Shown here: positions 1 to 64,000 of the stretch, piece after piece
How positions within the stretch are numbered: the first letter of the stretch is position 1
Layout of the letters: each line of letters starts with the position of its first letter
Assembly: GCA_045863335.1 (NCBI GenBank)
Contig: BTVY01000004.1
Span: forward strand, 96,001 to 160,000
Length of the DNA: 64,000 nucleotides
DNA from: Candidatus Hydrogenedentota bacterium
GTDB taxonomy: Bacteria > Hydrogenedentota > Hydrogenedentia > Hydrogenedentales > SLHB01
Reading direction: 5' to 3'
The notes under the pieces: generated by a model
The model's database searches: none
Seen by the model: only the letters and a program-made list of their open reading frames with translations
What the model was told of the DNA's origin: nothing
Made by a program: the position numbers and the translations under genes

Positions 1-71
1 GAAACGCCATGATAGTCAAAGAGGGCGCGGCGGGCAAAGACCAGCGCGGGGTGCGTCACCGGAGACGGACG

Positions 72-272
72 TCACGTCGTAGCAGGGCTTTCCGTTCTTG
101 ATAGTGGTTGCTGAAGCGGACGCACAACGAACTGCACCGCGTGATGTGCGGCGCTGTGCCGGGCCGACAAGACTTGTGCGTGGGCCTGGGCCTCGGCCTC
201 GGCCGTGTACTGGATGGGGAGGATTCGGATCGCGCGGGTCTGCTGGGCGTCCACTTGAATGATCACATACAT
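72..272 (-). CDS. Small hypothetical protein (66 aa)
   Basis: GGTGGAGG Shine-Dalgarno about 10 nt upstream of the ATG; lies downstream of the predicted sigma54 promoter; no recognisable family. Confidence 0.55.
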   Translation of the reverse strand: MYVIIQVDAQQTRAIRILPIQYTAEAEAQAHAQVLSARHSAAHHAVQFVVRPLQQPLSRTESPATT

Positions 273-332
273 CGGATGACGACCTCCACCGAGCGATTTC
301 CAGAAACTGAACTGCAGCTAATGTGAGAAGCC

Positions 333-460
333 TGAGGGGGCAGGACGAGAGGGGGTCACTCCCGCCCTGCCCTCATGGCAATCAAATGACGCAAGGCTGG
401 TCGGCTGTTGATGCCGTTTACGATGCGCGTTCTTGGGTGTCGGTTTTACCTTGCGTCATT
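333..460 (-). ncRNA. Structured leader or small RNA (two stems) downstream of the sigma54 promoter
   Basis: Perfect 12-bp inverted repeat AATGACGCAAGG (385-396) / CCTTGCGTCATT (449-460); second 14-bp stem within 333-375 whose two wobble positions are G-U only on the minus strand. Confidence 0.4.
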
Positions 461-474
461 CTGAGTGCTTATAG

Positions 475-490
475 AGCATATGCCATGCCA
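475..490 (-). promoter_or_regulatory. sigma54 (-24/-12) promoter
   Basis: Minus strand reads TGGCATGGCATATGCT versus consensus TGGCACG-N4-TTGCW; GG and GC at the invariant spacing. Confidence 0.65.
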
Positions 491-610
491 AAGCCGGGTG
501 ATCGAGAGCCTGATGGCAAAGCGGGGATGATCGGGCGGTATTCGTCGAATTTCATACTTCGTAGAGAGGAGGCGACGACGGTTTTCCTGAGATTTCTGCT
601 CAATTTCTCA

Positions 611-640
611 AAACTGTTGTCCCGATTCCGAACACAGTTT
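611..640. promoter_or_regulatory. Putative enhancer (UAS) for a sigma54 activator
   Basis: Imperfect palindrome AAACTGT-TGTCCCGATTCCGAAC-ACAGTTT about 150-175 bp upstream of the predicted start site. Confidence 0.4.
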
Positions 641-682
641 ACATCCGCAGCCGATTTCACCGGAATCTGCCGACCCTGAGGA

Positions 683-2914
683 TTATCGCTTTTCCCGGTT
701 TGCTGGCACCTGAAGGTCCTGGACCAGCGAAGTGGATGCGCTGCTTCCATCTGTCTTAAACAGTTCCCGCCCGTGAGTCCCGTCGTCCGCGTCAAAGAAC
801 AGGCGGTCGCCCACCGCAGTCAGGTCCCCGGGTTCGGAACCGGCTGCATGATTTGAGAGGATATCCTTAACCAATGCCGGTTGGCGCACCGCGTCGACAT
901 ACCAGAGTTCCCGTCCGCGCATTCCGTCGTCGCCCACGAAATAGATACAAGGGCCGATTTCAGCAATCGTAGCGCGTGTAAGTTGGGAGGGCCCCTGGAC
1001 GTTCGCGTACACCTGCGGCGTAGTGTCTGCGGGCCGTGTGGAGTGGAGCACCTTGCCGAACGTGGGATGGGTGGCGACGAAGAACAAACGGTCCTCGTTG
1101 AGCGACACGAACTCGTGCGGGCTGGAAGATGCCGCGCCGGGGTTGAGGTCGGCGAAAAGGTAGGTGCCGTCGACCGTTCCGTCACTCACCCAAAGCTCAA
1201 GGCCGTGGGTGCCATCTTCCGCCTGGAAGAAGAGGCGATTGCCGAATGCGGTCAATCCGTTCGGACGTGAACTGGCAGGGCCGGGAAAGATGTCTTTAAC
1301 CAGCGCGGTACCGCTACTGGAACCATCACTTTTCCACAGCTCCGCACCGTGTTTGGCATCATTCACGACGAAGAAGAGGAGGTCTCCGACCGCCGTCAGA
1401 CCTTGCGGGTCCGATGACGGATTCGGTCCCCTTTCTGGATGGATGTCCTTGAGCAGCATCGTGCCTTCTGCCGTACCGTCGGTGATCCAAAGTTCGGTGC
1501 CGTGGACGCCGTCATTGGCGCTGAACACCAGTTTGCCGCCAATCGCCGCCTTGTGGCGCGGCCACGAACCATCCCGGCCGCGCACAATGTCGCGGACAAG
1601 CTTTGTCCCCGTTGCCGTTCCATCGCTGACCCACAGCTCGCCGCCGTGCTGAGTGTCCTCGGCGGTAAAATAGACGCGGTCTCCCGCGGCCTGGATCGCG
1701 TAAGGCTTCGACCCCCCCGATCCGGGCTCGATGTCGAGGACGATTTGGGTTCCCTCATTGCTGCCGTCCGAAACCCAGAGCTCTTCACCGGTCACGCCAT
1801 TCGACGCCTGGAAATAGACATGTGAGTCCGTGGCGGCGAAGATCCCTGGCTCGGAACTCTCGGTGCCGGGATTGATATCCTTGACGAGGCGGGTCCCTGT
1901 TTCCGTGCCGTCGCTAATCCAAAGTTCGGCGCCGGACTGGCCGTCATTTCCGCGGAAGAACAAGGTATCGTGGAAAACGGCGTGCTCCACGGGTTCTGGC
2001 ATCCCATGTTCGACCCCGGGAAAGATGTCTTTCAGCAGATGAGTGCCTTCCTCCGTGCCATCGGAGATCCAGAGTTCGAATCCTTGGGCTCCTTTAATAT
2101 CCCGCGCCCGGAAGAGGGCGTGGCCGTTAATCGAACCGAGAAAAGTATTGATAATCGTGTGACCGAGGTCGATGGACCGAGGCGGTTCATTTTCAGAACG
2201 CCAGACCCAAAACATCTCACGGGGAAAGGTGTTCTCCTGCCAGGCATAATAGCAGCCCCACACGAAGACCCGATCCTCGGTTTGAAGAATGTCACTGAGT
2301 CGAATGGGTCCCGATGGTTCGGGCGGCAGTGGAAACGAGTATGCGTTATCGCCGGCCGCCGAACAGGTCCACACCCACAATGCATGGGGAGTTACGGCGG
2401 GACCCGCGAAGTAGAACCGCGCGTTTGGCCCCAACGTGCCGTGATGAGAGAAATATCGATCAATGCTTACAGCCGAATCGTCGGACTCGACGGGGACGGT
2501 CGTGTCGGGTGTGCCATGTGAGACCCATAAGGCGGCGAGCTTCGAAGGGCCGGGTGAATCGGCAAGAAAGAAAACGGCATCGCCGACAGCGCAAAGGTCT
2601 GCGGGATTCGATGACTCGGGCCCTTCCCAAATGTCACTTGCGAGGATAGTGCCGTCCGGCGTTCCGTCGGTGCGCCAGAGCTCGCGGCCGTGAATACCAT
2701 CGTTAGCCACGAAGTACACGAAGTCGCCTGCAGGGACCAGCTCGTCGGGGTCGGAATTGGGATTCGTGTCCGGGGCGATATCACTGGTGGTGAGAGCCGG
2801 CTGTGCCATACCGTGAAGCGTGGCGAGCAAGGCGAGAACCACCGCGCCGGTAGCACGCGGCAGCGATCCAATGAAACTAACGGGCCCGCAAGTCGTATCG
2901 CGCGAGTTTCTCAT
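683..2914 (-). CDS. ELWxxDGT-repeat secreted beta-propeller-like protein
   Basis: About ten ELW(R/I/V/K)(S/T)DG(T/S)-type repeats; hydrophobic signal GAVVLALLATLHGMA; start moved to ATG 2914 because the ORF start at 3184 lies deep in the upstream gene. Confidence 0.85.
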   Translation of the reverse strand: MRNSRDTTCGPVSFIGSLPRATGAVVLALLATLHGMAQPALTTSDIAPDTNPNSDPDELVPAGDFVYFVANDGIHGRELWRTDGTPDGTILASDIWEGPESSNPADLCAVGDAVFFLADSPGPSKLAALWVSHGTPDTTVPVESDDSAVSIDRYFSHHGTLGPNARFYFAGPAVTPHALWVWTCSAAGDNAYSFPLPPEPSGPIRLSDILQTEDRVFVWGCYYAWQENTFPREMFWVWRSENEPPRSIDLGHTIINTFLGSINGHALFRARDIKGAQGFELWISDGTEEGTHLLKDIFPGVEHGMPEPVEHAVFHDTLFFRGNDGQSGAELWISDGTETGTRLVKDINPGTESSEPGIFAATDSHVYFQASNGVTGEELWVSDGSNEGTQIVLDIEPGSGGSKPYAIQAAGDRVYFTAEDTQHGGELWVSDGTATGTKLVRDIVRGRDGSWPRHKAAIGGKLVFSANDGVHGTELWITDGTAEGTMLLKDIHPERGPNPSSDPQGLTAVGDLLFFVVNDAKHGAELWKSDGSSSGTALVKDIFPGPASSRPNGLTAFGNRLFFQAEDGTHGLELWVSDGTVDGTYLFADLNPGAASSSPHEFVSLNEDRLFFVATHPTFGKVLHSTRPADTTPQVYANVQGPSQLTRATIAEIGPCIYFVGDDGMRGRELWYVDAVRQPALVKDILSNHAAGSEPGDLTAVGDRLFFDADDGTHGRELFKTDGSSASTSLVQDLQVPANREKR

Positions 2915-4700
2915 ACAGTGTGGTCCGTCCGATTCCCAGAAGCCGCGCCGCTTCCGCCATATTGCCCTGCGTTCGCTGGAGCGCCTCGAGGAGATGTTGC
3001 CGTTCCAAATCCGCGAGAGTGGGGAAACTCTGGTGACCGTACTGCAACGGCGTGCCTGCCAAGTCTTCCGCTTCAATGTATTCTCCGCTGGACACGGCTG
3101 CAGCTCTCTCGATGATACTGCGCAACTCTCGAACATTTCCCTCCAATTCCCGGTCCTGAAGCGCTTCCAGAGCACCGGGTCCAAAGCCCTTCAGGGGCCG
3201 TTTGGCACGTAGACGAACGAGCGCCAGGAAGTGTTGGGCCAATTCGGGTATGTCAGACTTGCGGTCGCGAAGGGCGGGCATACCGATCTCTATTCCGTTA
3301 AGCCGGTAGTAGAGATCCAATCGAAACGCGTTCTCGGTAATCGCGCGCGCGAGAGGCCGGTTGGTCGCGGAAACGATTCTGAAGTCCACTTCCTGCTCTC
3401 GGTTTCCGCCCAGCCTGCGAAATCGGTGAGACTCGATTACTCGGAGGAGACGCGCTTGGTTCTCTGGGCTCAAGTCGCCCACCTCGTCCAGAAAAAGTGT
3501 GCCCCCGTGGCACTCGTCCATGAGGCCCTTCTTGGCCTGTACCGCACCGGTGAATGCGCCGCGTTCGTAGCCGAACAGTTCGCTCTCGAAGAGATCCTTG
3601 GGAATAGCCGCGCAGTTGACAGGCACGAAAGGCGCCTTGTGCCGGGAGCTGTAGTCGTGGACCATCCGCGCCGCGATTTCCTTGCCCGAACCCGTTTCGC
3701 CCACGATGAGCACGTTTAGGTCAGTCTGCGCAGCGAGCCGGATGGCGGAGCGGACGCTTTCCATGAGTTGACTGGATCCGATGAGTACGGCGGACTCGGG
3801 GCGGGATTGCCGTAGCCGATTTGTTTCTTCCCGGAGCGTTTCTATCGTGGCCATCGCGTGGACCCACGGTGCGGCAATACAGCCCACGGCAATCAGCAAT
3901 TCCAAGTCCGCTTCATCGTAGCTGCTACGCCGGCGATCCGATTGCACGGCAACGGCGCCTGCAGTTTCGGGGCCCACGACCAGAGGGACGACCATCAGTG
4001 TTTCGGGTGTATCCGCGCCGGGCGCGACGTTGTCGAGGCGTATGAGGAGGCCGTCTCCGGTGCGTATTGCTCGTTCACAATGACTCTGGGGTGGTTGCGA
4101 GTGTTCGGCGTTGGGGGCGCGGTAGATCTCGCGCGTGTTGACCGTGCCGGCGATATCGTTAGCGATCCAGATTGTGCTGGGTTCGAAGCGGTCCGCGATC
4201 CATTCGCGCGTTCGGACGATCAATTCATCGCGTTTGCCCGCAGTCCACAGCGCCCGGGCAAGTGAGTAGAGATCGGCGAGGTCGTGGATGGTGTGCGACT
4301 TTCCCGACGCAAGGAAATCGGCGATTTGTCCGCGGACGTAAAAGCCGGAGGATTGCCGAATGGAAACCGTGGACCCCGGAGTCGCGGGCGCCCGGCGCGT
4401 CTCGTCGCGACTACTGACTTCTGCGACCAGGAGGCGGACGTTTCCAACGGCGATTTCATCGCCTGCTTGAAGGGTGCAACGGTTCGCGGGTTTGCCGTTC
4501 ACCAAGGTGGTATTCCGGCTGCCGAGGTCAGTGAGCAAGACGGCGTTTCCCACCGCCTCGACCTGGCAATGGTGACGTGAGACGTGCCCGTCGAGGATGC
4601 TGATGTCGCAATCGGGATCGCGGCCAATGGTGATCGGAGAGTCCGCAATGGGCCATGAAACGCCCTTCGTGATGCCCGATTTAGCTACAAGCTGGTACAG
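2877..4700 (-). CDS. sigma54-dependent activator with FHA, GAF, AAA+ and Fis-type HTH domains
   Basis: FHA motifs IGR..., SRHH, DLGSRNTT; Walker A GETGSGKE; GAFTGA loop; LFLDEVG; C-terminal GNMAEAARLLGIGRTTLYEKL; start inferred at CTG 4700 behind AAGGAGG. Confidence 0.92.
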   Translation of the reverse strand: MYQLVAKSGITKGVSWPIADSPITIGRDPDCDISILDGHVSRHHCQVEAVGNAVLLTDLGSRNTTLVNGKPANRCTLQAGDEIAVGNVRLLVAEVSSRDETRRAPATPGSTVSIRQSSGFYVRGQIADFLASGKSHTIHDLADLYSLARALWTAGKRDELIVRTREWIADRFEPSTIWIANDIAGTVNTREIYRAPNAEHSQPPQSHCERAIRTGDGLLIRLDNVAPGADTPETLMVVPLVVGPETAGAVAVQSDRRRSSYDEADLELLIAVGCIAAPWVHAMATIETLREETNRLRQSRPESAVLIGSSQLMESVRSAIRLAAQTDLNVLIVGETGSGKEIAARMVHDYSSRHKAPFVPVNCAAIPKDLFESELFGYERGAFTGAVQAKKGLMDECHGGTLFLDEVGDLSPENQARLLRVIESHRFRRLGGNREQEVDFRIVSATNRPLARAITENAFRLDLYYRLNGIEIGMPALRDRKSDIPELAQHFLALVRLRAKRPLKGFGPGALEALQDRELEGNVRELRSIIERAAAVSSGEYIEAEDLAGTPLQYGHQSFPTLADLERQHLLEALQRTQGNMAEAARLLGIGRTTLYEKLARYDLRAR

Positions 4701-4723
4701 GTGAGCTCCTCCTTGGCATCGAT

Positions 4724-6952
4724 TCAGAATTGAAGAATCGCACCATGTTGAAGATTCTCGAATTCGGGGTAACCCCAAACTACGACCGGCGCCGGACTCG
4801 CCGGATTGGCCAGATGCCGGACACTGGCGTTTATCCGCCACTGCTGCGGGGAACGCGGCGGCTGGCCGTCTCCGAGATTGCTAAAGGGAATCGCGATCTC
4901 CAGAGTCAACATGCTTTCTGCCGATTGTGCCGCGACGTTCCAGTCGCATGACCACGGTTGTACGCGATTCCCGACGAGCTGGTCTGCCGTCAGGCCCGTG
5001 TCGGGATCGTATACCATGCGCCACCACGTTGTCTCCGATTTGGGAGTGGAGAACGCCTTGCACAGCGCCAGCGCGAGTTGATCTCTATCTGCGTCTTTGC
5101 GTGGAACGACAATACCGATTCGGAGTTGCTTGTCGCTCGCATGAACGTTCATGCGCGCGCCCAGACGGCCCGGCAGTCCGCTGAGAACGCCGATAGTCCC
5201 CGAATCATCCAAGAACCGATGGCCCCAGACCGGTTCGTCGAGTGCGCCATCCACCGTGATCTCCGGCCCGTCGCTGGGGAGACGCGGAATCCGGGTTCTC
5301 GCGCCCGCTATCGCGGGAAGAAGAGTTTCCAGCGAGTTTGCCCAGCCGAGTCCGCGTGGAATAAGTTCATTGTAGAGCAGCGGCTGCTGCAGGGGCAGCG
5401 CTTCCAGGCGCAGAAGAAACTCCGTACCGGTTGTGGCAGGGACCGATCGGTTCAGGGAAACCGTCTCTGTCCACCTGGAGTTGGTTTGGTCATCGGTAAA
5501 CTCGAGAGACATGAGCAGCGACTGGCGGGGCTCCAGCCATTGGGCACTTCCGCCGATCGCGCCCATGCGGAGCGTACTTCCGGAAGTGCCCTGGTATTCC
5601 GCCCATCCGCCTTCAACATGGAGCCCGTCTTGTTCGTTCCGGATGATCAGACCCCAAATTGAGCCTTCAAACGCCGCATAGGCTCGTAAGCGATCGGCGC
5701 CGCCCCCTTCTTGTATGGTGAGGAGCGATGCCGGGTATTTCGAGTCGGTGTTCTGCCGCCACACGTCGTAGACGCTGGCGTATCCAGGGTCCCACTTGAG
5801 CAGACCGGGCAAGTTATCGGGCGAAGGCAGCGCGTCCCAGAGGTACGTCGCTTGAGTCGCCGGCATTTCCTGAGCGGAGATTGGATTTTGTTCTGATTGT
5901 ACCGGCGAACCAGGATCGTCACCAAGGGGGATTGAAAAATAGAGCACCGCAAGGGCCAGCAAAAGACCTGCAAGGAAGCCGTGATACGCGGACAAACGGA
6001 CATGACGGACGCGTTTCATGAGCGATTGAACGCGCGACCTCGGTGCCCGCCGCGCGACGATGGTCATCGACCGGGGGTCCTGGGGGTGCAGGAACTCGGG
6101 CGCGGCCCGGAGTCGGTCAATGGCGTCTTGGGCTGAATTTGGCCTCCGGTCGGCATCGGCATTCATCATCACCGAGATCAGTTCCGCAAGTTCTTGAGAG
6201 ACGTGTGGAGCGGCTTCCTGCAAAGGCGCCACGCGCCGCGTGGCCATTTCCTTGACCAGGGCCATCGGAGTCGTCGCTTCGTAGGGTGTGCGTCCAGTAA
6301 GGGCCTCGTACATCACAGTGCCAAGGGCGTACACATCCCAAGAGGGCGAAGGCTCATGCGAGTCCCATGCTTCCGGAGGTGCGTAGCGCGGGGTTCCCAT
6401 GAAGAACACCGAGGAGCCGCTGCCGCGCATGGAGTACTCGAGGTGCCCTTCCAAGATGGTTGCAAGACCAAAGTCGGTCAGTTTCGCTGCGCCGAAGCGG
6501 TCGATGAGGATGTTCGTAGGCTTGATGTCGCGATGAATTAACCCCTCGTCATGGCAACAGCGGAGGGCGTCGAGGACGTGATAGGCGAATTGGGCGACTT
6601 CACCCGCTGTGAGGCCCTTCGTCGCCAACCGATCCGCCAGGCTGCCACCCTCAACCAGCTCCATCTCAATTGCAAGAAGTCCGTCCAATGATTCGAAAGC
6701 GTGGACGCGCACGATGTTTGGATGGTCGAGGCTCGCAATGGAGCGGGCCTCCTTCTCGAATCGTTCGCGGAAGCCAGCGTCATGGCTGAGGGTCCCACTG
6801 AGAATCTTCAGAGCGACGTTGCGGCGAAGCCGGGTATCTTCCGCCAGGTAGACCACTCCCATGCTTCCGCGGCCTAATTCGCGTACGACGGAATACTTGC
6901 CAATTCGTTGACCGGGTCGAATTTCACTTGGTGTATTCGACGAAGACACCAC
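4724..6952 (-). CDS. Membrane Hanks-type Ser/Thr kinase with C-terminal CBM9/DOMON-like domain
   Basis: GRGSMG, VALK, HRDIKPTN, DFG, GTPRYAPPE; TM segment FLAGLLLALAVLYFSI; C-terminal ITVDGALDEPVW...LEIAIPF...WRIN pattern; GTG start chosen behind GGGAGG and a TATACT -10 at 6977-6982. Confidence 0.88.
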   Translation of the reverse strand: MVSSSNTPSEIRPGQRIGKYSVVRELGRGSMGVVYLAEDTRLRRNVALKILSGTLSHDAGFRERFEKEARSIASLDHPNIVRVHAFESLDGLLAIEMELVEGGSLADRLATKGLTAGEVAQFAYHVLDALRCCHDEGLIHRDIKPTNILIDRFGAAKLTDFGLATILEGHLEYSMRGSGSSVFFMGTPRYAPPEAWDSHEPSPSWDVYALGTVMYEALTGRTPYEATTPMALVKEMATRRVAPLQEAAPHVSQELAELISVMMNADADRRPNSAQDAIDRLRAAPEFLHPQDPRSMTIVARRAPRSRVQSLMKRVRHVRLSAYHGFLAGLLLALAVLYFSIPLGDDPGSPVQSEQNPISAQEMPATQATYLWDALPSPDNLPGLLKWDPGYASVYDVWRQNTDSKYPASLLTIQEGGGADRLRAYAAFEGSIWGLIIRNEQDGLHVEGGWAEYQGTSGSTLRMGAIGGSAQWLEPRQSLLMSLEFTDDQTNSRWTETVSLNRSVPATTGTEFLLRLEALPLQQPLLYNELIPRGLGWANSLETLLPAIAGARTRIPRLPSDGPEITVDGALDEPVWGHRFLDDSGTIGVLSGLPGRLGARMNVHASDKQLRIGIVVPRKDADRDQLALALCKAFSTPKSETTWWRMVYDPDTGLTADQLVGNRVQPWSCDWNVAAQSAESMLTLEIAIPFSNLGDGQPPRSPQQWRINASVRHLANPASPAPVVVWGYPEFENLQHGAILQF

Positions 6953-7051
6953 GACGCACACCCTCCCACCCAATTCAGTATACCGGGGTGAGCCGAAATG
7001 TGAAAGTGGCTGGAACGAGCGGAGGTCCCGTGGTCGTGGTGAAGTCTTGGT

Positions 7052-9937
7052 CTATTCGAGCGACACGACGAGCGCCGGGTCGCCTATCAGTGCCACGCCA
7101 TGAAAGGCGCGGTCCGGTAATCGGCGCTTTGCGTCGAGGAACTGATCGCCCAACCGCGAGCCCGGCGTCGCGATCAGGCCTTCAAGCACGGCGCGATTAA
7201 ACTGATGCCCCGCCGCCACGTCGACTTTACCCACGTGCCCGATCAGCGCGACGGCGCCCTTGTTTTCCGCCTGCACGAAATAGATGCCCACGCCGGAATC
7301 GGCCCGAGACATGCCGTGGATCGGCGCGTCGAACAGCGAGGAGAAACACGTCGCCGCAAATACTATGGGGTACTTTCCGGAATTGGACAAGAGATCGATC
7401 TCGCGGTCCGTCATCATGTCGGTGCGCTGGTCGTTCATGTTCTCGCCGGTTCGCCAAACGTAATAGGCGCCATGACCGGTGAACGTGACGACGCCGCAAC
7501 CGCCGGAAATTTTCTCAATAATCGTGTTGCGCAACTGGATGTCGCCTTCCTGGTCGCCCGTACCCGTCAGATTGTCTACGGACCAATCCGGAAGGATGTT
7601 GTTCGCGGTGTCGTTCGAGAAACGATTGAAGTCCTTCGAGCTGATCAACACGGCACGTTGTCGCCAGGCTGCGTCTTCGCCGGCTTGCTGTTCGTATTCA
7701 AGGGTCTTGGCTACGTAGGCCTTGACGGTTTCGATGGAAGAAGCGGGCAGTCTTCCCACCGCAGCCAGGGGAACATCGCTTCCCCGTGGTCCAAAGGCGA
7801 AGTAGTCGTCGTGAGCGATAGTTGGCGAGTAGTTTGGGAGGATGTCGGCGTCGTTTGTGTGATGCGTTGGAACGTAGTTGCGCGACCCTGGGCGAATCCC
7901 CATGTAATCGTAGGTTGCGTCGCCCACCAACCAAATATACGTGAGCGACCGGTCCGTGCCGTCCTGCTTTTGTATCAGGCCGTCGACGAACAGGCGAATG
8001 GCTTCCGGGTCAAAAAGGCTGTCCGCGTACTCATCGTACAGGTCTTCCACGTCGACGACGAGTGTGCGGAGACCTTGTTCGGTTCGCCATTTTACGAGCG
8101 GGCGAAGCGCCTCGACAAAACTCGCATGGGTCACGATGAGGTAATCCGGAACGTCGTCTAGCTGGCGTAGTTCGCTCGCGTACCCAACCGCGAGACGTGC
8201 CGGCCGGGCGAAACCTTTCGGTCCGACGGCGCGGTACCGCCCGCCCGCAGAATCGAGCGGGATTTCCACGGCATGCCGGTTTCGTCTGGAAAAGGACGCC
8301 GGCGTTTGAACCAACTCGGATCCCTCGGAATAGACGCGCACCTTGGAATCACCGAATCCTGCTTCCGTCTGCGCGTATCGCGGGGCAGTCGCAGGCGCCG
8401 CCGTGAATTCAATAAAGTCGTCACGGGGTAGAAGCGCCGCGTCGTAAGTGAGTTCGATCCAATCGAGCGAGATGAGATCGAGTTGGATGTCATCGTTTGT
8501 GGGTTGAACGGTGAGTTCGTTTGCGCGATCGCTGAAAACGGACCTGCCGGGCACCGTTGCTTCGGCCACGAAGAGCCGGGGCCCGTCCCACTGAGCGGTA
8601 CCCAGCGGCGCGCCGTTCAGCGATAGCTCCCAAAAATGGTCAGGACTTACCGGAAGGTCGCTCCACCCCCAGAAGTGCGCGGTCACACCGACCTGGGCGA
8701 GTTCGCCGGCATAATCGTCGATGGGCGGAAACTCGACCGTCGTCGGTTCCCACGGCGGCGCTTTGAACGACGCCCACATGACCCGGTCGGTCGGGGGTCC
8801 GTCGTACTTCTGGTAGTACTGGAGTGAGTTGTTTTCTTCAATGCGCCGAGTCCGCGGAAGCGAGCGAATCACTGCTGCGCCAGCCTGCCGCGGCGTCAGA
8901 GGCGCAGGCCGGTACCGCAACGGCGAGTCCGGAGAGTCGAAGGAGAGCACGTACGTGTTTTCCGGAGTCACGACGTTTCTGTCCCCGTTGCGCGAGACGG
9001 GAAGTTCGCCCCAGAAGGTGACAATGGTTTCGTTCAAAAAACTGCCATCCTCGGCGGCATTCTCTATGCTGATGGGGATGATCTCTCCACGGTTGTACAG
9101 GTTTACGCGGTTCGCGTTGATGCCGGCGAGCGTCAGTTCCGCTTCCTCCGGAGATTTCTCCCGGAATGATATGCGACGAGTTTCTGTCCGTAGCGGCACG
9201 ATTGCGATGTCGTCCAAATACCACGTCATCGGACCACCTTCGTCGTGGTGAATCCACAGGCGGTATTCCCGATCGCCTTCATCGAGGGTGGTCAGAATGC
9301 CGTTGAACTCTGTCCACTCGCCGGGTGAATTCTGAAAGTACTCTCCGGTGTTGTCGGCATTCTTGGCCCAGATCTGGGTGCTGTGCAGTGAGGTCAAGAA
9401 GCGCCGATCGCTCTGCAGCGCTAATGCGAATCGGTCGCCCTGTTGTTCGCCGTACACTTTACACGTGAACCGAAAGCGGCTGTTGCCGGGGAGGACAAAT
9501 CGCGTAGAGGGCTGGTGGATTCCCGAGTCCTTCGTGCGATTCGAATTTGGCCCGGATATCTTGAGGCAGTACTCTCCGGCTGCCGCTGAACCGGTCTCTT
9601 CTACCGATCGGACGACCGTGACTTCCGTATCCCACGTTCCCTCGATACCGCCGGTGTCGTTGGACTCCCCGTCTTGGCCGTCAGCGGCGCCGCCCAATTG
9701 CAGGATCTCCTCGCCCTCCACTTCCTCTGTAACTTCGGTGAGGTTGGCAGTTTCCAGGGACCGTTGGATGGCTTCGCCGTGAACCTGAACCATGCGACCT
9801 TCAGTCACGAAGATTTTAATGGAATCTGGCGTATACGCGGGGAAGGAGGAGGAGGGTTGTTCCGTCCACCCGATACCGGCGTGAGCGGCTATCAACCATG
9901 CAATGACGAACCCGATTCTGGGGGAGATTAGACGCAC
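7052..9937 (-). CDS. Secreted peptidase family C25 (gingipain-like) protein with N-terminal carbohydrate-binding-like domain
   Basis: DYLIVTH, VDVEDLYDEY, LVGDATYD, VGRLPA, catalytic FTGHG and ATCFS motifs, terminal LIGDPAL; signal peptide. Confidence 0.8.
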   Translation of the reverse strand: MRLISPRIGFVIAWLIAAHAGIGWTEQPSSSFPAYTPDSIKIFVTEGRMVQVHGEAIQRSLETANLTEVTEEVEGEEILQLGGAADGQDGESNDTGGIEGTWDTEVTVVRSVEETGSAAAGEYCLKISGPNSNRTKDSGIHQPSTRFVLPGNSRFRFTCKVYGEQQGDRFALALQSDRRFLTSLHSTQIWAKNADNTGEYFQNSPGEWTEFNGILTTLDEGDREYRLWIHHDEGGPMTWYLDDIAIVPLRTETRRISFREKSPEEAELTLAGINANRVNLYNRGEIIPISIENAAEDGSFLNETIVTFWGELPVSRNGDRNVVTPENTYVLSFDSPDSPLRYRPAPLTPRQAGAAVIRSLPRTRRIEENNSLQYYQKYDGPPTDRVMWASFKAPPWEPTTVEFPPIDDYAGELAQVGVTAHFWGWSDLPVSPDHFWELSLNGAPLGTAQWDGPRLFVAEATVPGRSVFSDRANELTVQPTNDDIQLDLISLDWIELTYDAALLPRDDFIEFTAAPATAPRYAQTEAGFGDSKVRVYSEGSELVQTPASFSRRNRHAVEIPLDSAGGRYRAVGPKGFARPARLAVGYASELRQLDDVPDYLIVTHASFVEALRPLVKWRTEQGLRTLVVDVEDLYDEYADSLFDPEAIRLFVDGLIQKQDGTDRSLTYIWLVGDATYDYMGIRPGSRNYVPTHHTNDADILPNYSPTIAHDDYFAFGPRGSDVPLAAVGRLPASSIETVKAYVAKTLEYEQQAGEDAAWRQRAVLISSKDFNRFSNDTANNILPDWSVDNLTGTGDQEGDIQLRNTIIEKISGGCGVVTFTGHGAYYVWRTGENMNDQRTDMMTDREIDLLSNSGKYPIVFAATCFSSLFDAPIHGMSRADSGVGIYFVQAENKGAVALIGHVGKVDVAAGHQFNRAVLEGLIATPGSRLGDQFLDAKRRLPDRAFHGVALIGDPALVVSLE

Positions 9938-9955
9938 GTTTCGATCGTGACCCCG

Positions 9956-11203
9956 TTACTTGCTGTCGTCCGTTCTGGCCGATGCCGCCTGGTATTCGCA
10001 AAGGGCGTAATAGATCCACGCCAACCCCCACCGGGGGCAATAGAGCCGCGACGTGAACCATGGATACTTCCGGTAATACGGCACGCCCGTGACGGGATGG
10101 CTCAAATGCTTCCGGGTCCATTGCATCGTGCGTTCCGCGATCGGTAACGCATCATCCGACATCTCCGCCAGGACCGACGGGCACAAGACGCCTTCCGCGC
10201 ATGCGTGGATGTCGATGGGGTAACGCCCGTGCATCGTGATGGGCGCGCCATCCCCATCGAACAACCGCGTCCGATAGAACGCGAACCCTAAGGAAATCTG
10301 CTTCCAGATTCGCGCGTCCTTCACTACGGAATTTATCTCATGCAGCGAACGGAGAACAAACCCGGTATGGTGATGATCCACAAGGGAAAGCAGCTTTGCT
10401 TCGTAGGGATCTTCCGGCGCGTGGACGCCATAGGGCCATGCGCCATCGTCTCGCTGGCCGCGCAACGTGAACTCGATTGCGGGCATGGCGAGGTCCAGCA
10501 ACTCGCGTTCACCGGTAATGGCATAGGTGCGCACGAGGTGGGCCGCCGCGTGGAGACTGGCGTTGTGCACCCGCCGGCGGTCCCCCGGTGTATAGGCGAA
10601 ACAGTAGGTTCCGTCCGGCCATTCCAGCCGGGGGATATCCATTTCTATGAACTTCGCGATGGATCGCACGGTGGTCGCATACGTTTCGTCCCCGGTAATT
10701 CGCCACGCGAGGGAGAAAGCTTCGCCGGCGATGGCGCTTACGACTACGACGGGCGTATTACGCGGCGTGCTCAGGCCTTTTCCGGAGACATCGAATGGAT
10801 AGCCCCAGCAGATCCCGGCAAACCCTTCGCTGGGATGATCGAGCAGCCATTGCAGGTGGCTGCGGGCGCGATCGAGATGCACGTCACGCTTAGTCGTCTC
10901 GTAGCGGCGGAGGTGACCCAACGCGACCAGGGCGAAGGCTTTGGCATTCTCTTGCGGCGGGATCCCGAGCATGCGGCGTGAAAGCGTGGGAAAGAGATCG
11001 GTCAGCCCTGTCGTGACTTTACGTGCGAGCGGGTAGGGTTGTGCGGCGCGAACCAGGGGGTGGGCGCGCACATCGAAGCGGTCGAAGCCGCGAAGCCCGC
11101 GCTGTCCAATCCATCGTTCAAGGAGATCGATCCAGGATTCCGCGAAGGCGCTTCCGTTCAACGCGCGGTTCTGGTTCGCGATGCCGTGTCGTGGCAGGCT
11201 CAT
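9956..11203 (-). CDS. Hypothetical alpha/alpha-toroid protein (glycan-modifying-like)
   Basis: CWGYPF, VHNA, GAWPY, DHHHTGF, PIDIH motifs seen in a family often found near polysaccharide loci; ATGA overlap with upstream gene. Confidence 0.6.
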   Translation of the reverse strand: MSLPRHGIANQNRALNGSAFAESWIDLLERWIGQRGLRGFDRFDVRAHPLVRAAQPYPLARKVTTGLTDLFPTLSRRMLGIPPQENAKAFALVALGHLRRYETTKRDVHLDRARSHLQWLLDHPSEGFAGICWGYPFDVSGKGLSTPRNTPVVVVSAIAGEAFSLAWRITGDETYATTVRSIAKFIEMDIPRLEWPDGTYCFAYTPGDRRRVHNASLHAAAHLVRTYAITGERELLDLAMPAIEFTLRGQRDDGAWPYGVHAPEDPYEAKLLSLVDHHHTGFVLRSLHEINSVVKDARIWKQISLGFAFYRTRLFDGDGAPITMHGRYPIDIHACAEGVLCPSVLAEMSDDALPIAERTMQWTRKHLSHPVTGVPYYRKYPWFTSRLYCPRWGLAWIYYALCEYQAASARTDDSK

Positions 11204-11967
11204 TGCGCCGGTTGTGGCGCACCGACCACTTCGGTCAATCGCCACGAGTCCCAAATGCAGTGCGACGGAAAGCTGACGTCCGGGGACCGTAGCTTGGGCG
11301 CCAGCAAAACGCAGAACACCTCCTCGGCGCCGGTTTTGAATTCGGCAAAAAACTCTTCGAAGCCTTCGGTTTGGCCGATCGCGATACCGGCCAGAGCGGG
11401 GGGCACTTCCGTGGAATTCTCCGCTTCGGCGGCGCTGCGCGTGTTGTACTGAAACGCGCGGAGGAAGATTTCTTTCGGCGAGGGATTATTGACCGTCAAC
11501 GTTAGTCGATACGTCGTGTTGGGCCGGAGATCGGTTAACCAGCATCGAAAGACCTTGGTGTAGGCTTCAATGCTATCGTTGGCGGACCAAGTCTGTTTCA
11601 CGCCCTTGCTTTCGGGGGTCTTTCCGTCGGCAGGTTCAATCGCAGAGAAACCCCGGCCCGGATCGGGCGGCAGGAAGAAATCCGGTGCGGCGGCGCCCGG
11701 CTGCCACGCGGTGAAGTCCCCGTTCTCGATGAGGTTTTTCGCCGGCGGCGGCGGAAGGGGTGCTACAGAAACCGTGTAGAGAACTCCGGGCTCAATAGCG
11801 TCCGCATCTCCTGACGGCATCACGCCCGAATCTCCGCAACCCGCGACTCCGGTCAGAACCGCTGCGGTTGCGCCAAGATAGCACGTGACCCCCATTACAA
11901 GCGCATTGAGTCGCGAACGAGGTCTGGAAAGGTGTTTTGTGTGAGGATCGCTGTGGTGTGAATTCAC
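11200..11967 (-). CDS. Hypothetical lipoprotein with carbohydrate-binding-like domain (start uncertain)
   Basis: Lipobox-like LTGVAGC; NLIENGDF and LRPNTTYRL motifs resembling CBM4/9 folds. Confidence 0.55.
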   Translation of the reverse strand: MNSHHSDPHTKHLSRPRSRLNALVMGVTCYLGATAAVLTGVAGCGDSGVMPSGDADAIEPGVLYTVSVAPLPPPPAKNLIENGDFTAWQPGAAAPDFFLPPDPGRGFSAIEPADGKTPESKGVKQTWSANDSIEAYTKVFRCWLTDLRPNTTYRLTLTVNNPSPKEIFLRAFQYNTRSAAEAENSTEVPPALAGIAIGQTEGFEEFFAEFKTGAEEVFCVLLAPKLRSPDVSFPSHCIWDSWRLTEVVGAPQPAQ

Positions 11968-12260
11968 GAAAAGGGCACCCGTATCAGGAGTTACATAGAA
12001 AACACGGTTTAACTGCATCGGAAACTGCCGGACTTGCCCACTATCGAGGACGGGTCGGGAGTAGCCTGATATCCCCGGGAATATACGTTTGGAATGCTCG
12101 GCAAGTCAATTGCCTCACCAAGGCTATCTGGCAGGCCGTATCGACCTTGACCAAGTACCTCGGTTGTCGGGCGGCAGCCATTTGCGAAGTCTCGCCACCG
12201 TTCGCTATACTTGTGGGTCGTTGCGGTTCGCTAAGTTTCCAATTTACAGCAGGATATCTC

Positions 12261-13139
12261 ATGTCACGCAGTATGACCGGGTTTGGAAAAGCCGTTGGAG
12301 AGTTTGACGGGCAGTCTGTAACCGTCGAACTGAGTTCCGTCAACGGCCGGTACCTGGACTGTAACGTACGCATCCCGCCGGCCTGGTCGGCGTTGGAACC
12401 CGCGTTGAAGCAGACGGTTCGAAATCACCTCTCCCGTGGCAAATTGAACGTGACCGTCATTCGACGCCGCACCCAGACCTCGAACCGGTCCGTCATGTTC
12501 GATCAGAAGCTGGCGCAACAGTACCTGGATGCATCCAAGGAATTGGGCACCATGCTGGGCAGTTACGAGACGCTGTCGCTGAACGTGTTGGCGCAACTTG
12601 AGGGCGTGATGTATCAGGAAGACTCCGATGAGGATATCGAGGCGCTGGAGCCGGTCCTGTGCGGAATACTGGAAGGCGCGCTCGCAAAGCTGAACGGGAT
12701 GCGTGAGACCGAGGGCAAGGCCCTTGAAGAGGATATCCGTGGCCGGCTGGCGGTTATGAGGCAGACGCTCGCGTCCATTGAAGCGCGGCTGCCCGAATTG
12801 AACGCGGCCTACGAAACGCGCCTGCGGACGCGCATCCATGAGTTGAATGCCGAGGCCGGACTGACGGAGGAGCGCATCGCGATCGAGGTGGCGCTCATGG
12901 CCGAGAAGTCGGACGTGACCGAAGAGGTTGTCCGGTTCAAAACCCATCTCGACCACATGGAAGAGATCCTCTCGTCCAAGGAATCTATCGGGCGTCGCCT
13001 GGACTTCCTGACCCAGGAAATCCAGCGCGAGGCGAACACGCTGGGCGTCAAGACGCGAGATGCGAATGTCGCCAAAGAAGTCCTGGATCTGAAAGCTGAG
13101 ATCGAGAAGATCCGCGAACAGATTCAAAATATCGAGTGA
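12261..13139 (+). CDS. yicC: YicC/YloC family endoribonuclease
   Basis: MSRSMTGFG N-terminus, SVNGRYLD, GRRLDFLTQEIQREANT, EKIREQIQNIE C-terminus; synteny with gmk. Confidence 0.93.
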   Translation: MSRSMTGFGKAVGEFDGQSVTVELSSVNGRYLDCNVRIPPAWSALEPALKQTVRNHLSRGKLNVTVIRRRTQTSNRSVMFDQKLAQQYLDASKELGTMLGSYETLSLNVLAQLEGVMYQEDSDEDIEALEPVLCGILEGALAKLNGMRETEGKALEEDIRGRLAVMRQTLASIEARLPELNAAYETRLRTRIHELNAEAGLTEERIAIEVALMAEKSDVTEEVVRFKTHLDHMEEILSSKESIGRRLDFLTQEIQREANTLGVKTRDANVAKEVLDLKAEIEKIREQIQNIE

Positions 13140-13759
13140 ATCCGGCGGTGACCTTATCCGAACAGACAAGCGCGGATATTGCGCGAAAAGGCACCATTTT
13201 CGTTTTGTCCGCCCCGTCCGGCGCAGGCAAGCGGACCGTTCTGAAGCGAGTCTTCGACGACGATGCGCAGTTGGGCTATTCCATCTCGGCGACCACACGA
13301 CCCCGTCGGGAAGGAGAAATCGAGGGACAGGATTATTACTTCCTGGATCGCGACGAATTTCAGCGCCGCATCGAGGCCGGTGATTTTGTGGAATGGGCCG
13401 AGGTTCATGGGAACCTCTACGGCACCCTTGTGGAAGAACTCGAGCGGTTGACCGGATCGGGGATGGACACCGTCCTGGAACTCGACGTACAGGGCATGCG
13501 CAACTTGAAGACGCGCGGTCTGGAGATCGTGAGTGTCTTTGTCATGGCGCCTTCCCTGGACGAATTGGAACGGCGGCTCCGGGCGCGCGCGACGGACCAT
13601 CCGGAGGTTATCGCGCTCCGATTGGGCAACGCTCTGGACGAGATCGCGGCGCGGCACGAGTACGACTACGTCATTGTGAACGCGCACCTTGACGATGCCG
13701 TGGACGATTTGAAGGCTATCATTCGGGCGGAGCGGTGCCGGGCGCACCGGCAGCCGTAA
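13136..13759 (+). CDS. gmk: Guanylate kinase
   Basis: SAPSGAGK, SATTRPRREGE, EWAEVHGNLYGT, ELDVQG. Confidence 0.96.
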   Translation: MNPAVTLSEQTSADIARKGTIFVLSAPSGAGKRTVLKRVFDDDAQLGYSISATTRPRREGEIEGQDYYFLDRDEFQRRIEAGDFVEWAEVHGNLYGTLVEELERLTGSGMDTVLELDVQGMRNLKTRGLEIVSVFVMAPSLDELERRLRARATDHPEVIALRLGNALDEIAARHEYDYVIVNAHLDDAVDDLKAIIRAERCRAHRQP

Positions 13760-13809
13760 CCGCGTGTTTTGCGATACACAAAGACCACTAACCCCAAGAG
13801 GGAGGAACG

Positions 13810-14031
13810 ATGAGCAGAATTTCCGTAGAGCAGTTTGACGACAAGATTGACAGTCTGTACCGGCTGGTGATCCTGTGTGCGCGCCGCGCATCGCAGATTG
13901 CAAAGCCTGACGCGCGGCCATTGGTCCCCGTGCGTTCGAAAAAATCGACCATCACCGCGCTGGAAGAAGTCCTGCAGGGCAAAGTCAAAGCCAGAATCGG
14001 CGGAGTGGATGAAGAGGAATTTCTCGAATAA
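13810..14031 (+). CDS. rpoZ: RNA polymerase omega subunit
   Basis: SLYRLVILCARRASQI...ALEEV; between gmk and coaBC; GGAGG SD. Confidence 0.9.
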   Translation: MSRISVEQFDDKIDSLYRLVILCARRASQIAKPDARPLVPVRSKKSTITALEEVLQGKVKARIGGVDEEEFLE

Positions 14032-15220
14032 GGAAATCGTCCTCGGCGTCACGGGGTCTATCGCGGCATACAAGGCTTGCGAACTGACCTCTCGCCTCGT
14101 GGAACTGGGCGCGAAGGTGACGCCCGTGCTTACCAAGTCCGCGACCGAACTGGTCGGACCGGCCACCTTTGAGGCCATCGCGGGGCGGCGCGCCATCACC
14201 GCCATGTTCGAGCCGCTTCAGAATCCGGAAGTCGAGCATATCGCGGTCGCGCAACGCGCGGATTTGTATCTGATCGCGCCGGCCACGGCCAACTTCATCG
14301 CCAAGGCCGCCTGCGGAATCGCGGATGACTGGCTCACCACCACGCTCCTCGCCACGCGCGCGCCTTTGCTTATTGCGCCGGCGATGAACACCAATATGTA
14401 CCAGCACCCCGCGACGCAGCAAAACATGGCGACCTTGAATACGCGCGGCGCGGTCTTCGTCGGGCCCGATTCGGGACGCCTCGCCTGCCGAACCGTCGGA
14501 CCCGGCCGGCTCATCGATCCCATGACCATCCTCGAGGCCTGTGTGCCATTGTTGCGCAGGGAAAAGGATCTCGCGGGAAGGCGGGTTGTCATCACGAGTG
14601 GCGCTACACACGAACCCATCGATCCGGTTCGATACATCGGCAACCGATCCTCCGGGAAAATGGGGCGCGCCATCGCTCTGGAAGCCATGGCCCGTGGCGC
14701 AGAGGTGACCGTCGTATCCGGGCCGTCGGAAGTCGCAATCCCCCACAATGTGAAGCTCATCTCTATTCAGACTGCAACTGAAATGGCCGAGGCCGTCGCA
14801 TCGCTTATGCATGAATGCGACATCTTTATCGCCGCGGCGGCGGTGGGGGACTACCGGGTGGACGCGCCAGCCGCTTCCAAGCGGAAGAAGTCCGGTAAAG
14901 GCCTGGATCTGCATTTGGTGGAGAATCCCGACGTGCTCGCCCTGGCCGGGTCCGATCGCAAGAACGGTAAGATAATCGTTGGCTTCGCAGCGGAGACCGA
15001 CGACCTCATCAAGAATGCGACCGCCAAGGTTAAAAAGAAGAACCTCGATCTCATCGTCGCCAACCATGTGAATACCCCCGATTCCGGTTTCGGAAGCGAC
15101 ACAACAAGCGCCGCGATTATCGATCGAAAGGGGAAGGTGGAAGAACTGCCGAACATGTCCAAGGGCGACCTTGCCGAGATGCTGATGGATCGTGTCGTGC
15201 AGTTGACGGGCGCGCGCTAG
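14009..15220 (+). CDS. coaBC: Phosphopantothenoylcysteine decarboxylase / phosphopantothenate-cysteine ligase
   Basis: LGVTGSIAAYKA, APAMNTNM, EPIDPVRYIGNRSSGKMG, VGFAAET. Confidence 0.96.
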   Translation: MKRNFSNKEIVLGVTGSIAAYKACELTSRLVELGAKVTPVLTKSATELVGPATFEAIAGRRAITAMFEPLQNPEVEHIAVAQRADLYLIAPATANFIAKAACGIADDWLTTTLLATRAPLLIAPAMNTNMYQHPATQQNMATLNTRGAVFVGPDSGRLACRTVGPGRLIDPMTILEACVPLLRREKDLAGRRVVITSGATHEPIDPVRYIGNRSSGKMGRAIALEAMARGAEVTVVSGPSEVAIPHNVKLISIQTATEMAEAVASLMHECDIFIAAAAVGDYRVDAPAASKRKKSGKGLDLHLVENPDVLALAGSDRKNGKIIVGFAAETDDLIKNATAKVKKKNLDLIVANHVNTPDSGFGSDTTSAAIIDRKGKVEELPNMSKGDLAEMLMDRVVQLTGAR

Positions 15221-15232
15221 TCTCCCTTCTTC

Positions 15233-16141
15233 TCAGGCCCGCGGGTGGAACGAGCGGTGGGCCTTACTCAACCGATCCGAACTCACGTGGGTGTAGATCT
15301 GCGTCGTCGCGATATCCGAATGGCCGAGCATCTCCTGTACCGCGCGCAGGTCGGCACCGTTGTCCAGCAGATGCGTCGCGAAAGAATGGCGGAGCATGTG
15401 CGGCGTTACGTTCTGCTGAATGTTCGCCGCTTGCGCATACCGTTTGACCACCTGCCAGACGCCCGTACGGCTCATTCGCTTGCCGCGAGATCCCAGGAAG
15501 AGCGTGTCGTCGAGCACCTTGCCGCTGTCCCGCACGCTCAGCCACGCGCGCAGCTTCACCATCGCCCGCGTTCCCAGCGGCACGAGGCGCACTTTCGCGC
15601 CTTTGCCTCGGACCCGCACTGCGCCTTCGTCCAACGACACGTCACGGAGCGGTAGCTTTGCCAACTCGGAGATGCGCAATCCGCAGGAGTAGAACAGCTC
15701 CAGGATCGCCGAATCGCGAATGCCTTCCGGCGTACTTCTATCTGGCATATCCAGCATCCGCTCGAGTTCCCGTGACGAGAGTACATGGGGAAGCGCGCGC
15801 GTCAGACGAGGTGCATCAAAGCCTTCAGTTGGATCGCTGTTCGCGATGCGCTCGCTGCGCAAGAACGCATGAAACCGGCGGATGGCGCTCAGGTGACGCG
15901 CCGCAGAGCGCGCCGAAAGCTTCCGCTCTTTCCGCAACGCGATCAGATGGTCCAGCACGTGCTCGCGCGAAACCGAGTCGATATGTGAGACGCCAGATTC
16001 GCCGAGAAAGTTGAGATAGGACGCCAAATCCGCGGCGTACGCCGCCAGCGTAGCGTCGGCCAAGCCGGATTCAAATGTGGCGGCCTCCATGAACTGGTCC
16101 AGCAACCGGGTAAGCGAGGAATTTGGCAACTCATGGCTCAT
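15233..16141 (-). CDS. xerD: Tyrosine recombinase XerD
   Basis: RDSAILELFYSCGLRISEL, GKGAKVRLVP, TPHMLRHSFATHLLDNGADLRAVQEMLGHSDIATTQIYTHV, HPRA end. Confidence 0.92.
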   Translation of the reverse strand: MSHELPNSSLTRLLDQFMEAATFESGLADATLAAYAADLASYLNFLGESGVSHIDSVSREHVLDHLIALRKERKLSARSAARHLSAIRRFHAFLRSERIANSDPTEGFDAPRLTRALPHVLSSRELERMLDMPDRSTPEGIRDSAILELFYSCGLRISELAKLPLRDVSLDEGAVRVRGKGAKVRLVPLGTRAMVKLRAWLSVRDSGKVLDDTLFLGSRGKRMSRTGVWQVVKRYAQAANIQQNVTPHMLRHSFATHLLDNGADLRAVQEMLGHSDIATTQIYTHVSSDRLSKAHRSFHPRA

Positions 16142-16147
16142 GATCAG

Positions 16148-16176
16148 ATTCTAAATGCTTCGTCAAGAAATTACAA
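16148..16176 (-). promoter_or_regulatory. sigma70 promoter giving a probably leaderless xerD mRNA
   Basis: TTGTAA-17 nt-TAGAAT followed 6 nt later by the ATG; no SD. Confidence 0.5.
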
Positions 16177-16185
16177 TGCTACTTA

Positions 16186-16702
16186 ACGCAAAGGCGCAAA
16201 GGAGGTTGGTCTTGATGATAACTCTGCGGAAAGGAACGAAATCGAATGAACGAGAACGAAATCAGTAACGTCGTTGTAGGCTGTGCAATTGAAGTCCACA
16301 AAACGCTTGGGGGTCCTGGACTTCTGGAAAGCGTTTACGAGGAAGCCCTGGCTTGGGAGTTGGCGCAAAGGGGTCTCATGGTGAAGCGCCAACTCGAGCT
16401 ACCGATTCGGTACAAGGGCAACGTGTTGGCGTCTCCCCTACGGCTCGACCTCCTCGTGAACGACAGGGTAATCGTGGAATGCAAAGCGGTCCGCGAGTAT
16501 AACGACATCTTCGAAGTCCAGGCTTTAACGTACTTGCGAATGACAGACTTGAGATTGGGTATGGTCATTAATTTTGGTGACCGCGTCGTCAAACTCGGGA
16601 TTCATCGAGTGGTGAATAACCTCAAGGAAACCTGAGCTCCACCCGTGCTCGTAGCAAATCACGATGCCTCATTGCGCCTTTGCGTCATGGCGTCTTTGCG
16701 TT
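16186..16702. mobile_element. GxxExxY cassette bounded by inverted repeats
   Basis: ACGCAAAGGCGCAA (16186-16199) and its exact reverse complement TTGCGCCTTTGCGT (16672-16685), plus a degenerate copy to 16702; enclosed gene is opposite to both neighbours; mobility is inferred. Confidence 0.45.
16246..16635 (+). CDS. GxxExxY protein (PD-(D/E)XK-like)
   Basis: AIEVHKTLGGPGLLESVYEEAL, RLDLLV, IVECKA, QALTYL, INFG. Confidence 0.92.
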   Translation: MNENEISNVVVGCAIEVHKTLGGPGLLESVYEEALAWELAQRGLMVKRQLELPIRYKGNVLASPLRLDLLVNDRVIVECKAVREYNDIFEVQALTYLRMTDLRLGMVINFGDRVVKLGIHRVVNNLKET

Positions 16703-18319
16703 GTGAACGGTGACGATCGTCTGGCCCTCGGTGTGAATTGGCAGCCCCCGGGCCAATTCGCCGCCGCTCCGAATTAGCTCTTCGCCGTTGATGGTGACTG
16801 TATACAGTTGGTCCAACTCCACCGTGTACCATTCCGGCCACTCGTTGAGGCGCGGATAGTTCACGGGCATGTTGAAGACGTACTGATGCCGCGGCACGTC
16901 GAACCGGATGCGGCCTTCCCAGGGGGAATGGGGTTCGACGACAACCAGCACGCCATCGCCGTCCGGCACCGCACCCAGTCGTAGGTCGTCGCGCCACGGT
17001 TCCGCCCAGGCTCCCTGCGATTTCATGAGCGCATACATGAGGGCCGTGCGCACGTAGTTCCCGTCGCCATACCAGTCCTCGATGATGCCGTCCTCCCGCT
17101 GACGCGCGAGAAATCGTCTCACGCAGGTGTCGAGCATTTCCTCGTCAACGATGTCGGGGAATCGATTGCGGAACACGATGGCGCTTTCCAATGCGTCGGA
17201 GTAGGCGTTCGACCCATAGTTACGCCCGCTGCCCTCGGGATCGTCGAGGTAGGTCGTGGGCTTTTCGACGACCGTCTTCAGCGCACGCAGCGTCGTATCA
17301 CGGAAGCGTGGTTCCCCCGTGATCAGGTAGGCGGTGTATACGCCGTTAAAGAGGTAGCCCCAACAATGGGCGTGGCGCGCGTCGGCCGGTTCGTAGGTGT
17401 CGAGCGCGATGGACGTGTACCAGATGCCGTCTTCGTTGAGTCCTACGTCCAGCAATTTGTGGACGAGCTGCGATAGCGGTTCCCGGTATCGTTCATATGC
17501 GGGGTGGCGGGTCGCTTTCGCGTACATGACCAGTTCAGAAAGCCCTCCGAGGATTTCGTTGCCGTGGTCCGAGAGAACAAACTTATCGGACGCCGGCTTT
17601 CCGTTTTCCAGGTCCCACATGTGCGACGGCAACCCATGGGAGTTGGGAATGACTTCCTGGAAATAGAAGTCCCCGATGCGAATGGCCTGATCGATATAGG
17701 CATCGTCGCCCGTGTCGTACGCGAGACGCACCAACGCCTGAAGCAACTCACCGTTCACTTCCGCGCTGAGCGAGGGGATCCTACCGAAGCGGGTTTCGTA
17801 CGGCGCGTACGCGATGATGTCGTCGACGATACCGCGCATGCGTTCGTACCACTGATGGTGACCGAGCAACTCCGATAAGGGCAGCAACCCGTCTTTCACA
17901 TATTCGCAACTCCCGAAGATCACGCGATCCATGTCGACTTCCGCATCCTCGAATCCCGCTTCGCCGAAGAGCACGTTGTCGGACAACTGCCCGGCGCGCC
18001 GCGTATGCAGCAACTCGTTTCGTAAGATGGCGAACATCGTCGTCTCGTAGGTTCGCCGGTCCGTGTAATACGCCGCCATGACGAGGAAGGGGTAGAGGTC
18101 CGCGGCCGAGTCCCGCACGTACCACATGTTCTGCGTGCCGCGCCGTTGCAGCAAACCGGTCACGGGATCGGCGCGTTCGAGCCACGCGTTCATGACCCGC
18201 TGGCTGCGCTGGAAGGCTTCTTGGGCTTGCGCGCCGTTACGGGAGGCATCGTCCACAGGAGCGGCAAAGCCCGGCAACACGAAGACCAGCGGTACCGCAG
18301 ACAGGGTGAGCTTAAACAT
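16685..18319 (-). CDS. Secreted hypothetical protein, probable (alpha/alpha)-barrel glycoside-hydrolase-like fold
   Basis: Signal peptide MFKLTLSAVPLVFVLPGFA behind AAGGAAGG; helical repeats with DSAADLYPF, DHGNE, WYGDGNYVRT; function not assignable. Confidence 0.6.
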   Translation of the reverse strand: MFKLTLSAVPLVFVLPGFAAPVDDASRNGAQAQEAFQRSQRVMNAWLERADPVTGLLQRRGTQNMWYVRDSAADLYPFLVMAAYYTDRRTYETTMFAILRNELLHTRRAGQLSDNVLFGEAGFEDAEVDMDRVIFGSCEYVKDGLLPLSELLGHHQWYERMRGIVDDIIAYAPYETRFGRIPSLSAEVNGELLQALVRLAYDTGDDAYIDQAIRIGDFYFQEVIPNSHGLPSHMWDLENGKPASDKFVLSDHGNEILGGLSELVMYAKATRHPAYERYREPLSQLVHKLLDVGLNEDGIWYTSIALDTYEPADARHAHCWGYLFNGVYTAYLITGEPRFRDTTLRALKTVVEKPTTYLDDPEGSGRNYGSNAYSDALESAIVFRNRFPDIVDEEMLDTCVRRFLARQREDGIIEDWYGDGNYVRTALMYALMKSQGAWAEPWRDDLRLGAVPDGDGVLVVVEPHSPWEGRIRFDVPRHQYVFNMPVNYPRLNEWPEWYTVELDQLYTVTINGEELIRSGGELARGLPIHTEGQTIVTVHNAKTP

Positions 18320-18386
18320 GAGAATTCCTTCCTTTGGGAGGGCCTGACAACTCAGAATCAGTGTACAGGAACCAAGCCTAATCAGC

Positions 18387-18419
18387 ACTGATCGGACCGA
18401 TCGGTCGGATCAGTCGGAT
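18387..18419. repeat. 9-bp-periodic near-palindromic repeat, copy 1 (intergenic)
   Basis: ACTGATCGG ACCGATCGG TCGGATCAG TCGGAT; matches 45784-45816 at 31 of 33 positions. Confidence 0.8.
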
Positions 18420-18449
18420 AAGCATCGATGAAGGAACTTCCGCCTCGCC

Positions 18450-18473
18450 AATCCGCAGTCCGAAATCCGCAAT
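18450..18473. repeat. Heptamer tandem repeat
   Basis: AATCCGC AGTCCGA AATCCGC AAT. Confidence 0.6.
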
Positions 18474-18486
18474 TGCCGACGGCCTC

Positions 18487-18527
18487 AAAAAGAAAACCGC
18501 CCCGGTGGGTTGCACACCGGGGCGGTT
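18487..18527 (-). terminator. Intrinsic terminator of the OmpA-domain gene
   Basis: 13-bp stem AACCGCCCCGGTG / CACCGGGGCGGTT followed by TTCTTTTT on the minus strand. Confidence 0.85.
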
Positions 18528-18551
18528 CGCAGGATTTCAGTTTGCTAAGGG

Positions 18552-19229
18552 TTACTCGGCGCCGAGCGTGATGTTGAACTGTGCACGGCGGTTCAGCTTC
18601 CGGTTCGCCGGACCATCGTTCGGCACGGCCGGCTGGGTTTCACCCAAGCTGACGGTCGAAACGCGTTCCGCGGCGATGCCGCTTTCCACCATGTAGTTCT
18701 TCACCGCGTCTGCGCGACGCTGACCAAGGCCCATGTTGTAGGACTCGCTGCCGAGGTCGCAGGTGTGACCTTCGATCACAACCGTGTCGCCCGGGTGAGC
18801 CTTCATCTCGTTGATCAGCTTGTCCACTTCCGCTTTGCCTTCCGGCTTCAACACGGCCTTGTCGAAATCGAACAGCACGTTGTTGAGCAGGATCTTCTGG
18901 CGCTCTACCGCCGGAGGAGGTGGAGGAGGCGGAGGTGGTGGGGGTGGCGGTGGCGGCGGCTGCACCCAGCAGTGGTACACCACGCCCCGGTTACCCCAAA
19001 GTTCCGTGTCGCCGCTGTTGGAGGCGGGCTCAGTGGGCCACCACCAATAGCACGAACGCGGAGCGTTGTCGGGGCAAATCGCCGCGCCCTGGTCGGGGTA
19101 CGGCTCGGGCGTCGCGCCCGTATTGCCCCACCAGGACATGTCGTCCCAGGTCTTGGGTCCGCAGGTAGCAGCGGTTGCGCTTCCGGCAACCAGCATGACC
19201 GCTACTACCCCAATCAGTAGTTTTTTCAT
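18552..19229 (-). CDS. OmpA-family peptidoglycan-binding protein with Trp/Cys-rich N-domain and poly-Pro linker
   Basis: Signal peptide MKKLLIGVVAVMLVAGSATA; VLFDFDKA, IEGHTC, YNMGLGQRRADAV, NRR; AAGGAG SD. Confidence 0.9.
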   Translation of the reverse strand: MKKLLIGVVAVMLVAGSATAATCGPKTWDDMSWWGNTGATPEPYPDQGAAICPDNAPRSCYWWWPTEPASNSGDTELWGNRGVVYHCWVQPPPPPPPPPPPPPPPPAVERQKILLNNVLFDFDKAVLKPEGKAEVDKLINEMKAHPGDTVVIEGHTCDLGSESYNMGLGQRRADAVKNYMVESGIAAERVSTVSLGETQPAVPNDGPANRKLNRRAQFNITLGAE

Positions 19230-19525
19230 TGTGGTCGTCTCCTTAGTTCCGCTTACTAAAATCCATGGTAGTCTACATTTAACCACAAAGGTGCATGGCT
19301 GTCAAGTTTACGAGGCCATGCACGCCAAATGCGCGCGTCGTAGGCTCCTGCATCGGGTTCACACACCCTTTACCCCGTTCGGGCGCACCCCTTGTGACAA
19401 CCTCCAGTGTAGCAGAGCCGCCCGGCGCTTACAAGTAGCCTGTAAGGACTATTACAATCCTCCCAGCGCCGTGATTCCCGTAAGGGCCGGGCCTGCTCCC
19501 ACTATCCACACTATTTACCTCGCCG

Positions 19526-19957
19526 TTATGCGGCGTAGGACGATTCATCGAACCGCGTACGCAACGTCGCCAGCGCCGAATGAATCGGGATATTGTCCCG
19601 AGTTTCAATCGCTTTCTTCAGTTTGGGAATAGCCCCGCCGACTTTCTTGCCGTTGCGGACCGTCCCAAACAGGTGCCGGCTAACGGTGGACTGCGTCAGA
19701 TTCAGCATGGCTGCAATATCTTCCTGCGTCTTGTTGCAGAAGTAGTACAGCCGAAGAATCTCGCGTTGCCGCGCCGTAAGCTTGGCATCGATGATGTCGT
19801 TGACGAAGGGCAGCACGCTGCGGAAGAAATCCTGCAACGCGTACCGCCGCTCGCGATCTTCGTCCGTTTCAAACCACAAGGCCCGCTCGGACGGAACGTT
19901 ATCCAGGTAAGCAGACTGGGTTGGAATTTCCCAGAATTCCGCATTGAACCGTGCCAT
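19526..19957 (-). CDS. sigma70 region-4 HTH protein without a recognisable region 2
   Basis: LTARQREILRLYY...TQEDIAAMLNLTQSTVSRHL; 143 aa; AAGGAG SD. Confidence 0.8.
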   Translation of the reverse strand: MARFNAEFWEIPTQSAYLDNVPSERALWFETDEDRERRYALQDFFRSVLPFVNDIIDAKLTARQREILRLYYFCNKTQEDIAAMLNLTQSTVSRHLFGTVRNGKKVGGAIPKLKKAIETRDNIPIHSALATLRTRFDESSYAA

Positions 19958-20151
19958 GATTGCACTCTCCTCTTCTACTTCGTCCCGATTGACTGTGCTC
20001 AGATGATGATTGGGATCGGTTGGCGCACATTCGTTTGCCCCAGCGGGGCACCGTAATCGCTACGGCGTCGTGATGTCGGAATTTCATTCGAGTTCTCCTT
20101 GTGGTTTGGTCTTGCGGTTCCGGCCCACCCGGCACCGCCAAAAAAGCCATG

Positions 20152-20195
20152 AAAATGAAAAGCGCCGCAGGCGTTTGGTTCTCGCCTGCGGCGCT
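20152..20195 (-). terminator. Intrinsic terminator in the leader of the sigma-region-4 gene (possibly bidirectional)
   Basis: Perfect 13-bp stem AGCGCCGCAGGCG / CGCCTGCGGCGCT followed by TTTCATTTT on minus; T-rich on plus too. Confidence 0.8.
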
Positions 20196-20245
20196 CAGTT
20201 TGTTTTGAGCTTTTTCTCTAAGGGGCTACTTCGATATCAGCACCT

Positions 20246-20391
20246 CGAGACGAGAACCGCAGGCGGGTACTCGGGCCACACCACGGATAAACGTGGACAT
20301 GGTGCACCACACCGCCTTCGCCTTATTGACGGCGTGTTGCGCGTCGGCGTAATGGAGTGTGTTGACCATGTTCCGTTTCTTTCTCGTCTCG
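20246..20391 (-). ncRNA. Structured RNA (three-way junction), riboswitch/attenuator-like
   Basis: 11-bp closing stem CGAGACGAGAA / TTCTCGTCTCG; long stem AAACGGAACATGGT / ACCATGTCCACGTTT; third stem CCGTGG...CTGCGG with G-U pairs favouring the minus strand. Confidence 0.5.
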
Positions 20392-20439
20392 TTACGGTTC
20401 GTTAAGTTCTGTCCGAATCTCTCACACGAATGAAGCGCT

Positions 20440-20468
20440 ATTAAAGCATAACGCTCCGGAGAGTGCAA
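20440..20468 (-). promoter_or_regulatory. sigma70 promoter for the structured leader
   Basis: TTGCAC-17 nt-TTTAAT with extended TG. Confidence 0.5.
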
Positions 20469-20595
20469 GCCCTTTCTTTGGTTCACTTTCAATCGGCTTC
20501 GGAATTGGTGAAACCTGGAGAAAGATCAGAGAAAGAAAAAGTGCTCCTCTCACCCATATCCACCGATATGCATACTTTTTTGCGGGACCATTTTC

Positions 20596-20651
20596 TGTAC
20601 ATTTTTGTACGGCAGACAGGTGTTATACCCATGATTGTACAAAATTGTACG
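20596..20651. promoter_or_regulatory. Two putative sigma54-activator binding sites
   Basis: TGTACATTTTTGTACG (20596-20611) and TGTACAAAATTGTACG (20636-20651), 40 bp apart, centred about -142 and -102 from the predicted start site. Confidence 0.6.
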
Positions 20652-20718
20652 AAGCGTTTTGTCGATCTGACAAATGTAAAGAGTTTACTGGTAGTGACTT
20701 GACAAATTCTTGACACCT

Positions 20719-20734
20719 TGGCACCGCTCTTGCA
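20719..20734 (+). promoter_or_regulatory. sigma54 promoter
   Basis: TGGCACCGCTCTTGCA, near-perfect TGGCAC-N5-TTGCA. Confidence 0.8.
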
Positions 20735-20824
20735 ACAGAACCCGCGGACTTGTAACGCAGGGGGTATGACAAGATGGGACTGGTAACGGCTGCAGAACCG
20801 ACTGTGCTGGGGATGGGTAACGAA

Positions 20825-21925
20825 ATGGGACTGACTTCCAAGCAGGCAATCCGGGGGAGAATTCTGATCGTCGATGACGAAAATGGACCGCGTCAGGCGT
20901 TGCGCATGCTTCTCAAAGAGGAGCACGACGTGTTTCTCGCCGAGGACGTCGCCAAGGCGCAGGCCCTGCTCCGGTCCGAGACCATCGATCTGGTCATCAC
21001 CGACCTCCGCATGCCCAAGCAATCGGGCGTCGAATTACTCCGTTGGACGAAGACCCAGTATCCGGAAACCGAGGTGATTATTCTCACGGGGTTCGGCGAA
21101 CTCGATTCAGCCATGAACGCCGTCGAATACGGGGCGCTGGCCTACATCGTCAAACCCTTCGACACGAAGGTCATGCTTCGTCACGTGGAGGAAGGCCTGA
21201 GCAAGCGCGTCAAGGAACTGGAACGCCGCCGGATGGAAGAGTTGGCCATGGAAGCCAATCGCTTCGAAACCCTCGGCCGTTTCGTCTCGGGCATGCTGCA
21301 CGACCTGGGAACGCCTCTGGCTGTTATCACGGGTCAATTGGAGATGATTCTCAACCGCCCGCAAATTTCCCCGACACCGGACCGGTTGCAGATGATGCAT
21401 AGCCAGATTGGGTTGTGTACGGACATCGTCCGGTCGGCTATGAACTTTCTACGCCATGAGACGCAGCGTTTCGCGATTCTCAACATCAATGACGTAGCTG
21501 AAACGTGCCTGAACGTGAGCATGCCGTTGATGCAGAAGATGGCCGTGAAAGTGAAGCGGGAACTCGAGCAGCAAGTGCCATTGTGTGAAGGCGACTTCGT
21601 TCTCATGCGCCAGGCCGTACTCAATCTCATCACCAATGCCTGCCAGGCCATGGACGGTCAGGCGCCTCCGCGGGAGATTCGCGTTCGCACTTGGCGGGAA
21701 CCGGACTACGTATGCATTTCCGTCAGCGATACCGGACCCGGAATTCCGGAAGAGAACCGGGCCAAGATCTTCGATACGTTTTACTCCACCAAGGGTAAGA
21801 ACGGAACGGGCCTGGGACTGGCCGCGGTCAAAAACATCATGCGCCGTCATAACGGCGAGGTTCATGTTGATGTGAACGAATGGAACGGCGCTGACTTCAC
21901 CCTGAAGTTCCCGATTCTAAAATGA
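20825..21925 (+). CDS. Soluble receiver + histidine kinase protein
   Basis: ILIVDDE, DLRMP, KPF; H-box LHDLGTPL; NLITNA, DTGPGI, FYSTK, GTGLGL; start could be 20813. Confidence 0.9.
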   Translation: MGLTSKQAIRGRILIVDDENGPRQALRMLLKEEHDVFLAEDVAKAQALLRSETIDLVITDLRMPKQSGVELLRWTKTQYPETEVIILTGFGELDSAMNAVEYGALAYIVKPFDTKVMLRHVEEGLSKRVKELERRRMEELAMEANRFETLGRFVSGMLHDLGTPLAVITGQLEMILNRPQISPTPDRLQMMHSQIGLCTDIVRSAMNFLRHETQRFAILNINDVAETCLNVSMPLMQKMAVKVKRELEQQVPLCEGDFVLMRQAVLNLITNACQAMDGQAPPREIRVRTWREPDYVCISVSDTGPGIPEENRAKIFDTFYSTKGKNGTGLGLAAVKNIMRRHNGEVHVDVNEWNGADFTLKFPILK

Positions 21926-22343
21926 TTGTTACGCTGTCTGTCCGCCTGCATGGATGTTGGCGGACGGGCGCGTGCAATCGCCGTCACACCGCATAAACTC
22001 CTCTCATTTCACCCTGAACGGGACCCGAAAAGAGGCGCCCCCGCCAGCCAGTCTGCTTGATTTCCATTCGGGATTGTGTTATCCGTTACGTCTCTGGGGT
22101 GCCATCCTTCCTGACGCGCGTCATCTGGTGCAGTCAATCGGTTTGAATGTCAGGGGGGCGGTACCGCAGAAACGAGATCCCAGGCGCGGAAATGCGGTGT
22201 CGCGTGGCAGGCCGCAATTGCGCACGAATTAACGTGTTTCACTATCCTCGCGCATGACCCAGAACCGCGCGCGAACCGGCTTGTGGTGCGACGGGCCGTG
22301 TGCGATCCCGGCGGGGTGTGCAGGGGCGGAAGTAGACTACTCC

Positions 22344-23132
22344 ATGAACATTCATCCAACGGCAATCATCGACCCTAAAGCCGAACTGGCGGACGATGTC
22401 GAGGTCCAGGCGTTCAGCATTGTCGGTCCCCACGTTCGAATCGGTGCGGGTACCATTGTCGGTCCCCACTGCGTCATCGAAGGCCGGACGATTCTGGGCG
22501 AACGTAACCGCTTATACTCCGGCGCGCAGGTGGGGGTAGTTTCCCAGGACCTCAAGCAGAAGCCGGAGTGCATCGGCCGCCTCGAAATCGGCAGCGGCAA
22601 CGTGATACGCGAGCATGCGACCATTAGCGCCAGTACGATGAGCAGTTACGAGGAAGAGCATCGCGTTACCACAATCGGCGACAACTGCCTCCTCATGACC
22701 TGCGCCCACGTGGGACACGACTGCTCGGTAGGAGACCACGTCATTCTGGCCAATTGCGTGGCCCTCGCCGGCCATGTGAAAGTCGAAGACCGGGCCATCA
22801 TCGGCGGTTTGAGCGCGATCCATCAGTTTTGCGTCGTTGGGCGGTTGGCGATGATCGGCGGGCTGAGCCGTGTGTGGCACGACGCGCCTCCTTACATGAT
22901 CATCGATGGGAATCCAGCGCGGTGCAAGGGACCCAATACGGTTGGTTTGCAGCGCAATGGGCTGACCGACGACGCCCGGTCGGCCATCAAGACGATGTAC
23001 AAGATCATGTTTCGATCGACGTTGAATACGACCCAAGCGATTCACGAAATTGAGGCGACCGTTGAAGACTGTCCGGAGCGCAGCCATTTCCTGGACTTTA
23101 TTGGCAATTCCATTCGAGGCATAACGAAGTAG
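22344..23132 (+). CDS. lpxA: Acyl-ACP--UDP-N-acetylglucosamine acyltransferase
   Basis: IHPTAII, hexapeptide repeats, QDLK, IREH, AHVGHDC, LAGHV, IHQF. Confidence 0.95.
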   Translation: MNIHPTAIIDPKAELADDVEVQAFSIVGPHVRIGAGTIVGPHCVIEGRTILGERNRLYSGAQVGVVSQDLKQKPECIGRLEIGSGNVIREHATISASTMSSYEEEHRVTTIGDNCLLMTCAHVGHDCSVGDHVILANCVALAGHVKVEDRAIIGGLSAIHQFCVVGRLAMIGGLSRVWHDAPPYMIIDGNPARCKGPNTVGLQRNGLTDDARSAIKTMYKIMFRSTLNTTQAIHEIEATVEDCPERSHFLDFIGNSIRGITK

Positions 23133-23289
23133 GTTCGTCACAGGTTTAGCAACACCTGAATCTCCAGACCGCGTATTGCGGACGCATCCGCAATACATCA
23201 GATAGTGGACTTTGAGCGGTCATCGGAAACCATAACCAGTACCAAGCGGAGCCGCGAGGTTCCGCGCGATACCCCGAAGGGCATCTCAC

Positions 23290-24243
23290 ATGCATCCCGT
23301 TCGCGTCGGCGTCGTCGGCGTCGGCCACCTAGGTTACCACCACGCGCGAAATTACGCGGCACTCGACAATGTCGTGTTGGCCGGCGTGGTGGATACGCAT
23401 GCGGAACGCCTGGCAAAGGCCGCGCAAGATTTCAACGCTCCAGGGTTCTCCACCGTATCCGAATTGCTCAAAGAAGGGGTTGATGCAGTCTCCGTGGTGG
23501 TGCCCACCAGCGCGCATCACGACGCGACCATCGCGCTGCTGGAAGCCGGGATAGACGTCCTCGTCGAGAAACCTATCGCGTCCACCATGGCCGAGGCCGA
23601 ACGCATGGTCTCGTCCGCCAGGGCTCACAATCGGCTATTGCAGGTCGGGCACATCGAGCGGTTCAACGGGGCTGTGGTGGCGCTGTTCGGGTCCGTGCGG
23701 GAGCCGCGATTCATCGAATGCCACCGGTTGAGTCCCTATCCGAATCGCGGCGAGGACGTGAGCGTGGTCTTGGATCTCATGATCCACGATCTTGAAATCG
23801 TGCGCGCGTTGGTTGGGGAACCCGTGACGGCCGTGGACGCCGTGGGCGTTCCCGTGTTCTCGAAACAGGAGGACATTGCCAACGCGCGAATTCGGTTTGC
23901 TTCAGGGTGTGTTGCGAATATCACGTGCAGCCGTGTGTCCGTCGAGCGCATGCGCAAGATTCGGATCTTCGCCCGGGAAAGCTACGTGTCCACCGATTAC
24001 AGCGCCCAGGAAGTGCTGGTCTACAGAAAGAAACCAGGGCCCCTCGAAGAGGGCATGACCCCCATGGATCTCATCTCCGTAGAGCCCTTGGACGTCCACA
24101 AGGATGAACCGCTGAAACTGGAACTCGCTTCGTTTGTACAGTGCGTGCGGGAACGCCGCCGTCCCCTGGTCTCCGGAGAGGACGCATTGGAAGCATTGGC
24201 CCTGGCGCAACAGGTGGTGGATTTCATCCGGGAGCATCCGTGA
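23290..24243 (+). CDS. Gfo/Idh/MocA oxidoreductase, GnnA-like by position
   Basis: GVGHLGYHH, VEKPI, VGHIERFN, DLMIHD; between lpxA and lpxB. Confidence 0.85.
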   Translation: MHPVRVGVVGVGHLGYHHARNYAALDNVVLAGVVDTHAERLAKAAQDFNAPGFSTVSELLKEGVDAVSVVVPTSAHHDATIALLEAGIDVLVEKPIASTMAEAERMVSSARAHNRLLQVGHIERFNGAVVALFGSVREPRFIECHRLSPYPNRGEDVSVVLDLMIHDLEIVRALVGEPVTAVDAVGVPVFSKQEDIANARIRFASGCVANITCSRVSVERMRKIRIFARESYVSTDYSAQEVLVYRKKPGPLEEGMTPMDLISVEPLDVHKDEPLKLELASFVQCVRERRRPLVSGEDALEALALAQQVVDFIREHP

Positions 24244-25358
24244 CGCGCATCTTCTTCTCAGCGGGAGAATCGTCGGGCGACATGCACGGGGCCAACCTGA
24301 TACGCGCGCTGAAGGAACTGGATCCGGCCCTCGAATGTGTCGGTCTCGGCGGCAAGCGCATGGAAGCCGCCGGCATGGAGTTGAAGCACGACCTCGCGAG
24401 CAATGCCATCATGGGGTTTGTCGAAGTGGTCAAGCACTTCGCGTTTTTCAAGCGGCTCTACGTGGAGACGGTTCGCGGCTTCGAGTATGAAGCGCCGGAC
24501 TGTCTCGTGGTAATCGATTATCCCGGTTTCAACATTCAGATCGCGAAACGGGCCAGCATGCTGGCCATCCCGGTCGTCTGGTACATCAGCCCCCAGGTGT
24601 GGGCCTGGAAACGCGGCCGCGTGCTGACCATCGCGCGCATCGTGGAGAAGATGCTGGTGATTCTGCCTTTTGAGAAGCGGCTATACGATGCCGTTGGCTT
24701 GGACTGTTCCTTCGTGGGGCATCCTCTGCTCGATCACGTCGCCGCGACACCCATCGAAGGGCTCTATCGCGAGGGCATGGTGATTGGTTTGTTGCCGGGA
24801 AGCCGCGAACAGGAGATTGGCCGGCTGTTCGGAACCATGGTTGACGTGGCAAAAGGCATTCGCGAGCAGCATCCGGAGGCGCGTTTCGTTGTGCCATGTG
24901 TCGATGAAGCGCGGCAGGAGCAGATACGATCGATCGCCGGGGACTTTCCCATTGAAACGGTAATTGGCAAGACCTATGAAGTGCTGGACGGCGCGCGGTT
25001 CTGCCTGGTCGCATCCGGGACCGCCACCGTGGAAACCACGCTCTTCGGCGTGCCCATGGTTATCCTGTATCGCGTGGCGCCGATAACCTATTGGCTGGCG
25101 CGCATGCTGGTACGCATCGACCATATCGGCCTGGTCAATATTCTCGCGGGCAAACGCATCGTGCCGGAGTTCGTTCAGCACGATGCCGCTCCGTCGAACA
25201 TTCTCCCGGTAGCGATTGAACTGATCGCCGACGGACCCAGGCGGGAGCAGATGCTCGCGGAACTACGCGCCGTACGAGACGCGTTGGGAGAAGCCGGGGC
25301 GAGTAAACGCGCGGCCGAACAAATCCTGGCAGTCGCCGGAAAGGGGAGCCATGGCTGA
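24240..25358 (+). CDS. lpxB: Lipid-A-disaccharide synthase
   Basis: AGESSGD, IDYPGFN, SPQVWAW, ILPFE, VGHPL, LPGSR, SGTATVE; GTGA overlap. Confidence 0.95.
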   Translation: MTRIFFSAGESSGDMHGANLIRALKELDPALECVGLGGKRMEAAGMELKHDLASNAIMGFVEVVKHFAFFKRLYVETVRGFEYEAPDCLVVIDYPGFNIQIAKRASMLAIPVVWYISPQVWAWKRGRVLTIARIVEKMLVILPFEKRLYDAVGLDCSFVGHPLLDHVAATPIEGLYREGMVIGLLPGSREQEIGRLFGTMVDVAKGIREQHPEARFVVPCVDEARQEQIRSIAGDFPIETVIGKTYEVLDGARFCLVASGTATVETTLFGVPMVILYRVAPITYWLARMLVRIDHIGLVNILAGKRIVPEFVQHDAAPSNILPVAIELIADGPRREQMLAELRAVRDALGEAGASKRAAEQILAVAGKGSHG

Positions 25359-28047
25359 TCGGCTGTTTCTCATCGATGCCAGTGCCTTTGCATACCGGTC
25401 GTTTTTTGCCATTCGGAACCTGACCAACTCGAAGGGGCAGCCAACCAACGCAGTCTACGGGTTTGCGCGCATCCTGCTGAAACTCCTTCGCGAACACGAT
25501 CCGAGCCATATTGCCGTCGTGTTCGACGCCCCGGGGAAGACCTTTCGAGACGAGCTTTACCCTGAATACAAGGCTAATCGCGAGGCCATGCCCGAAGAAC
25601 TGTCTTCCCAGTTTCCGCTCATTCGAGATTTGGTCGCCGCCTTTAACATCCCCATGTTTTCCCAGCAAGGGGTGGAAGCGGATGACATCATGGGTACGCT
25701 CGCGCAACGCGCCGCGAAGGAGAATGTGGAGACGATCCTCGTCACCGGCGATAAAGACATGCTTCAGCTCGTCGGTGGTAAAACCAAAGTGTACGACCCC
25801 AGCAAGGGAGACAATGGCGCTTGGTACGGAACTGACGAAGTCCGCGAACGCTTTGGTTGCGATCCGGAACACGTGATCGACGCGTTGGCCTTGATGGGGG
25901 ACACGGCGGACAACGTGCCGGGGGTCCGGGGCATCGGTCCCAAGACGGCCAAGACGCTGATGGAGAAGTACGGATCCCTGGAATCGCTTTACGAGCACAT
26001 CGACGAAATCAAGGGCAAGCAGCGCGAGAAACTCGAGGCCGACAAGGAAACGGCGTGGCTGAGCCGCGAACTCGTCACGATTAAGACAGACGTGGACCTC
26101 CCGTTGGGAATCGAGGATTGCCGCCGTGGCGAAGAGGATCGGGCTAAGCTGGCGGAGGCGTTTCACGCACTCGAGTTTCAGTCACTGCTTGAAGAGTACT
26201 TGCCGGATGCGGCCGAAGTCGAAACCACCTCGTACCGGTTAATCCTGACGCGAGAACAATTGGAAAACGTCCTCGCGGAAATGCGGGCATCCGGAGCCTT
26301 TGCACTCGATACGGAAACCACGTCAACCGACCCCATGCGCGCCGAATTGGTCGGGGTATCCATGAGTTGCGCAACGGCCACGGGCTGCTACATTCCGGTC
26401 GGCCACACTGCGGAGCGCATGAAGGCTGTTTCAGCCCCTTCGAACGAGACACTTCTGGACCGCAAGACGGCCATCGAAATGCTGCGTCCGCTGCTGCAAG
26501 ACCCCGGGGTCACCAAGGTCGGCCATAACATCAAGTATGACATGGTCGTACTCGAGCGCGCGGGCATTCGGATCGACGGAGTCGGGCTGGATACGATGGT
26601 AGCGTCGTATTTGACAGATGCCGGGCGGATGAGGCATAATCTGGAAGAAGTCAGTCTCCACTACCTCAAGCGCAAAATGATCCCCATATCCGATTTGATC
26701 GGTAAGGGATCGAAAGCGGTAACCTTCGATACCGTTCCACTGGAAAAGGCGTGTGAGTACGCCGCCGAGGACGCGGATATCACGTGGCGCCTCTCCGAGG
26801 TCTTCCAGCCGCTGCTCAGCGAACGGGGGTTGTGGGAGTTGTTCGACCGGGTTGAACGGCCGCTGATCGGCGTTCTCGCCCGGATGGAGCAAGCTGGCGT
26901 CGGGGTTGACCTGCACCTCTTTGAGGAGCTTCAAAAGGAAGTTGAGGGACGGCTCAAGAGCCTGGAAGCGGAGATACACCAGGTAGCCGGAGAACCCTTC
27001 CAGATAAATTCGCCCAAGCAATTGCAGGTGATCCTGTTCGAGAAGCTCGGGCTCAAGCCAATCCGAAAAACGAAGACCGGATTCTCCACCGATGTGGAAG
27101 TGCTCGAGGTTCTTGCACACGAGCATCCCTTGCCCGAAAAGATTTTGGAGTATCGGATTCTCGAAAAACTCCGGGGAACCTACATCGAAGCGTTGCCCAA
27201 GCTGGTGCATCCGGCAACCGGGCGTATACATACTTCGTTCAATCAGGCCGTTGCGGCGACCGGGCGCCTATCCAGTAGCGACCCGAACCTGCAGAACATT
27301 CCGGTCCGGACCGAAATCGGAAAGCGCATTCGCGAAGGATTCGTACCGCGGGATGCGGGCAGGAAGCTGATTTCGGCGGATTACTCTCAAATTGAATTGC
27401 GAATCCTGGCCCACCTCTCGGGGGACGCCCATCTCAAAGAAGCGTTCATGCACGATGCCGACATCCATCAGGAAACAGCGGCGCGCGTGTTCGGAATCAT
27501 GCCGGAACTGGTAACCCCGGAGATGCGTCGCCAGGCCAAGGCGGTGAACTTCGGCGTGATCTACGGGATCAGTGCGTTTGGTTTGTCACGGAATCTCGGG
27601 ATCACCAATGCGGAGGCCGCCCGGTTCATTGACCACTATTTCGAGAAGTATCCGGGGGTACGCGCCTGGATCGATGCGACCCTGCGACAGGCGGCCAAGG
27701 ACGGGTATGTAGAAACCTTGCTCAAACGGCGGCGCTATGTGCCGGAATTGACCTCCCGAAACGTGAGTATGCGCCGCGCGGCGGAACGCATCGCGACCAA
27801 TACGCCGGTACAGGGAAGCGCGGCGGATGTAATCAAGCTCGCCATGATTCGGCTCGACGAAGCCTTGGAGGGGACCGACGCTCAACTGATCCTCCAGGTT
27901 CATGACGAATTGGTGGTGGAAGCCCCTGAAGACACGGTCCAAGCCGTCGCGGGCACGATGAAGCGGATCATGGAGGACGCAATAGAATTGAACGTCCCAC
28001 TCAAAGTGGATGTGGGCATCGGGGACAACTGGGCGGAAATTCACTAA
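25351..28047 (+). CDS. polA: DNA polymerase I
   Basis: 5'-3' exonuclease (EADD, DNVPGVRGIG), 3'-5' exonuclease DTET, polymerase ADYSQIELR, AKAVNFGVIYG, QVHDEL. Confidence 0.97.
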   Translation: MADRLFLIDASAFAYRSFFAIRNLTNSKGQPTNAVYGFARILLKLLREHDPSHIAVVFDAPGKTFRDELYPEYKANREAMPEELSSQFPLIRDLVAAFNIPMFSQQGVEADDIMGTLAQRAAKENVETILVTGDKDMLQLVGGKTKVYDPSKGDNGAWYGTDEVRERFGCDPEHVIDALALMGDTADNVPGVRGIGPKTAKTLMEKYGSLESLYEHIDEIKGKQREKLEADKETAWLSRELVTIKTDVDLPLGIEDCRRGEEDRAKLAEAFHALEFQSLLEEYLPDAAEVETTSYRLILTREQLENVLAEMRASGAFALDTETTSTDPMRAELVGVSMSCATATGCYIPVGHTAERMKAVSAPSNETLLDRKTAIEMLRPLLQDPGVTKVGHNIKYDMVVLERAGIRIDGVGLDTMVASYLTDAGRMRHNLEEVSLHYLKRKMIPISDLIGKGSKAVTFDTVPLEKACEYAAEDADITWRLSEVFQPLLSERGLWELFDRVERPLIGVLARMEQAGVGVDLHLFEELQKEVEGRLKSLEAEIHQVAGEPFQINSPKQLQVILFEKLGLKPIRKTKTGFSTDVEVLEVLAHEHPLPEKILEYRILEKLRGTYIEALPKLVHPATGRIHTSFNQAVAATGRLSSSDPNLQNIPVRTEIGKRIREGFVPRDAGRKLISADYSQIELRILAHLSGDAHLKEAFMHDADIHQETAARVFGIMPELVTPEMRRQAKAVNFGVIYGISAFGLSRNLGITNAEAARFIDHYFEKYPGVRAWIDATLRQAAKDGYVETLLKRRRYVPELTSRNVSMRRAAERIATNTPVQGSAADVIKLAMIRLDEALEGTDAQLILQVHDELVVEAPEDTVQAVAGTMKRIMEDAIELNVPLKVDVGIGDNWAEIH

Positions 28048-28175
28048 CCCGAGACGCGCCGTGCGTCGACAGTTCGTGGGCGCGCGGGCGGCACCAATAC
28101 AAGGCATTGACAACGTTTGAAAACCTTGCGCCGTAGCGCGCCACCCAAACACTGGACATTACGAAAGGATGATGA

Positions 28176-29630
28176 ATGGCTGACAGAACGGTTAACGACA
28201 AGTCGCATTCGAGGCCCCGGGGGAAGCCCAAACGCTCCAACTCGGGAGGGCCGGGCCGAGGCCCATCGCGCGGTGGCCGCGATCACGGACGTGACCGGGA
28301 TCGGCGCCCGTCGGCACCGGTGGTCGACGTAGCCAATGATCCGGAAAGCGAGATTCAGGCGAGTTCGAACGGTCCGGAGATCGCGATCGGTGACTTGAAG
28401 CGCATGACGATGACGGAACTGGCCGATACGGCCCGCCACCTGAACGTCGAAGGATACAGCGGCCTCAAGAAGCAGGATCTAATATTCCGCATTTTGCAGC
28501 AGAGCATCGAAGCGACCGGTTCGCTGTACGGCGAAGGCACGCTCGAGATTCTGCCGGACGGCTTCGGCTTCCTGCGATCGGGCGACTACTCTTATCTGCC
28601 GGGGCCGGATGACATCTACGTGTCGCCCTCGCAGATTCGCAAATTCGCACTCCGGACCGGCGACACGATTCAAGGTCACGTGCGGCCGCCGAAGGAAGGC
28701 GAGCGGTATTTCGCCTTGCTGAAAGTCGAGGCGGTGAACTACGAAAGCCCCGACGTCGCCCGCGAACGCATCCTCTTCGACAACCTGACGCCCCTCCACC
28801 CGAACGAGCGCCTCGTCCTTGAAACCGAGCAGAAAGAAGTGGCCATGCGCATCATGGACCTCATCTCGCCAATCGGTAAGGGGCAACGCGGCCTCATCGT
28901 GGCGGCGCCGTTCACTGGCAAGACGGTCCTTCTGCAAAAGATCGCCAACAGCATCGGCATCAATCATCCCGAAGCGCACGTCATCGTGCTGCTCATCGAC
29001 GAGCGACCCGAGGAAGTGACGGACATGTCGCGGTCGGTGAAGGGCGAGGTTATCGCGTCGACCTTCGACGAACCGCCCGAGCGCCACGTGCAAGTCGCCG
29101 AGATGGTGCTGGAAAAGGCGAAGCGCCTGGTCGAGCACAAGCGCGACGTGATCATCCTCCTGGACTCGATCACCCGTCTCGCCCGCGCGTACAACGTGAT
29201 CGTGCCTGCCAGCGGCAAGGTGCTATCCGGCGGTGTGGATGCGAATGCCTTGCAGCGCCCGAAACGGTTCTTCGGCGCAGCCCGCAATATCGAAGAAGGC
29301 GGAAGCCTGACGATCCTCGCCACGGCGCTGGTCGAAACCGGCAGCCGTATGGACGACGTCATCTTCGAAGAGTTCAAAGGCACGGGCAACATGGAGATCC
29401 ATCTGGATCGCCGCCTCATGGAGAAGCGCATCTTCCCGGCCCTGGACGTGCTCAAGTCGCGTACGCGTAAGGAAGAGTTGCTCATCGCCGAAGACGAGTT
29501 GCAGCGCATCTGGCTGTTGCTGAAAGTGCTCAGCCCGCTCAGTGTCACGGAAGCAACGGAATTGCTCATCGACAAGCTGAGAAAGACCAAGACCAATTCC
29601 GACTTCTTGTCGATGATGCAGAAGATGTAG
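28176..29630 (+). CDS. rho: Transcription termination factor Rho
   Basis: [51 protein letters not shown]. Confidence 0.97.
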
Positions 29631-29662
29631 GTTCGGCCCGGGGGAAATCCGAGGTTGAGAAG

Positions 29663-30625
29663 CTAGGTGTTTCCGGCGTCGCCGGTGCGCGCGTGGCGAT
29701 CGAACCATGCGCACGCTGCGTGTGGCAGGTCTTCGTGACCGCCGTCGAAAACGGTAAGCCGGGAGGCTCCGGCCGACCGCCGGAAATAGATCGGGCGATC
29801 GTAAGACGGATCGGACCGATCGGTCGGATCCGTCCGATCGGCCAAGCCAAGGGTATTCCGCGCGAGGATCAACTCGAGTTCTTCATTGGAGATGGCCGGT
29901 CCATCTACAGACTTCGCGAGCGCGTTGAATGCCCACACGCTGTGCTGTACACCGATTCCTCGGGGTTGGCCGTCGTGAATGCCATGGGCGATATCGACGG
30001 GTAGCCCCGCCGCTTTGTCCATGTGGAACACAGGCGACCGATAGTGCAATTCGCGATCGACTTCTGCCGAGGACCCCGGCGCGCCTCCGGCGACTTTCTC
30101 CACGTGGCGGTAGGCTTTGGCGTCCATCACCCTGCATTCGGCGTGAAAAGCGGCTAAGTCGGTGATGGAACACCAAGCTGACACGGCAGCCCAGCGGTCC
30201 GGTGCTTCTCCCGCCATGATGAGCGCCATGTGACCGCCACCCGAGCACCCGCCCACGTAGATACGATTCGCGTCGACCTCGTGATTTGCGCAAGCCCAGT
30301 CCACGGCATCCAGTACATCCTGCCGGGCGAGCGGGGAGGCGCAGGCTTGCGGGCGGCGATTGGGTCCACGAAAATCCGGCGCGAGAAAATGCCAGTTTCG
30401 TTTGGCCGCCTCGACCTGCCACGGCGTGGAATCGAAATCATAGTGATGCCGCCACGGATGGAGGTAAATCAGAAGGGGTTGCGGACCGTCGATTCTCGCG
30501 GGCATGAAGAGGCACGGTTGCCGGTGACGATCAACCGTACTTTGCACTCGGATGGTGTACCGTGCGGCGGTTGCGGAAACCTTGTCGCGCTTGCGCAAGC
30601 CCAGTTTTTGAAGCAACCGCTTCAC
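29663..30625 (-). CDS. Alpha/beta hydrolase (prolyl-oligopeptidase-like esterase)
   Basis: GCSGGG nucleophile elbow, HGIHD, FDGGHE; GTG start inferred just after the eda stop. Confidence 0.8.
   Translation of the reverse strand: MKRLLQKLGLRKRDKVSATAARYTIRVQSTVDRHRQPCLFMPARIDGPQPLLIYLHPWRHHYDFDSTPWQVEAAKRNWHFLAPDFRGPNRRPQACASPLARQDVLDAVDWACANHEVDANRIYVGGCSGGGHMALIMAGEAPDRWAAVSAWCSITDLAAFHAECRVMDAKAYRHVEKVAGGAPGSSAEVDRELHYRSPVFHMDKAAGLPVDIAHGIHDGQPRGIGVQHSVWAFNALAKSVDGPAISNEELELILARNTLGLADRTDPTDRSDPSYDRPIYFRRSAGASRLTVFDGGHEDLPHAACAWFDRHARTGDAGNT
29806..29841. repeat. 9-bp-periodic repeat, copy 2 (in-frame inside the hydrolase gene)
   Basis: ACGGATCGG ACCGATCGG TCGGATCCG TCCGATCGG; translated as DRTDPTDRSDPS. 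Confidence 0.75.
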
Positions 30626-30635
30626 CGGGGGGACG

Positions 30636-31289
30636 TCATCCGCCCCGCGCGGCGCGCACCGCGTCGGCAAAGGCGCGAGCGTTCTTGGTGATGCCGTCGA
30701 AATCGCGCGCGGCCACGAGTTTCTTCGCGACAAGATTCCCGCCGACGCCAAGGGCTACCGCGCCCGCCTTCAGAAACTCACCCACGTTGCCCACTTCTAC
30801 GCCGCCTGTGGGAATGAGCGGAATTTGGGGAAGTGGTCCCTTGATGGCCTTCAGATACTCCGGTCCGCCGATGCTCGCGGGAAACACCTTCACGAAATCC
30901 GACCCTGCTTCCCATGCGGTCAGAATCTCCGTGGGGGTGTAGGCGCCAGCAGCGATCGGCTTTCCGTATCGGCGCGCCATGTGGATCACGGGAATCGACA
31001 GCGTAGGCGTAACAACATACTCCGCGCCGGCGAGGATCGCCATGCGGCACGTTTCCGCATCCAGTACCGTTCCCACACCCAGAAGCACGTCCGCGCCAGC
31101 CAGTTTCTTTGACGCGGTCTCAATACATTCCAGCGCCCCTGGGGTCGTCATGGTCACTTCGATACAGTGGACGCCACCCGCGGCAACGGCCTCCACCACG
31201 CGGACCAGATCGTCACCCCCGGAATCCGCACGGACGACCGCGACAATACATTTCTCGATTAGATAATTGATGGCGTCATACTTGTTCAT
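30636..31289 (-). CDS. eda: KDPG/KHG aldolase
   Basis: IEVTMTTP, GVGTVLD, TPTEI, VKVFPA, PTGGV, GVGGNL. Confidence 0.92.
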   Translation of the reverse strand: MNKYDAINYLIEKCIVAVVRADSGGDDLVRVVEAVAAGGVHCIEVTMTTPGALECIETASKKLAGADVLLGVGTVLDAETCRMAILAGAEYVVTPTLSIPVIHMARRYGKPIAAGAYTPTEILTAWEAGSDFVKVFPASIGGPEYLKAIKGPLPQIPLIPTGGVEVGNVGEFLKAGAVALGVGGNLVAKKLVAARDFDGITKNARAFADAVRAARGG

Positions 31290-31370
31290 GATTTGTTTCC
31301 CCAGTATTGCTGCACGCGCCGCATTCGAACACAGGATCCACCCGCGCTTCAACCGTCGCGCGCCGTGCTC

Positions 31371-33053
31371 CTACCGCTGAGCCCGTTCTACCGGTAGCAC
31401 ACAGCGGAACCCCACCGTAGGTAATGCGCTTTCCGGAAACAATCCTTTCCGCGCGGCGCATCGAAGTTCGTCGGCCTTGGAGTGCCACGACCCGCCACGA
31501 ATCGCCCGCTTTGGCGGACCCGTACGAGCCGCCGCCTCACGACGGGCGGGATCGTAGGGAAGAAACAGGTCGGCCGTCCACTCGTACACGTTTCCCGCCA
31601 GGTCGTACACATTGTCCGGCGTCTTGCCTTCTTCGTGCATGGATACAATGGAGGGCATATTAAGGAAGTCGCGATAGTTCGCTTTGTGGGCGTCCGGTTC
31701 CTGGTGTCCCCAGGGGTACTTTCGGTTTTCCTTGCCGCGTGCCGCGTATTCCCATTGCGCTTCCGAGGGTAACGCCTTCCCGGCCCAGGCGGCGTACGCG
31801 GCCGCGTCCTCCCACGTTACGCCGATGACCGGTTGATCGGCGCCCCGGTAGTCCGGGATGCCCCAGAGCTTGGGATTGGGCCGGCCCGTGGCACGCAGAA
31901 ACTCCTCGAACTGGGCGTTCGTCACGGGATACGCGTCTATGTAAAAGGGCTCCACGGTCATTTCAAATTCAGGCGCTTCATCGGCAATCCCGTTGTTGCC
32001 CATGAGAAAGCTGCCGCCTTCCAGAAACACCATGCCATCCGTGGAGACTTCACGGCCTGGCTCGACTTCAATGCGCGTTTTCAGGGTCGCACGATAGGAC
32101 TCGTCAAAAGCCTTCAGGAGGTTTGATCGGAAATCGCCCGCGGTTTGCCAACGATCCTCGCGCGGGATCTGGACGGCCTTCTGCAAGACCGTCAAGAGCG
32201 AAGGGGCAACGTCGTCACGCACGGCGGTCACTTCGACGAAATCGTCCAGCGGCGTCCGCAAATTGAGCAATTCCCGGAAGATCAGCCCGACCGAATACAG
32301 GTCCGCGCGGGAATCGATCTCCGCGTGGCGCAATTGCTCGGGCGACGCGTAAGCCTCGGTGCCTACGACGCGAGTCGGTTTGCCATCGGGTCCCTTGTCC
32401 GTGAAAAGGCACTCTTCATCGACGACTTTGGCCAGCCCGAAATCAAGCACTTTCAGATGCTCGCCCGCGAGCAACATGACGTTCTCGGGCTTGATATCGC
32501 GATGAATGACGATGCGGTGCGCGTAGTCGAGGGCTGCCAGAATCTGCGCGGTCAGCGTAACGGCCAGCCTTACGTCGACTAGCCTGCGTTGATTGCGGCA
32601 ATTCCGGAGAAAGGCCCGCAGTGACTGGCCCTGAAGGTACTCCATGGAAATATAGAGGATTCCCTCAGGCGTGGCGCTGACGTCATGGACCGCCACGACG
32701 TTCTCGTGGCGGAGCCGACGGGCGACCTGAGCCTCTTGAATGAACAGCTTGACGCCCTTCTGTGTATGCACGATGCGCGGGTCAAGAAACTTCAGCGCGA
32801 CCCGCTCGTTCATCAAGGTGTCGTGGGCCCGGTAGACCATGCCCATGCCGCCCTTGCCGATAGGAGTCTCGATGACGTATCGATCGGAAATGCGATGGCC
32901 TGGTTCAAACTGGAGATCCAGTTCCCTGTCGCCGTTCGCGGTATGAGGAACCAGCAACCGCGCGCCACAGCCAAAACACACCCCCCAACGTCCTTGGACC
33001 GTTGGTGGTACCGAGATAGTCAGACCGCATTGAGTGCACGTAACGTGAATCAT
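31371..33053 (-). CDS. Zn-ribbon + Ser/Thr kinase + FGE-sulfatase (SUMF1-like) domain protein
   Basis: CxxC...CxxC; GKGGMG, HRDIKPEN, DFG; LPSEAQWEYAARG, DLAGNVYEW, RGGSW, GFRC. Confidence 0.9.
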   Translation of the reverse strand: MIHVTCTQCGLTISVPPTVQGRWGVCFGCGARLLVPHTANGDRELDLQFEPGHRISDRYVIETPIGKGGMGMVYRAHDTLMNERVALKFLDPRIVHTQKGVKLFIQEAQVARRLRHENVVAVHDVSATPEGILYISMEYLQGQSLRAFLRNCRNQRRLVDVRLAVTLTAQILAALDYAHRIVIHRDIKPENVMLLAGEHLKVLDFGLAKVVDEECLFTDKGPDGKPTRVVGTEAYASPEQLRHAEIDSRADLYSVGLIFRELLNLRTPLDDFVEVTAVRDDVAPSLLTVLQKAVQIPREDRWQTAGDFRSNLLKAFDESYRATLKTRIEVEPGREVSTDGMVFLEGGSFLMGNNGIADEAPEFEMTVEPFYIDAYPVTNAQFEEFLRATGRPNPKLWGIPDYRGADQPVIGVTWEDAAAYAAWAGKALPSEAQWEYAARGKENRKYPWGHQEPDAHKANYRDFLNMPSIVSMHEEGKTPDNVYDLAGNVYEWTADLFLPYDPARREAAARTGPPKRAIRGGSWHSKADELRCAARKGLFPESALPTVGFRCVLPVERAQR

Positions 33054-33202
33054 GGTAAGGCAGGAATGCTACCACAGCCGCGTGACGGCGAGCAATGTAT
33101 ATCCCCTGGATTAAATGCAGCAACTCACCGTCACCGGCGAATAAGGAACCGGCCCGGATCGGGTGACCGATGCGGGCCGGCGGGGCTTCCTGATGGAGGG
33201 GT

Positions 33203-34129
<927 letters not shown>

Positions 34130-34241
34130 CCGATCTCCTCACTTGCTGATTTCTACTCTTCCCCCCCCGCGGACGGCGTCGTTACGCGAAGCGGAACCAG
34201 CCTACCGCGTTTGGCGGTCGCATTGCCAAATTCTGAACGAC

Positions 34242-35333
34242 CTACTCCGACGGCGGCTTGAAATTCGTGACGCCCGCCGATTCCAGCGCCTTCATGAAGC
34301 CGTCCTTGTCCACGGCTTTCTTCCACGCTTCTTCGGCTTCTACGATGTCCTGCTTCACAAACTTCGCCAATTCGTCATTGAGCAGGGTCATTCCTTCCTT
34401 CTTGGCCGTCTGCATGATGCTCATGATCTGATTGTTCTTCGCTTCGCGAATCAGCGAAGAGACCGCCGCATTGACGATGAGCACCTCGAGCGCAGCCACA
34501 CGCCCTCCGCCCTTCTTCTTAAGGAGGTTCTGAGCCACGATGCCTTTCAGCGTGCCCGCGAGCATCGTGCGAATCTGCTGTTGCTGCTCCGACGGGAACT
34601 GGTCGATGAGCCGGTCCACGGTGGAAATGGCGGTCGTGGTGTGGAGGGTGCCAAAGACCAAGTGCCCTGTTTCCGCGGTTTCGATGGCGATGTGTGTCGT
34701 TTCCAGATCGCGCATTTCACCTACCAGCACGATGTCCGGATCCTCGCGCAGCGCCGCGCGCAGCGCCGCCTTGAAGCCTTTGGTGTGGGTGTGGACTTCA
34801 CGCTGGTTGATGAGACAGCGCTTGTTCTTGTGCACAAACTCGATAGGATCCTCGATCGTGATGATGTGGTCGCTGCGGGTCGCGTTGATGAGGTCGATGA
34901 GCGCCGCCAAGGTCGTCGACTTTCCGCTGCCCGTCGGACCCGTCACCAATACCAACCCCTTGCTCAACGAGCAGAACTTCTTGACCGCGTCCGGAAGCCC
35001 CAGTTGTTCGCAGGTCAGAATCTCGGTTGGAATCAACCGGAAGACACCGCCGATCCCCTTATGGTCCATGAAGATGTTGCAGCGAAAACGGCCGTAGCCT
35101 TCAAGCTCGTACGCGAAGTCCGTGTCGTGCACTTCGTTGAACTGCTTCTCGTTCTCGGGGGGCATGATCTCGTAGAGCACGCTCTTGACGGTTTGCCCGT
35201 CCATGGTCTCTTCCGACCGCAGTGCGGCGATGGACCCGTCTTTGCGCAGGATTGGTTTACACCCAGTGCAAAAATGCAGGTCCGAAGCACCGTGCTCGAC
35301 CATCGCCTTCAGATACTTATCAAGTTGCGCCAT
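34242..35333 (-). CDS. pilT: Type IV pilus retraction ATPase PilT family
   Basis: ASDLH, TGPTGSGKSTT, IEDPIEF, ALREDPD, GEMRD, AETGHLVFGTLHT, LIRE. Confidence 0.93.
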   Translation of the reverse strand: MAQLDKYLKAMVEHGASDLHFCTGCKPILRKDGSIAALRSEETMDGQTVKSVLYEIMPPENEKQFNEVHDTDFAYELEGYGRFRCNIFMDHKGIGGVFRLIPTEILTCEQLGLPDAVKKFCSLSKGLVLVTGPTGSGKSTTLAALIDLINATRSDHIITIEDPIEFVHKNKRCLINQREVHTHTKGFKAALRAALREDPDIVLVGEMRDLETTHIAIETAETGHLVFGTLHTTTAISTVDRLIDQFPSEQQQQIRTMLAGTLKGIVAQNLLKKKGGGRVAALEVLIVNAAVSSLIREAKNNQIMSIMQTAKKEGMTLLNDELAKFVKQDIVEAEEAWKKAVDKDGFMKALESAGVTNFKPPSE

Positions 35334-35750
35334 GCATCAATCCTCCCCGATCAGCTTCGCCGTTCGCGCCCCGCCCGCGCAGGGCCGGTGTATCTCGTGG
35401 CCGCAACACGCTACCATCCGTTTCCTGTCGAAACAACCCATTTCTCCTCGCCTTGGAATCGGCCTTATGTTGTGGTAATCGCGCGGAGTTCACGACACGG
35501 GCGCATAGGCTCGACTCGAATAGCTGTAGTGCCGTGGCGAGTGCCACCCGGGCCTCCTTGCACAGATCTGTTCGCTTCGGGTGTGTCCGCCGCACATGTC
35601 TCTGCACGAGTTTCAAAAACCGACACGAGGCGCCGGGTGTCGCTAACCTGCACTATTTCAGCATGTTATAGGCGATCTTTGTCTAAAGCGTTTGTTGATA
35701 ATGAGTTGGCATTGAATATGCAGCCTTTTGGAGGCGGTACTACACCTAAC

Positions 35751-35780
35751 TTGATCTTTCGGTTTCAAACGCGGTATAAG
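35751..35780 (+). promoter_or_regulatory. sigma70 promoter of the hydrogenase operon
   Basis: TTGATC-18 nt-TATAAG. Confidence 0.55.
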
Positions 35781-35791
35781 GGTGTCGAGAT

Positions 35792-35815
35792 TAATCGTGA
35801 AATAAATCACGATTA
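35792..35815. promoter_or_regulatory. Rex operator
   Basis: Palindrome TAATCGTGA-AATAAA-TCACGATTA; core TCGTGAA-ATAA-ATCACGA fits TTGTGAA-N4-TTCACAA; rex is the last gene of the operon. Confidence 0.75.
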
Positions 35816-35902
35816 GGCAGTCAAGGGTAGGCCTCCCCCGGTCCGAGATTCGGACGGCCAGTAGAACGGCGGCAGCACCGCCAACCAACGAGAGGTAGTA
35901 GT

Positions 35903-36283
35903 ATGGCCAAGATTCTCGTAGTCGACGACGACCCGGATATCACGGAGGCCTGCACGCTCTTCCTCGAACGCGAGGGGTTCGAGGTCGTCAGCGCCAACAG
36001 CCGGTCCTCGGGGATGGCATCCATTGAAGGATCGCCCCCGGACCTGGTCATCCTGGACGTCATGATGGAGCAGCCGGACGACGGCATGGCAATGGCGCAG
36101 GATCTGCGCCGCAACGGGTTCACCAATCCTATTCTCATGCTGACCAGTATCAGCAAGGTCAGTGGGCTGGAGTACGGCCGGGACAACGACGTGGTGCCGG
36201 TGGACGAGTTCCAGGAAAAGCCCGTGGACCCTGCAACGCTTATCGAGAAGGTCAAGCGCCTGCTCGCGGCGAAGGAGGGATAA
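35903..36283 (+). CDS. Single-domain response regulator
   Basis: ILVVDDD, ILDVMM, MLTS, EKPV; GAGG SD. Confidence 0.9.
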   Translation: MAKILVVDDDPDITEACTLFLEREGFEVVSANSRSSGMASIEGSPPDLVILDVMMEQPDDGMAMAQDLRRNGFTNPILMLTSISKVSGLEYGRDNDVVPVDEFQEKPVDPATLIEKVKRLLAAKEG

Positions 36284-36286
36284 GTC

Positions 36287-36808
36287 ATGTTGCTGACCGA
36301 ACAAGATCGATTGCGAGATGAAATCCAGCGCTGGGGCATGGTGTACGGTAAGGAACGGAGCGCGCTCATTCCCATTTTGCAGGAAATTCAACGCGTTCAT
36401 TCTCGCATTTCCGACTTCGCCATGCAGATTATAGCGGACATGCTCGACATCCATCCCGTGGAAGTTTACGGCGTGGTGTCCTTCTATAGCTTCCTGGACT
36501 GGAAGCCCAAGGGGCGTTTTGTCATTCGCCTGTGCCGGACCATTTCCTGCGACATGCAGGGCAAGGACCGGCTCGCGCGGCAGTTGGAAAATGACCTCGG
36601 CATCACCTTCGGAGAGACGACCCCGGACGGGCGGTTCACGCTGGAATGGGCCAACTGTATCGGCATGTGCGATCAGGGCCCGGCCCTGCTGGTCAACGAC
36701 CACGTGTTCACCCGGGTGACCCCGGACCGGATCCACGACATTCTCGAGGGATGCCGGAAAGTCTTCGGCGTACACGCGGCGCAAACGATGCAGGAGCAGT
36801 TGGTATGA
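36287..36808 (+). CDS. hydC: [FeFe]-hydrogenase gamma subunit (NuoE-like [2Fe-2S])
   Basis: LIPILQEIQ, VVSFY, CRTISC, NCIGMCDQGP. Confidence 0.88.
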   Translation: MLLTEQDRLRDEIQRWGMVYGKERSALIPILQEIQRVHSRISDFAMQIIADMLDIHPVEVYGVVSFYSFLDWKPKGRFVIRLCRTISCDMQGKDRLARQLENDLGITFGETTPDGRFTLEWANCIGMCDQGPALLVNDHVFTRVTPDRIHDILEGCRKVFGVHAAQTMQEQLV

Positions 36809-38034
36809 CTACGACAACGAACGGCCGCGGCGTTCAAACCACGACGACAGGGCATTTGACCTTCGGAACGGTGAAGCCGAACAGCGGCCTCCAAAATGCG
36901 ATCAAGAAAAGCCGCGCCGACATTATCGGCGAAATCAGCGCCTCGGGCATGAAAGGCCGTGGCGGCGCCGGGTTCCCGACTGGTGTTAAATGGAACCTCG
37001 CGGCGGCGGCTCAAGACGAACACAAGTACGTCGTGTGTAACGCCGATGAAGGCGAACCGGGGACGTTCAAGGACCGGGTCATCCTGTCCGAATACGCCGA
37101 CCTGGTCTTTGAAGGCATGACGATCGCGGGACTCGCGATTGGCGCGAAGACCGGTATTGTCTACCTGCGCGGCGAATACAGCTATTTGCGGCCGCTGCTG
37201 GAGGCCGTTCTGGAGCGGCGGCGCGGACAGAATCTCCTGGGCGACAATGTGCTCGGGCGCGACGGGTTCACCTTCGACATCACGATTCGCATGGGGTCCG
37301 GCGCCTACGTGTGCGGCGAAGAGACCGCACTCATCGAATCGCTGGAAGGGTACCGCGGCGAACCGCGCAATCGTCCGCCGTTCCCGGTCGACACGGGGTA
37401 CCTGGGCCATCCCACCATCGTCAACAACGTGGAGACGCTCGCATGGGCCGCCTGCATCCTGTCCAAGGGGGCGGCTTGGTTCAAGGGCATCGGAACGGAT
37501 AAGTCGACCGGGCTGAAATTGTTCAGCGTATCCGGCGACTGCGAACGTCCGGGTGTCTACGAATTTCCCATGGGCATCTCCATCGTCGAGCTGCTGCGCG
37601 AAGTTGGCGGCGAAGGCGCCAAGGCCGTGCAGGTTGGCGGCGCATCGGGACACTGCGTTCCCGCGAAGGAGTTCGCCCGAACCCTCGCATTTGAAGATAT
37701 TCCCACCGGCGGGTCCATCATCGTGTTTGGACCGCACCGGGACATGCTGGCCATCGCCCACAATTTCCTCGAGTTCTTCGTGGACGAGTCCTGCGGACAA
37801 TGCACGCCGTGCCGCGCCGGTACGGTGAAACTGCTGGAAGGCGTCGAACTGCTCCGCGACGGCGACTGCTCGATGCAGTACCTCCGCGAACTGTGTTCGC
37901 TGAGTGAAACGATGCAGTTGGCCTCCAAGTGCGGCCTGGGCCAATCGAGCCCCAACGCCTTCCTCTCCATCGTGAAGCATTTCCAGGACGAGATTATGGG
38001 ACGAACCGACCTCGCGACTGCGGGTAAGGAGTAG
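36805..38034 (+). CDS. hydB: [FeFe]-hydrogenase beta subunit (NuoF-like FMN/NADH), short form
   Basis: GRGGAGFPTG, NADEGEPGTFKDR, GAYVCGEET, ESCGQCTPCR, CGLG; ATGA overlap with hydC. Confidence 0.9.
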   Translation: MTTTTNGRGVQTTTTGHLTFGTVKPNSGLQNAIKKSRADIIGEISASGMKGRGGAGFPTGVKWNLAAAAQDEHKYVVCNADEGEPGTFKDRVILSEYADLVFEGMTIAGLAIGAKTGIVYLRGEYSYLRPLLEAVLERRRGQNLLGDNVLGRDGFTFDITIRMGSGAYVCGEETALIESLEGYRGEPRNRPPFPVDTGYLGHPTIVNNVETLAWAACILSKGAAWFKGIGTDKSTGLKLFSVSGDCERPGVYEFPMGISIVELLREVGGEGAKAVQVGGASGHCVPAKEFARTLAFEDIPTGGSIIVFGPHRDMLAIAHNFLEFFVDESCGQCTPCRAGTVKLLEGVELLRDGDCSMQYLRELCSLSETMQLASKCGLGQSSPNAFLSIVKHFQDEIMGRTDLATAGKE

Positions 38035-38037
38035 AGC

Positions 38038-39966
38038 ATGTCGGATACGAGTACATTTGGAAAAGACGTATCGCGGGCGCCGGTCAGCCAGCGGGGACAT
38101 CGCATTGATTCTCCCGTGGACACGACCGCGATTGGCGGGCAGATTTCGGTTGAGATCGATGGCAAAAGCCTGAAAGTGCCGATTGGCACGACAATTCTCG
38201 ACGCAGCCAAGGAACTGGGGCTGAAGATTCCGACCTTGTGCCATCACGAAGACCTCTGCGTGGCGGGCGTGTGCCGCATGTGCGTGGTAGAGGTCGAGGG
38301 GCAGCGTACATTGCAGGCGTCCTGCGCCTATCCCATCACGCAGCCCATCAAGGTGAAAACCCATTCCCGTAAGGTGCGTCAGGCGCGGCGGCATATTCTC
38401 GACCTGCTCCTGGCGAATCACTACGGCGAATGCTACGCCTGCGGCCGGAATAACAACTGCGAGTTGCAGACCCTGGCCAAGGAGTATGGTGTCGATTTCT
38501 TCCGCTTCGGCCACCCTGACGAACCCATGTTCGAGATTGACACGTCGAGTCACTCCGTCGTGCGCGACATGAACAAGTGTATCCTGTGCCGGCGCTGCAT
38601 CCGGACTTGCATCGACTTCCAGGAAGTGGGCGTCCTTGAAGTGGAAGGCCGCGGCGCGGAATCCAAGGTCACGACCTTCATGGACAAGCCGCTCGCGGAA
38701 GTCGTCTGCATCAATTGCGGCCAGTGCATTAACCGGTGCCCGACGGGCGCCTTGCGCGCGAACGACCCGACCGACGAAGTGTGGGCAGCCATCGACGATC
38801 CGACTAAACACGTCATCATGCAGACGGCGCCGAGCCCCCGCGCCGGTATCGGCGAATGCTTTGGCCTGCCGCCCGGCCGCGCGTTGACCTTCGAGATGAA
38901 TACGGCGCTTCGCCAGTGCGGGTTCGACAAGGTCTTCGACACGAACTTCACGGCCGATCTCACGATCATTGAGGAAGGCACGGAACTGATTCTTCGCTTG
39001 AAGAAGGCATTGGTCGACGGCGAGCCGGTGGCGATCCCGCAATTCACAAGTTGTTCGCCGGGTTGGGTGAAGTACATCGAACACTTTTACCCCGAGTACC
39101 TGACGCATCTCTCGAGCGCAAAGAGTCCGCAGCAGATGTTCGGGGCGCTGATTAAGACGTACTACGCACATCTGAATAAGATCGATCCCAAGGACATCGT
39201 CTCGGTGGCGCTCATGCCGTGCTCGGCCAAGAAGTTCGAGTGCAACCGGCCGGAAATGTGTGACAGCGGATACAAGGACATTGACTACGGATTGACGACC
39301 CGCGAACTCGGCAAGATGATCAGCGAAGCGGGGATCTATCTGCCCGACTTGCCCAAGTCGGATTTCGACGATCCCTTCGGTACGGCCACCGGGTCCGGTG
39401 TCATCTTTGGCGCTACCGGCGGTGTAATGGAAGCCGCACTGCGGACGGTCATCGAGTTGGTGACGGGCAAGAAGGTCGAAAGCTTCTTTGACCACGCCGA
39501 GATCATACCTCTCCGCGGGTTCGAGGGAATCCGGTACGCTGAAGTGCCGATTACCGAAGTCGGCCCCGTGCCCGAACTCCTGAAGGGCTTGGTCGACAAT
39601 TGGGATTGGTTGAAGGGCGCAACGTTGAAGGTTGCGGTGGCGCACGGTACGGCCTACGCCAAGAAGGTGATGGAAGACATCCGCGCCGGCGGCAAATTCA
39701 GCGAATGCCACTTCATCGAATTCATGGCGTGTCCGGGCGGTTGTTTGGGCGGCGGCGGCCAGCCGATTCCGACCAGCCCTGCCATCCGTGCCGCGCGTGC
39801 GCAGGCGATTTACTCTGAAGACCGGGCTTACGATGTGCGCAAATCGCACGAGAACCCGGCGATTACACGAATCTACAGCGAATTCCTCACCGACGGGCCC
39901 TGTGGGCACCTCAGCCACAAGCTGTTGCACACCCATTACACCCCGCGGGGAAAATTTATCACGTAG
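38038..39966 (+). CDS. hydA: [FeFe]-hydrogenase catalytic subunit, group A (trimeric type)
   Basis: N-terminal [2Fe-2S], His-ligated and 2x[4Fe-4S] motifs; H-cluster motifs TSCSPGW, MPCSAKKFE, EFMACPGGCLGGGGQP. Confidence 0.96.
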   Translation: MSDTSTFGKDVSRAPVSQRGHRIDSPVDTTAIGGQISVEIDGKSLKVPIGTTILDAAKELGLKIPTLCHHEDLCVAGVCRMCVVEVEGQRTLQASCAYPITQPIKVKTHSRKVRQARRHILDLLLANHYGECYACGRNNNCELQTLAKEYGVDFFRFGHPDEPMFEIDTSSHSVVRDMNKCILCRRCIRTCIDFQEVGVLEVEGRGAESKVTTFMDKPLAEVVCINCGQCINRCPTGALRANDPTDEVWAAIDDPTKHVIMQTAPSPRAGIGECFGLPPGRALTFEMNTALRQCGFDKVFDTNFTADLTIIEEGTELILRLKKALVDGEPVAIPQFTSCSPGWVKYIEHFYPEYLTHLSSAKSPQQMFGALIKTYYAHLNKIDPKDIVSVALMPCSAKKFECNRPEMCDSGYKDIDYGLTTRELGKMISEAGIYLPDLPKSDFDDPFGTATGSGVIFGATGGVMEAALRTVIELVTGKKVESFFDHAEIIPLRGFEGIRYAEVPITEVGPVPELLKGLVDNWDWLKGATLKVAVAHGTAYAKKVMEDIRAGGKFSECHFIEFMACPGGCLGGGGQPIPTSPAIRAARAQAIYSEDRAYDVRKSHENPAITRIYSEFLTDGPCGHLSHKLLHTHYTPRGKFIT

Positions 39967-39975
39967 GGGGATGCA

Positions 39976-41328
39976 ATGAAGACGGAGCGCTCCAGCTCAC
40001 AGGGATGTGGAGACATTCTGGAATACGTAGAACTCAACGCGGCGGAACTCGCAGCCGCAGTGTTCTCCGAGCCGGAGCGCTCCGTTTTGGACGCCGTAAA
40101 CCAACGCGTTGCAGCGGCGGAATCGCTCGACGCGATTATGAATTTCGTGTTCGACAGCACCCGAAGTCTGTTCCCCTGCGACCGTATGGGCCTCGCCTTT
40201 CTGGAGGAGGATAGCTCCCGCGTCGTGGCCTACTGGTCCCGCGCGGACTATGAAGCATTGGAGCTCGACAAAGGCTACGCGGAAGATCTGAAAGGCAGCT
40301 CGCTGGAATCGGTATTCCAGCGAGGTTGCATCCGCATCATCAACGACCTGCAGCAATACCTCGAAAGCAAGCCCATCAGCGCCTCGACAGCCCTGCTGGT
40401 GCGGGAGGGCGTGCGGTCCAGCATGACCTGTCCGCTCACGGTCGACGAACGCCGGGTAGGATTCCTCTTTCGCAGTTCGCGTACCCCCTTCGCCTACGAC
40501 CGCCACCAAGCCCTTCTTCAATCGGCCATGGTCGAACGGCTTGCTCAAGCCGTTGAGAAGGCCTACCGTATCGAGCAACTGGAAAACGCCAATCTGGCCT
40601 ATCGCGAATTGCTGGCCTTCGTGAGCCATGAGGTGAAAAGCCCCGTTGCCTCAATTGCCATGGATGCCCGCGTTCTGGCGGAAGCGTATCTGGGTGAACT
40701 GGCCCCGCAACAGCGCCGTAAAGTGCAACGGATTATCGCGAAAGCCGAGCACGTCTTGCTGCTCGCGCGCGACTACCTCGATCTCACGCGCATCGACACC
40801 TTAAGCCCCGACCCGCAATTTCACGAGGTGGCTGATTTCGTCGCGGAGGTCATGGAGCCTGCCATCGAGATTGGCGGCGCGCAACTGGAAGATCGCAACA
40901 TGTGGATTACGCGCGAGTTTCCGAAAGCCCTGCTTCATGTTTCTTGCGAACCGGAACTTCTGCGGATTGCCCTCGGCAATCTTATGTCCAACGCGGTAAA
41001 ATATGGAAAGGAAGGCGGGGAAGTGCGCGTCAAAGTCGAACGGACCCGCATCGGAGTCCGTGTGACGGTCTGGAACGAAGGTCCCGGTTTTCCTGCCGAA
41101 AGCAAATCACGGCTGTTCCGCCGGTTTTCCCGGCTGCAAACCTCCGAAACGAAGCAGGTTCCCGGAACGGGAATCGGCCTCTACTCCGTCTGGCGTATCG
41201 CCAAGCTGCACGGGGGGCATGCTGACGCGGAGTCCGAGGAAGGCCAGTGGGCCGAGTTCACGATCGAAATCCCCCAACCGCCCGGCACCCTCGACCGGGA
41301 CACCATGGAGTCGTTCCTGTCATGTTAA
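39976..41328 (+). CDS. GAF-domain sensor histidine kinase (soluble)
   Basis: GAF-like N-domain; VSHEVKSP H-box; NLMSNAVKY, NEGPG, GTGIGL. Confidence 0.88.
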   Translation: MKTERSSSQGCGDILEYVELNAAELAAAVFSEPERSVLDAVNQRVAAAESLDAIMNFVFDSTRSLFPCDRMGLAFLEEDSSRVVAYWSRADYEALELDKGYAEDLKGSSLESVFQRGCIRIINDLQQYLESKPISASTALLVREGVRSSMTCPLTVDERRVGFLFRSSRTPFAYDRHQALLQSAMVERLAQAVEKAYRIEQLENANLAYRELLAFVSHEVKSPVASIAMDARVLAEAYLGELAPQQRRKVQRIIAKAEHVLLLARDYLDLTRIDTLSPDPQFHEVADFVAEVMEPAIEIGGAQLEDRNMWITREFPKALLHVSCEPELLRIALGNLMSNAVKYGKEGGEVRVKVERTRIGVRVTVWNEGPGFPAESKSRLFRRFSRLQTSETKQVPGTGIGLYSVWRIAKLHGGHADAESEEGQWAEFTIEIPQPPGTLDRDTMESFLSC

Positions 41329-42719
41329 GCGAGCAAACGAGAATCCCCATCGACGAAGAGCGCATTGAAACCACGCTGGCCTATGGCGCGCAGAAGGACG
41401 CCGTCCGCGTACGGGAGGTAGTCGCCAAGGCCTTGGAACTGAAGGGCCTCGACGCGAACGACGTCGCCGTGCTGATGGCCGTAAGCGATCCGGAACTGTT
41501 GGGCGAGATCTTCCACGCGGCCCGGACTGTAAAGGAAGAAATCTATGGGCGGCGACTGGTGCTTTTTGCGCCGCTCTATGTGTCCAACCTGTGCTCCAAC
41601 GAGTGCTTGTATTGCGCCTTCCGCAAGACGAACACGGGCGTAAAACGCCGCGCCTTGACGCAGGAAGAAGTCGCGCGGGAAACGAAGATCATTATCGAGC
41701 AGGGACACAAGCGCATTCTCCTGGTGGCGGGCGAGTCGTATCCGGTGGAAGGCTTCCCGTATATCTTGCGCTGTTTGGAAACCATCTATGCGACCAAGAG
41801 CGGACGCGGCGAGATTCGGCGCGTCAACGTGAATATTGCGCCCCTCACGGTGGACGAGTTCAAGGAACTGAAGGCCGCGCACATCGGCACGTACCAGCTC
41901 TTCCAGGAGACCTACCACCGGGAGACCTACGCGAAGGTCCACGTGGAGGGGAAGAAGTCCGACTTCGACTGGCGCATCAGCGCGCCCGACCGCGCCATGG
42001 AAGCCGGGATCGACGACATCGGCGTGGGTATCCTCTTCGGGTTGTTCGACTGGCGCTTCGAAATCCTCGCGCTTATGCAACATATCGAACACTTGGAGAA
42101 GGCCTTCGGCGTGGGACCCCATACGATCAGCGTTCCACGACTCGAACCGGCCTTCGGATCCGACATGGCGAGCCAACCGCCTCACCCGGTATCCGATATC
42201 GATTTCCGAAAGATCGTGGCGATCCTGCGGCTCGCCGTTCCGTACACCGGCATCATCATGTCCACCCGCGAAACCCCGAACATCCGGCGAGAAACCTTTG
42301 CGCTCGGTGTCAGCCAGATCAGCGCAGGCAGCCGGACCAACCCGGGCGGTTATGCCGAAGACGAAGAGTACGACGGCAGCCAGTTCTCCCTGGGTGACCA
42401 TCGGCCCGTGGACGAAGTTATCCGCGACATCGCGGCCTTGGGGTATATCCCGTCCTTCTGTACCGCGTGTTACCGGCTTGGCCGCACGGGCCAGGACTTT
42501 ATGGACCTGGCCAAACCTGGAAAGATCAAGGACCATTGCGACGTCAACGCGCTGAGCACCTTCGTCGAATACCTCGAAGACTACGGTTCTCCGTACACGA
42601 AGGTTGTGGGTGAGGAATGCATCGCCAAGGCCTTGGAAGGGTTCACTGAACACCGCCGCAACGTGGCCCAGATCCTGATGGATCGCGTTCGCGAAGGCGA
42701 TCGCGATGTGTTCGTATAG
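41322..42719 (+). CDS. hydG: H-cluster radical SAM maturase HydG
   Basis: FAPLYVSNLCSNECLYCAF, YQLFQETY, HTISVPR, SFCTACYR...C. Confidence 0.96.
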   Translation: MLSEQTRIPIDEERIETTLAYGAQKDAVRVREVVAKALELKGLDANDVAVLMAVSDPELLGEIFHAARTVKEEIYGRRLVLFAPLYVSNLCSNECLYCAFRKTNTGVKRRALTQEEVARETKIIIEQGHKRILLVAGESYPVEGFPYILRCLETIYATKSGRGEIRRVNVNIAPLTVDEFKELKAAHIGTYQLFQETYHRETYAKVHVEGKKSDFDWRISAPDRAMEAGIDDIGVGILFGLFDWRFEILALMQHIEHLEKAFGVGPHTISVPRLEPAFGSDMASQPPHPVSDIDFRKIVAILRLAVPYTGIIMSTRETPNIRRETFALGVSQISAGSRTNPGGYAEDEEYDGSQFSLGDHRPVDEVIRDIAALGYIPSFCTACYRLGRTGQDFMDLAKPGKIKDHCDVNALSTFVEYLEDYGSPYTKVVGEECIAKALEGFTEHRRNVAQILMDRVREGDRDVFV

Positions 42720-42754
42720 TTCGCAGCGGAATTACGGGAGTGGAGGTACCTCAT

Positions 42755-43018
42755 ATGGATAAGCACAATATTCTTGGCGTTCATATTACCAACCGTATCG
42801 AGAAGGCGAGCGTCGTTCAGGACATCCTTACGAAGTACGGCTGCAACATTCAGACCCGCATCGGGCTTCACGAGGTGGACAAGAATCATTGCGCGCCCAA
42901 CGGACTGATTGTGCTGGAACTGTTCGGAGACGAGGCCATTTGCGACGAACTCCGTGATACACTCAAGGCGGTGAAGGGTGTGGAGGTGCAGCAGATGATC
43001 TTCGACCACCCGCACTGA
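42755..43018 (+). CDS. Small ACT/NikR-C-like protein associated with hydrogenase maturation genes (TM1266-like)
   Basis: VQDILTKYGCNIQTRIGLHE...GLIVLEL; GGAGG SD; position after hydG. Confidence 0.7.
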   Translation: MDKHNILGVHITNRIEKASVVQDILTKYGCNIQTRIGLHEVDKNHCAPNGLIVLELFGDEAICDELRDTLKAVKGVEVQQMIFDHPH

Positions 43019-43107
43019 AGGGAAGCCTTGCCGATCGCTGACACGAAGCCGTCTGTTCCCCCGCGGACACTTCCCGTGGCGGACCGCATCCCAAGGTGGG
43101 GCAACCC

Positions 43108-44526
43108 ATGAACGACACCTACCGTACAGAGCACGATTCCCTTGGCGAACGCCGGATTCCCACGGATGCCCTGTACGGCATTCACGCTGACCGCGCCCTG
43201 GAGAATTTTCCGCTCGCGGAACGACCCGTGCATCCCGAACTTGTCCGCGCCTATGGCGCGGTGAAACTCGCCTGCGCGATGACCAACGACGCGCTGGCCG
43301 TGTGGGGCGACGACCGCGCGAAAGCGGAGGCCATTCTTCGGGCTTGCCGCGAACTGGCCGACGGAATGTTGACCAAGCACGTAGTCGTTGACGCGCTACA
43401 AGGCGGCGCGGGCACGAGCACCAACATGAACGTCAACGAGGTGATCGCCAACCGCGCTCTCGAACTGTTGGATGAACCACGCGGAGACTACGCGCGGGTT
43501 TCGCCGCTGAATGATATCAATCGTCACCAATCGACCAACGATACCTATCCCACCGCCCTGAAGCTTGCTGCGATTCGATTGCTGCAACGGCTCGAAGAGC
43601 GGGTCGTGTCGTTACAAGAAGCCTTCCAGGCGCAAGAGAAGGCCTTCGCACACATCGTCAAAGTCGGCAGGACCGAGATGCAGGATGCCGTACTGACCAC
43701 CCTAGGCCGCGAGATGGGCGCTTATGCCGAGGCTTTCAACCGCGACCGATGGCGCATCTACAAATGCGAAGAAAGATTGCGCGTCGTGAATCTCGGCGGT
43801 ACGGCCATTGGCACGGGCCTCGCCGCTCCGCGTCAGTACATCTTTCGCGTGGTAGACACCTTGCGCGAATTGACCGGCATCGGATTCGCCCGCGCCGAGA
43901 ACCTGATCGATGCGACGCAGAACGCCGACGTTTTCGTGGAGGTCTCGGGCATTCTCAAGGCCTGCGCGGCGTCTTTGCTGAAAGTCTGCGGCGACTTGCG
44001 GCTCTTGTCATCGGGTCCGGAGGCCGGCTTTGGAGAGATCCGGCTGCCGGAACGCCAGGCGGGATCATCAATCATGCCGGGCAAAGCAAACCCCGTGATC
44101 CCTGAAGCCGTCAGTCAGGCGGCCATGATGGTGTTCGGTCATGACGTGATGATTGCAAACGCATGCGCGCAAGGAAGCCTGGAACTGAATCCGTATTTGC
44201 CGCTCATTGCGAATTGTCTGCTCGAGAGTTGTGACCTGCTGGAGAGAAGTTGCCACATTCTTCGCGCGTTTTGCGTGGAAGGCATCGAAGCCGACGAAGC
44301 GCGATGCAAATCGCACGTGGATTCATCGACAGCCATTGCGACGGCGCTCCTGCCAGTGCTGGGCTACGAAGCCGTCTGCGAAATCGTGGCGAGCGCGAAG
44401 CAGTCCGGAAGAACGGTTCGCGAGACGGTGTTGCAGGAAGGGCGTTTGACCGCCGCACAGTTTGATGATTTGATCTCACCGGAGGCGGTGTGCCGTCTGG
44501 GTATGCCCGAAACTCCGAAAGGATAG
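43108..44526 (+). CDS. aspA: Aspartate ammonia-lyase
   Basis: RTEHDSLG, QGGAGTSTNMNVNEV, QSTNDTYPT, GRTEMQDA, GSSIMPGKANP. Confidence 0.9.
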   Translation: MNDTYRTEHDSLGERRIPTDALYGIHADRALENFPLAERPVHPELVRAYGAVKLACAMTNDALAVWGDDRAKAEAILRACRELADGMLTKHVVVDALQGGAGTSTNMNVNEVIANRALELLDEPRGDYARVSPLNDINRHQSTNDTYPTALKLAAIRLLQRLEERVVSLQEAFQAQEKAFAHIVKVGRTEMQDAVLTTLGREMGAYAEAFNRDRWRIYKCEERLRVVNLGGTAIGTGLAAPRQYIFRVVDTLRELTGIGFARAENLIDATQNADVFVEVSGILKACAASLLKVCGDLRLLSSGPEAGFGEIRLPERQAGSSIMPGKANPVIPEAVSQAAMMVFGHDVMIANACAQGSLELNPYLPLIANCLLESCDLLERSCHILRAFCVEGIEADEARCKSHVDSSTAIATALLPVLGYEAVCEIVASAKQSGRTVRETVLQEGRLTAAQFDDLISPEAVCRLGMPETPKG

Positions 44527-44535
44527 CAAGGAAGC

Positions 44536-45855
44536 ATGCAGTCTGCACCCAAATCGTTCCGCTTGCACATCGGCCTCTTTGGCCGGCGCAACGTGGGCAA
44601 ATCGAGCCTGCTGAACGCGATTACGCGCCAGCAGGCCGCCATCGTGTCCGAACATGCCGGCACCACGACGGATCCCGTCGAGAAACCCATGGAATTGCTT
44701 CCGCTCGGCCCCGTGCTCTTCATCGACACGGCGGGCGTCGACGACGTGGGCGCCCTGGGCGAATTGCGCGTGAAACGGACGCAACAGGTTTTCGAGCGCA
44801 CGGACCTGGGCGTACTTGTCGCGGAAGCGGGGGAGTGGGGCGAGTTCGAGTCCGAGATCCTCAGCGAATTCACGGCACGGGAGATCCCGGCGATCGTGGT
44901 GTTCAACAAGGTTGACCGCGCACAACCCGACCCCGCCGTGCTCGCTGCGCTGGAGGCCAAGGACATCGCGTGCGTCGCGACCGTTGCCTCCACGGGCACG
45001 GGCATTCTCGACTTCCGCGAAGCCCTGCTCCAGAACGCGCCCGAGGAATTCGTCAACAATCCGGCCATCGTTGGCGACCTGGTCGGCGCGGGTGAAATGG
45101 CGGTGCTCGTCGTTCCCATCGACAAGGAAGCGCCCAAGGGACGGCTAATCATGCCGCAGGTGCAGTCGATTCGCGACCTGCTCGACTCGGATGCTTATTG
45201 CATGGTCGTGAAGGAACGGGAGCTGCGCAGCGCTTTGGATCGCCTGAAGTCACCCCCAAAACTCGTGGTGACCGATTCTCAGGCCTTTCTCAAAGTGGCC
45301 GCGGATACGCCGCGCGAGATTCCCTTGACGAGTTTCTCGATCCTCTTTGCGCGGTTTCACGGCGATCTCTTGACGCAGGTGCAAGGCACGCTCGCTATCG
45401 ATTCGCTGCGTACCGGCGACCGAGTTCTCGTCGCCGAAGCGTGCAGCCATCATCCCATTGGCGAAGATATTGGCCGCGTGAAGATCCCCCGCTGGTTGAC
45501 CCAATACGTCGGCGGAAAACTCCACTTCGACACGGTCCAGGGCCACGACTTCCCAGAGAACCTTGCGGAGTACAAGCTGGTAATTCACTGCGGCGCTTGC
45601 ACTACCAACCGCAGGGAAATGCTAAGCCGCATCATGCGTTGCCGGCAGGCTGGCGTGCCGATCACGAATTATGGGCTGACCATCGCGTACAGCCTGGGGA
45701 TCTTCGAGCGGGCCTTAGAGCCGTTTCCAGCGGCGCTTGAAGCGTACCGAGCGGTGGCGCGAAAGCCGCGGGCGGCAGATCAGACTGATCGGCCCGATCG
45801 GTCGGATCAGTCAGATTTTGTTTGCATCGCTACGGAGAATTATCCCAAGCCATGA
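44536..45855 (+). CDS. hydF: H-cluster maturation GTPase HydF
   Basis: GRRNVGKSS, GTTTDPV, DTAG, NKVD, APKGRLI, EACSHH, HCGAC. Confidence 0.96.
   Translation: MQSAPKSFRLHIGLFGRRNVGKSSLLNAITRQQAAIVSEHAGTTTDPVEKPMELLPLGPVLFIDTAGVDDVGALGELRVKRTQQVFERTDLGVLVAEAGEWGEFESEILSEFTAREIPAIVVFNKVDRAQPDPAVLAALEAKDIACVATVASTGTGILDFREALLQNAPEEFVNNPAIVGDLVGAGEMAVLVVPIDKEAPKGRLIMPQVQSIRDLLDSDAYCMVVKERELRSALDRLKSPPKLVVTDSQAFLKVAADTPREIPLTSFSILFARFHGDLLTQVQGTLAIDSLRTGDRVLVAEACSHHPIGEDIGRVKIPRWLTQYVGGKLHFDTVQGHDFPENLAEYKLVIHCGACTTNRREMLSRIMRCRQAGVPITNYGLTIAYSLGIFERALEPFPAALEAYRAVARKPRAADQTDRPDRSDQSDFVCIATENYPKP
45784..45816. repeat. 9-bp-periodic repeat, copy 3 (in-frame in the HydF tail)
   Basis: ACTGATCGG CCCGATCGG TCGGATCAG TCAGAT, translated as TDRPDRSDQSD. 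Confidence 0.8.
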
Positions 45856-46904
45856 ACGAGCCGCTCACCGAGAATGTTATCCAGCAGTGGCTCCGCGAAG
45901 AAGATCCTTCGCAATTGGACGCGCTCTGGCACTGGGCCGACCGGGTTCGCCGGGAAAACGTCGGAAACGCCGTGCACCTGCGCGGACTCATCGAGATCTC
46001 GAACTACTGCAGCCGTCAGTGCGGCTACTGCGGTCTCCGCGCCGCGAATACGGACCTGGAACGGTATCGGATGACCTCGGATGAAATCCTGGAATCCGCC
46101 CACGAGGCGGCCCGATACCGGTACGGCACCGTCGTTATGCAGGCCGGCGAAGACTACGGAATCGAGACCGAATGGCTCGCGGAGATTGTCTCGCGGATCA
46201 AAATGGAAACGCCGCTTGCGGTGACCCTCAGCATGGGGGAACGCCCCGAGGACGACTTGAGACGTTGGCGTGAAGCGGGCGCAGACCGGTACTTGCTCCG
46301 GTTCGAGACCTCCGACCCCGAACTGTTCGCCGCCATTCATCCGCCCCATCCCGCGCATCCCGCGCAGAGTCGTTTGGAGATTCTAAGGACGCTACGCCGA
46401 CTCGGGTACGAAGTGGGTAGTGGCGTCATGATTGGAATTCCCGGGCAGTCCTACGAAAGCCTCGCCCACGACATCGCCACCTTCCGGGACTGCGACCTCG
46501 ATATGGTCGGGGTGGGTCCGTACATCTCCCATCCGTCAACGCCGCTTGGTGAAGGCGACGCGATCCAACCGCTGGAGCCGGGACGACAGGTTCCGAACAC
46601 GGAACTCATGACGTACAAGGTCGTCGCGCTGACCCGGCTGGTTTGTCCGCGCGCCAATATTCCCAGCACGACTGCGTTGGCGACCCTGAACCTCGCGAGC
46701 GGGCGCGAACTCGGATTGCAGCGGGGCGCGAACGTGATTATGCCGAACATGACCCCGCCCAAGTACCGGGCTCTATATCAGATCTACCCCGCGAAAGCCT
46801 GCATTCAGGAGACGTCTCAGGAATGCAGGATTTGTTTGCAGGGCCGCATTCAGTCCATTGGACGCATCGTGGGGAGTGGTCCAGGCGGCCGGACGAAAAC
46901 CTGA
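45852..46904 (+). CDS. hydE: H-cluster radical SAM maturase HydE
   Basis: RGLIEISNYCSRQCGYCGL, RYLLRFET, PSTTAL, GANVIMPN, YQIYP; ATGA overlap with hydF. Confidence 0.95.
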   Translation: MNEPLTENVIQQWLREEDPSQLDALWHWADRVRRENVGNAVHLRGLIEISNYCSRQCGYCGLRAANTDLERYRMTSDEILESAHEAARYRYGTVVMQAGEDYGIETEWLAEIVSRIKMETPLAVTLSMGERPEDDLRRWREAGADRYLLRFETSDPELFAAIHPPHPAHPAQSRLEILRTLRRLGYEVGSGVMIGIPGQSYESLAHDIATFRDCDLDMVGVGPYISHPSTPLGEGDAIQPLEPGRQVPNTELMTYKVVALTRLVCPRANIPSTTALATLNLASGRELGLQRGANVIMPNMTPPKYRALYQIYPAKACIQETSQECRICLQGRIQSIGRIVGSGPGGRTKT

Positions 46905-47007
46905 GCGGGCGAATCAGGTTTTCGTGTCGAATCGCGGCAAGTTGAGCCGTGACTGTATCTTGCCGGTCCAAAAGTGATAGGATGTGCTGGGTAGGAGGCT
47001 CTTCGGC

Positions 47008-47739
47008 ATGTCCAAAAAGGCAAAAGGGCCGATCCTTAACCAGTTGGTTTTGGAACGGCTTATGCACTATTACCATCTCGTCGGGGAACAAATTCCCGAT
47101 CAGGCGACGGGGTGGGTTTCCAGCGCGCACATCGCTCAACTGCTCGCCATGGACGACACGCTGGTCCGCAAGGATTTGGCGGCGATCGGCGTGCGCGGCC
47201 GGCCCCGGGTCGGTTTCAGCATCGCCGAGTTGAAGGGGAGAATCCGGGAAGTCCTGGGCTTCAACGACATGTACAAGGCGATCATCGTCGGCGCTGGCCG
47301 TCTCGGCGGGGCGATCGTCTCCTACGCGGGTTTCGCCAAGTACGGAATGTACGTGGTCGCCATGTTTGACGCGGATGAATCCCGCATCGGCTCGGTCATG
47401 GGAGGCGTGCTGGTTCAATCCATCGAGAATGTGGAATCCGTGATACGCCGCCACGACGTTCATATGGCCATTCTGACCGTGCCCGCGGAAGTGGCGCAGC
47501 CGTTGGCAGACAGGCTGGTGGCGGCGGGAATTCGGGCCATCTGGAACTTTGCCCCTACTAGCCTTTCGGTACCCCCCGAGGTGTTTGTGCGCCATGAACA
47601 CATCTCCGTCGGTCTGGCGGAGGTGGCCTACTACCTGAAGCGTAACGATCTGATGAGCGAGGACTGGCCAAGCGAAGCCTGGCACGCTGTTGAAGAGACC
47701 GGCTCCGATTCTTCGGAACCCGCGCCGGGCCAACCGTAG
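47008..47739 (+). CDS. rex: Redox-sensing repressor Rex
   Basis: RLMHYY, VSS, VRKDL, GRPRVGF, GAGRLG, LTVP, IWNFAP; AGGAGG SD. Confidence 0.93.
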   Translation: MSKKAKGPILNQLVLERLMHYYHLVGEQIPDQATGWVSSAHIAQLLAMDDTLVRKDLAAIGVRGRPRVGFSIAELKGRIREVLGFNDMYKAIIVGAGRLGGAIVSYAGFAKYGMYVVAMFDADESRIGSVMGGVLVQSIENVESVIRRHDVHMAILTVPAEVAQPLADRLVAAGIRAIWNFAPTSLSVPPEVFVRHEHISVGLAEVAYYLKRNDLMSEDWPSEAWHAVEETGSDSSEPAPGQP

Positions 47740-47748
47740 CCGACGGTG

Positions 47749-48105
47749 CTAGTTCCCCGCCGAACTTGACCTTCTTCGCCGCCGTTCCTTTTGCTTTCGG
47801 ATTTTCGCCATCCGTTTCGCTTCCGGGCTCAAGTCGCCAAGGTTCCGCGCCTCCAATAACTCGCACATCCGCCTTCGGGCGTAAAAACGATTTAGGGCCT
47901 GCGAACGGGCCTTCTGCATCTTGACTTCGAGACCCGTGGGCTTGTGCTGAAGATGAACGCAGGTCGAGGTCTTGTTTACGTGCTGACCGCCAGCGCCCCC
48001 GCTGCGAATGAACCGCTCGTCGAGGTCCGCTTCCTTTAAATCACACGCCGCCATACGACGTTCCAGTTCGGCTTCCTTGGCGGGCGTTACGCCAAATCGG
48101 GACAT
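47749..48105 (-). CDS. Short GGQ peptidyl-tRNA hydrolase (ArfB/C12orf65-like ribosome rescue factor)
   Basis: RSGGAGGQHVNKT, RSQALNR, basic C-terminal tail. Confidence 0.88.
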   Translation of the reverse strand: MSRFGVTPAKEAELERRMAACDLKEADLDERFIRSGGAGGQHVNKTSTCVHLQHKPTGLEVKMQKARSQALNRFYARRRMCELLEARNLGDLSPEAKRMAKIRKQKERRRRRSSSAGN

Positions 48106-48225
48106 GCTTCACCTCGACTCTAGTTGCAGGAGTTCGCGGGTTCGATGGGCGGAAGTATGAACGGGATTGGGAAGGGAGGCAAATGCAGGAGAGAGCCTGA
48201 GGGACGTGAGCGACAAACCCGCCCG

Positions 48226-48420
48226 CTAGGCCAACAGGTCCAGGTTTTGTCCCACGTAGGGGTCGAAGGAAACCACGGCCTGGATCAGATTCAGCGCGGC
48301 GGTACCGACATCCTTCACCACCTGCTGTTGACGGGTGTAGGCCTGGGCCTGGTACTGGGCCTCGAACTGAACTTGGCTGATATGGGTGGATACACCACCA
48401 ATCTGGTTAATACCAGCCAT
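48226..48420 (-). CDS. YjfB-like putative motility-associated small protein
   Basis: 64 aa ending DPYVGQNLDLLA; TAAGGAGGT SD; sigma28-like promoter upstream. Confidence 0.7.
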   Translation of the reverse strand: MAGINQIGGVSTHISQVQFEAQYQAQAYTRQQQVVKDVGTAALNLIQAVVSFDPYVGQNLDLLA

Positions 48421-48477
48421 CTTGGACCTCCTTATCCTGACGCTGGCGCGTACTCAGTAGAATCCGTTCTGGAGATA

Positions 48478-48505
48478 TTATCGGAAGAACAAGCGCCAAA
48501 CTTTA
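48478..48505 (-). promoter_or_regulatory. sigma28 (FliA/SigD)-type promoter
   Basis: TAAAGTTT-N12-TCCGATAA versus TAAAGTTT-N11-GCCGATAA. Confidence 0.65.
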
Positions 48506-48530
48506 ACGTGGAACGCGGCGCCAGACAGAG

Positions 48531-48563
48531 AATGGGACCCCCACGTTCTGCAGGAGCCCCATT
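48531..48563 (-). terminator. Probable terminator hairpin
   Basis: AATGGGGCTCCTGC / GTGGGGGTCCCATT stem on minus strand, downstream of the gene ending at 48601; U-tract weak. Confidence 0.5.
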
Positions 48564-48600
48564 GTTGGAAACTATTTCAACACAGACTGTTAGCGTGTAA

Positions 48601-49890
48601 TTAGCCGCCGGACGCCCCGAGTTTTTCCGGGCGCGGGCTGGCTTCGGCGAAGGCGAGCGCCTCGTCGATATAGATCCGTCCGGTCATTTCTCCGAGACTC
48701 GTCTGGGACACGTAGTCGTAGCGCTTGAAGCTGTTGAAATCCTCCGGCGTCAAGATGTATCCGAAGGCATCGTTCGTCAGGCCGAAGAGAAAGTTGTGTT
48801 CGCCATACATGTTGCGCTTCAGGTAGAAGCCGATGTTCGGAAGCGCTTCGCCGGGGATGGTCAGAATTTGGGCGTTCCCGAGATTAACCAGGTTCACCTG
48901 CGTGTCGGCGACGTTGTCATCCGCAATGGGATAGCCGAGCGGCGAGTTTTTCACGATGGCCAGCATCATCTCCGATTCGATGGGGAATGACACTGTCGTC
49001 TCCGCGCAGTAGAGTTCCGGGTCTTCCTGTATCGGCGCATTGGCGACGATACGAAGCGCCTCATCGGCAAGCAGGTTTCCGATGCGCTGGCACTCTTCCC
49101 AAGTTTGAATGTCCTTACCGTCGGGACCGCGGCAGTCGGCGGTGACCATGCCGCCCTGGGCGCCGTTCATGAAGATCGCCATGCCGCCGCCTTGGGTCTC
49201 GATCCGGTCGTGGAGCGGACCCACCATATCGGGGCTGAGAATGCCTTGGCTGTCCCCGATGACCTCGGGGTGAATGGCGTAATTCACGAGCGTGGCGATT
49301 GCGGCGCCGTCTTCCCCTACGAACTGCATCACGTTGCAGCGCCGGTCGTAAAGTTGGGGCGCGTAGTAGTTGTACGCGATCTTCTCGGCGGCTTCGCCCG
49401 TGGCGACCTTCACGCCTGCTGGTTTCACGGACGCCAGCGCTTCATTGATCGCGTCCGCAATGTCTTTGCAGGTACGGTCGATGTAGTTCAAATCGGCTGC
49501 AGTCTCGCCCTGTTCGTTCGCGAAGGCGTACATGTCCGGCGCGCTATGCGTGTGGGTGGAGCCGATGATGATATCCTCCGGCGGAATGCCATCGACCTGT
49601 TTTCGCACGCGGTCGCAAAGGACGCCGGGGAAACCCAGGTACGGCACGCTCACAATGGCGACGCGGGTGTTGCCCTGCTCCAGCACCAGCGCGCGCACCT
49701 CCAGTTCGCCCTTCTTCTCCGTAGCGGGCTCCGGGATTCCCACGCCTCCGGAAACCGGTAACAAGGGGTCGGGGGTCACGGTTCGGCTCGCGATTCCCAC
49801 CTGAAGTTCCGCGTTTCCGGCAACCGGGAAGATGAGCGCTGTCATCGCCAGAACCGCGATTCCCAATAAGACACTCCGTACACTTGGCAT
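48601..49890 (-). CDS. Secreted neutral/alkaline ceramidase-like hydrolase
   Basis: Signal peptide; THTHSAP, NYAIHPE, NGAQG, IPGE, NDAFGY. Confidence 0.75.
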   Translation of the reverse strand: MPSVRSVLLGIAVLAMTALIFPVAGNAELQVGIASRTVTPDPLLPVSGGVGIPEPATEKKGELEVRALVLEQGNTRVAIVSVPYLGFPGVLCDRVRKQVDGIPPEDIIIGSTHTHSAPDMYAFANEQGETAADLNYIDRTCKDIADAINEALASVKPAGVKVATGEAAEKIAYNYYAPQLYDRRCNVMQFVGEDGAAIATLVNYAIHPEVIGDSQGILSPDMVGPLHDRIETQGGGMAIFMNGAQGGMVTADCRGPDGKDIQTWEECQRIGNLLADEALRIVANAPIQEDPELYCAETTVSFPIESEMMLAIVKNSPLGYPIADDNVADTQVNLVNLGNAQILTIPGEALPNIGFYLKRNMYGEHNFLFGLTNDAFGYILTPEDFNSFKRYDYVSQTSLGEMTGRIYIDEALAFAEASPRPEKLGASGG

Positions 49891-50039
49891 GATTCGGCAC
49901 CTCGTAAATTCGGCTTGAATGTGTTGATACTGCGCACGACCACACAGCGTTATCGCATGAGGGAAGCGGAAAACACAAGCCCCGGCTCGTCAACCGTGCC
50001 GGGGCCATTCATGGGCGGGCGATTAGGGTGTTAGCGCCG

Positions 50040-51221
50040 TCAGTCGCGCGATTCCTCCAGTTCGCGGTCAACCGCCTGGCTGTACCAGCGGTTGAAGACC
50101 GAGACCCACAGGATTAACAACACCCAGGCGACCGGGGCGTACGCCGCGCGATCCAGCGAAAAGGTATTGTCGAAGGCCGTCAAAGGGCGCTCCGCCATAT
50201 AGCTTGCGGCAAATCCCCACAAGGCAAGAATGATAATGGCCAGGAGCATCTGGGCCGACACCTTGGCCTCGAAGTACGCCGGACGGGACCGTAGAAACAA
50301 CGCGACCGCCGACAAGATGGACACGACGGCCAGTCCGGTAAAGATGGCGAGGTCCGGTGTCCATTCGGCGGAGGTAATGAGTGGTCCGTCAGTGGTGCCG
50401 CGTTGGTAGGCCCAGACCAGCAGCGCGCACCCGGCGAATCCAACACCGCCGACGAGATTCCACAGGGCGACTTGCCGAACGACCTTCGATTCGACGGGCG
50501 CCACCTTGGCCCGGCGATCCCGAATGGCCCGAGCGGTTCGAAGGAGCTGATTGGGACCCAACATGGACAACTGATGGATTCCCCAGACGACAAGAGTGAG
50601 TCCGACGGCCATCGGTATCAGCGAGGGGTCAAAGAGTGTGCTCCCTGGCGTGACGGTGTACGCCGTCGAGGCCACCAAGTCGCCAAGACCGGCCGCGAGG
50701 AGCAGGGCGCCGTTTGAGCCATAAAGTCCGCGTTTTGGCGCGCAGATGCCGGACAGTCCGATGGCAACCAATGCGATGCCCCAACCGAACCACACATTTC
50801 CGGACAACAGCAGGTGTAATGCGCCGAAGAGCAGAATCGCCACGCCGGAGAACCGGACCTCTTTGGCGATCTCGGTGTGTTCCTTGTGCGGCATCCAGGC
50901 AACGAGCTTAAGCATCTGCACTTTCGTGCATGGGAACGAATAGCTTTTCATTCCCTCGATGACGTGGAAGGTGATGGTTCGTCCGCCGATCAGGTCATAA
51001 GAGAACTTCAGATAGCGTGCGGCTTCCTCCCGGTGCAACTGCATGACATGCTTGTCGCCCGGTTTCATCAGGGTGAGCAGATCGCCATCAAGGCGAACGG
51101 TCCAGATTTCGTTGTGATACCCGCGACGGGGCCGAAACTGGAGGAAAAACGGCGCCGCATGGCGCGGCGGAATTGTTGGTTGCGCGATACCCATCGGCTT
51201 CGTGACCTCCTTCATCGTCAC
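50040..51221 (-). CDS. Hypothetical multi-pass membrane protein
   Basis: Soluble N-terminal region followed by many hydrophobic segments. Confidence 0.7.
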   Translation of the reverse strand: MTMKEVTKPMGIAQPTIPPRHAAPFFLQFRPRRGYHNEIWTVRLDGDLLTLMKPGDKHVMQLHREEAARYLKFSYDLIGGRTITFHVIEGMKSYSFPCTKVQMLKLVAWMPHKEHTEIAKEVRFSGVAILLFGALHLLLSGNVWFGWGIALVAIGLSGICAPKRGLYGSNGALLLAAGLGDLVASTAYTVTPGSTLFDPSLIPMAVGLTLVVWGIHQLSMLGPNQLLRTARAIRDRRAKVAPVESKVVRQVALWNLVGGVGFAGCALLVWAYQRGTTDGPLITSAEWTPDLAIFTGLAVVSILSAVALFLRSRPAYFEAKVSAQMLLAIIILALWGFAASYMAERPLTAFDNTFSLDRAAYAPVAWVLLILWVSVFNRWYSQAVDRELEESRD

Positions 51222-51323
51222 GGCAAGCCGGTCCCAAAACTGATGTTACCACAGGAATCAAAAATGCGCCAATCCGCTATGGGATTGGCGCGCGTAAGTG
51301 TTTGCAAGGCTGTAGTTAATGGA

Positions 51324-52112
51324 CTACCGCATCTCCTGGCCGCCGGTAACGTTGACCGCCTGACCCGTCATGTACGACGAATCCTCCGACGCCAGAAATA
51401 CGACCACGTTGGTCACGTCCTGATAGGTACACCCGCGCTTCATGGGCACTTGATCGATGTATTTCTGGCGAACTTCGGCTTCGGAAATGCCCTGGTTCGC
51501 GGCGTACTGCTTGAACAGGCTGTTCACCCAGAGCGGCGAATCGAGCAAATTTCCGGGGCAAATGGAGTTGACGCGGATGCCGCGTTCGGCGAATTCGAGC
51601 GCGAGGCTCTGCGTGACGCCGATGCCGCCGAACTTGGACGCCGCATAGGCGCTATTCCTGAAGCTGCCCTTCTTGCCGGACTTGGAATTGATCTGAATGA
51701 TCGAACCGCCACCGCCACCCAGCATGACGCGGGCGGCTTCCCGTGCGCACAGGAAGTAGCCGGTCAAGTTCACGTCGATGACCTTCCGCCATTTCGCGGC
51801 GTCGAATTCGATGGAATCGCCGGAGATGAGAATACCGGCATTGGAGACCAGGATATCCAGTCCGCCCAGACGCTGCGCCGCGCGGTCCATGGCGACGCGC
51901 ACGGCCGCATCGTCGCACACGTCAACAGACTCACTCACAACCGCGCGCCCGGTATCTTTCGCGACACGGTCAGCCGTTTCCGCAACGGTATCCGCATTGA
52001 GATCCCAGGCGACGACGTCGCACCCTTCCTTCGCCAGCCGTTCCACGATGGCCGCGCCCAGACCCTGGGCGGCGCCCGTAATCACGGCGCGTTTGTTCTG
52101 TAGCCGGGCCAT
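51324..52112 (-). CDS. srlD: Sorbitol-6-phosphate dehydrogenase-like SDR
   Basis: TGAAQGLG, IQINSKSGKKGS, YAASKFG, GNLLDSPLW, VPMKRGC, YMTGQAVNVTGGQEM; TGATG overlap. Confidence 0.85.
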   Translation of the reverse strand: MARLQNKRAVITGAAQGLGAAIVERLAKEGCDVVAWDLNADTVAETADRVAKDTGRAVVSESVDVCDDAAVRVAMDRAAQRLGGLDILVSNAGILISGDSIEFDAAKWRKVIDVNLTGYFLCAREAARVMLGGGGGSIIQINSKSGKKGSFRNSAYAASKFGGIGVTQSLALEFAERGIRVNSICPGNLLDSPLWVNSLFKQYAANQGISEAEVRQKYIDQVPMKRGCTYQDVTNVVVFLASEDSSYMTGQAVNVTGGQEMR

Positions 52113-53719
52113 CAGACGTACTTCTCCAACAGGGCTTCCTCGGCTTCCTTCGTCCATGCGGAGTGGGGGCCCAGCTTACCCTTGAGTTCCGGAATGCGCT
52201 CCTCGACTTCCTCGACGGGCATGAGCGGAAGCTCCGGGATTTGCGTATAGATGACCGTCTTGCCCGGGAAGCGCGCGTCGTTCACGCCCTCAAGCCCTTC
52301 GCGGGCGGAATTCAGTCCGCCAATGGCCGCGACGCTGAGGTTCGTGTTAAGCTCGCCGGATTCGACCATTTCAAGAACCTTCCGCAAATCGCTGATGCGC
52401 GATCCGCTGGAGCCGATCATCTTGATTCCGCGGCACAGGTCTTTGATCTGGATGTCCGCGCACTTGCCGAGACCGACGCCGGCGAAGATGTTGAGGACCG
52501 CGTTGTCCGCCGCGTACGCCATGGCCGCGGGGACAAGCGGCGCCACGGGCGCCATGACGATGACGTCGTCATACCCGCCTGTGGCCAGGGCGTGGATTTT
52601 CTCGTCCATGGCGGCCTGCGATTCGAACTCGCTTGGCGCCAGCGTGACCAGTTTTACCCCGCGCTGCTTGGCCAAATCGCCGAAGCGGCGTTCGATGTGG
52701 TCGAGGCGTGCCCGATCGAGGTCCGTGACGACCACGAGGTTCGGTCCGCTTGAGATCTCGATGGCGCGCTGCACGTGCATCTGGCCCATGGGACCGCCCG
52801 CGCCGAGGAAGAGGGCCTCGCCGCCGGGGAGCAAGTCGTGGCGCGTGTTCGCCTGCTGGATGGACTGCAAGTCGTTTCCGCCGCCGTAGAACCGGATCCC
52901 TTCGTAGTGGATGCGCCCGATATCGAGGGAGGCCGTGCCGTCGCTGGATGGCGAACCGAGCAGGTACATGACCCCGTTCTTGTTCAAACGCGATGCCAAG
53001 GTGTTGACCAGTTCCGGGGACGGCATGGGAAGGATGATGTCGTCAAACGTGGCATCATGGTTCAGGCCGTCTAGCGAACGAGACAGGACTTGCGCCGCCG
53101 GATATTCCTTGCGAAACGCATCCGCATCGATGTCCGTGACCACAAGAACGGCATTGCCTTCCGCGGGCGCCATGCGCTCTTTCAGGTTGTACGACATTTC
53201 CACGCAGGCCCACGGCTCGGACAAGGCAGCCTGGCTGTAGCCCGTCTCCGGTTTGACCGGCAGCAGGTAACAACCTTCGTCGCCTTCCAGCGCCATTTCG
53301 TCCAGGTAGCAGTACTCGGCCAGGCCGCCTGGGATGAGGTAGCCAAAGGCAAACCCGAGGCCCTTGTAGTAGATGTCCGCCTGGACGATGTACCGTTCGC
53401 CAACCTTGAACTTGTCCTTCCACTGCGACCCGACCTGGACGACCGTCGCAGCGCATTCGTGGCCGAGCACCGTCGGATCTTTCGCCAGGTCGCGGCCGCG
53501 CAGGCGAGCGTGGCTGCTGCCCTGATTGATGATCTTGATGTCGGACTGGCAAAGGCCCAGCGCATCCACGCGGAGCACGATTTCGTTGTCCTTGGCCGGC
53601 CGGAGTTCGAGGGTAACCGGTTTGCCGTCCTTGCCGACGTTCTCGATTCCTGCGCCGAACACTTGCCAGGCGTCGTAGGTCTTGGGTAGCGGTTCATCCG
53701 CTTTGCGATATTTCTCCAT
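52112..53719 (-). CDS. Zn-dependent dehydrogenase, L-sorbose-1-phosphate reductase-like
   Basis: GLCQSD, LGHE, LSEPWAC, GAGGPMG, IFAG, GSSGS, GKTVIY. Confidence 0.75.
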   Translation of the reverse strand: MEKYRKADEPLPKTYDAWQVFGAGIENVGKDGKPVTLELRPAKDNEIVLRVDALGLCQSDIKIINQGSSHARLRGRDLAKDPTVLGHECAATVVQVGSQWKDKFKVGERYIVQADIYYKGLGFAFGYLIPGGLAEYCYLDEMALEGDEGCYLLPVKPETGYSQAALSEPWACVEMSYNLKERMAPAEGNAVLVVTDIDADAFRKEYPAAQVLSRSLDGLNHDATFDDIILPMPSPELVNTLASRLNKNGVMYLLGSPSSDGTASLDIGRIHYEGIRFYGGGNDLQSIQQANTRHDLLPGGEALFLGAGGPMGQMHVQRAIEISSGPNLVVVTDLDRARLDHIERRFGDLAKQRGVKLVTLAPSEFESQAAMDEKIHALATGGYDDVIVMAPVAPLVPAAMAYAADNAVLNIFAGVGLGKCADIQIKDLCRGIKMIGSSGSRISDLRKVLEMVESGELNTNLSVAAIGGLNSAREGLEGVNDARFPGKTVIYTQIPELPLMPVEEVEERIPELKGKLGPHSAWTKEAEEALLEKYV

Positions 53720-53826
53720 AGTGGACACGTTGCGTCTCCTTATCTTGCGCGTGGGGTGAAGGGGGCGTCTTTCCAACACTCCCGTCACCGACATTCCCGC
53801 GGGATTCTACGTTCGATATTCTGTAA

Positions 53827-54591
53827 TTATGATTTCCGGTCCGCGATGCTGTTCAAGCGATAATGCTCATCGGGCCGCGTGAAGATCCGATCCACATCGT
53901 GGGGCTCCATAAAGCGCGGTCCGCCGAGGGCGTAGGTTCCCACGATGATCTGTGAGGATTTCTCCGCCATATCCGTGCAACTCGTCACGGCCTTCGGCGA
54001 TCCGCCCATCGTGATGAGGCCGTGGTTCTGCATGAGAATGGCGGAGGGCAAAACGCCTTCCGCTTCGACGTACTGTTCGAACCGCGTCTTCACCTCGCGC
54101 GCCAGCACCAGCCCCGGGTCCACGTAGGGAATCCACACGGACTTGTGCTTCATGGACACCACCTGGTCCGGGAAGATGCGCCCCGACGCCGCTTCTTCCG
54201 CCCGCTTGGAGCAGAGGATGGCGTTGGTATACACGGGGTGCGTGTGCCCGATGAAGTTGTACTCCGGCACCCGGAGGAGGATGGCGTGAAGCATCGCCTC
54301 GACCGACGGCCGCCGCGTCTCCTTGGGATCGAGCAGGGCCTCCTTGAACACCCGCGACACATCCTCATCCCCGGCAGACGGGTCATCCAGGATGGCCGTT
54401 ACTTTCGAGATGGATACGGCAACAAACCCGCTTTCGTCAATGGTCGAAAGGGTTGTGCCGGAGGCTTTTACATAAAACGAATCGTCGTCGATCCGGGCGG
54501 AGGTGTTGCCTTCGCCCAGCATGGCGTAGCCCTTCGAAGGATCGCCCAGATACCGCGACATATCGACCAATTGCTGCATGATGTTTGACAT
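53827..54591 (-). CDS. Class II aldolase/adducin family protein
   Basis: GEGNTS, VKASG, PSVE, HTHP, YVDPG, MQNHG. Confidence 0.85.
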   Translation of the reverse strand: MSNIMQQLVDMSRYLGDPSKGYAMLGEGNTSARIDDDSFYVKASGTTLSTIDESGFVAVSISKVTAILDDPSAGDEDVSRVFKEALLDPKETRRPSVEAMLHAILLRVPEYNFIGHTHPVYTNAILCSKRAEEAASGRIFPDQVVSMKHKSVWIPYVDPGLVLAREVKTRFEQYVEAEGVLPSAILMQNHGLITMGGSPKAVTSCTDMAEKSSQIIVGTYALGGPRFMEPHDVDRIFTRPDEHYRLNSIADRKS

Positions 54592-54664
54592 AGCTGTACC
54601 GCGTCCCCTGTCCGTAAAAACACATGGATTGCCAGAGTATAGCAGGAAGGGGGGCGGCGATTGT

Positions 54665-54697
54665 AACTGCTCGCGGCTGCAAACTGCTCGCGGCTGC
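54665..54697. repeat. Tandem 16-bp direct repeat in a divergent promoter region
   Basis: AACTGCTCGCGGCTGC at 54665-54680 and 54682-54697, between TTGTAA and TATAAT. Confidence 0.7.
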
Positions 54698-54772
54698 GCT
54701 ATAATGGCGACGGAGGACAGGTCGGACAAGGCCGATGACCGGGGATCGGCTTTTCGTTGGGGAGTGCTTCGA

Positions 54773-55231
54773 ATGGTCTACATCAGGGCGAATGAGTTGC
54801 GCTATCTAGCTCTACATCTTCTGATCGTATTCGCGGTGGTGTTCGCTGTTATCGTTCCACTCGTCGTGAACTCCAACGAATCGTTTGGGTACGCCCTGTT
54901 CATTGCTTTCGATTTCGCGGTGACTATCTTCTGTTTGCGGTGGTGGTGCCCGCCTCTTTTTGACGATACATTGACATTCAGTGATCGTTTCGACGTAACA
55001 ATCGATGATCGGGGAATCGGCGGACCGATCCGCGCAGGCACTTTTGGGTTTGCTCGACAGGAGGTCGTGCCGGTCGACAGGATCGACCTGACCCGATGCC
55101 GATACAACACCATGTTCGGCTCGTATCTCGCATTGAAGGACGGCCGTCGCCTGATCGTCAGCTCGTTCGCCCACTCGGCAGAGAATGTCAGGCGCGTGTT
55201 CGAGGAAGTCCGCCGCCGAGTAGAAAAATAG
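54773..55231 (+). CDS. Hypothetical two-TM membrane protein
   Basis: Two hydrophobic helices then a soluble domain; GGGAG SD; alternative start 54704. Confidence 0.6.
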   Translation: MVYIRANELRYLALHLLIVFAVVFAVIVPLVVNSNESFGYALFIAFDFAVTIFCLRWWCPPLFDDTLTFSDRFDVTIDDRGIGGPIRAGTFGFARQEVVPVDRIDLTRCRYNTMFGSYLALKDGRRLIVSSFAHSAENVRRVFEEVRRRVEK

Positions 55232-55313
55232 GGACAGTTCCCTTTTCGTTTTTGAAGCGCCAAGATTGAGCCCCAGTGCCTGAGAAACGAAAAGGGAACT
55301 GTCCCCATTTTTC
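55223..55313. repeat. REP/MITE-like inverted repeat between convergent genes
   Basis: 29-bp arms GAAAAATAGGGACAGTTCCCTTTTCGTTT and AAACGAAAAGGGAACTGTCCCCATTTTTC (one mismatch), 33-bp spacer. Confidence 0.8.
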
Positions 55314-55351
55314 ATCCGATCGTTTGACCAACCGGAATCTTTACGCAGCTA

Positions 55352-56308
55352 TTACTTCCCGATGGCGTCCCGGCGTTGTTTGAGTTCGCGCCAGGTGGTG
55401 AGGATGATGCCTTCTTCTTCGATTGCTTTCTTCACTGCGGGATCGATCAGGGCGTTGTAATCGCCGAAGACGGTTTCGCGGTTGTTTGTGATCGCCTTGC
55501 CTTCTTCCGTGGGTTTGGTGGGATGGCAGTTGAACCAGGTAACACCTGGTTTCAGCGTACGGATCATGTCCACGTATTCCGCGGTCTTGTCCACGCTCTT
55601 CCAGGAGTAGCTGCGCGTGTCGATGTCGTCGAGCACGGGAAGGCCCGCCTCCCAGACCTTCTCTGCGTAGGGGCGCAATTGCTCGTAAGCTTCCGCGTCT
55701 TCCTGGCCGACGATGGTGCCGTGGCCTCCGGCGATGAGCAGGGGAATCTGCTTTTCGATGCCGACCTTCAGGTAGCGCTCGAAGTACTCGGGTGTGGCAA
55801 ACAGCGTGCCCATGTGCGAATCGAGGTGTGTGATTTCGATTCCCATCTTCTCCGCGAGGGCGATTTGGGCCCGTAGTTCCTGTTCCACCTCATCGGCCGT
55901 TGCGTTCTGGACGACTTGGCCGACGTTGTCGTGCATGAAGCCCATGGCGTCGACCAACCCCGGCACGGCGTCCCGGCCGGCGACGGGCGACCATCGGTAG
56001 GGGTCCCACTCCGCCGTGTAAGTCAGGTGCAATCCAGCGCATACGTTCGGATTCTGCTTCAGATAGGCGACGAACTCGGGAACCCAGGAACAGGGCATCA
56101 TGATGCTGACGGAAGTAACGGTGCCCGCTTCGAGGGTGGCGATCGTGCCCGCATTGGCGGCGTGGCACATGCCCGCGTCGTCGGCGTGGATCATAAGGAC
56201 CCTGGCGCCCTTGGGCCAGCCGAGTTTTTCGGCGTAGGTTTCTTCCTGGGCGAGGGCGACGTTGATTGACAAGGAAAAGACAAGACTGAGCAGGATTACC
56301 ATTCGCAT
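55352..56308 (-). CDS. Secreted ChbG/YdjC-family carbohydrate deacetylase
   Basis: HADDAG, GLHLT, THLDSHMG, CHP; signal peptide. Confidence 0.88.
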   Translation of the reverse strand: MRMVILLSLVFSLSINVALAQEETYAEKLGWPKGARVLMIHADDAGMCHAANAGTIATLEAGTVTSVSIMMPCSWVPEFVAYLKQNPNVCAGLHLTYTAEWDPYRWSPVAGRDAVPGLVDAMGFMHDNVGQVVQNATADEVEQELRAQIALAEKMGIEITHLDSHMGTLFATPEYFERYLKVGIEKQIPLLIAGGHGTIVGQEDAEAYEQLRPYAEKVWEAGLPVLDDIDTRSYSWKSVDKTAEYVDMIRTLKPGVTWFNCHPTKPTEEGKAITNNRETVFGDYNALIDPAVKKAIEEEGIILTTWRELKQRRDAIGK

Positions 56309-56387
56309 GTTAAGAATCTCCGTAATTCAGAAAAAGCCTGACCGGGATTATTGCACATCGGTAGGGGGCTTTTCGCGTGGGCCGGGA

Positions 56388-58043
56388 TCACTCCATCTGG
56401 AAGGCAAGCAACGTCGTGTCGTCCTGGACCGGCGCGTTGCTCCGCCAACGGGTCAGCGCATTCTTTACAGCGAGAACCGAATCCTCGAGCGGAAGCTCAC
56501 GGGTTTCTCGCAGCAACTCGATGAGCCGATCCTCTCCGAAGATCATGTTATCCATGTTCATAGCCTCCATGACGCCGTCAGAATACAGAAAGACGCGATC
56601 CCCCGTGTTCAGGGTCGTGGAAGCCTCCCGGTATGATTCGTCAGCAATGCCGACGGGAAGTCCGTGGGGTTTGAATGTCTGATGCACACCGTCCCGGGAT
56701 AGGACGATGGGGCTGGGATGTCCGGCACAGGCGAACCGGAACTCTCGTTTCTTCGGGTTTACGATGGCATACAGGATGGTGAAAAACTGGTTGGATTCCG
56801 AGTCCCAGGTGTACGTTTTGTTGAGTTGTTCGATCACCTTGGCGGGTTCCATGATGCGGCGGTCCCGAGCGTCGTCATTTGGCGTAGATTCGTAGACGAG
56901 CGACGCCGCTCCCGCGCCCGGTTGGAGCAAGCGGCTTACGCTCGTAGACAACAGCGCGGATCCCGTGCCGTGTCCGGTCACGTCGAGCACGTACATGGCC
57001 GTGTGGTCGTCATCGAGCCGGACGATGTTCAGCATGTCTCCCGCCAACGCGTCGCAGGGTTCGAAAAACCACGCCACGCGAAGGCCGGGGATTTGCAGCC
57101 GTAGCGGCGGGAGCTGGGCCCGCTGGATCTGCGCCGCCGTGCGGAGGTCGCGGAGCAAGCGATCGTTGAGCCGCTTGAGTTCCGTCGACGTTTCTTGGAG
57201 CCGTCGTTCGGTCTCGACCCGTTCGGTGATGTCGGATTGCACACCCACGAAATGAGTGATTTTTCCCGACGCGTCGCGAATCGGTGTAATCGAGAGACGG
57301 TTCCAGAAGATCGAGCCATCCTTTCGATAGTTCTTCAATTCGACAACACAATTCCGGCCTTCGTTAATGGCCGCCCGGATCTCGGCGCGCGCGGCATCGT
57401 TGGATTCGGGCCCCTGCAGGAAACGGCAATTGCGGCCGAGAACTTCGGCACGGGTGTATCCTGTGATCGCCTCGAAGCCGTCGTTGATGTAGATCAGTGG
57501 ATTGTCCGGCAAGCGCCGGTCGCTGATCGTGATGCCCTCCAGTGTCGCGGCCATGGCTCGTTCACGGAGCATGACATCTTCACCCGCACGGCGTTCGCTG
57601 GTGACATCCCGCATGATGAGTACGACGGCCGGTTGGGCGGATTCCGCGTCTATGCGGGCTGCAAACGCATGATAGATGCGGAGATTCAACCGGTCGCCGC
57701 GGACAACAGCGATCTCGTCCGCCGCTTCGTCAGCACCGCGAAGGACGATGGAAAGGGGAAACCGTTCCGGGGCGTAGGTTTGACCCGGGTCGCGGGGGTC
57801 CCGCAAATCGACAACGCGAATCCACGCCGGATCCGTTACGTCGGCTACCGCTTGTACCCACAGGTCCTGCGCAGCGCGATTGGCGAACAGAACGCGTCCG
57901 GCAGCGTCTGCAATCAGTATTGCGTCCGACGAAATGTCCAAGGCTGCTCGAAGCGTTGTGAGGTTCACATCGGTGTTCCTGTACGGCTGTGGAATCCCGA
58001 GGCTCCAACTGAATTCCCGGTGGTATTGTAACGCACTTGCCAC
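56388..58043 (-). CDS. PAS-LOV-SpoIIE (PP2C) phosphatase
   Basis: LOV GRNCRFLQG, NYRKDG, FWN, VGVQSDIT; PP2C AGD, DVTGHG, AGHP, YSDGV, DDTT; start uncertain. Confidence 0.9.
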   Translation of the reverse strand: MASALQYHREFSWSLGIPQPYRNTDVNLTTLRAALDISSDAILIADAAGRVLFANRAAQDLWVQAVADVTDPAWIRVVDLRDPRDPGQTYAPERFPLSIVLRGADEAADEIAVVRGDRLNLRIYHAFAARIDAESAQPAVVLIMRDVTSERRAGEDVMLRERAMAATLEGITISDRRLPDNPLIYINDGFEAITGYTRAEVLGRNCRFLQGPESNDAARAEIRAAINEGRNCVVELKNYRKDGSIFWNRLSITPIRDASGKITHFVGVQSDITERVETERRLQETSTELKRLNDRLLRDLRTAAQIQRAQLPPLRLQIPGLRVAWFFEPCDALAGDMLNIVRLDDDHTAMYVLDVTGHGTGSALLSTSVSRLLQPGAGAASLVYESTPNDDARDRRIMEPAKVIEQLNKTYTWDSESNQFFTILYAIVNPKKREFRFACAGHPSPIVLSRDGVHQTFKPHGLPVGIADESYREASTTLNTGDRVFLYSDGVMEAMNMDNMIFGEDRLIELLRETRELPLEDSVLAVKNALTRWRSNAPVQDDTTLLAFQME

Positions 58044-58189
58044 TCCTTCATGATATTCAGGAGAGAATGGATTCTGTGTGGGATTTGCCGGTATCCAAAT
58101 GATCGCGATACATGGAACGCAAACCGCGAAGCCGGCGTGTGCGGGCAGATCCCGCGCTTTGGCAGGCTACCGTGACGGGAGGAATCACC

Positions 58190-59404
58190 ATGAAACGGAT
58201 GATGGTAGCAGTGTTGACGGTCGTGGGCTGGTTGGCGACAGCTGCGGAAGCGCCTTTCTACGAGAGTAGATTCATTTTTGACCCTGCCGCTGTTGAGAGC
58301 CACGGGCATGTCCACGCGTCGAGTATCGTTGAGTGCCCGAACGGCGATCTGCGCGCGGTTTGGTATGAGAACGGCTCCGCTCTTCCCGAAGGCTACTATG
58401 CCGAAGACCGCGACAAGAGCGACAATGTCCGCATCGGCGGGGCGCGGCGTCCGGCGGGCGAAGCGGAATGGGAGACACCGTTCGTCATGGCGGATACCTT
58501 CGGTGTGTCGGATAACAATCCCTGCATGGTTGTGGACGACGAGAAGCGACTATGGCTCATCTATCCCACGCTCCTGGGCGTTCCCGATTGGACCTGGGGT
58601 AGCGGCCTCGTGCGATACCGTGTCGCCAGCGACTACGAGAAACCCGGAGCGCCGACTTGGGAAAAGTCGGACATCCTGATTCCACGGGTGGACGACCTGC
58701 GCCCGATGGTTGACGCATACCTTGATGATATGGTCGCATCCGGACAATGGACGGAGGAGCGCCGGGCGGAACTGGCCAAGCGCGTGGAGCAGATGTTTGC
58801 GAATCCTCTCGCGGAGCGTTTGGGATGGATGCCGCGCGCCCATCCGCTTGTGCGGTCCGACGGTGCGGTCGTCGTGCCCCTCTCCAACGAGAACTTCTCC
58901 ATTCCCTGTATGGCCATTACGCGAGACGGCGGCGAAACGTGGACGTTTTCGAACCTGGTTCCGGAAGCAGGACTTACACAACCTACGTTGGTCGAGTTTC
59001 CGGATGGGGATATTCACGCGTTCTTCCGCAACGGGGGTCCCGAACGCCGCATCAAGCGCAGCATATCCAAAGACGGCGGGATGACATGGGGGGCAATCAC
59101 AACCACGGATCTGCTGCATCCCGGCGCGGGTATCGAGGCGATTGTGCTGAACAACGGCCACCTGCTGATGGCGTATAACGACGTGGAAGAGGGTCCGCGG
59201 GACAAGCTGGCCGTTTCCATTTCGGACGACCGCGGTGAAACCTGGAAATGGACGCGGCATCTCGAAGACACGCCGGACGGCCGCTTCGATTATCCGTCCA
59301 TCGTTCAGGCAAAGGATGGGACATTACACGCCACGTATAGTTTCAACCTAGAGACCATCAAGCATGTGCACTTCAACGAAGCGTGGGTGATGGAAGGCGA
59401 CTGA
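58190..59404 (+). CDS. Secreted sialidase/BNR-repeat family protein
   Basis: Asp-boxes TRDGGETW, SKDGGMTW, SDDRGETW; YPS motif; signal peptide; GGAGG SD. Confidence 0.85.
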   Translation: MKRMMVAVLTVVGWLATAAEAPFYESRFIFDPAAVESHGHVHASSIVECPNGDLRAVWYENGSALPEGYYAEDRDKSDNVRIGGARRPAGEAEWETPFVMADTFGVSDNNPCMVVDDEKRLWLIYPTLLGVPDWTWGSGLVRYRVASDYEKPGAPTWEKSDILIPRVDDLRPMVDAYLDDMVASGQWTEERRAELAKRVEQMFANPLAERLGWMPRAHPLVRSDGAVVVPLSNENFSIPCMAITRDGGETWTFSNLVPEAGLTQPTLVEFPDGDIHAFFRNGGPERRIKRSISKDGGMTWGAITTTDLLHPGAGIEAIVLNNGHLLMAYNDVEEGPRDKLAVSISDDRGETWKWTRHLEDTPDGRFDYPSIVQAKDGTLHATYSFNLETIKHVHFNEAWVMEGD

Positions 59405-59444
59405 TCCCGACGACTCGTGCAACAAAGACGGAAGGAGCGGACCT

Positions 59445-60080
59445 GTGACCGAATCAGATAAGGCATCTTCCCTGGTTCCCGTCGGAGTATTCACGATCGC
59501 ATACTTGGCGATCGCGACCATTACTGCGTTCGCCAGAGGTAACCAGGAATTCATCTTTTACATTGTTGTCGTGGCGCTTCTGATCGGCGCGGTCCTCATC
59601 GTTCACCGGCGCGTTCACCTCAGCCCGGGCGTGTTGTGGGCGCTCAGCATCTGGGGGCTGGCGCACATGATGGGCGGTCTCGTCCGCGTGCCGGAAGGCT
59701 GGCCCATCAATGGCGACATTCGCGTGCTTTACAGTCTGTGGATCGTTCCGAACTACCTGAAGTACGACCACGTCGTCCACGCCTACGGGTTCGGCACGAC
59801 CACCTGGGTGTGCTGGCAGGGGCTGCGTTCGATCCTGGGAGCCTACACGACAAATCCTCAGCCGACATTCGGGTTGATGGTGCTGTCCGCGACGGCGGGA
59901 TTGGGTTTCGGCGCGCTCAACGAAGTAGTCGAATTCGCGGCCGTGCTGCTCGTCCCTGAGACCAACGTGGGCGGCTACATCAACACCGGCTGGGATCTCG
60001 TGGCCAATTCCGTAGGCGCGACGACGGCCGCGCTGCTTATTTTCGTCTTTGACCGGTCCAGATCAGTGGATTCAAAGTAG
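59445..60080 (+). CDS. DUF2238/YjdF-like membrane protein
   Basis: Multiple TM segments; YDHVVH, NEVVEF, WDL motifs. Confidence 0.75.
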   Translation: MTESDKASSLVPVGVFTIAYLAIATITAFARGNQEFIFYIVVVALLIGAVLIVHRRVHLSPGVLWALSIWGLAHMMGGLVRVPEGWPINGDIRVLYSLWIVPNYLKYDHVVHAYGFGTTTWVCWQGLRSILGAYTTNPQPTFGLMVLSATAGLGFGALNEVVEFAAVLLVPETNVGGYINTGWDLVANSVGATTAALLIFVFDRSRSVDSK

Positions 60081-60133
60081 CGCCGCCCGTGCAGTGCGGC
60101 AGCGTTTAAAAACAAGTGTGGGGGAATTGGAAC

Positions 60134-62191
60134 ATGCGAGCCAAGGTAGCACTTTATATTCTCCTGGTATTGAGCCTGTCGCTGGCGCACGGGGGTGAAA
60201 TACGTGACGGTGTCTTGATCGTGGACAACAGGCCGTTCTACCCACTCGGCAGTTGGAATTTCACCACCACGACGCTGGAGGACATCGCGCTTCTCGGCAT
60301 GAATACGAGCTTTCGGGGCGGTCCGGGAACCGAGGAAGCGGTCGAAGAGTTCCGAGGATTCATGCGCGAGTGCGATCGGCGGGGTATCCAGGTTGTGCCC
60401 TACCTTTCATACGGCGGCGCGGGCGTAACGCCTTGGGCGCCGGAAGCCGTGCGCGCCATCGCCAAACTGGCTTCAGAGCCCAATCTCCTCACGTGGTATG
60501 TGGGCGACGACATCACCATGCGCCATCTCGAAGGCATCCAACAAACCGTATCCATTCTGCGTGAAGAGACTCCGACGGTTCCCACGGTGGCCGACTATAT
60601 CGCCGATGAAACGCCCGAAGCGCAAACAACGTTCACGCAGTACGTTGACATCCGTTGCCAGTACACGTATCCGATTCCCGACGATCCCTACACAGAGTAT
60701 CTCGCGTTCTTCGACAAACAGCGCGCCTTCGTCGGCGACCCTTTGTGGACCTGGGTGCAGAACTTCATGTGGGGCCACACGGGCCAGTTTCTTAGCGTGG
60801 GCGCGGAAGGCCCCGGGCCCATTCCCGATCCGGAGCAGGTGCGGTTGCTGGCTTTCGCCGCCATCAACCGGGGCGTGCGCGGACTGCTGTTCTTCGCTCA
60901 CCACGAACTGCACCGCCTGCCGGAGCTGGCGGCCGAAGTGGCGTTGACCTGCCGCGAGATCCGGTTGTTCGAAGGCCACTTGGCGGCCGGGGAACCCACG
61001 TTCAATCTTCCCTGTTCCGACCCCGGCCTGAACGCCACAGCCTTCGCGTATGGCGGTTCGACGGTCATCTCGGCCGCGTTGTTCCGAGACCATTACCACC
61101 AGTACCTCGACGAAGGGATTATCGAGGACGTCACCATCACCTGTCCCTGGAGCGCCGAAACATTGCCCCGTGCAACGCTTGTCAACGTGCCCGATGTAGT
61201 CGCATGCGAGGTAAACCCAGGCGCGGAACCAGGAACGATTTCGATCCGCGTTCCGCGTCTGGAACTGGCGGGATTCATTCTCGTCGATCCGAAGGAAGAA
61301 TCGATTGTGAGATTGGAGCAGCGACTCGAGTACATTCCCGAAGAGATGAAGAGCCTCATCGTGCCCGCAGCCGCGGCCCAGACGCGCAAGGTCTGCGGTG
61401 TGGTCTGGCAACTGGGACTCGACAACCTTTACGAATCGGAAACGGCGGTCATGGAAACGATGCGCACGCAGGAGCGTTGCGCGAGTGAAGTCGTGGATGG
61501 GGAGTACCTCGACGCCTTTCGCGCGTGGCGCAGTACGCTGCGGCACTGCCGGGGTCTGCTGGCCATGACGATGGCGTTTGCCGAGGAGCGGCGCGAGGCC
61601 ATTCCCGCGAGCGTGCAGGATTACCTGGTCTCGCCCTATGGACTGCACAAGATCCCCGGCCTGGGAGACGCGCCAGGCAATGATGAGCCGTGGCGGTTTA
61701 CTCGCGAATGGCTCGTGACCGGCCCCTTCCCGCTGGAAGCAAACCTCGACGACGAGCACGCCATGGCACCCGGATTTGAACGGGCTTATGCGCCGGAATC
61801 CGGCGACCTCAAGGCCACCTTCGACACGCTGGACGGTCCCCGATCCTGGCACGCCGCGGAGTGCGACGTGTCCGGGCTTCTCGATCTACGGCCCCTGTTC
61901 GATACGATCGACAACGTCGTCGCCTACGCCGCGTGCACGCTCAACGCCCCGCAAGACGGCGAAGCGAAACTGAGCATCGGCAGCAACGACGGCGCGCGCC
62001 TGTGGGTCAACGGCGATCTTGTCTACTCCGAACACGGCCCCCGTTCCGGCACGAAACACGATGCCGAAGTCACCGTTCCCGTGCGCCAGGGCGCCAACCC
62101 GATTCTCGTCAAAGTCGAGAACCTCGGCCGGAACTGGAAACTCTACCTCTCCGTTCACGACCCGGAACGGGCGTATACGTTCTCGCGGTAA
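60134..62191 (+). CDS. Secreted glycoside-hydrolase-like protein with C-terminal PA14-like domain
   Basis: Signal peptide; VDNRPFYPLG, WYVGDD; WLVTGPF, GSNDGARLWVNG, GANPILVKV. Confidence 0.65.
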   Translation: MRAKVALYILLVLSLSLAHGGEIRDGVLIVDNRPFYPLGSWNFTTTTLEDIALLGMNTSFRGGPGTEEAVEEFRGFMRECDRRGIQVVPYLSYGGAGVTPWAPEAVRAIAKLASEPNLLTWYVGDDITMRHLEGIQQTVSILREETPTVPTVADYIADETPEAQTTFTQYVDIRCQYTYPIPDDPYTEYLAFFDKQRAFVGDPLWTWVQNFMWGHTGQFLSVGAEGPGPIPDPEQVRLLAFAAINRGVRGLLFFAHHELHRLPELAAEVALTCREIRLFEGHLAAGEPTFNLPCSDPGLNATAFAYGGSTVISAALFRDHYHQYLDEGIIEDVTITCPWSAETLPRATLVNVPDVVACEVNPGAEPGTISIRVPRLELAGFILVDPKEESIVRLEQRLEYIPEEMKSLIVPAAAAQTRKVCGVVWQLGLDNLYESETAVMETMRTQERCASEVVDGEYLDAFRAWRSTLRHCRGLLAMTMAFAEERREAIPASVQDYLVSPYGLHKIPGLGDAPGNDEPWRFTREWLVTGPFPLEANLDDEHAMAPGFERAYAPESGDLKATFDTLDGPRSWHAAECDVSGLLDLRPLFDTIDNVVAYAACTLNAPQDGEAKLSIGSNDGARLWVNGDLVYSEHGPRSGTKHDAEVTVPVRQGANPILVKVENLGRNWKLYLSVHDPERAYTFSR

Positions 62192-62196
62192 GCACG

Positions 62197-64000
62197 CTAG
62201 TTCGTTTCCAGTGCAATTTCCAGCGGAGTGGGTTCGCCGGGGACAACGAAAACTTCTTGTTCGAACGTTGCGGCATCCGTTTGGTTTGGGAGGATAGCCC
62301 GCACCTGGACGACTGCCGCTCCGGAAGGAACGGAGGCGAATTCAAAATCACCATTAACGCCGGTCTGCGCGCTGACACTTCGCATACCCAGGTCTCCCAC
62401 GAGCGTGACGGTTGCTTCGGGAAGGGGATCTCCGATCAATGTAACGGTACCCACCAGCGAACCGAATTCGAGAAGTACGATCTCCACGGGATGACCCGGT
62501 TCCTGCGATGAGGCGGCAACGACTCGATTTGCTCCGTAGTCGGGATGCGAGGCGAACAGATAAACATTCCCTGCAGAAAGGCCGTCCAGTACGAAGCGTC
62601 CGTCTGAACCGGTCTGCACCTCCGTCGTGGTCAAGTCCTTCTCGCCGGTCGCGGAGACGACCGCATGGGATACCGCCTGCCCTACGCTATCGCGAACCAC
62701 CCCTTCCAGGCGATAGGCGTCCCGGCTGAGCACGACGACAATTCCGTCAACGGACTGGCCGGGCTGAATTCGTCCAACAGCGGTGGCCTGTTGCGCGAAC
62801 CCCGTTGCGCGGGCGACAAGAATCCTGGAGCCCGAGTCCGCCTCAATCTGGAAACGGCCGAGGGAATCGTTCACCGAAAGGAACGTTGCGCCGGTCAGAT
62901 TCACCCCGTCCTCCGGGCGTCGCCCTGGCACGACCGCGATCTGGAACTGTGTTACGGGACGGCCGTCGCGTTCTTCGATTACGGTGCCGGAGATCGTCGG
63001 ACGCGACTGCAGTACGACATCCACTCCCCGGCTTCCGGTCACAACGTCGTTGACTGCCGCGCTTGCGAATTGCTCGTGAACGAAATCCAGCCGGTAGGTC
63101 TCTCCTGTCAGGCCGGACATCACGTAGGTTCCGTCCTCGCCCGTATAGGCGACATGGACGAGCGTATCATCGAGATTCTTACTGGCTGCGGTCACTTGGG
63201 TGCGGGCGATGGCTTCGCCCTCTTGGTCTGTAACCCTTCCGGAGATCTCCGTGAGCGGATCGGTCTCGTAAACCAAGCGGATTCCTGTCGCGTGTTGGCC
63301 CGGCGCGACCTGCACTGTCCCGGCGTGGCAAATGCCCTGGACGAGATGGAGATCTTGTGCGCCGAGGATCAGATCGTAGCTGCCGGCGGCGAGTCCCGCG
63401 ATCGTGAAGTGGCCATCCGGACCAGTCTCGCTGGAAAGTCGCCCCAGGGATTTCGCCATCGATGCATCCGCCAACTCCGCAAACACGACGCACTCGGCTG
63501 GCATGCCGGTGTTGTCCGTGACGATTCCTGCGATACTCGCGCCGGTTTCGATCGACAGCACGATTTCGATCCCGGACAGCCCTTCCGCAGGAACGGGGAA
63601 CGGGCCAATCTCCGGCGCGAGGGTCTCGGAGGTCTTGGCGGATAGGTAGACTTCATCCCCCGTGGAAACGCCCGCAATGGTGAACGCGCCCGATCGGTTT
63701 GTGGTGCTCCCTCGCGGGCCGCCGAGGTTGGGCACACGCGCAAAAACCTGCGCCCCGGCAACTCCCGCGCCAGCGCCGTCGACAACCGTTCCGCTCACGG
63801 TAATGCTGCGCTTGAGCGGAAAGTCGACGACGGCCAAGTCCGCGTCCGGCGCGAGAACAACGTTCTGATACGTGATTCCCGATGTGTATTGGACCGGCAG
63901 TTCCGTCACGGCCAATCGAACCGCGCCGTAGTGGACGTTGGCAATCTGATAGCCGCCCGATTTGTCCGTCGCTGCAGATTCACGTTTCCTCCCCGGCCGA
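62197..64000 (-). CDS. Carboxypeptidase-regulatory-like repeat protein (5' end outside the window)
   Basis: Repeated ISGxVxDxxGxP...TxxDGxF units; frame stays open to the window edge. Confidence 0.85.
   Translation of the reverse strand, partial: RPGRKRESAATDKSGGYQIANVHYGAVRLAVTELPVQYTSGITYQNVVLAPDADLAVVDFPLKRSITVSGTVVDGAGAGVAGAQVFARVPNLGGPRGSTTNRSGAFTIAGVSTGDEVYLSAKTSETLAPEIGPFPVPAEGLSGIEIVLSIETGASIAGIVTDNTGMPAECVVFAELADASMAKSLGRLSSETGPDGHFTIAGLAAGSYDLILGAQDLHLVQGICHAGTVQVAPGQHATGIRLVYETDPLTEISGRVTDQEGEAIARTQVTAASKNLDDTLVHVAYTGEDGTYVMSGLTGETYRLDFVHEQFASAAVNDVVTGSRGVDVVLQSRPTISGTVIEERDGRPVTQFQIAVVPGRRPEDGVNLTGATFLSVNDSLGRFQIEADSGSRILVARATGFAQQATAVGRIQPGQSVDGIVVVLSRDAYRLEGVVRDSVGQAVSHAVVSATGEKDLTTTEVQTGSDGRFVLDGLSAGNVYLFASHPDYGANRVVAASSQEPGHPVEIVLLEFGSLVGTVTLIGDPLPEATVTLVGDLGMRSVSAQTGVNGDFEFASVPSGAAVVQVRAILPNQTDAATFEQEVFVVPGEPTPLEIALETN

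Follow-up and report, generated by a model that had tools for sequence, protein, structure and literature searches.

What kind of element controls a small sigma-region-4 gene in Candidatus Hydrogenedentota is the question raised by this locus, which lies on the minus strand of a 64-kb window (the whole stretch of 64,000 nucleotides that was analysed). The initial annotation had described a promoter, a three-way junction and a terminator ahead of the gene, and had proposed a riboswitch-like or protein-bound leader or a stand-alone ncRNA. All of the elements that it described were located on the minus strand where it had placed them. The cis-acting switch was upheld; the aptamer-like interior was not, the interior having almost no invariant nucleotides and being occupied by an open frame.

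A sigma-region-4-only gene and its upstream reading frame

The gene downstream of the leader (19526-19957, minus strand) encodes a 143-aa protein with sigma-70 region 4 only, as judged by Pfam, NCBIfam, an alignment built from 27 orthologues, and AlphaFold2 modelling combined with Foldseek. Pfam places a Sigma70_r4 match at residues 58-98 (6.7e-13), NCBIfam matches TIGR02937 over the C-terminal part only, and the Foldseek matches of the AlphaFold2 model are isolated sigma region 4 domains. A sigma factor requires both sigma-70 regions 2 and 4, and only region 4 was matched in the 143-aa protein: it is sigma-4-like and not a sigma factor, in agreement with the initial annotation. The gene was found in 86 of 133 genomes, is single-copy in nearly all of them, and its products are 55-99% identical.

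Between the terminator and the 143-aa gene lies a second uORF, sORF2 (19899-20100 including its Shine-Dalgarno site, minus strand), recognised from the ORF list and from a strong Shine-Dalgarno sequence, AAGGAG, at 20100-20095. Its ATG is at 20087, and the 62-codon ORF (20087-19899) overlaps the start of the 143-aa gene, ending 58 nt inside it in a different frame.

Three mutually exclusive helices

The minus strand carries three mutually exclusive helices: the closing stem P1, the antiterminator and the terminator. The 11-bp closing stem proposed earlier is present in the MFE fold, where CGAGACGAGAA (20391-20381) pairs with TTCTCGTCTCG (20256-20246). The 5' strand of P1, segment 1 (20381-20391, minus strand), the putative anti-antiterminator, is located 12 nt upstream of the ATG of the leader reading frame, sORF1; the equivalent of segment 1 in other lineages covers the start codon itself, and in many lineages the 5' partner of P1 overlaps or abuts the start codon. 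As expected of an attenuator, the 5' strand of this 1:2 helix lies at the RBS or start codon, where a ribosome on the leader ORF could mask it.

Segment 2 (S2; 20238-20259, minus strand) is the hub of the switch. With its 5' half it forms P1 together with segment 1, over its whole length it pairs with the 5' arm and loop of the terminator, and its 3' half is Shine-Dalgarno-like (GAGGTG, 20246-20241). The antiterminator so formed (20259-20238 with 20195-20176; -30.5 kcal/mol by duplexfold) confirms the complementarity between the 3' strand of the junction and the terminator 5' arm and loop, and is longer than first claimed. It is mutually exclusive with the terminator, again as in attenuators.

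The intrinsic terminator (20151-20196, minus strand) lies between the promoter and the regulated gene, as an attenuator demands. It consists of a 5' arm (20195-20183), a loop (20182-20174), a 3' arm (20173-20161) and a U-tract (20160-20151), which corroborates the hairpin seen by the initial annotation. The hairpin has a 13-14-bp GC-rich stem (-29.2 kcal/mol), the core of which (CGCCGCAGG / CCTGCGGCG) is nearly invariant across the order; the stem pattern is unique in the genome of the window.

The 291-nt leader as a whole folds with a z-score of -5.73, and none of 200 shuffles folds as well. When we folded it without a ribosome, P1 and the terminator formed; when the start region was blocked and the RNA was cut before the terminator 3' arm, the antiterminator formed. 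For the full-length RNA at equilibrium the terminator was preferred in every modelled state, so read-through would need to be kinetic. The helices and their conservation support the reading of the leader as a terminator/antiterminator switch that acts in cis and in which the closing stem sequesters a strand.

Pairing specificity within loci and linkage to the gene

All three helices recur upstream of the 143-aa gene in 68 loci of relatives, mostly Candidatus Hydrogenedentota. The terminator is present in 68 of 70 loci with enough upstream sequence; left out of the collection were L007 (a false DNA match inside an ORF), L028 and L065 (too little upstream sequence), L067 of genome G030 (terminator not found, no model match) and L081 (a 44.7% homologue with no convincing hairpin). 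For the permutation tests, nine near-duplicates among the 68 loci were taken out, leaving 59 representatives. In these 59 sequences the main helix of the terminator is 93.9% paired, and both sides have changed in 8 of 12 pairs.

The antiterminator duplex reaches -18 kcal/mol or lower in 58 of the 68 loci, and the pairing is specific to each locus. Its mean energy is -23.96 kcal/mol when the strands come from the same representative and -20.10 kcal/mol across loci, a difference of -3.86 that none of 10000 permutations attained in own-locus energy, the loci being related by descent, so that permutation p-values overstate independence; two control windows gave own-versus-cross differences of +0.28 and -0.17. 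With the alignment columns fixed, 60.1% of cells are paired as compared to 38.6-44.8% with slid partners. Covariation, the absence of which the initial annotation had held to speak against the leader, is present: the antiterminator scores 0.154 versus 0.116 for shuffles, exceeding 500 of 500 of them (0/500 as high). For P1 the within-locus signal is weaker than for the antiterminator (own-locus mean -18.55 versus -16.51 across loci, a difference of -2.05 kcal/mol, 0/5000 permutations as low; control windows -0.21 and -0.81).

The leader is also tied to the gene. The 143-aa gene is downstream of the element in all nine true DNA matches (9/9). A covariance model spanning S2 through the terminator gave, at a cut-off of E <= 1.1e-6, 74 matches in 73 of the 135 genomes scanned, one per genome and adjoining the gene with two exceptions; model R1 was built from 45 of the 59 representatives. 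One exception is a match on another contig in a genome where the gene is at a contig end. The other, in G014, we rejected as a second copy of the leader, the extra match being the terminator of an OmpA-family gene. Nine DNA matches and 73 genomes thus bear out that the leader is conserved together with the 143-aa gene. It is absent upstream of the 37-47% identical homologues (L158-L161) and of the weak homologues of families f11, f13, f14 and f15.

The leader interior: a reading frame in place of an aptamer core

The initial annotation had seen no T-box, SAM-I, TPP, cobalamin, FMN or c-di-GMP consensus in the leader, and the Rfam check agrees: at gathering thresholds no Rfam 15 family matched anywhere in the 64-kb window, and at E <= 10 the region 19900-20700 yielded 6 rows, all at chance level, of which the best scored 18.6 bits where 93 bits are required. 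A T-box or other Rfam family was rejected for want of a match, and so was 6S RNA (RF00013), the genome's own 6S match lying elsewhere (G000:C46:60020-60205, 57 bits, above the cut-off). No conserved aptamer core of the kind that a metabolite riboswitch has was found in the 59-sequence alignment or in the lineage folds. Outside S2 and the terminator this alignment has no invariant column (G189, C190 and G216 are its only invariant ones, and mean column identity is 27%), the MFE shapes of the interior vary between lineages, and interior fold z-scores range from +1.35 to -4.28 across 20 loci, being negative in 15. Two short interior motifs recur, GTGGC and CGAAT. Of the proposed three-way junction, the closing stem stands, present as it is in the MFE fold, and a conserved junction aptamer is not confirmed, as interior folds vary by lineage. 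What had been overlooked is the conserved open frame that the junction encloses, and the second uORF.

The leader reading frame, sORF1 (20226-20369, minus strand), has 47 codons followed by a TAG stop (20228-20226), with a conserved Trp codon at 20309-20307. Its start is at the P1 5' strand or next to it, and its stop is within the antiterminator loop, 10 nt past S2. By a custom rule, 45 of the 59 loci have a qualifying leader ORF and 14 do not; with dinucleotide-shuffled interiors the mean is 26.9 (sd 3.1), and none of 300 shuffles comes up to 45. Of 97 ATG and GTG codons at segment 1, 73 open a frame whose stop is in the antiterminator loop, compared to 44% of pseudo-starts. Anchoring the frame on a terminal Shine-Dalgarno followed by a start, 0-2 codons and a stop, we found that the anchored frame upstream stays open over 30 codons or more in 27/28 loci, versus 6/28 and 17/28 for the other two frames. 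Of 44 loci, 42 have a Trp codon in frame (30 and 23 when the frame is shifted), most often 27 codons ahead of the stop. An open leader frame is, on these sequence comparisons, kept by selection, and we infer that sORF1 is translated.

A frame test anchored on the longest ORF was dropped (RYGTGG/ACRTGG motifs 24/4/12 by frame): it was too noisy because two or three frames are often open, all three for at least 30 codons in 15 of the 59 loci. We also rejected the mini-ORF (Shine-Dalgarno, start, 0-2 codons, stop) as a universal feature; it ends the frame in canonical form in only 28 of the 68 loci, and is out of frame with the long ORF in L025 and L050.

The encoded peptide shows few marks of constraint. 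No single amino acid is strongly enriched in the leader ORFs (Ala 13.1%, Arg 12.1%, Val 10.1%, with similar values in shifted frames), and regulatory codons for a sensed amino acid were not found, apart from the one positionally conserved Trp codon, which makes a trp-type amino-acid attenuator less likely and does not lower the case for a stall-sensing one. Substitutions in 16 close pairs are distributed 98/100/116 over codon positions 1/2/3; with no excess at the third position, the sequence of the leader peptide is not under protein-like selection. A conserved GGTTCYCG...GRGG motif is read in different frames by different lineages and is therefore a constraint on the RNA, not on the peptide. 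No strong Shine-Dalgarno precedes sORF1 in the window.

Promoters, upstream motifs and RNA libraries

The proximal promoter candidate (20440-20468, minus strand), read from the sequence, comprises a -35 TTGCAC (20468-20463), a 17-nt spacer and an extended -10, TGc-TTTAAT (20448-20440). Its hexamers are kept in 4 of 4 aligned genus members; a consensus promoter scan does not list it, because its -10 has no A at position 2. A custom scan found sigma-70-like pairs scoring at least 9/12 in 19 of the 68 loci. The promoter described by the initial annotation is in place, but that it is the sole start is not confirmed: a contig from a relative's RNA library extends past the -35 as far as 20502. This extension would be accounted for by a distal sigma-70-like promoter candidate (20644-20673, minus strand; TTGTCA, 18-nt spacer, TACAAT; 10/12 matches).

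Two palindromic GTAC-N6-GTAC boxes lie further upstream on the minus strand, as read from sequence: box 1 (GTACAATTTTGTAC, 20637-20650), which overlaps the -10 of the distal promoter-like site, and box 2 (GTACAAAAATGTAC, 20597-20610). The 6.75-Mb genome contains three such boxes, two of them at this locus, and strict boxes are found upstream in 11 of 57 loci. With three copies only, the third within a long ORF on another contig, the boxes were rejected as a regulon; these unique upstream palindromes suggest that the 143-aa protein may regulate its own gene. A conserved motif, AAAGTATGCATA (consensus AAAAGTRYGCATA; 20567-20578, minus strand), lies upstream of the proximal promoter at a distance that varies, and was seen in 57 of the scanned loci. 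By eye, no assignment of this upstream motif (AAAGTRYGCATA) to a mini-ORF, a -10 element or a sigma-54 promoter was consistent across loci. It was also rejected as a regulon operator, having only 2 genomic copies versus 1 for a reversed control pattern.

In public RNA libraries, examined as Logan contigs, X2 has one contig spanning 20223-20502 and another spanning 19612-20130, X4 has contigs 20206-20385 and 19460-20132, and X1 has contigs 18500-20201 and 20339-21000. No Logan contig of X1, X2 or X4 bridges the terminator, and the libraries may contain DNA; the gaps prove nothing by themselves, and the contigs hint at most weakly at a break at the terminator and at transcription starting upstream of 20502.

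Proposed ribosome-dependent attenuation and its alternatives

We consider it probable, if far from certain, that the element is a ribosome-dependent (leader-peptide) transcription attenuator, with a logic nearest to that of the whiB7 uORF leader. S2 (20259-20238) would have two alternative partners: a strand at the RBS or start of the leader ORF, giving P1, and the 5' arm and loop of the terminator, giving the antiterminator. As long as no ribosome occupies the leader ORF, P1 would keep S2 paired, the terminator would form, and transcription would stop about 200 nt before the gene. A ribosome at the ORF start, or lagging inside the ORF as the terminator 5' arm emerges, would prevent P1, whereupon S2 could capture the 5' arm and RNA polymerase would read into sORF2 and the sigma-4-like gene; a ribosome already at the stop codon would cover the Shine-Dalgarno-like 3' half of S2, favouring termination again. 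From this logic of ribosome position we infer the direction of the response and the signal: like the whiB7 leader, the switch would sense that translation is slowed or stalled. A doubtful extension is that the switch reads ribosome binding itself and not peptide elongation, as a 'ribosome-availability riboswitch' that, with sORF2, would gate a phylum-wide sigma-4 mimic, a master regulator of translation stress. The 3' half of S2 would then be a Shine-Dalgarno, followed 5-10 nt later by a start and by a near-immediate stop, and a 30S subunit or terminating 70S ribosome, clamping the site via the anti-Shine-Dalgarno, would decide termination.

The enclosed open frame, the variable interior and the second uORF make leader-peptide attenuation a better fit than either a ligand riboswitch or a stand-alone ncRNA, and a metabolite riboswitch is probably not what we are dealing with, given a poorly conserved interior that carries a frame of ~47 codons. 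P1, antiterminator and terminator do reproduce the exact logic of a transcriptional OFF riboswitch, the interior tends to structure (z negative in 15/20 loci), its short motifs GTGGC and CGAAT recur, and codon-position bias is absent; a small molecule or a protein, for example the downstream HTH protein, could stabilise the P1-closed fold and thereby select the terminator instead of the antiterminator, the open frame being tolerated without being required. This we regard as unlikely, since the interior is variable in length and fold (27% mean column identity) and depleted in in-frame stops, and start and stop codons are positioned at the two switch strands. As the gene under control codes for a regulator, not for an enzyme or a transporter, there is no candidate ligand context either, and such a riboswitch, if real, would be new, having no Rfam match.

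It is less likely still that the locus comprises two separate units, a ~280-nt small gene or sRNA with its own terminator and an independently transcribed pair of sORF2 and the sigma-4 gene, the S2-terminator pairing serving RNA stability or a function of the short transcript in trans. On this view the short transcript, with a z-score of -5.73, would be stable and structured, sORF2 has a strong Shine-Dalgarno of its own, and attenuator-derived sRNAs and trans-acting leader peptides are known, e.g. rnTrpL/peTrpL in the accounts available to us; yet it is hard to account, other than by an antiterminator, for a 20-nt strand in competition for the entire 5' arm of the terminator and co-varying with it by locus, no conserved promoter was seen between the terminator and sORF2, and 73 genomes preserve the order of the elements, their spacing and their linkage. 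GC-rich sequence forms secondary structure easily and long frames often stay open (15/59 loci with all three open), but a chance fold in an intergenic region is refuted, to near certainty, by the conservation, the within-locus pairing specificity and the single-copy linkage to one gene in 73 genomes.

Relation to known systems

In the trpL, hisL and leuL attenuators, alternative helices 1:2, 2:3 and 3:4 compete, and translation of the leader ORF decides between them. The present leader shares the three alternative helices and the leader ORF, but has no regulatory codon run (one conserved Trp only); its ORF is long (35-50 codons), running from segment 1 through segment 2 with the stop inside the antiterminator loop, and its target is a regulator and not a biosynthetic operon. 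Termination with no leader translation is expected of classical attenuators as well (general knowledge, and the sections of PMC10274678 that we drew on).

With transcriptional OFF riboswitches the leader has in common a closing stem that sequesters the antiterminator strand, a closed P1 leading to the terminator by default; unlike them it has no conserved aptamer core or Rfam match, and an ORF fills the 'aptamer'. In the vmlR, bmrCD and erm leaders and in start-stop mini-ORFs, the position of a ribosome on a short ORF selects between terminator and antiterminator. The mini-ORF that ends the frame in 28 of the 68 loci resembles these antibiotic- and stall-sensing leaders; the gene regulated here, however, is not a resistance gene, and nothing ties the leader to antibiotics.

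The closest parallel is whiB7 of Actinobacteria, for which the relevant sections of PMC10274678 describe a uORF, an antiterminator and a rho-independent terminator preceding a regulator linked to sigma region 4, a uORF that varies in length and sequence between species with the regulator highly conserved, and read-through upon stalled uORF translation, the regulator feeding back on its own promoter. As far as these sections go, both systems place a conserved sigma-region-4-linked regulator behind a variable uORF and an attenuator. They differ in that sequence and structural homology is absent and the phylum is another; the protein regulated here is a sigma-4-like HTH protein, not a WhiB Fe-S protein; the leader ORF is not enriched in Ala, a second, overlapping uORF is present and the antiterminator strand bears a Shine-Dalgarno-like motif; and autoregulation is here only suggested, by the unique upstream palindromes. 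We found nothing in the literature on such a leader in Hydrogenedentes/Hydrogenedentota or Planctomycetes, and PMC4833913, in the portion available to us, gives general leader-gene statistics only.

The type of control, most likely set by how ribosomes translate the short frame in the leader, is a familiar one; the leader family, in an uncultured phylum, is undescribed. The leader constitutes a well-delimited cis-regulatory RNA family, co-varying within loci and lying outside Rfam, in a phylum with no cultured model, and the small regulator under its control is among the most conserved in its lineage. If the attenuator reading is true, it would represent a second, independent invention of a whiB7-style uORF stall sensor on a sigma-region-4-linked regulator, and the leader opens a way into how Hydrogenedentota respond to stress.

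Architecture of the leader

Along the minus strand, a proximal sigma-70-like promoter candidate (TTGCAC, 17-nt spacer, TGc-TTTAAT; -35 at 20468-20463, -10 ending at 20440) is followed by segment 1, the 5′ strand of the closing stem P1 (CGAGACGAGAA, 20391-20381), a leader reading frame, sORF1 (ATG at 20369, 47 codons, TAG stop at 20228-20226), and S2, the hub strand that can pair either with segment 1 or with the terminator (CGGTTCTCGTCTCGAGGTGCTG, 20259-20238). A 30-nt A/C-rich linker separates S2 from a GC-rich terminator hairpin of 13-14 bp (20195-20183 with 20173-20161; U-tract 20160-20151), beyond which lie a second uORF, sORF2 (strong AAGGAG at 20100-20095, ATG at 20087, 62 codons, 58 nt overlapping the downstream gene), and the 143-aa gene (19957-19526). 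Folding of the 291-nt leader gives -112.7 kcal/mol (z = -5.73), with none of 200 shuffles as stable. The promoter, closing stem and terminator listed in the initial annotation were all found where it had placed them, and the terminator and the 11-bp closing stem both appear in the MFE structure. Where the transcript begins is uncertain: an RNA-library contig from a relative extends to 20502, upstream of the proximal -35 (assembled contigs do not reveal transcript ends or expression levels), and a promoter scan places a distal promoter-like site at 20673-20644 on the minus strand.

Rfam yielded no matches across the whole window at gathering thresholds, and a permissive scan of 20700 to 19900 returned chance-level rows only. 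The leader matches no Rfam family, 6S RNA included; the 6S RNA of this genome is on another contig (G000:C46:60020-60205; RF00013, 57 bits). Literature searches turned up no description of this leader. The 143-aa protein matches Pfam sigma-70 region 4 (6.7e-13, residues 58-98) and no other sigma region, and its match to the NCBIfam sigma models is limited to their C-terminal part, which bears out its earlier description as a sigma-region-4-only protein. Its AlphaFold2 model (27 orthologues, mean pLDDT 79.9) aligned best in Foldseek with isolated sigma-4 domains, at weak E-values (0.08-0.3) and probabilities near 1. Naming of its 423 database relatives is inconsistent among sources.

S2 and the terminator change in step

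We collected 72 loci and kept 68 in which the upstream sequence was long enough and showed a recognisable terminator (L028 and L065 fell short in length, L067 lacked a terminator and L081 was dropped). In the window, S2 pairs with the whole terminator 5′ arm and partway into the loop (-30.5 kcal/mol), and a pairing of -18 kcal/mol or lower is kept in 58/68 loci; the complementarity first noticed between the 3′ strand of the junction and the terminator arm and loop is thus a conserved one. The part of S2 facing the distal arm and loop varies by lineage, with both sides altered in step (S2/terminator: GGTTCTCG/CGAGAACC, GGGATTCAG/CTGAATCCC, CCTTAAGC/GCTTAAGG and TTTGGGTCCG/CGGACCCAAA). When each S2 window was paired with every terminator among 59 representatives, the mean energy was -23.96 kcal/mol for own-locus and -20.10 kcal/mol for cross-locus pairs, a value as low arising in none of 10000 permutations; two neighbouring control windows showed no difference (+0.28 and -0.17). 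For P1 the corresponding energies were -18.55 and -16.51 (0/5000 permutations as low; controls -0.21 and -0.81), although, as the loci are related to each other, both sets of permutation statistics overstate independence.

On fixed MAFFT columns the antiterminator signal is weaker because bulges shift the register: 60.1% of cells are paired, as against 38.6-44.8% with slid partners, and the covariation score is 0.154 versus 0.116 for shuffled alignments (0/500 as high). The terminator helix is 93.9% paired, with double changes at 8 of 12 pairs. Covariation, on which the initial annotation had let its proposal depend, is present in the antiterminator pairing. The P1 5′ strand shifts position among lineages (ACAGGACGTGAACC and GGCGAACGATG are examples) yet always falls on the leader frame's ribosome-binding site or its start codon. 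In a thermodynamic model, the window RNA without a ribosome adopts P1 and the terminator; a transcript truncated ahead of the terminator 3′ arm and masked at its start region folds into the antiterminator.

Linkage of the leader to the 143-aa gene

Among 41 relatives searched at the DNA level, 3 further members of the genus have the leader and five more distant genomes matched in the terminator part alone; in 9/9 true matches the 143-aa gene lies ~200 nt downstream, L007 having been discarded as a false match. The protein occurs in 86/133 genomes of the order, nearly always as a single copy, with 55-99% identity among full-length matches, and 53/80 related loci are titled Candidatus Hydrogenedentota, Hydrogenedentes, Hydrogenedentales or Hydrogenedens. 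A covariance model, R1, built from 45 sequences and spanning S2 through the terminator, gave 74 matches at E <= 1.1e-6 in 73 of 135 phylum genomes, one per genome and adjoining the gene, with two exceptions. One matched leader is on a separate contig from its gene because the gene sits at a contig end. A second match in one genome (G014) was rejected as a leader copy: it is the terminator of an OmpA-family gene, with a stem resembling that of the leader terminator. In the window, the gene directly 3′ of the 143-aa gene (18552-19286, minus strand) encodes an OmpA-family protein containing ~17 prolines in a row.

The leader is absent upstream of weak homologues in families f11, f13, f14 and f15, and also at 37-47% identical homologues from Phycisphaerae, Planctomycetaceae and Eisenbacteria MAGs; L158-L161, at 37-41% identity, retain the N-terminal MAKFNPDFWE and lie directly behind another long ORF, so the protein family is wider than the leader. 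A record titled Bathyarchaeia archaeon (L155) has a gene of 47% identity together with the entire bacterial leader architecture, and its contig is therefore probably mis-binned.

A probable leader frame rather than an aptamer

The riboswitch-like reading of the initial annotation was partly right, since a new terminator/antiterminator switch acting in cis is indeed present; the variable interior and the open frame speak against a ligand riboswitch. Between P1 and S2 both length and sequence vary, the 59-sequence alignment has no invariant columns outside the terminator (mean identity 27%), and interior folds differ by lineage (z +1.35 to -4.28, 20 loci), a variability uncharacteristic of a metabolite aptamer. 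The frame was defined independently by a terminal Shine-Dalgarno, a start, 0-2 codons and a stop, an arrangement present in 28/68 loci; in 27 of these 28 it stays open upstream over 30 codons or more, as against 6/28 and 17/28 for the other two frames. Of 97 start codons at segment 1, 73 open a frame whose stop falls within the antiterminator loop, compared with 44% of pseudo-starts. Such a leader ORF is found in 45/59 loci, the mean after dinucleotide shuffling of the interior being 26.9 +/- 3.1 (0/300 shuffles reach 45), and 42/44 loci carry an in-frame Trp codon, most commonly 27 codons before the stop.

Even substitution over the codon positions of sORF1 (98/100/116), the lack of strong enrichment of any residue in the leader ORFs and a conserved GGTTCYCG...GRGG motif whose reading frame differs among lineages count against a conventional coding gene. 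A frame kept open around a largely free peptide sequence fits the expectation for a regulatory leader ORF, and the whiB7 uORF is described in like terms (PMC10274678). A ribosome-dependent attenuator is the most likely reading, ahead of a ligand riboswitch, and the leader is an undescribed member of a familiar kind of control.

Palindromes upstream of the leader

Two palindromic GTAC-N6-GTAC boxes, 40 bp apart and A/T-rich in their spacers (20597-20610 and 20637-20650), likely constitute an operator; box 1 overlaps the -10 of the distal promoter-like site. The 6.75-Mb genome holds three such boxes, the third within an ORF, and strict copies are found upstream in 11/57 related loci. A further palindrome, AAAGTATGCATA (20567-20578), is conserved with the consensus AAAAGTRYGCATA in 57 loci, where its spacing to the proximal promoter downstream of it varies over about 55-135 nt; it has only 2 genomic copies and may be a binding site of the HTH protein. 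Each motif is essentially restricted to this locus genome-wide, and these unique palindromes suggest promoter-level control, possibly autoregulation. The intergenic region with the boxes is shared with a divergent gene (20774-21925, plus strand) for a hybrid protein with a receiver domain and a HisKA/HATPase_c histidine kinase.

Proposed mechanism

After the terminator, a Shine-Dalgarno (most often AAGGAG) and ATG are present in 63/68 loci at a distance of 33-183 nt, typically 40-110 nt. The frame offset of sORF2 to the main ATG is identical in 61/63 loci, and in 61/63 the uORF reaches or passes that ATG; its peptide sequence is not conserved. With the attenuator and the overlapping uORF, the 143-aa gene would be guarded twice.

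In the attenuator as we picture it, an untranslated leader would form P1 and then the terminator, and transcription would stop. A ribosome at the start of sORF1, or lagging within it as the terminator 5′ arm emerges, would block P1 and let S2 take the arm, giving read-through; one keeping pace would be at the stop codon, 10 nt past S2, where it would cover the Shine-Dalgarno-like half of S2 and so restore termination. Read-through would thus report slow or stalled translation, with general translation stress, an arrest peptide or one particular aminoacyl-tRNA as possible signals.
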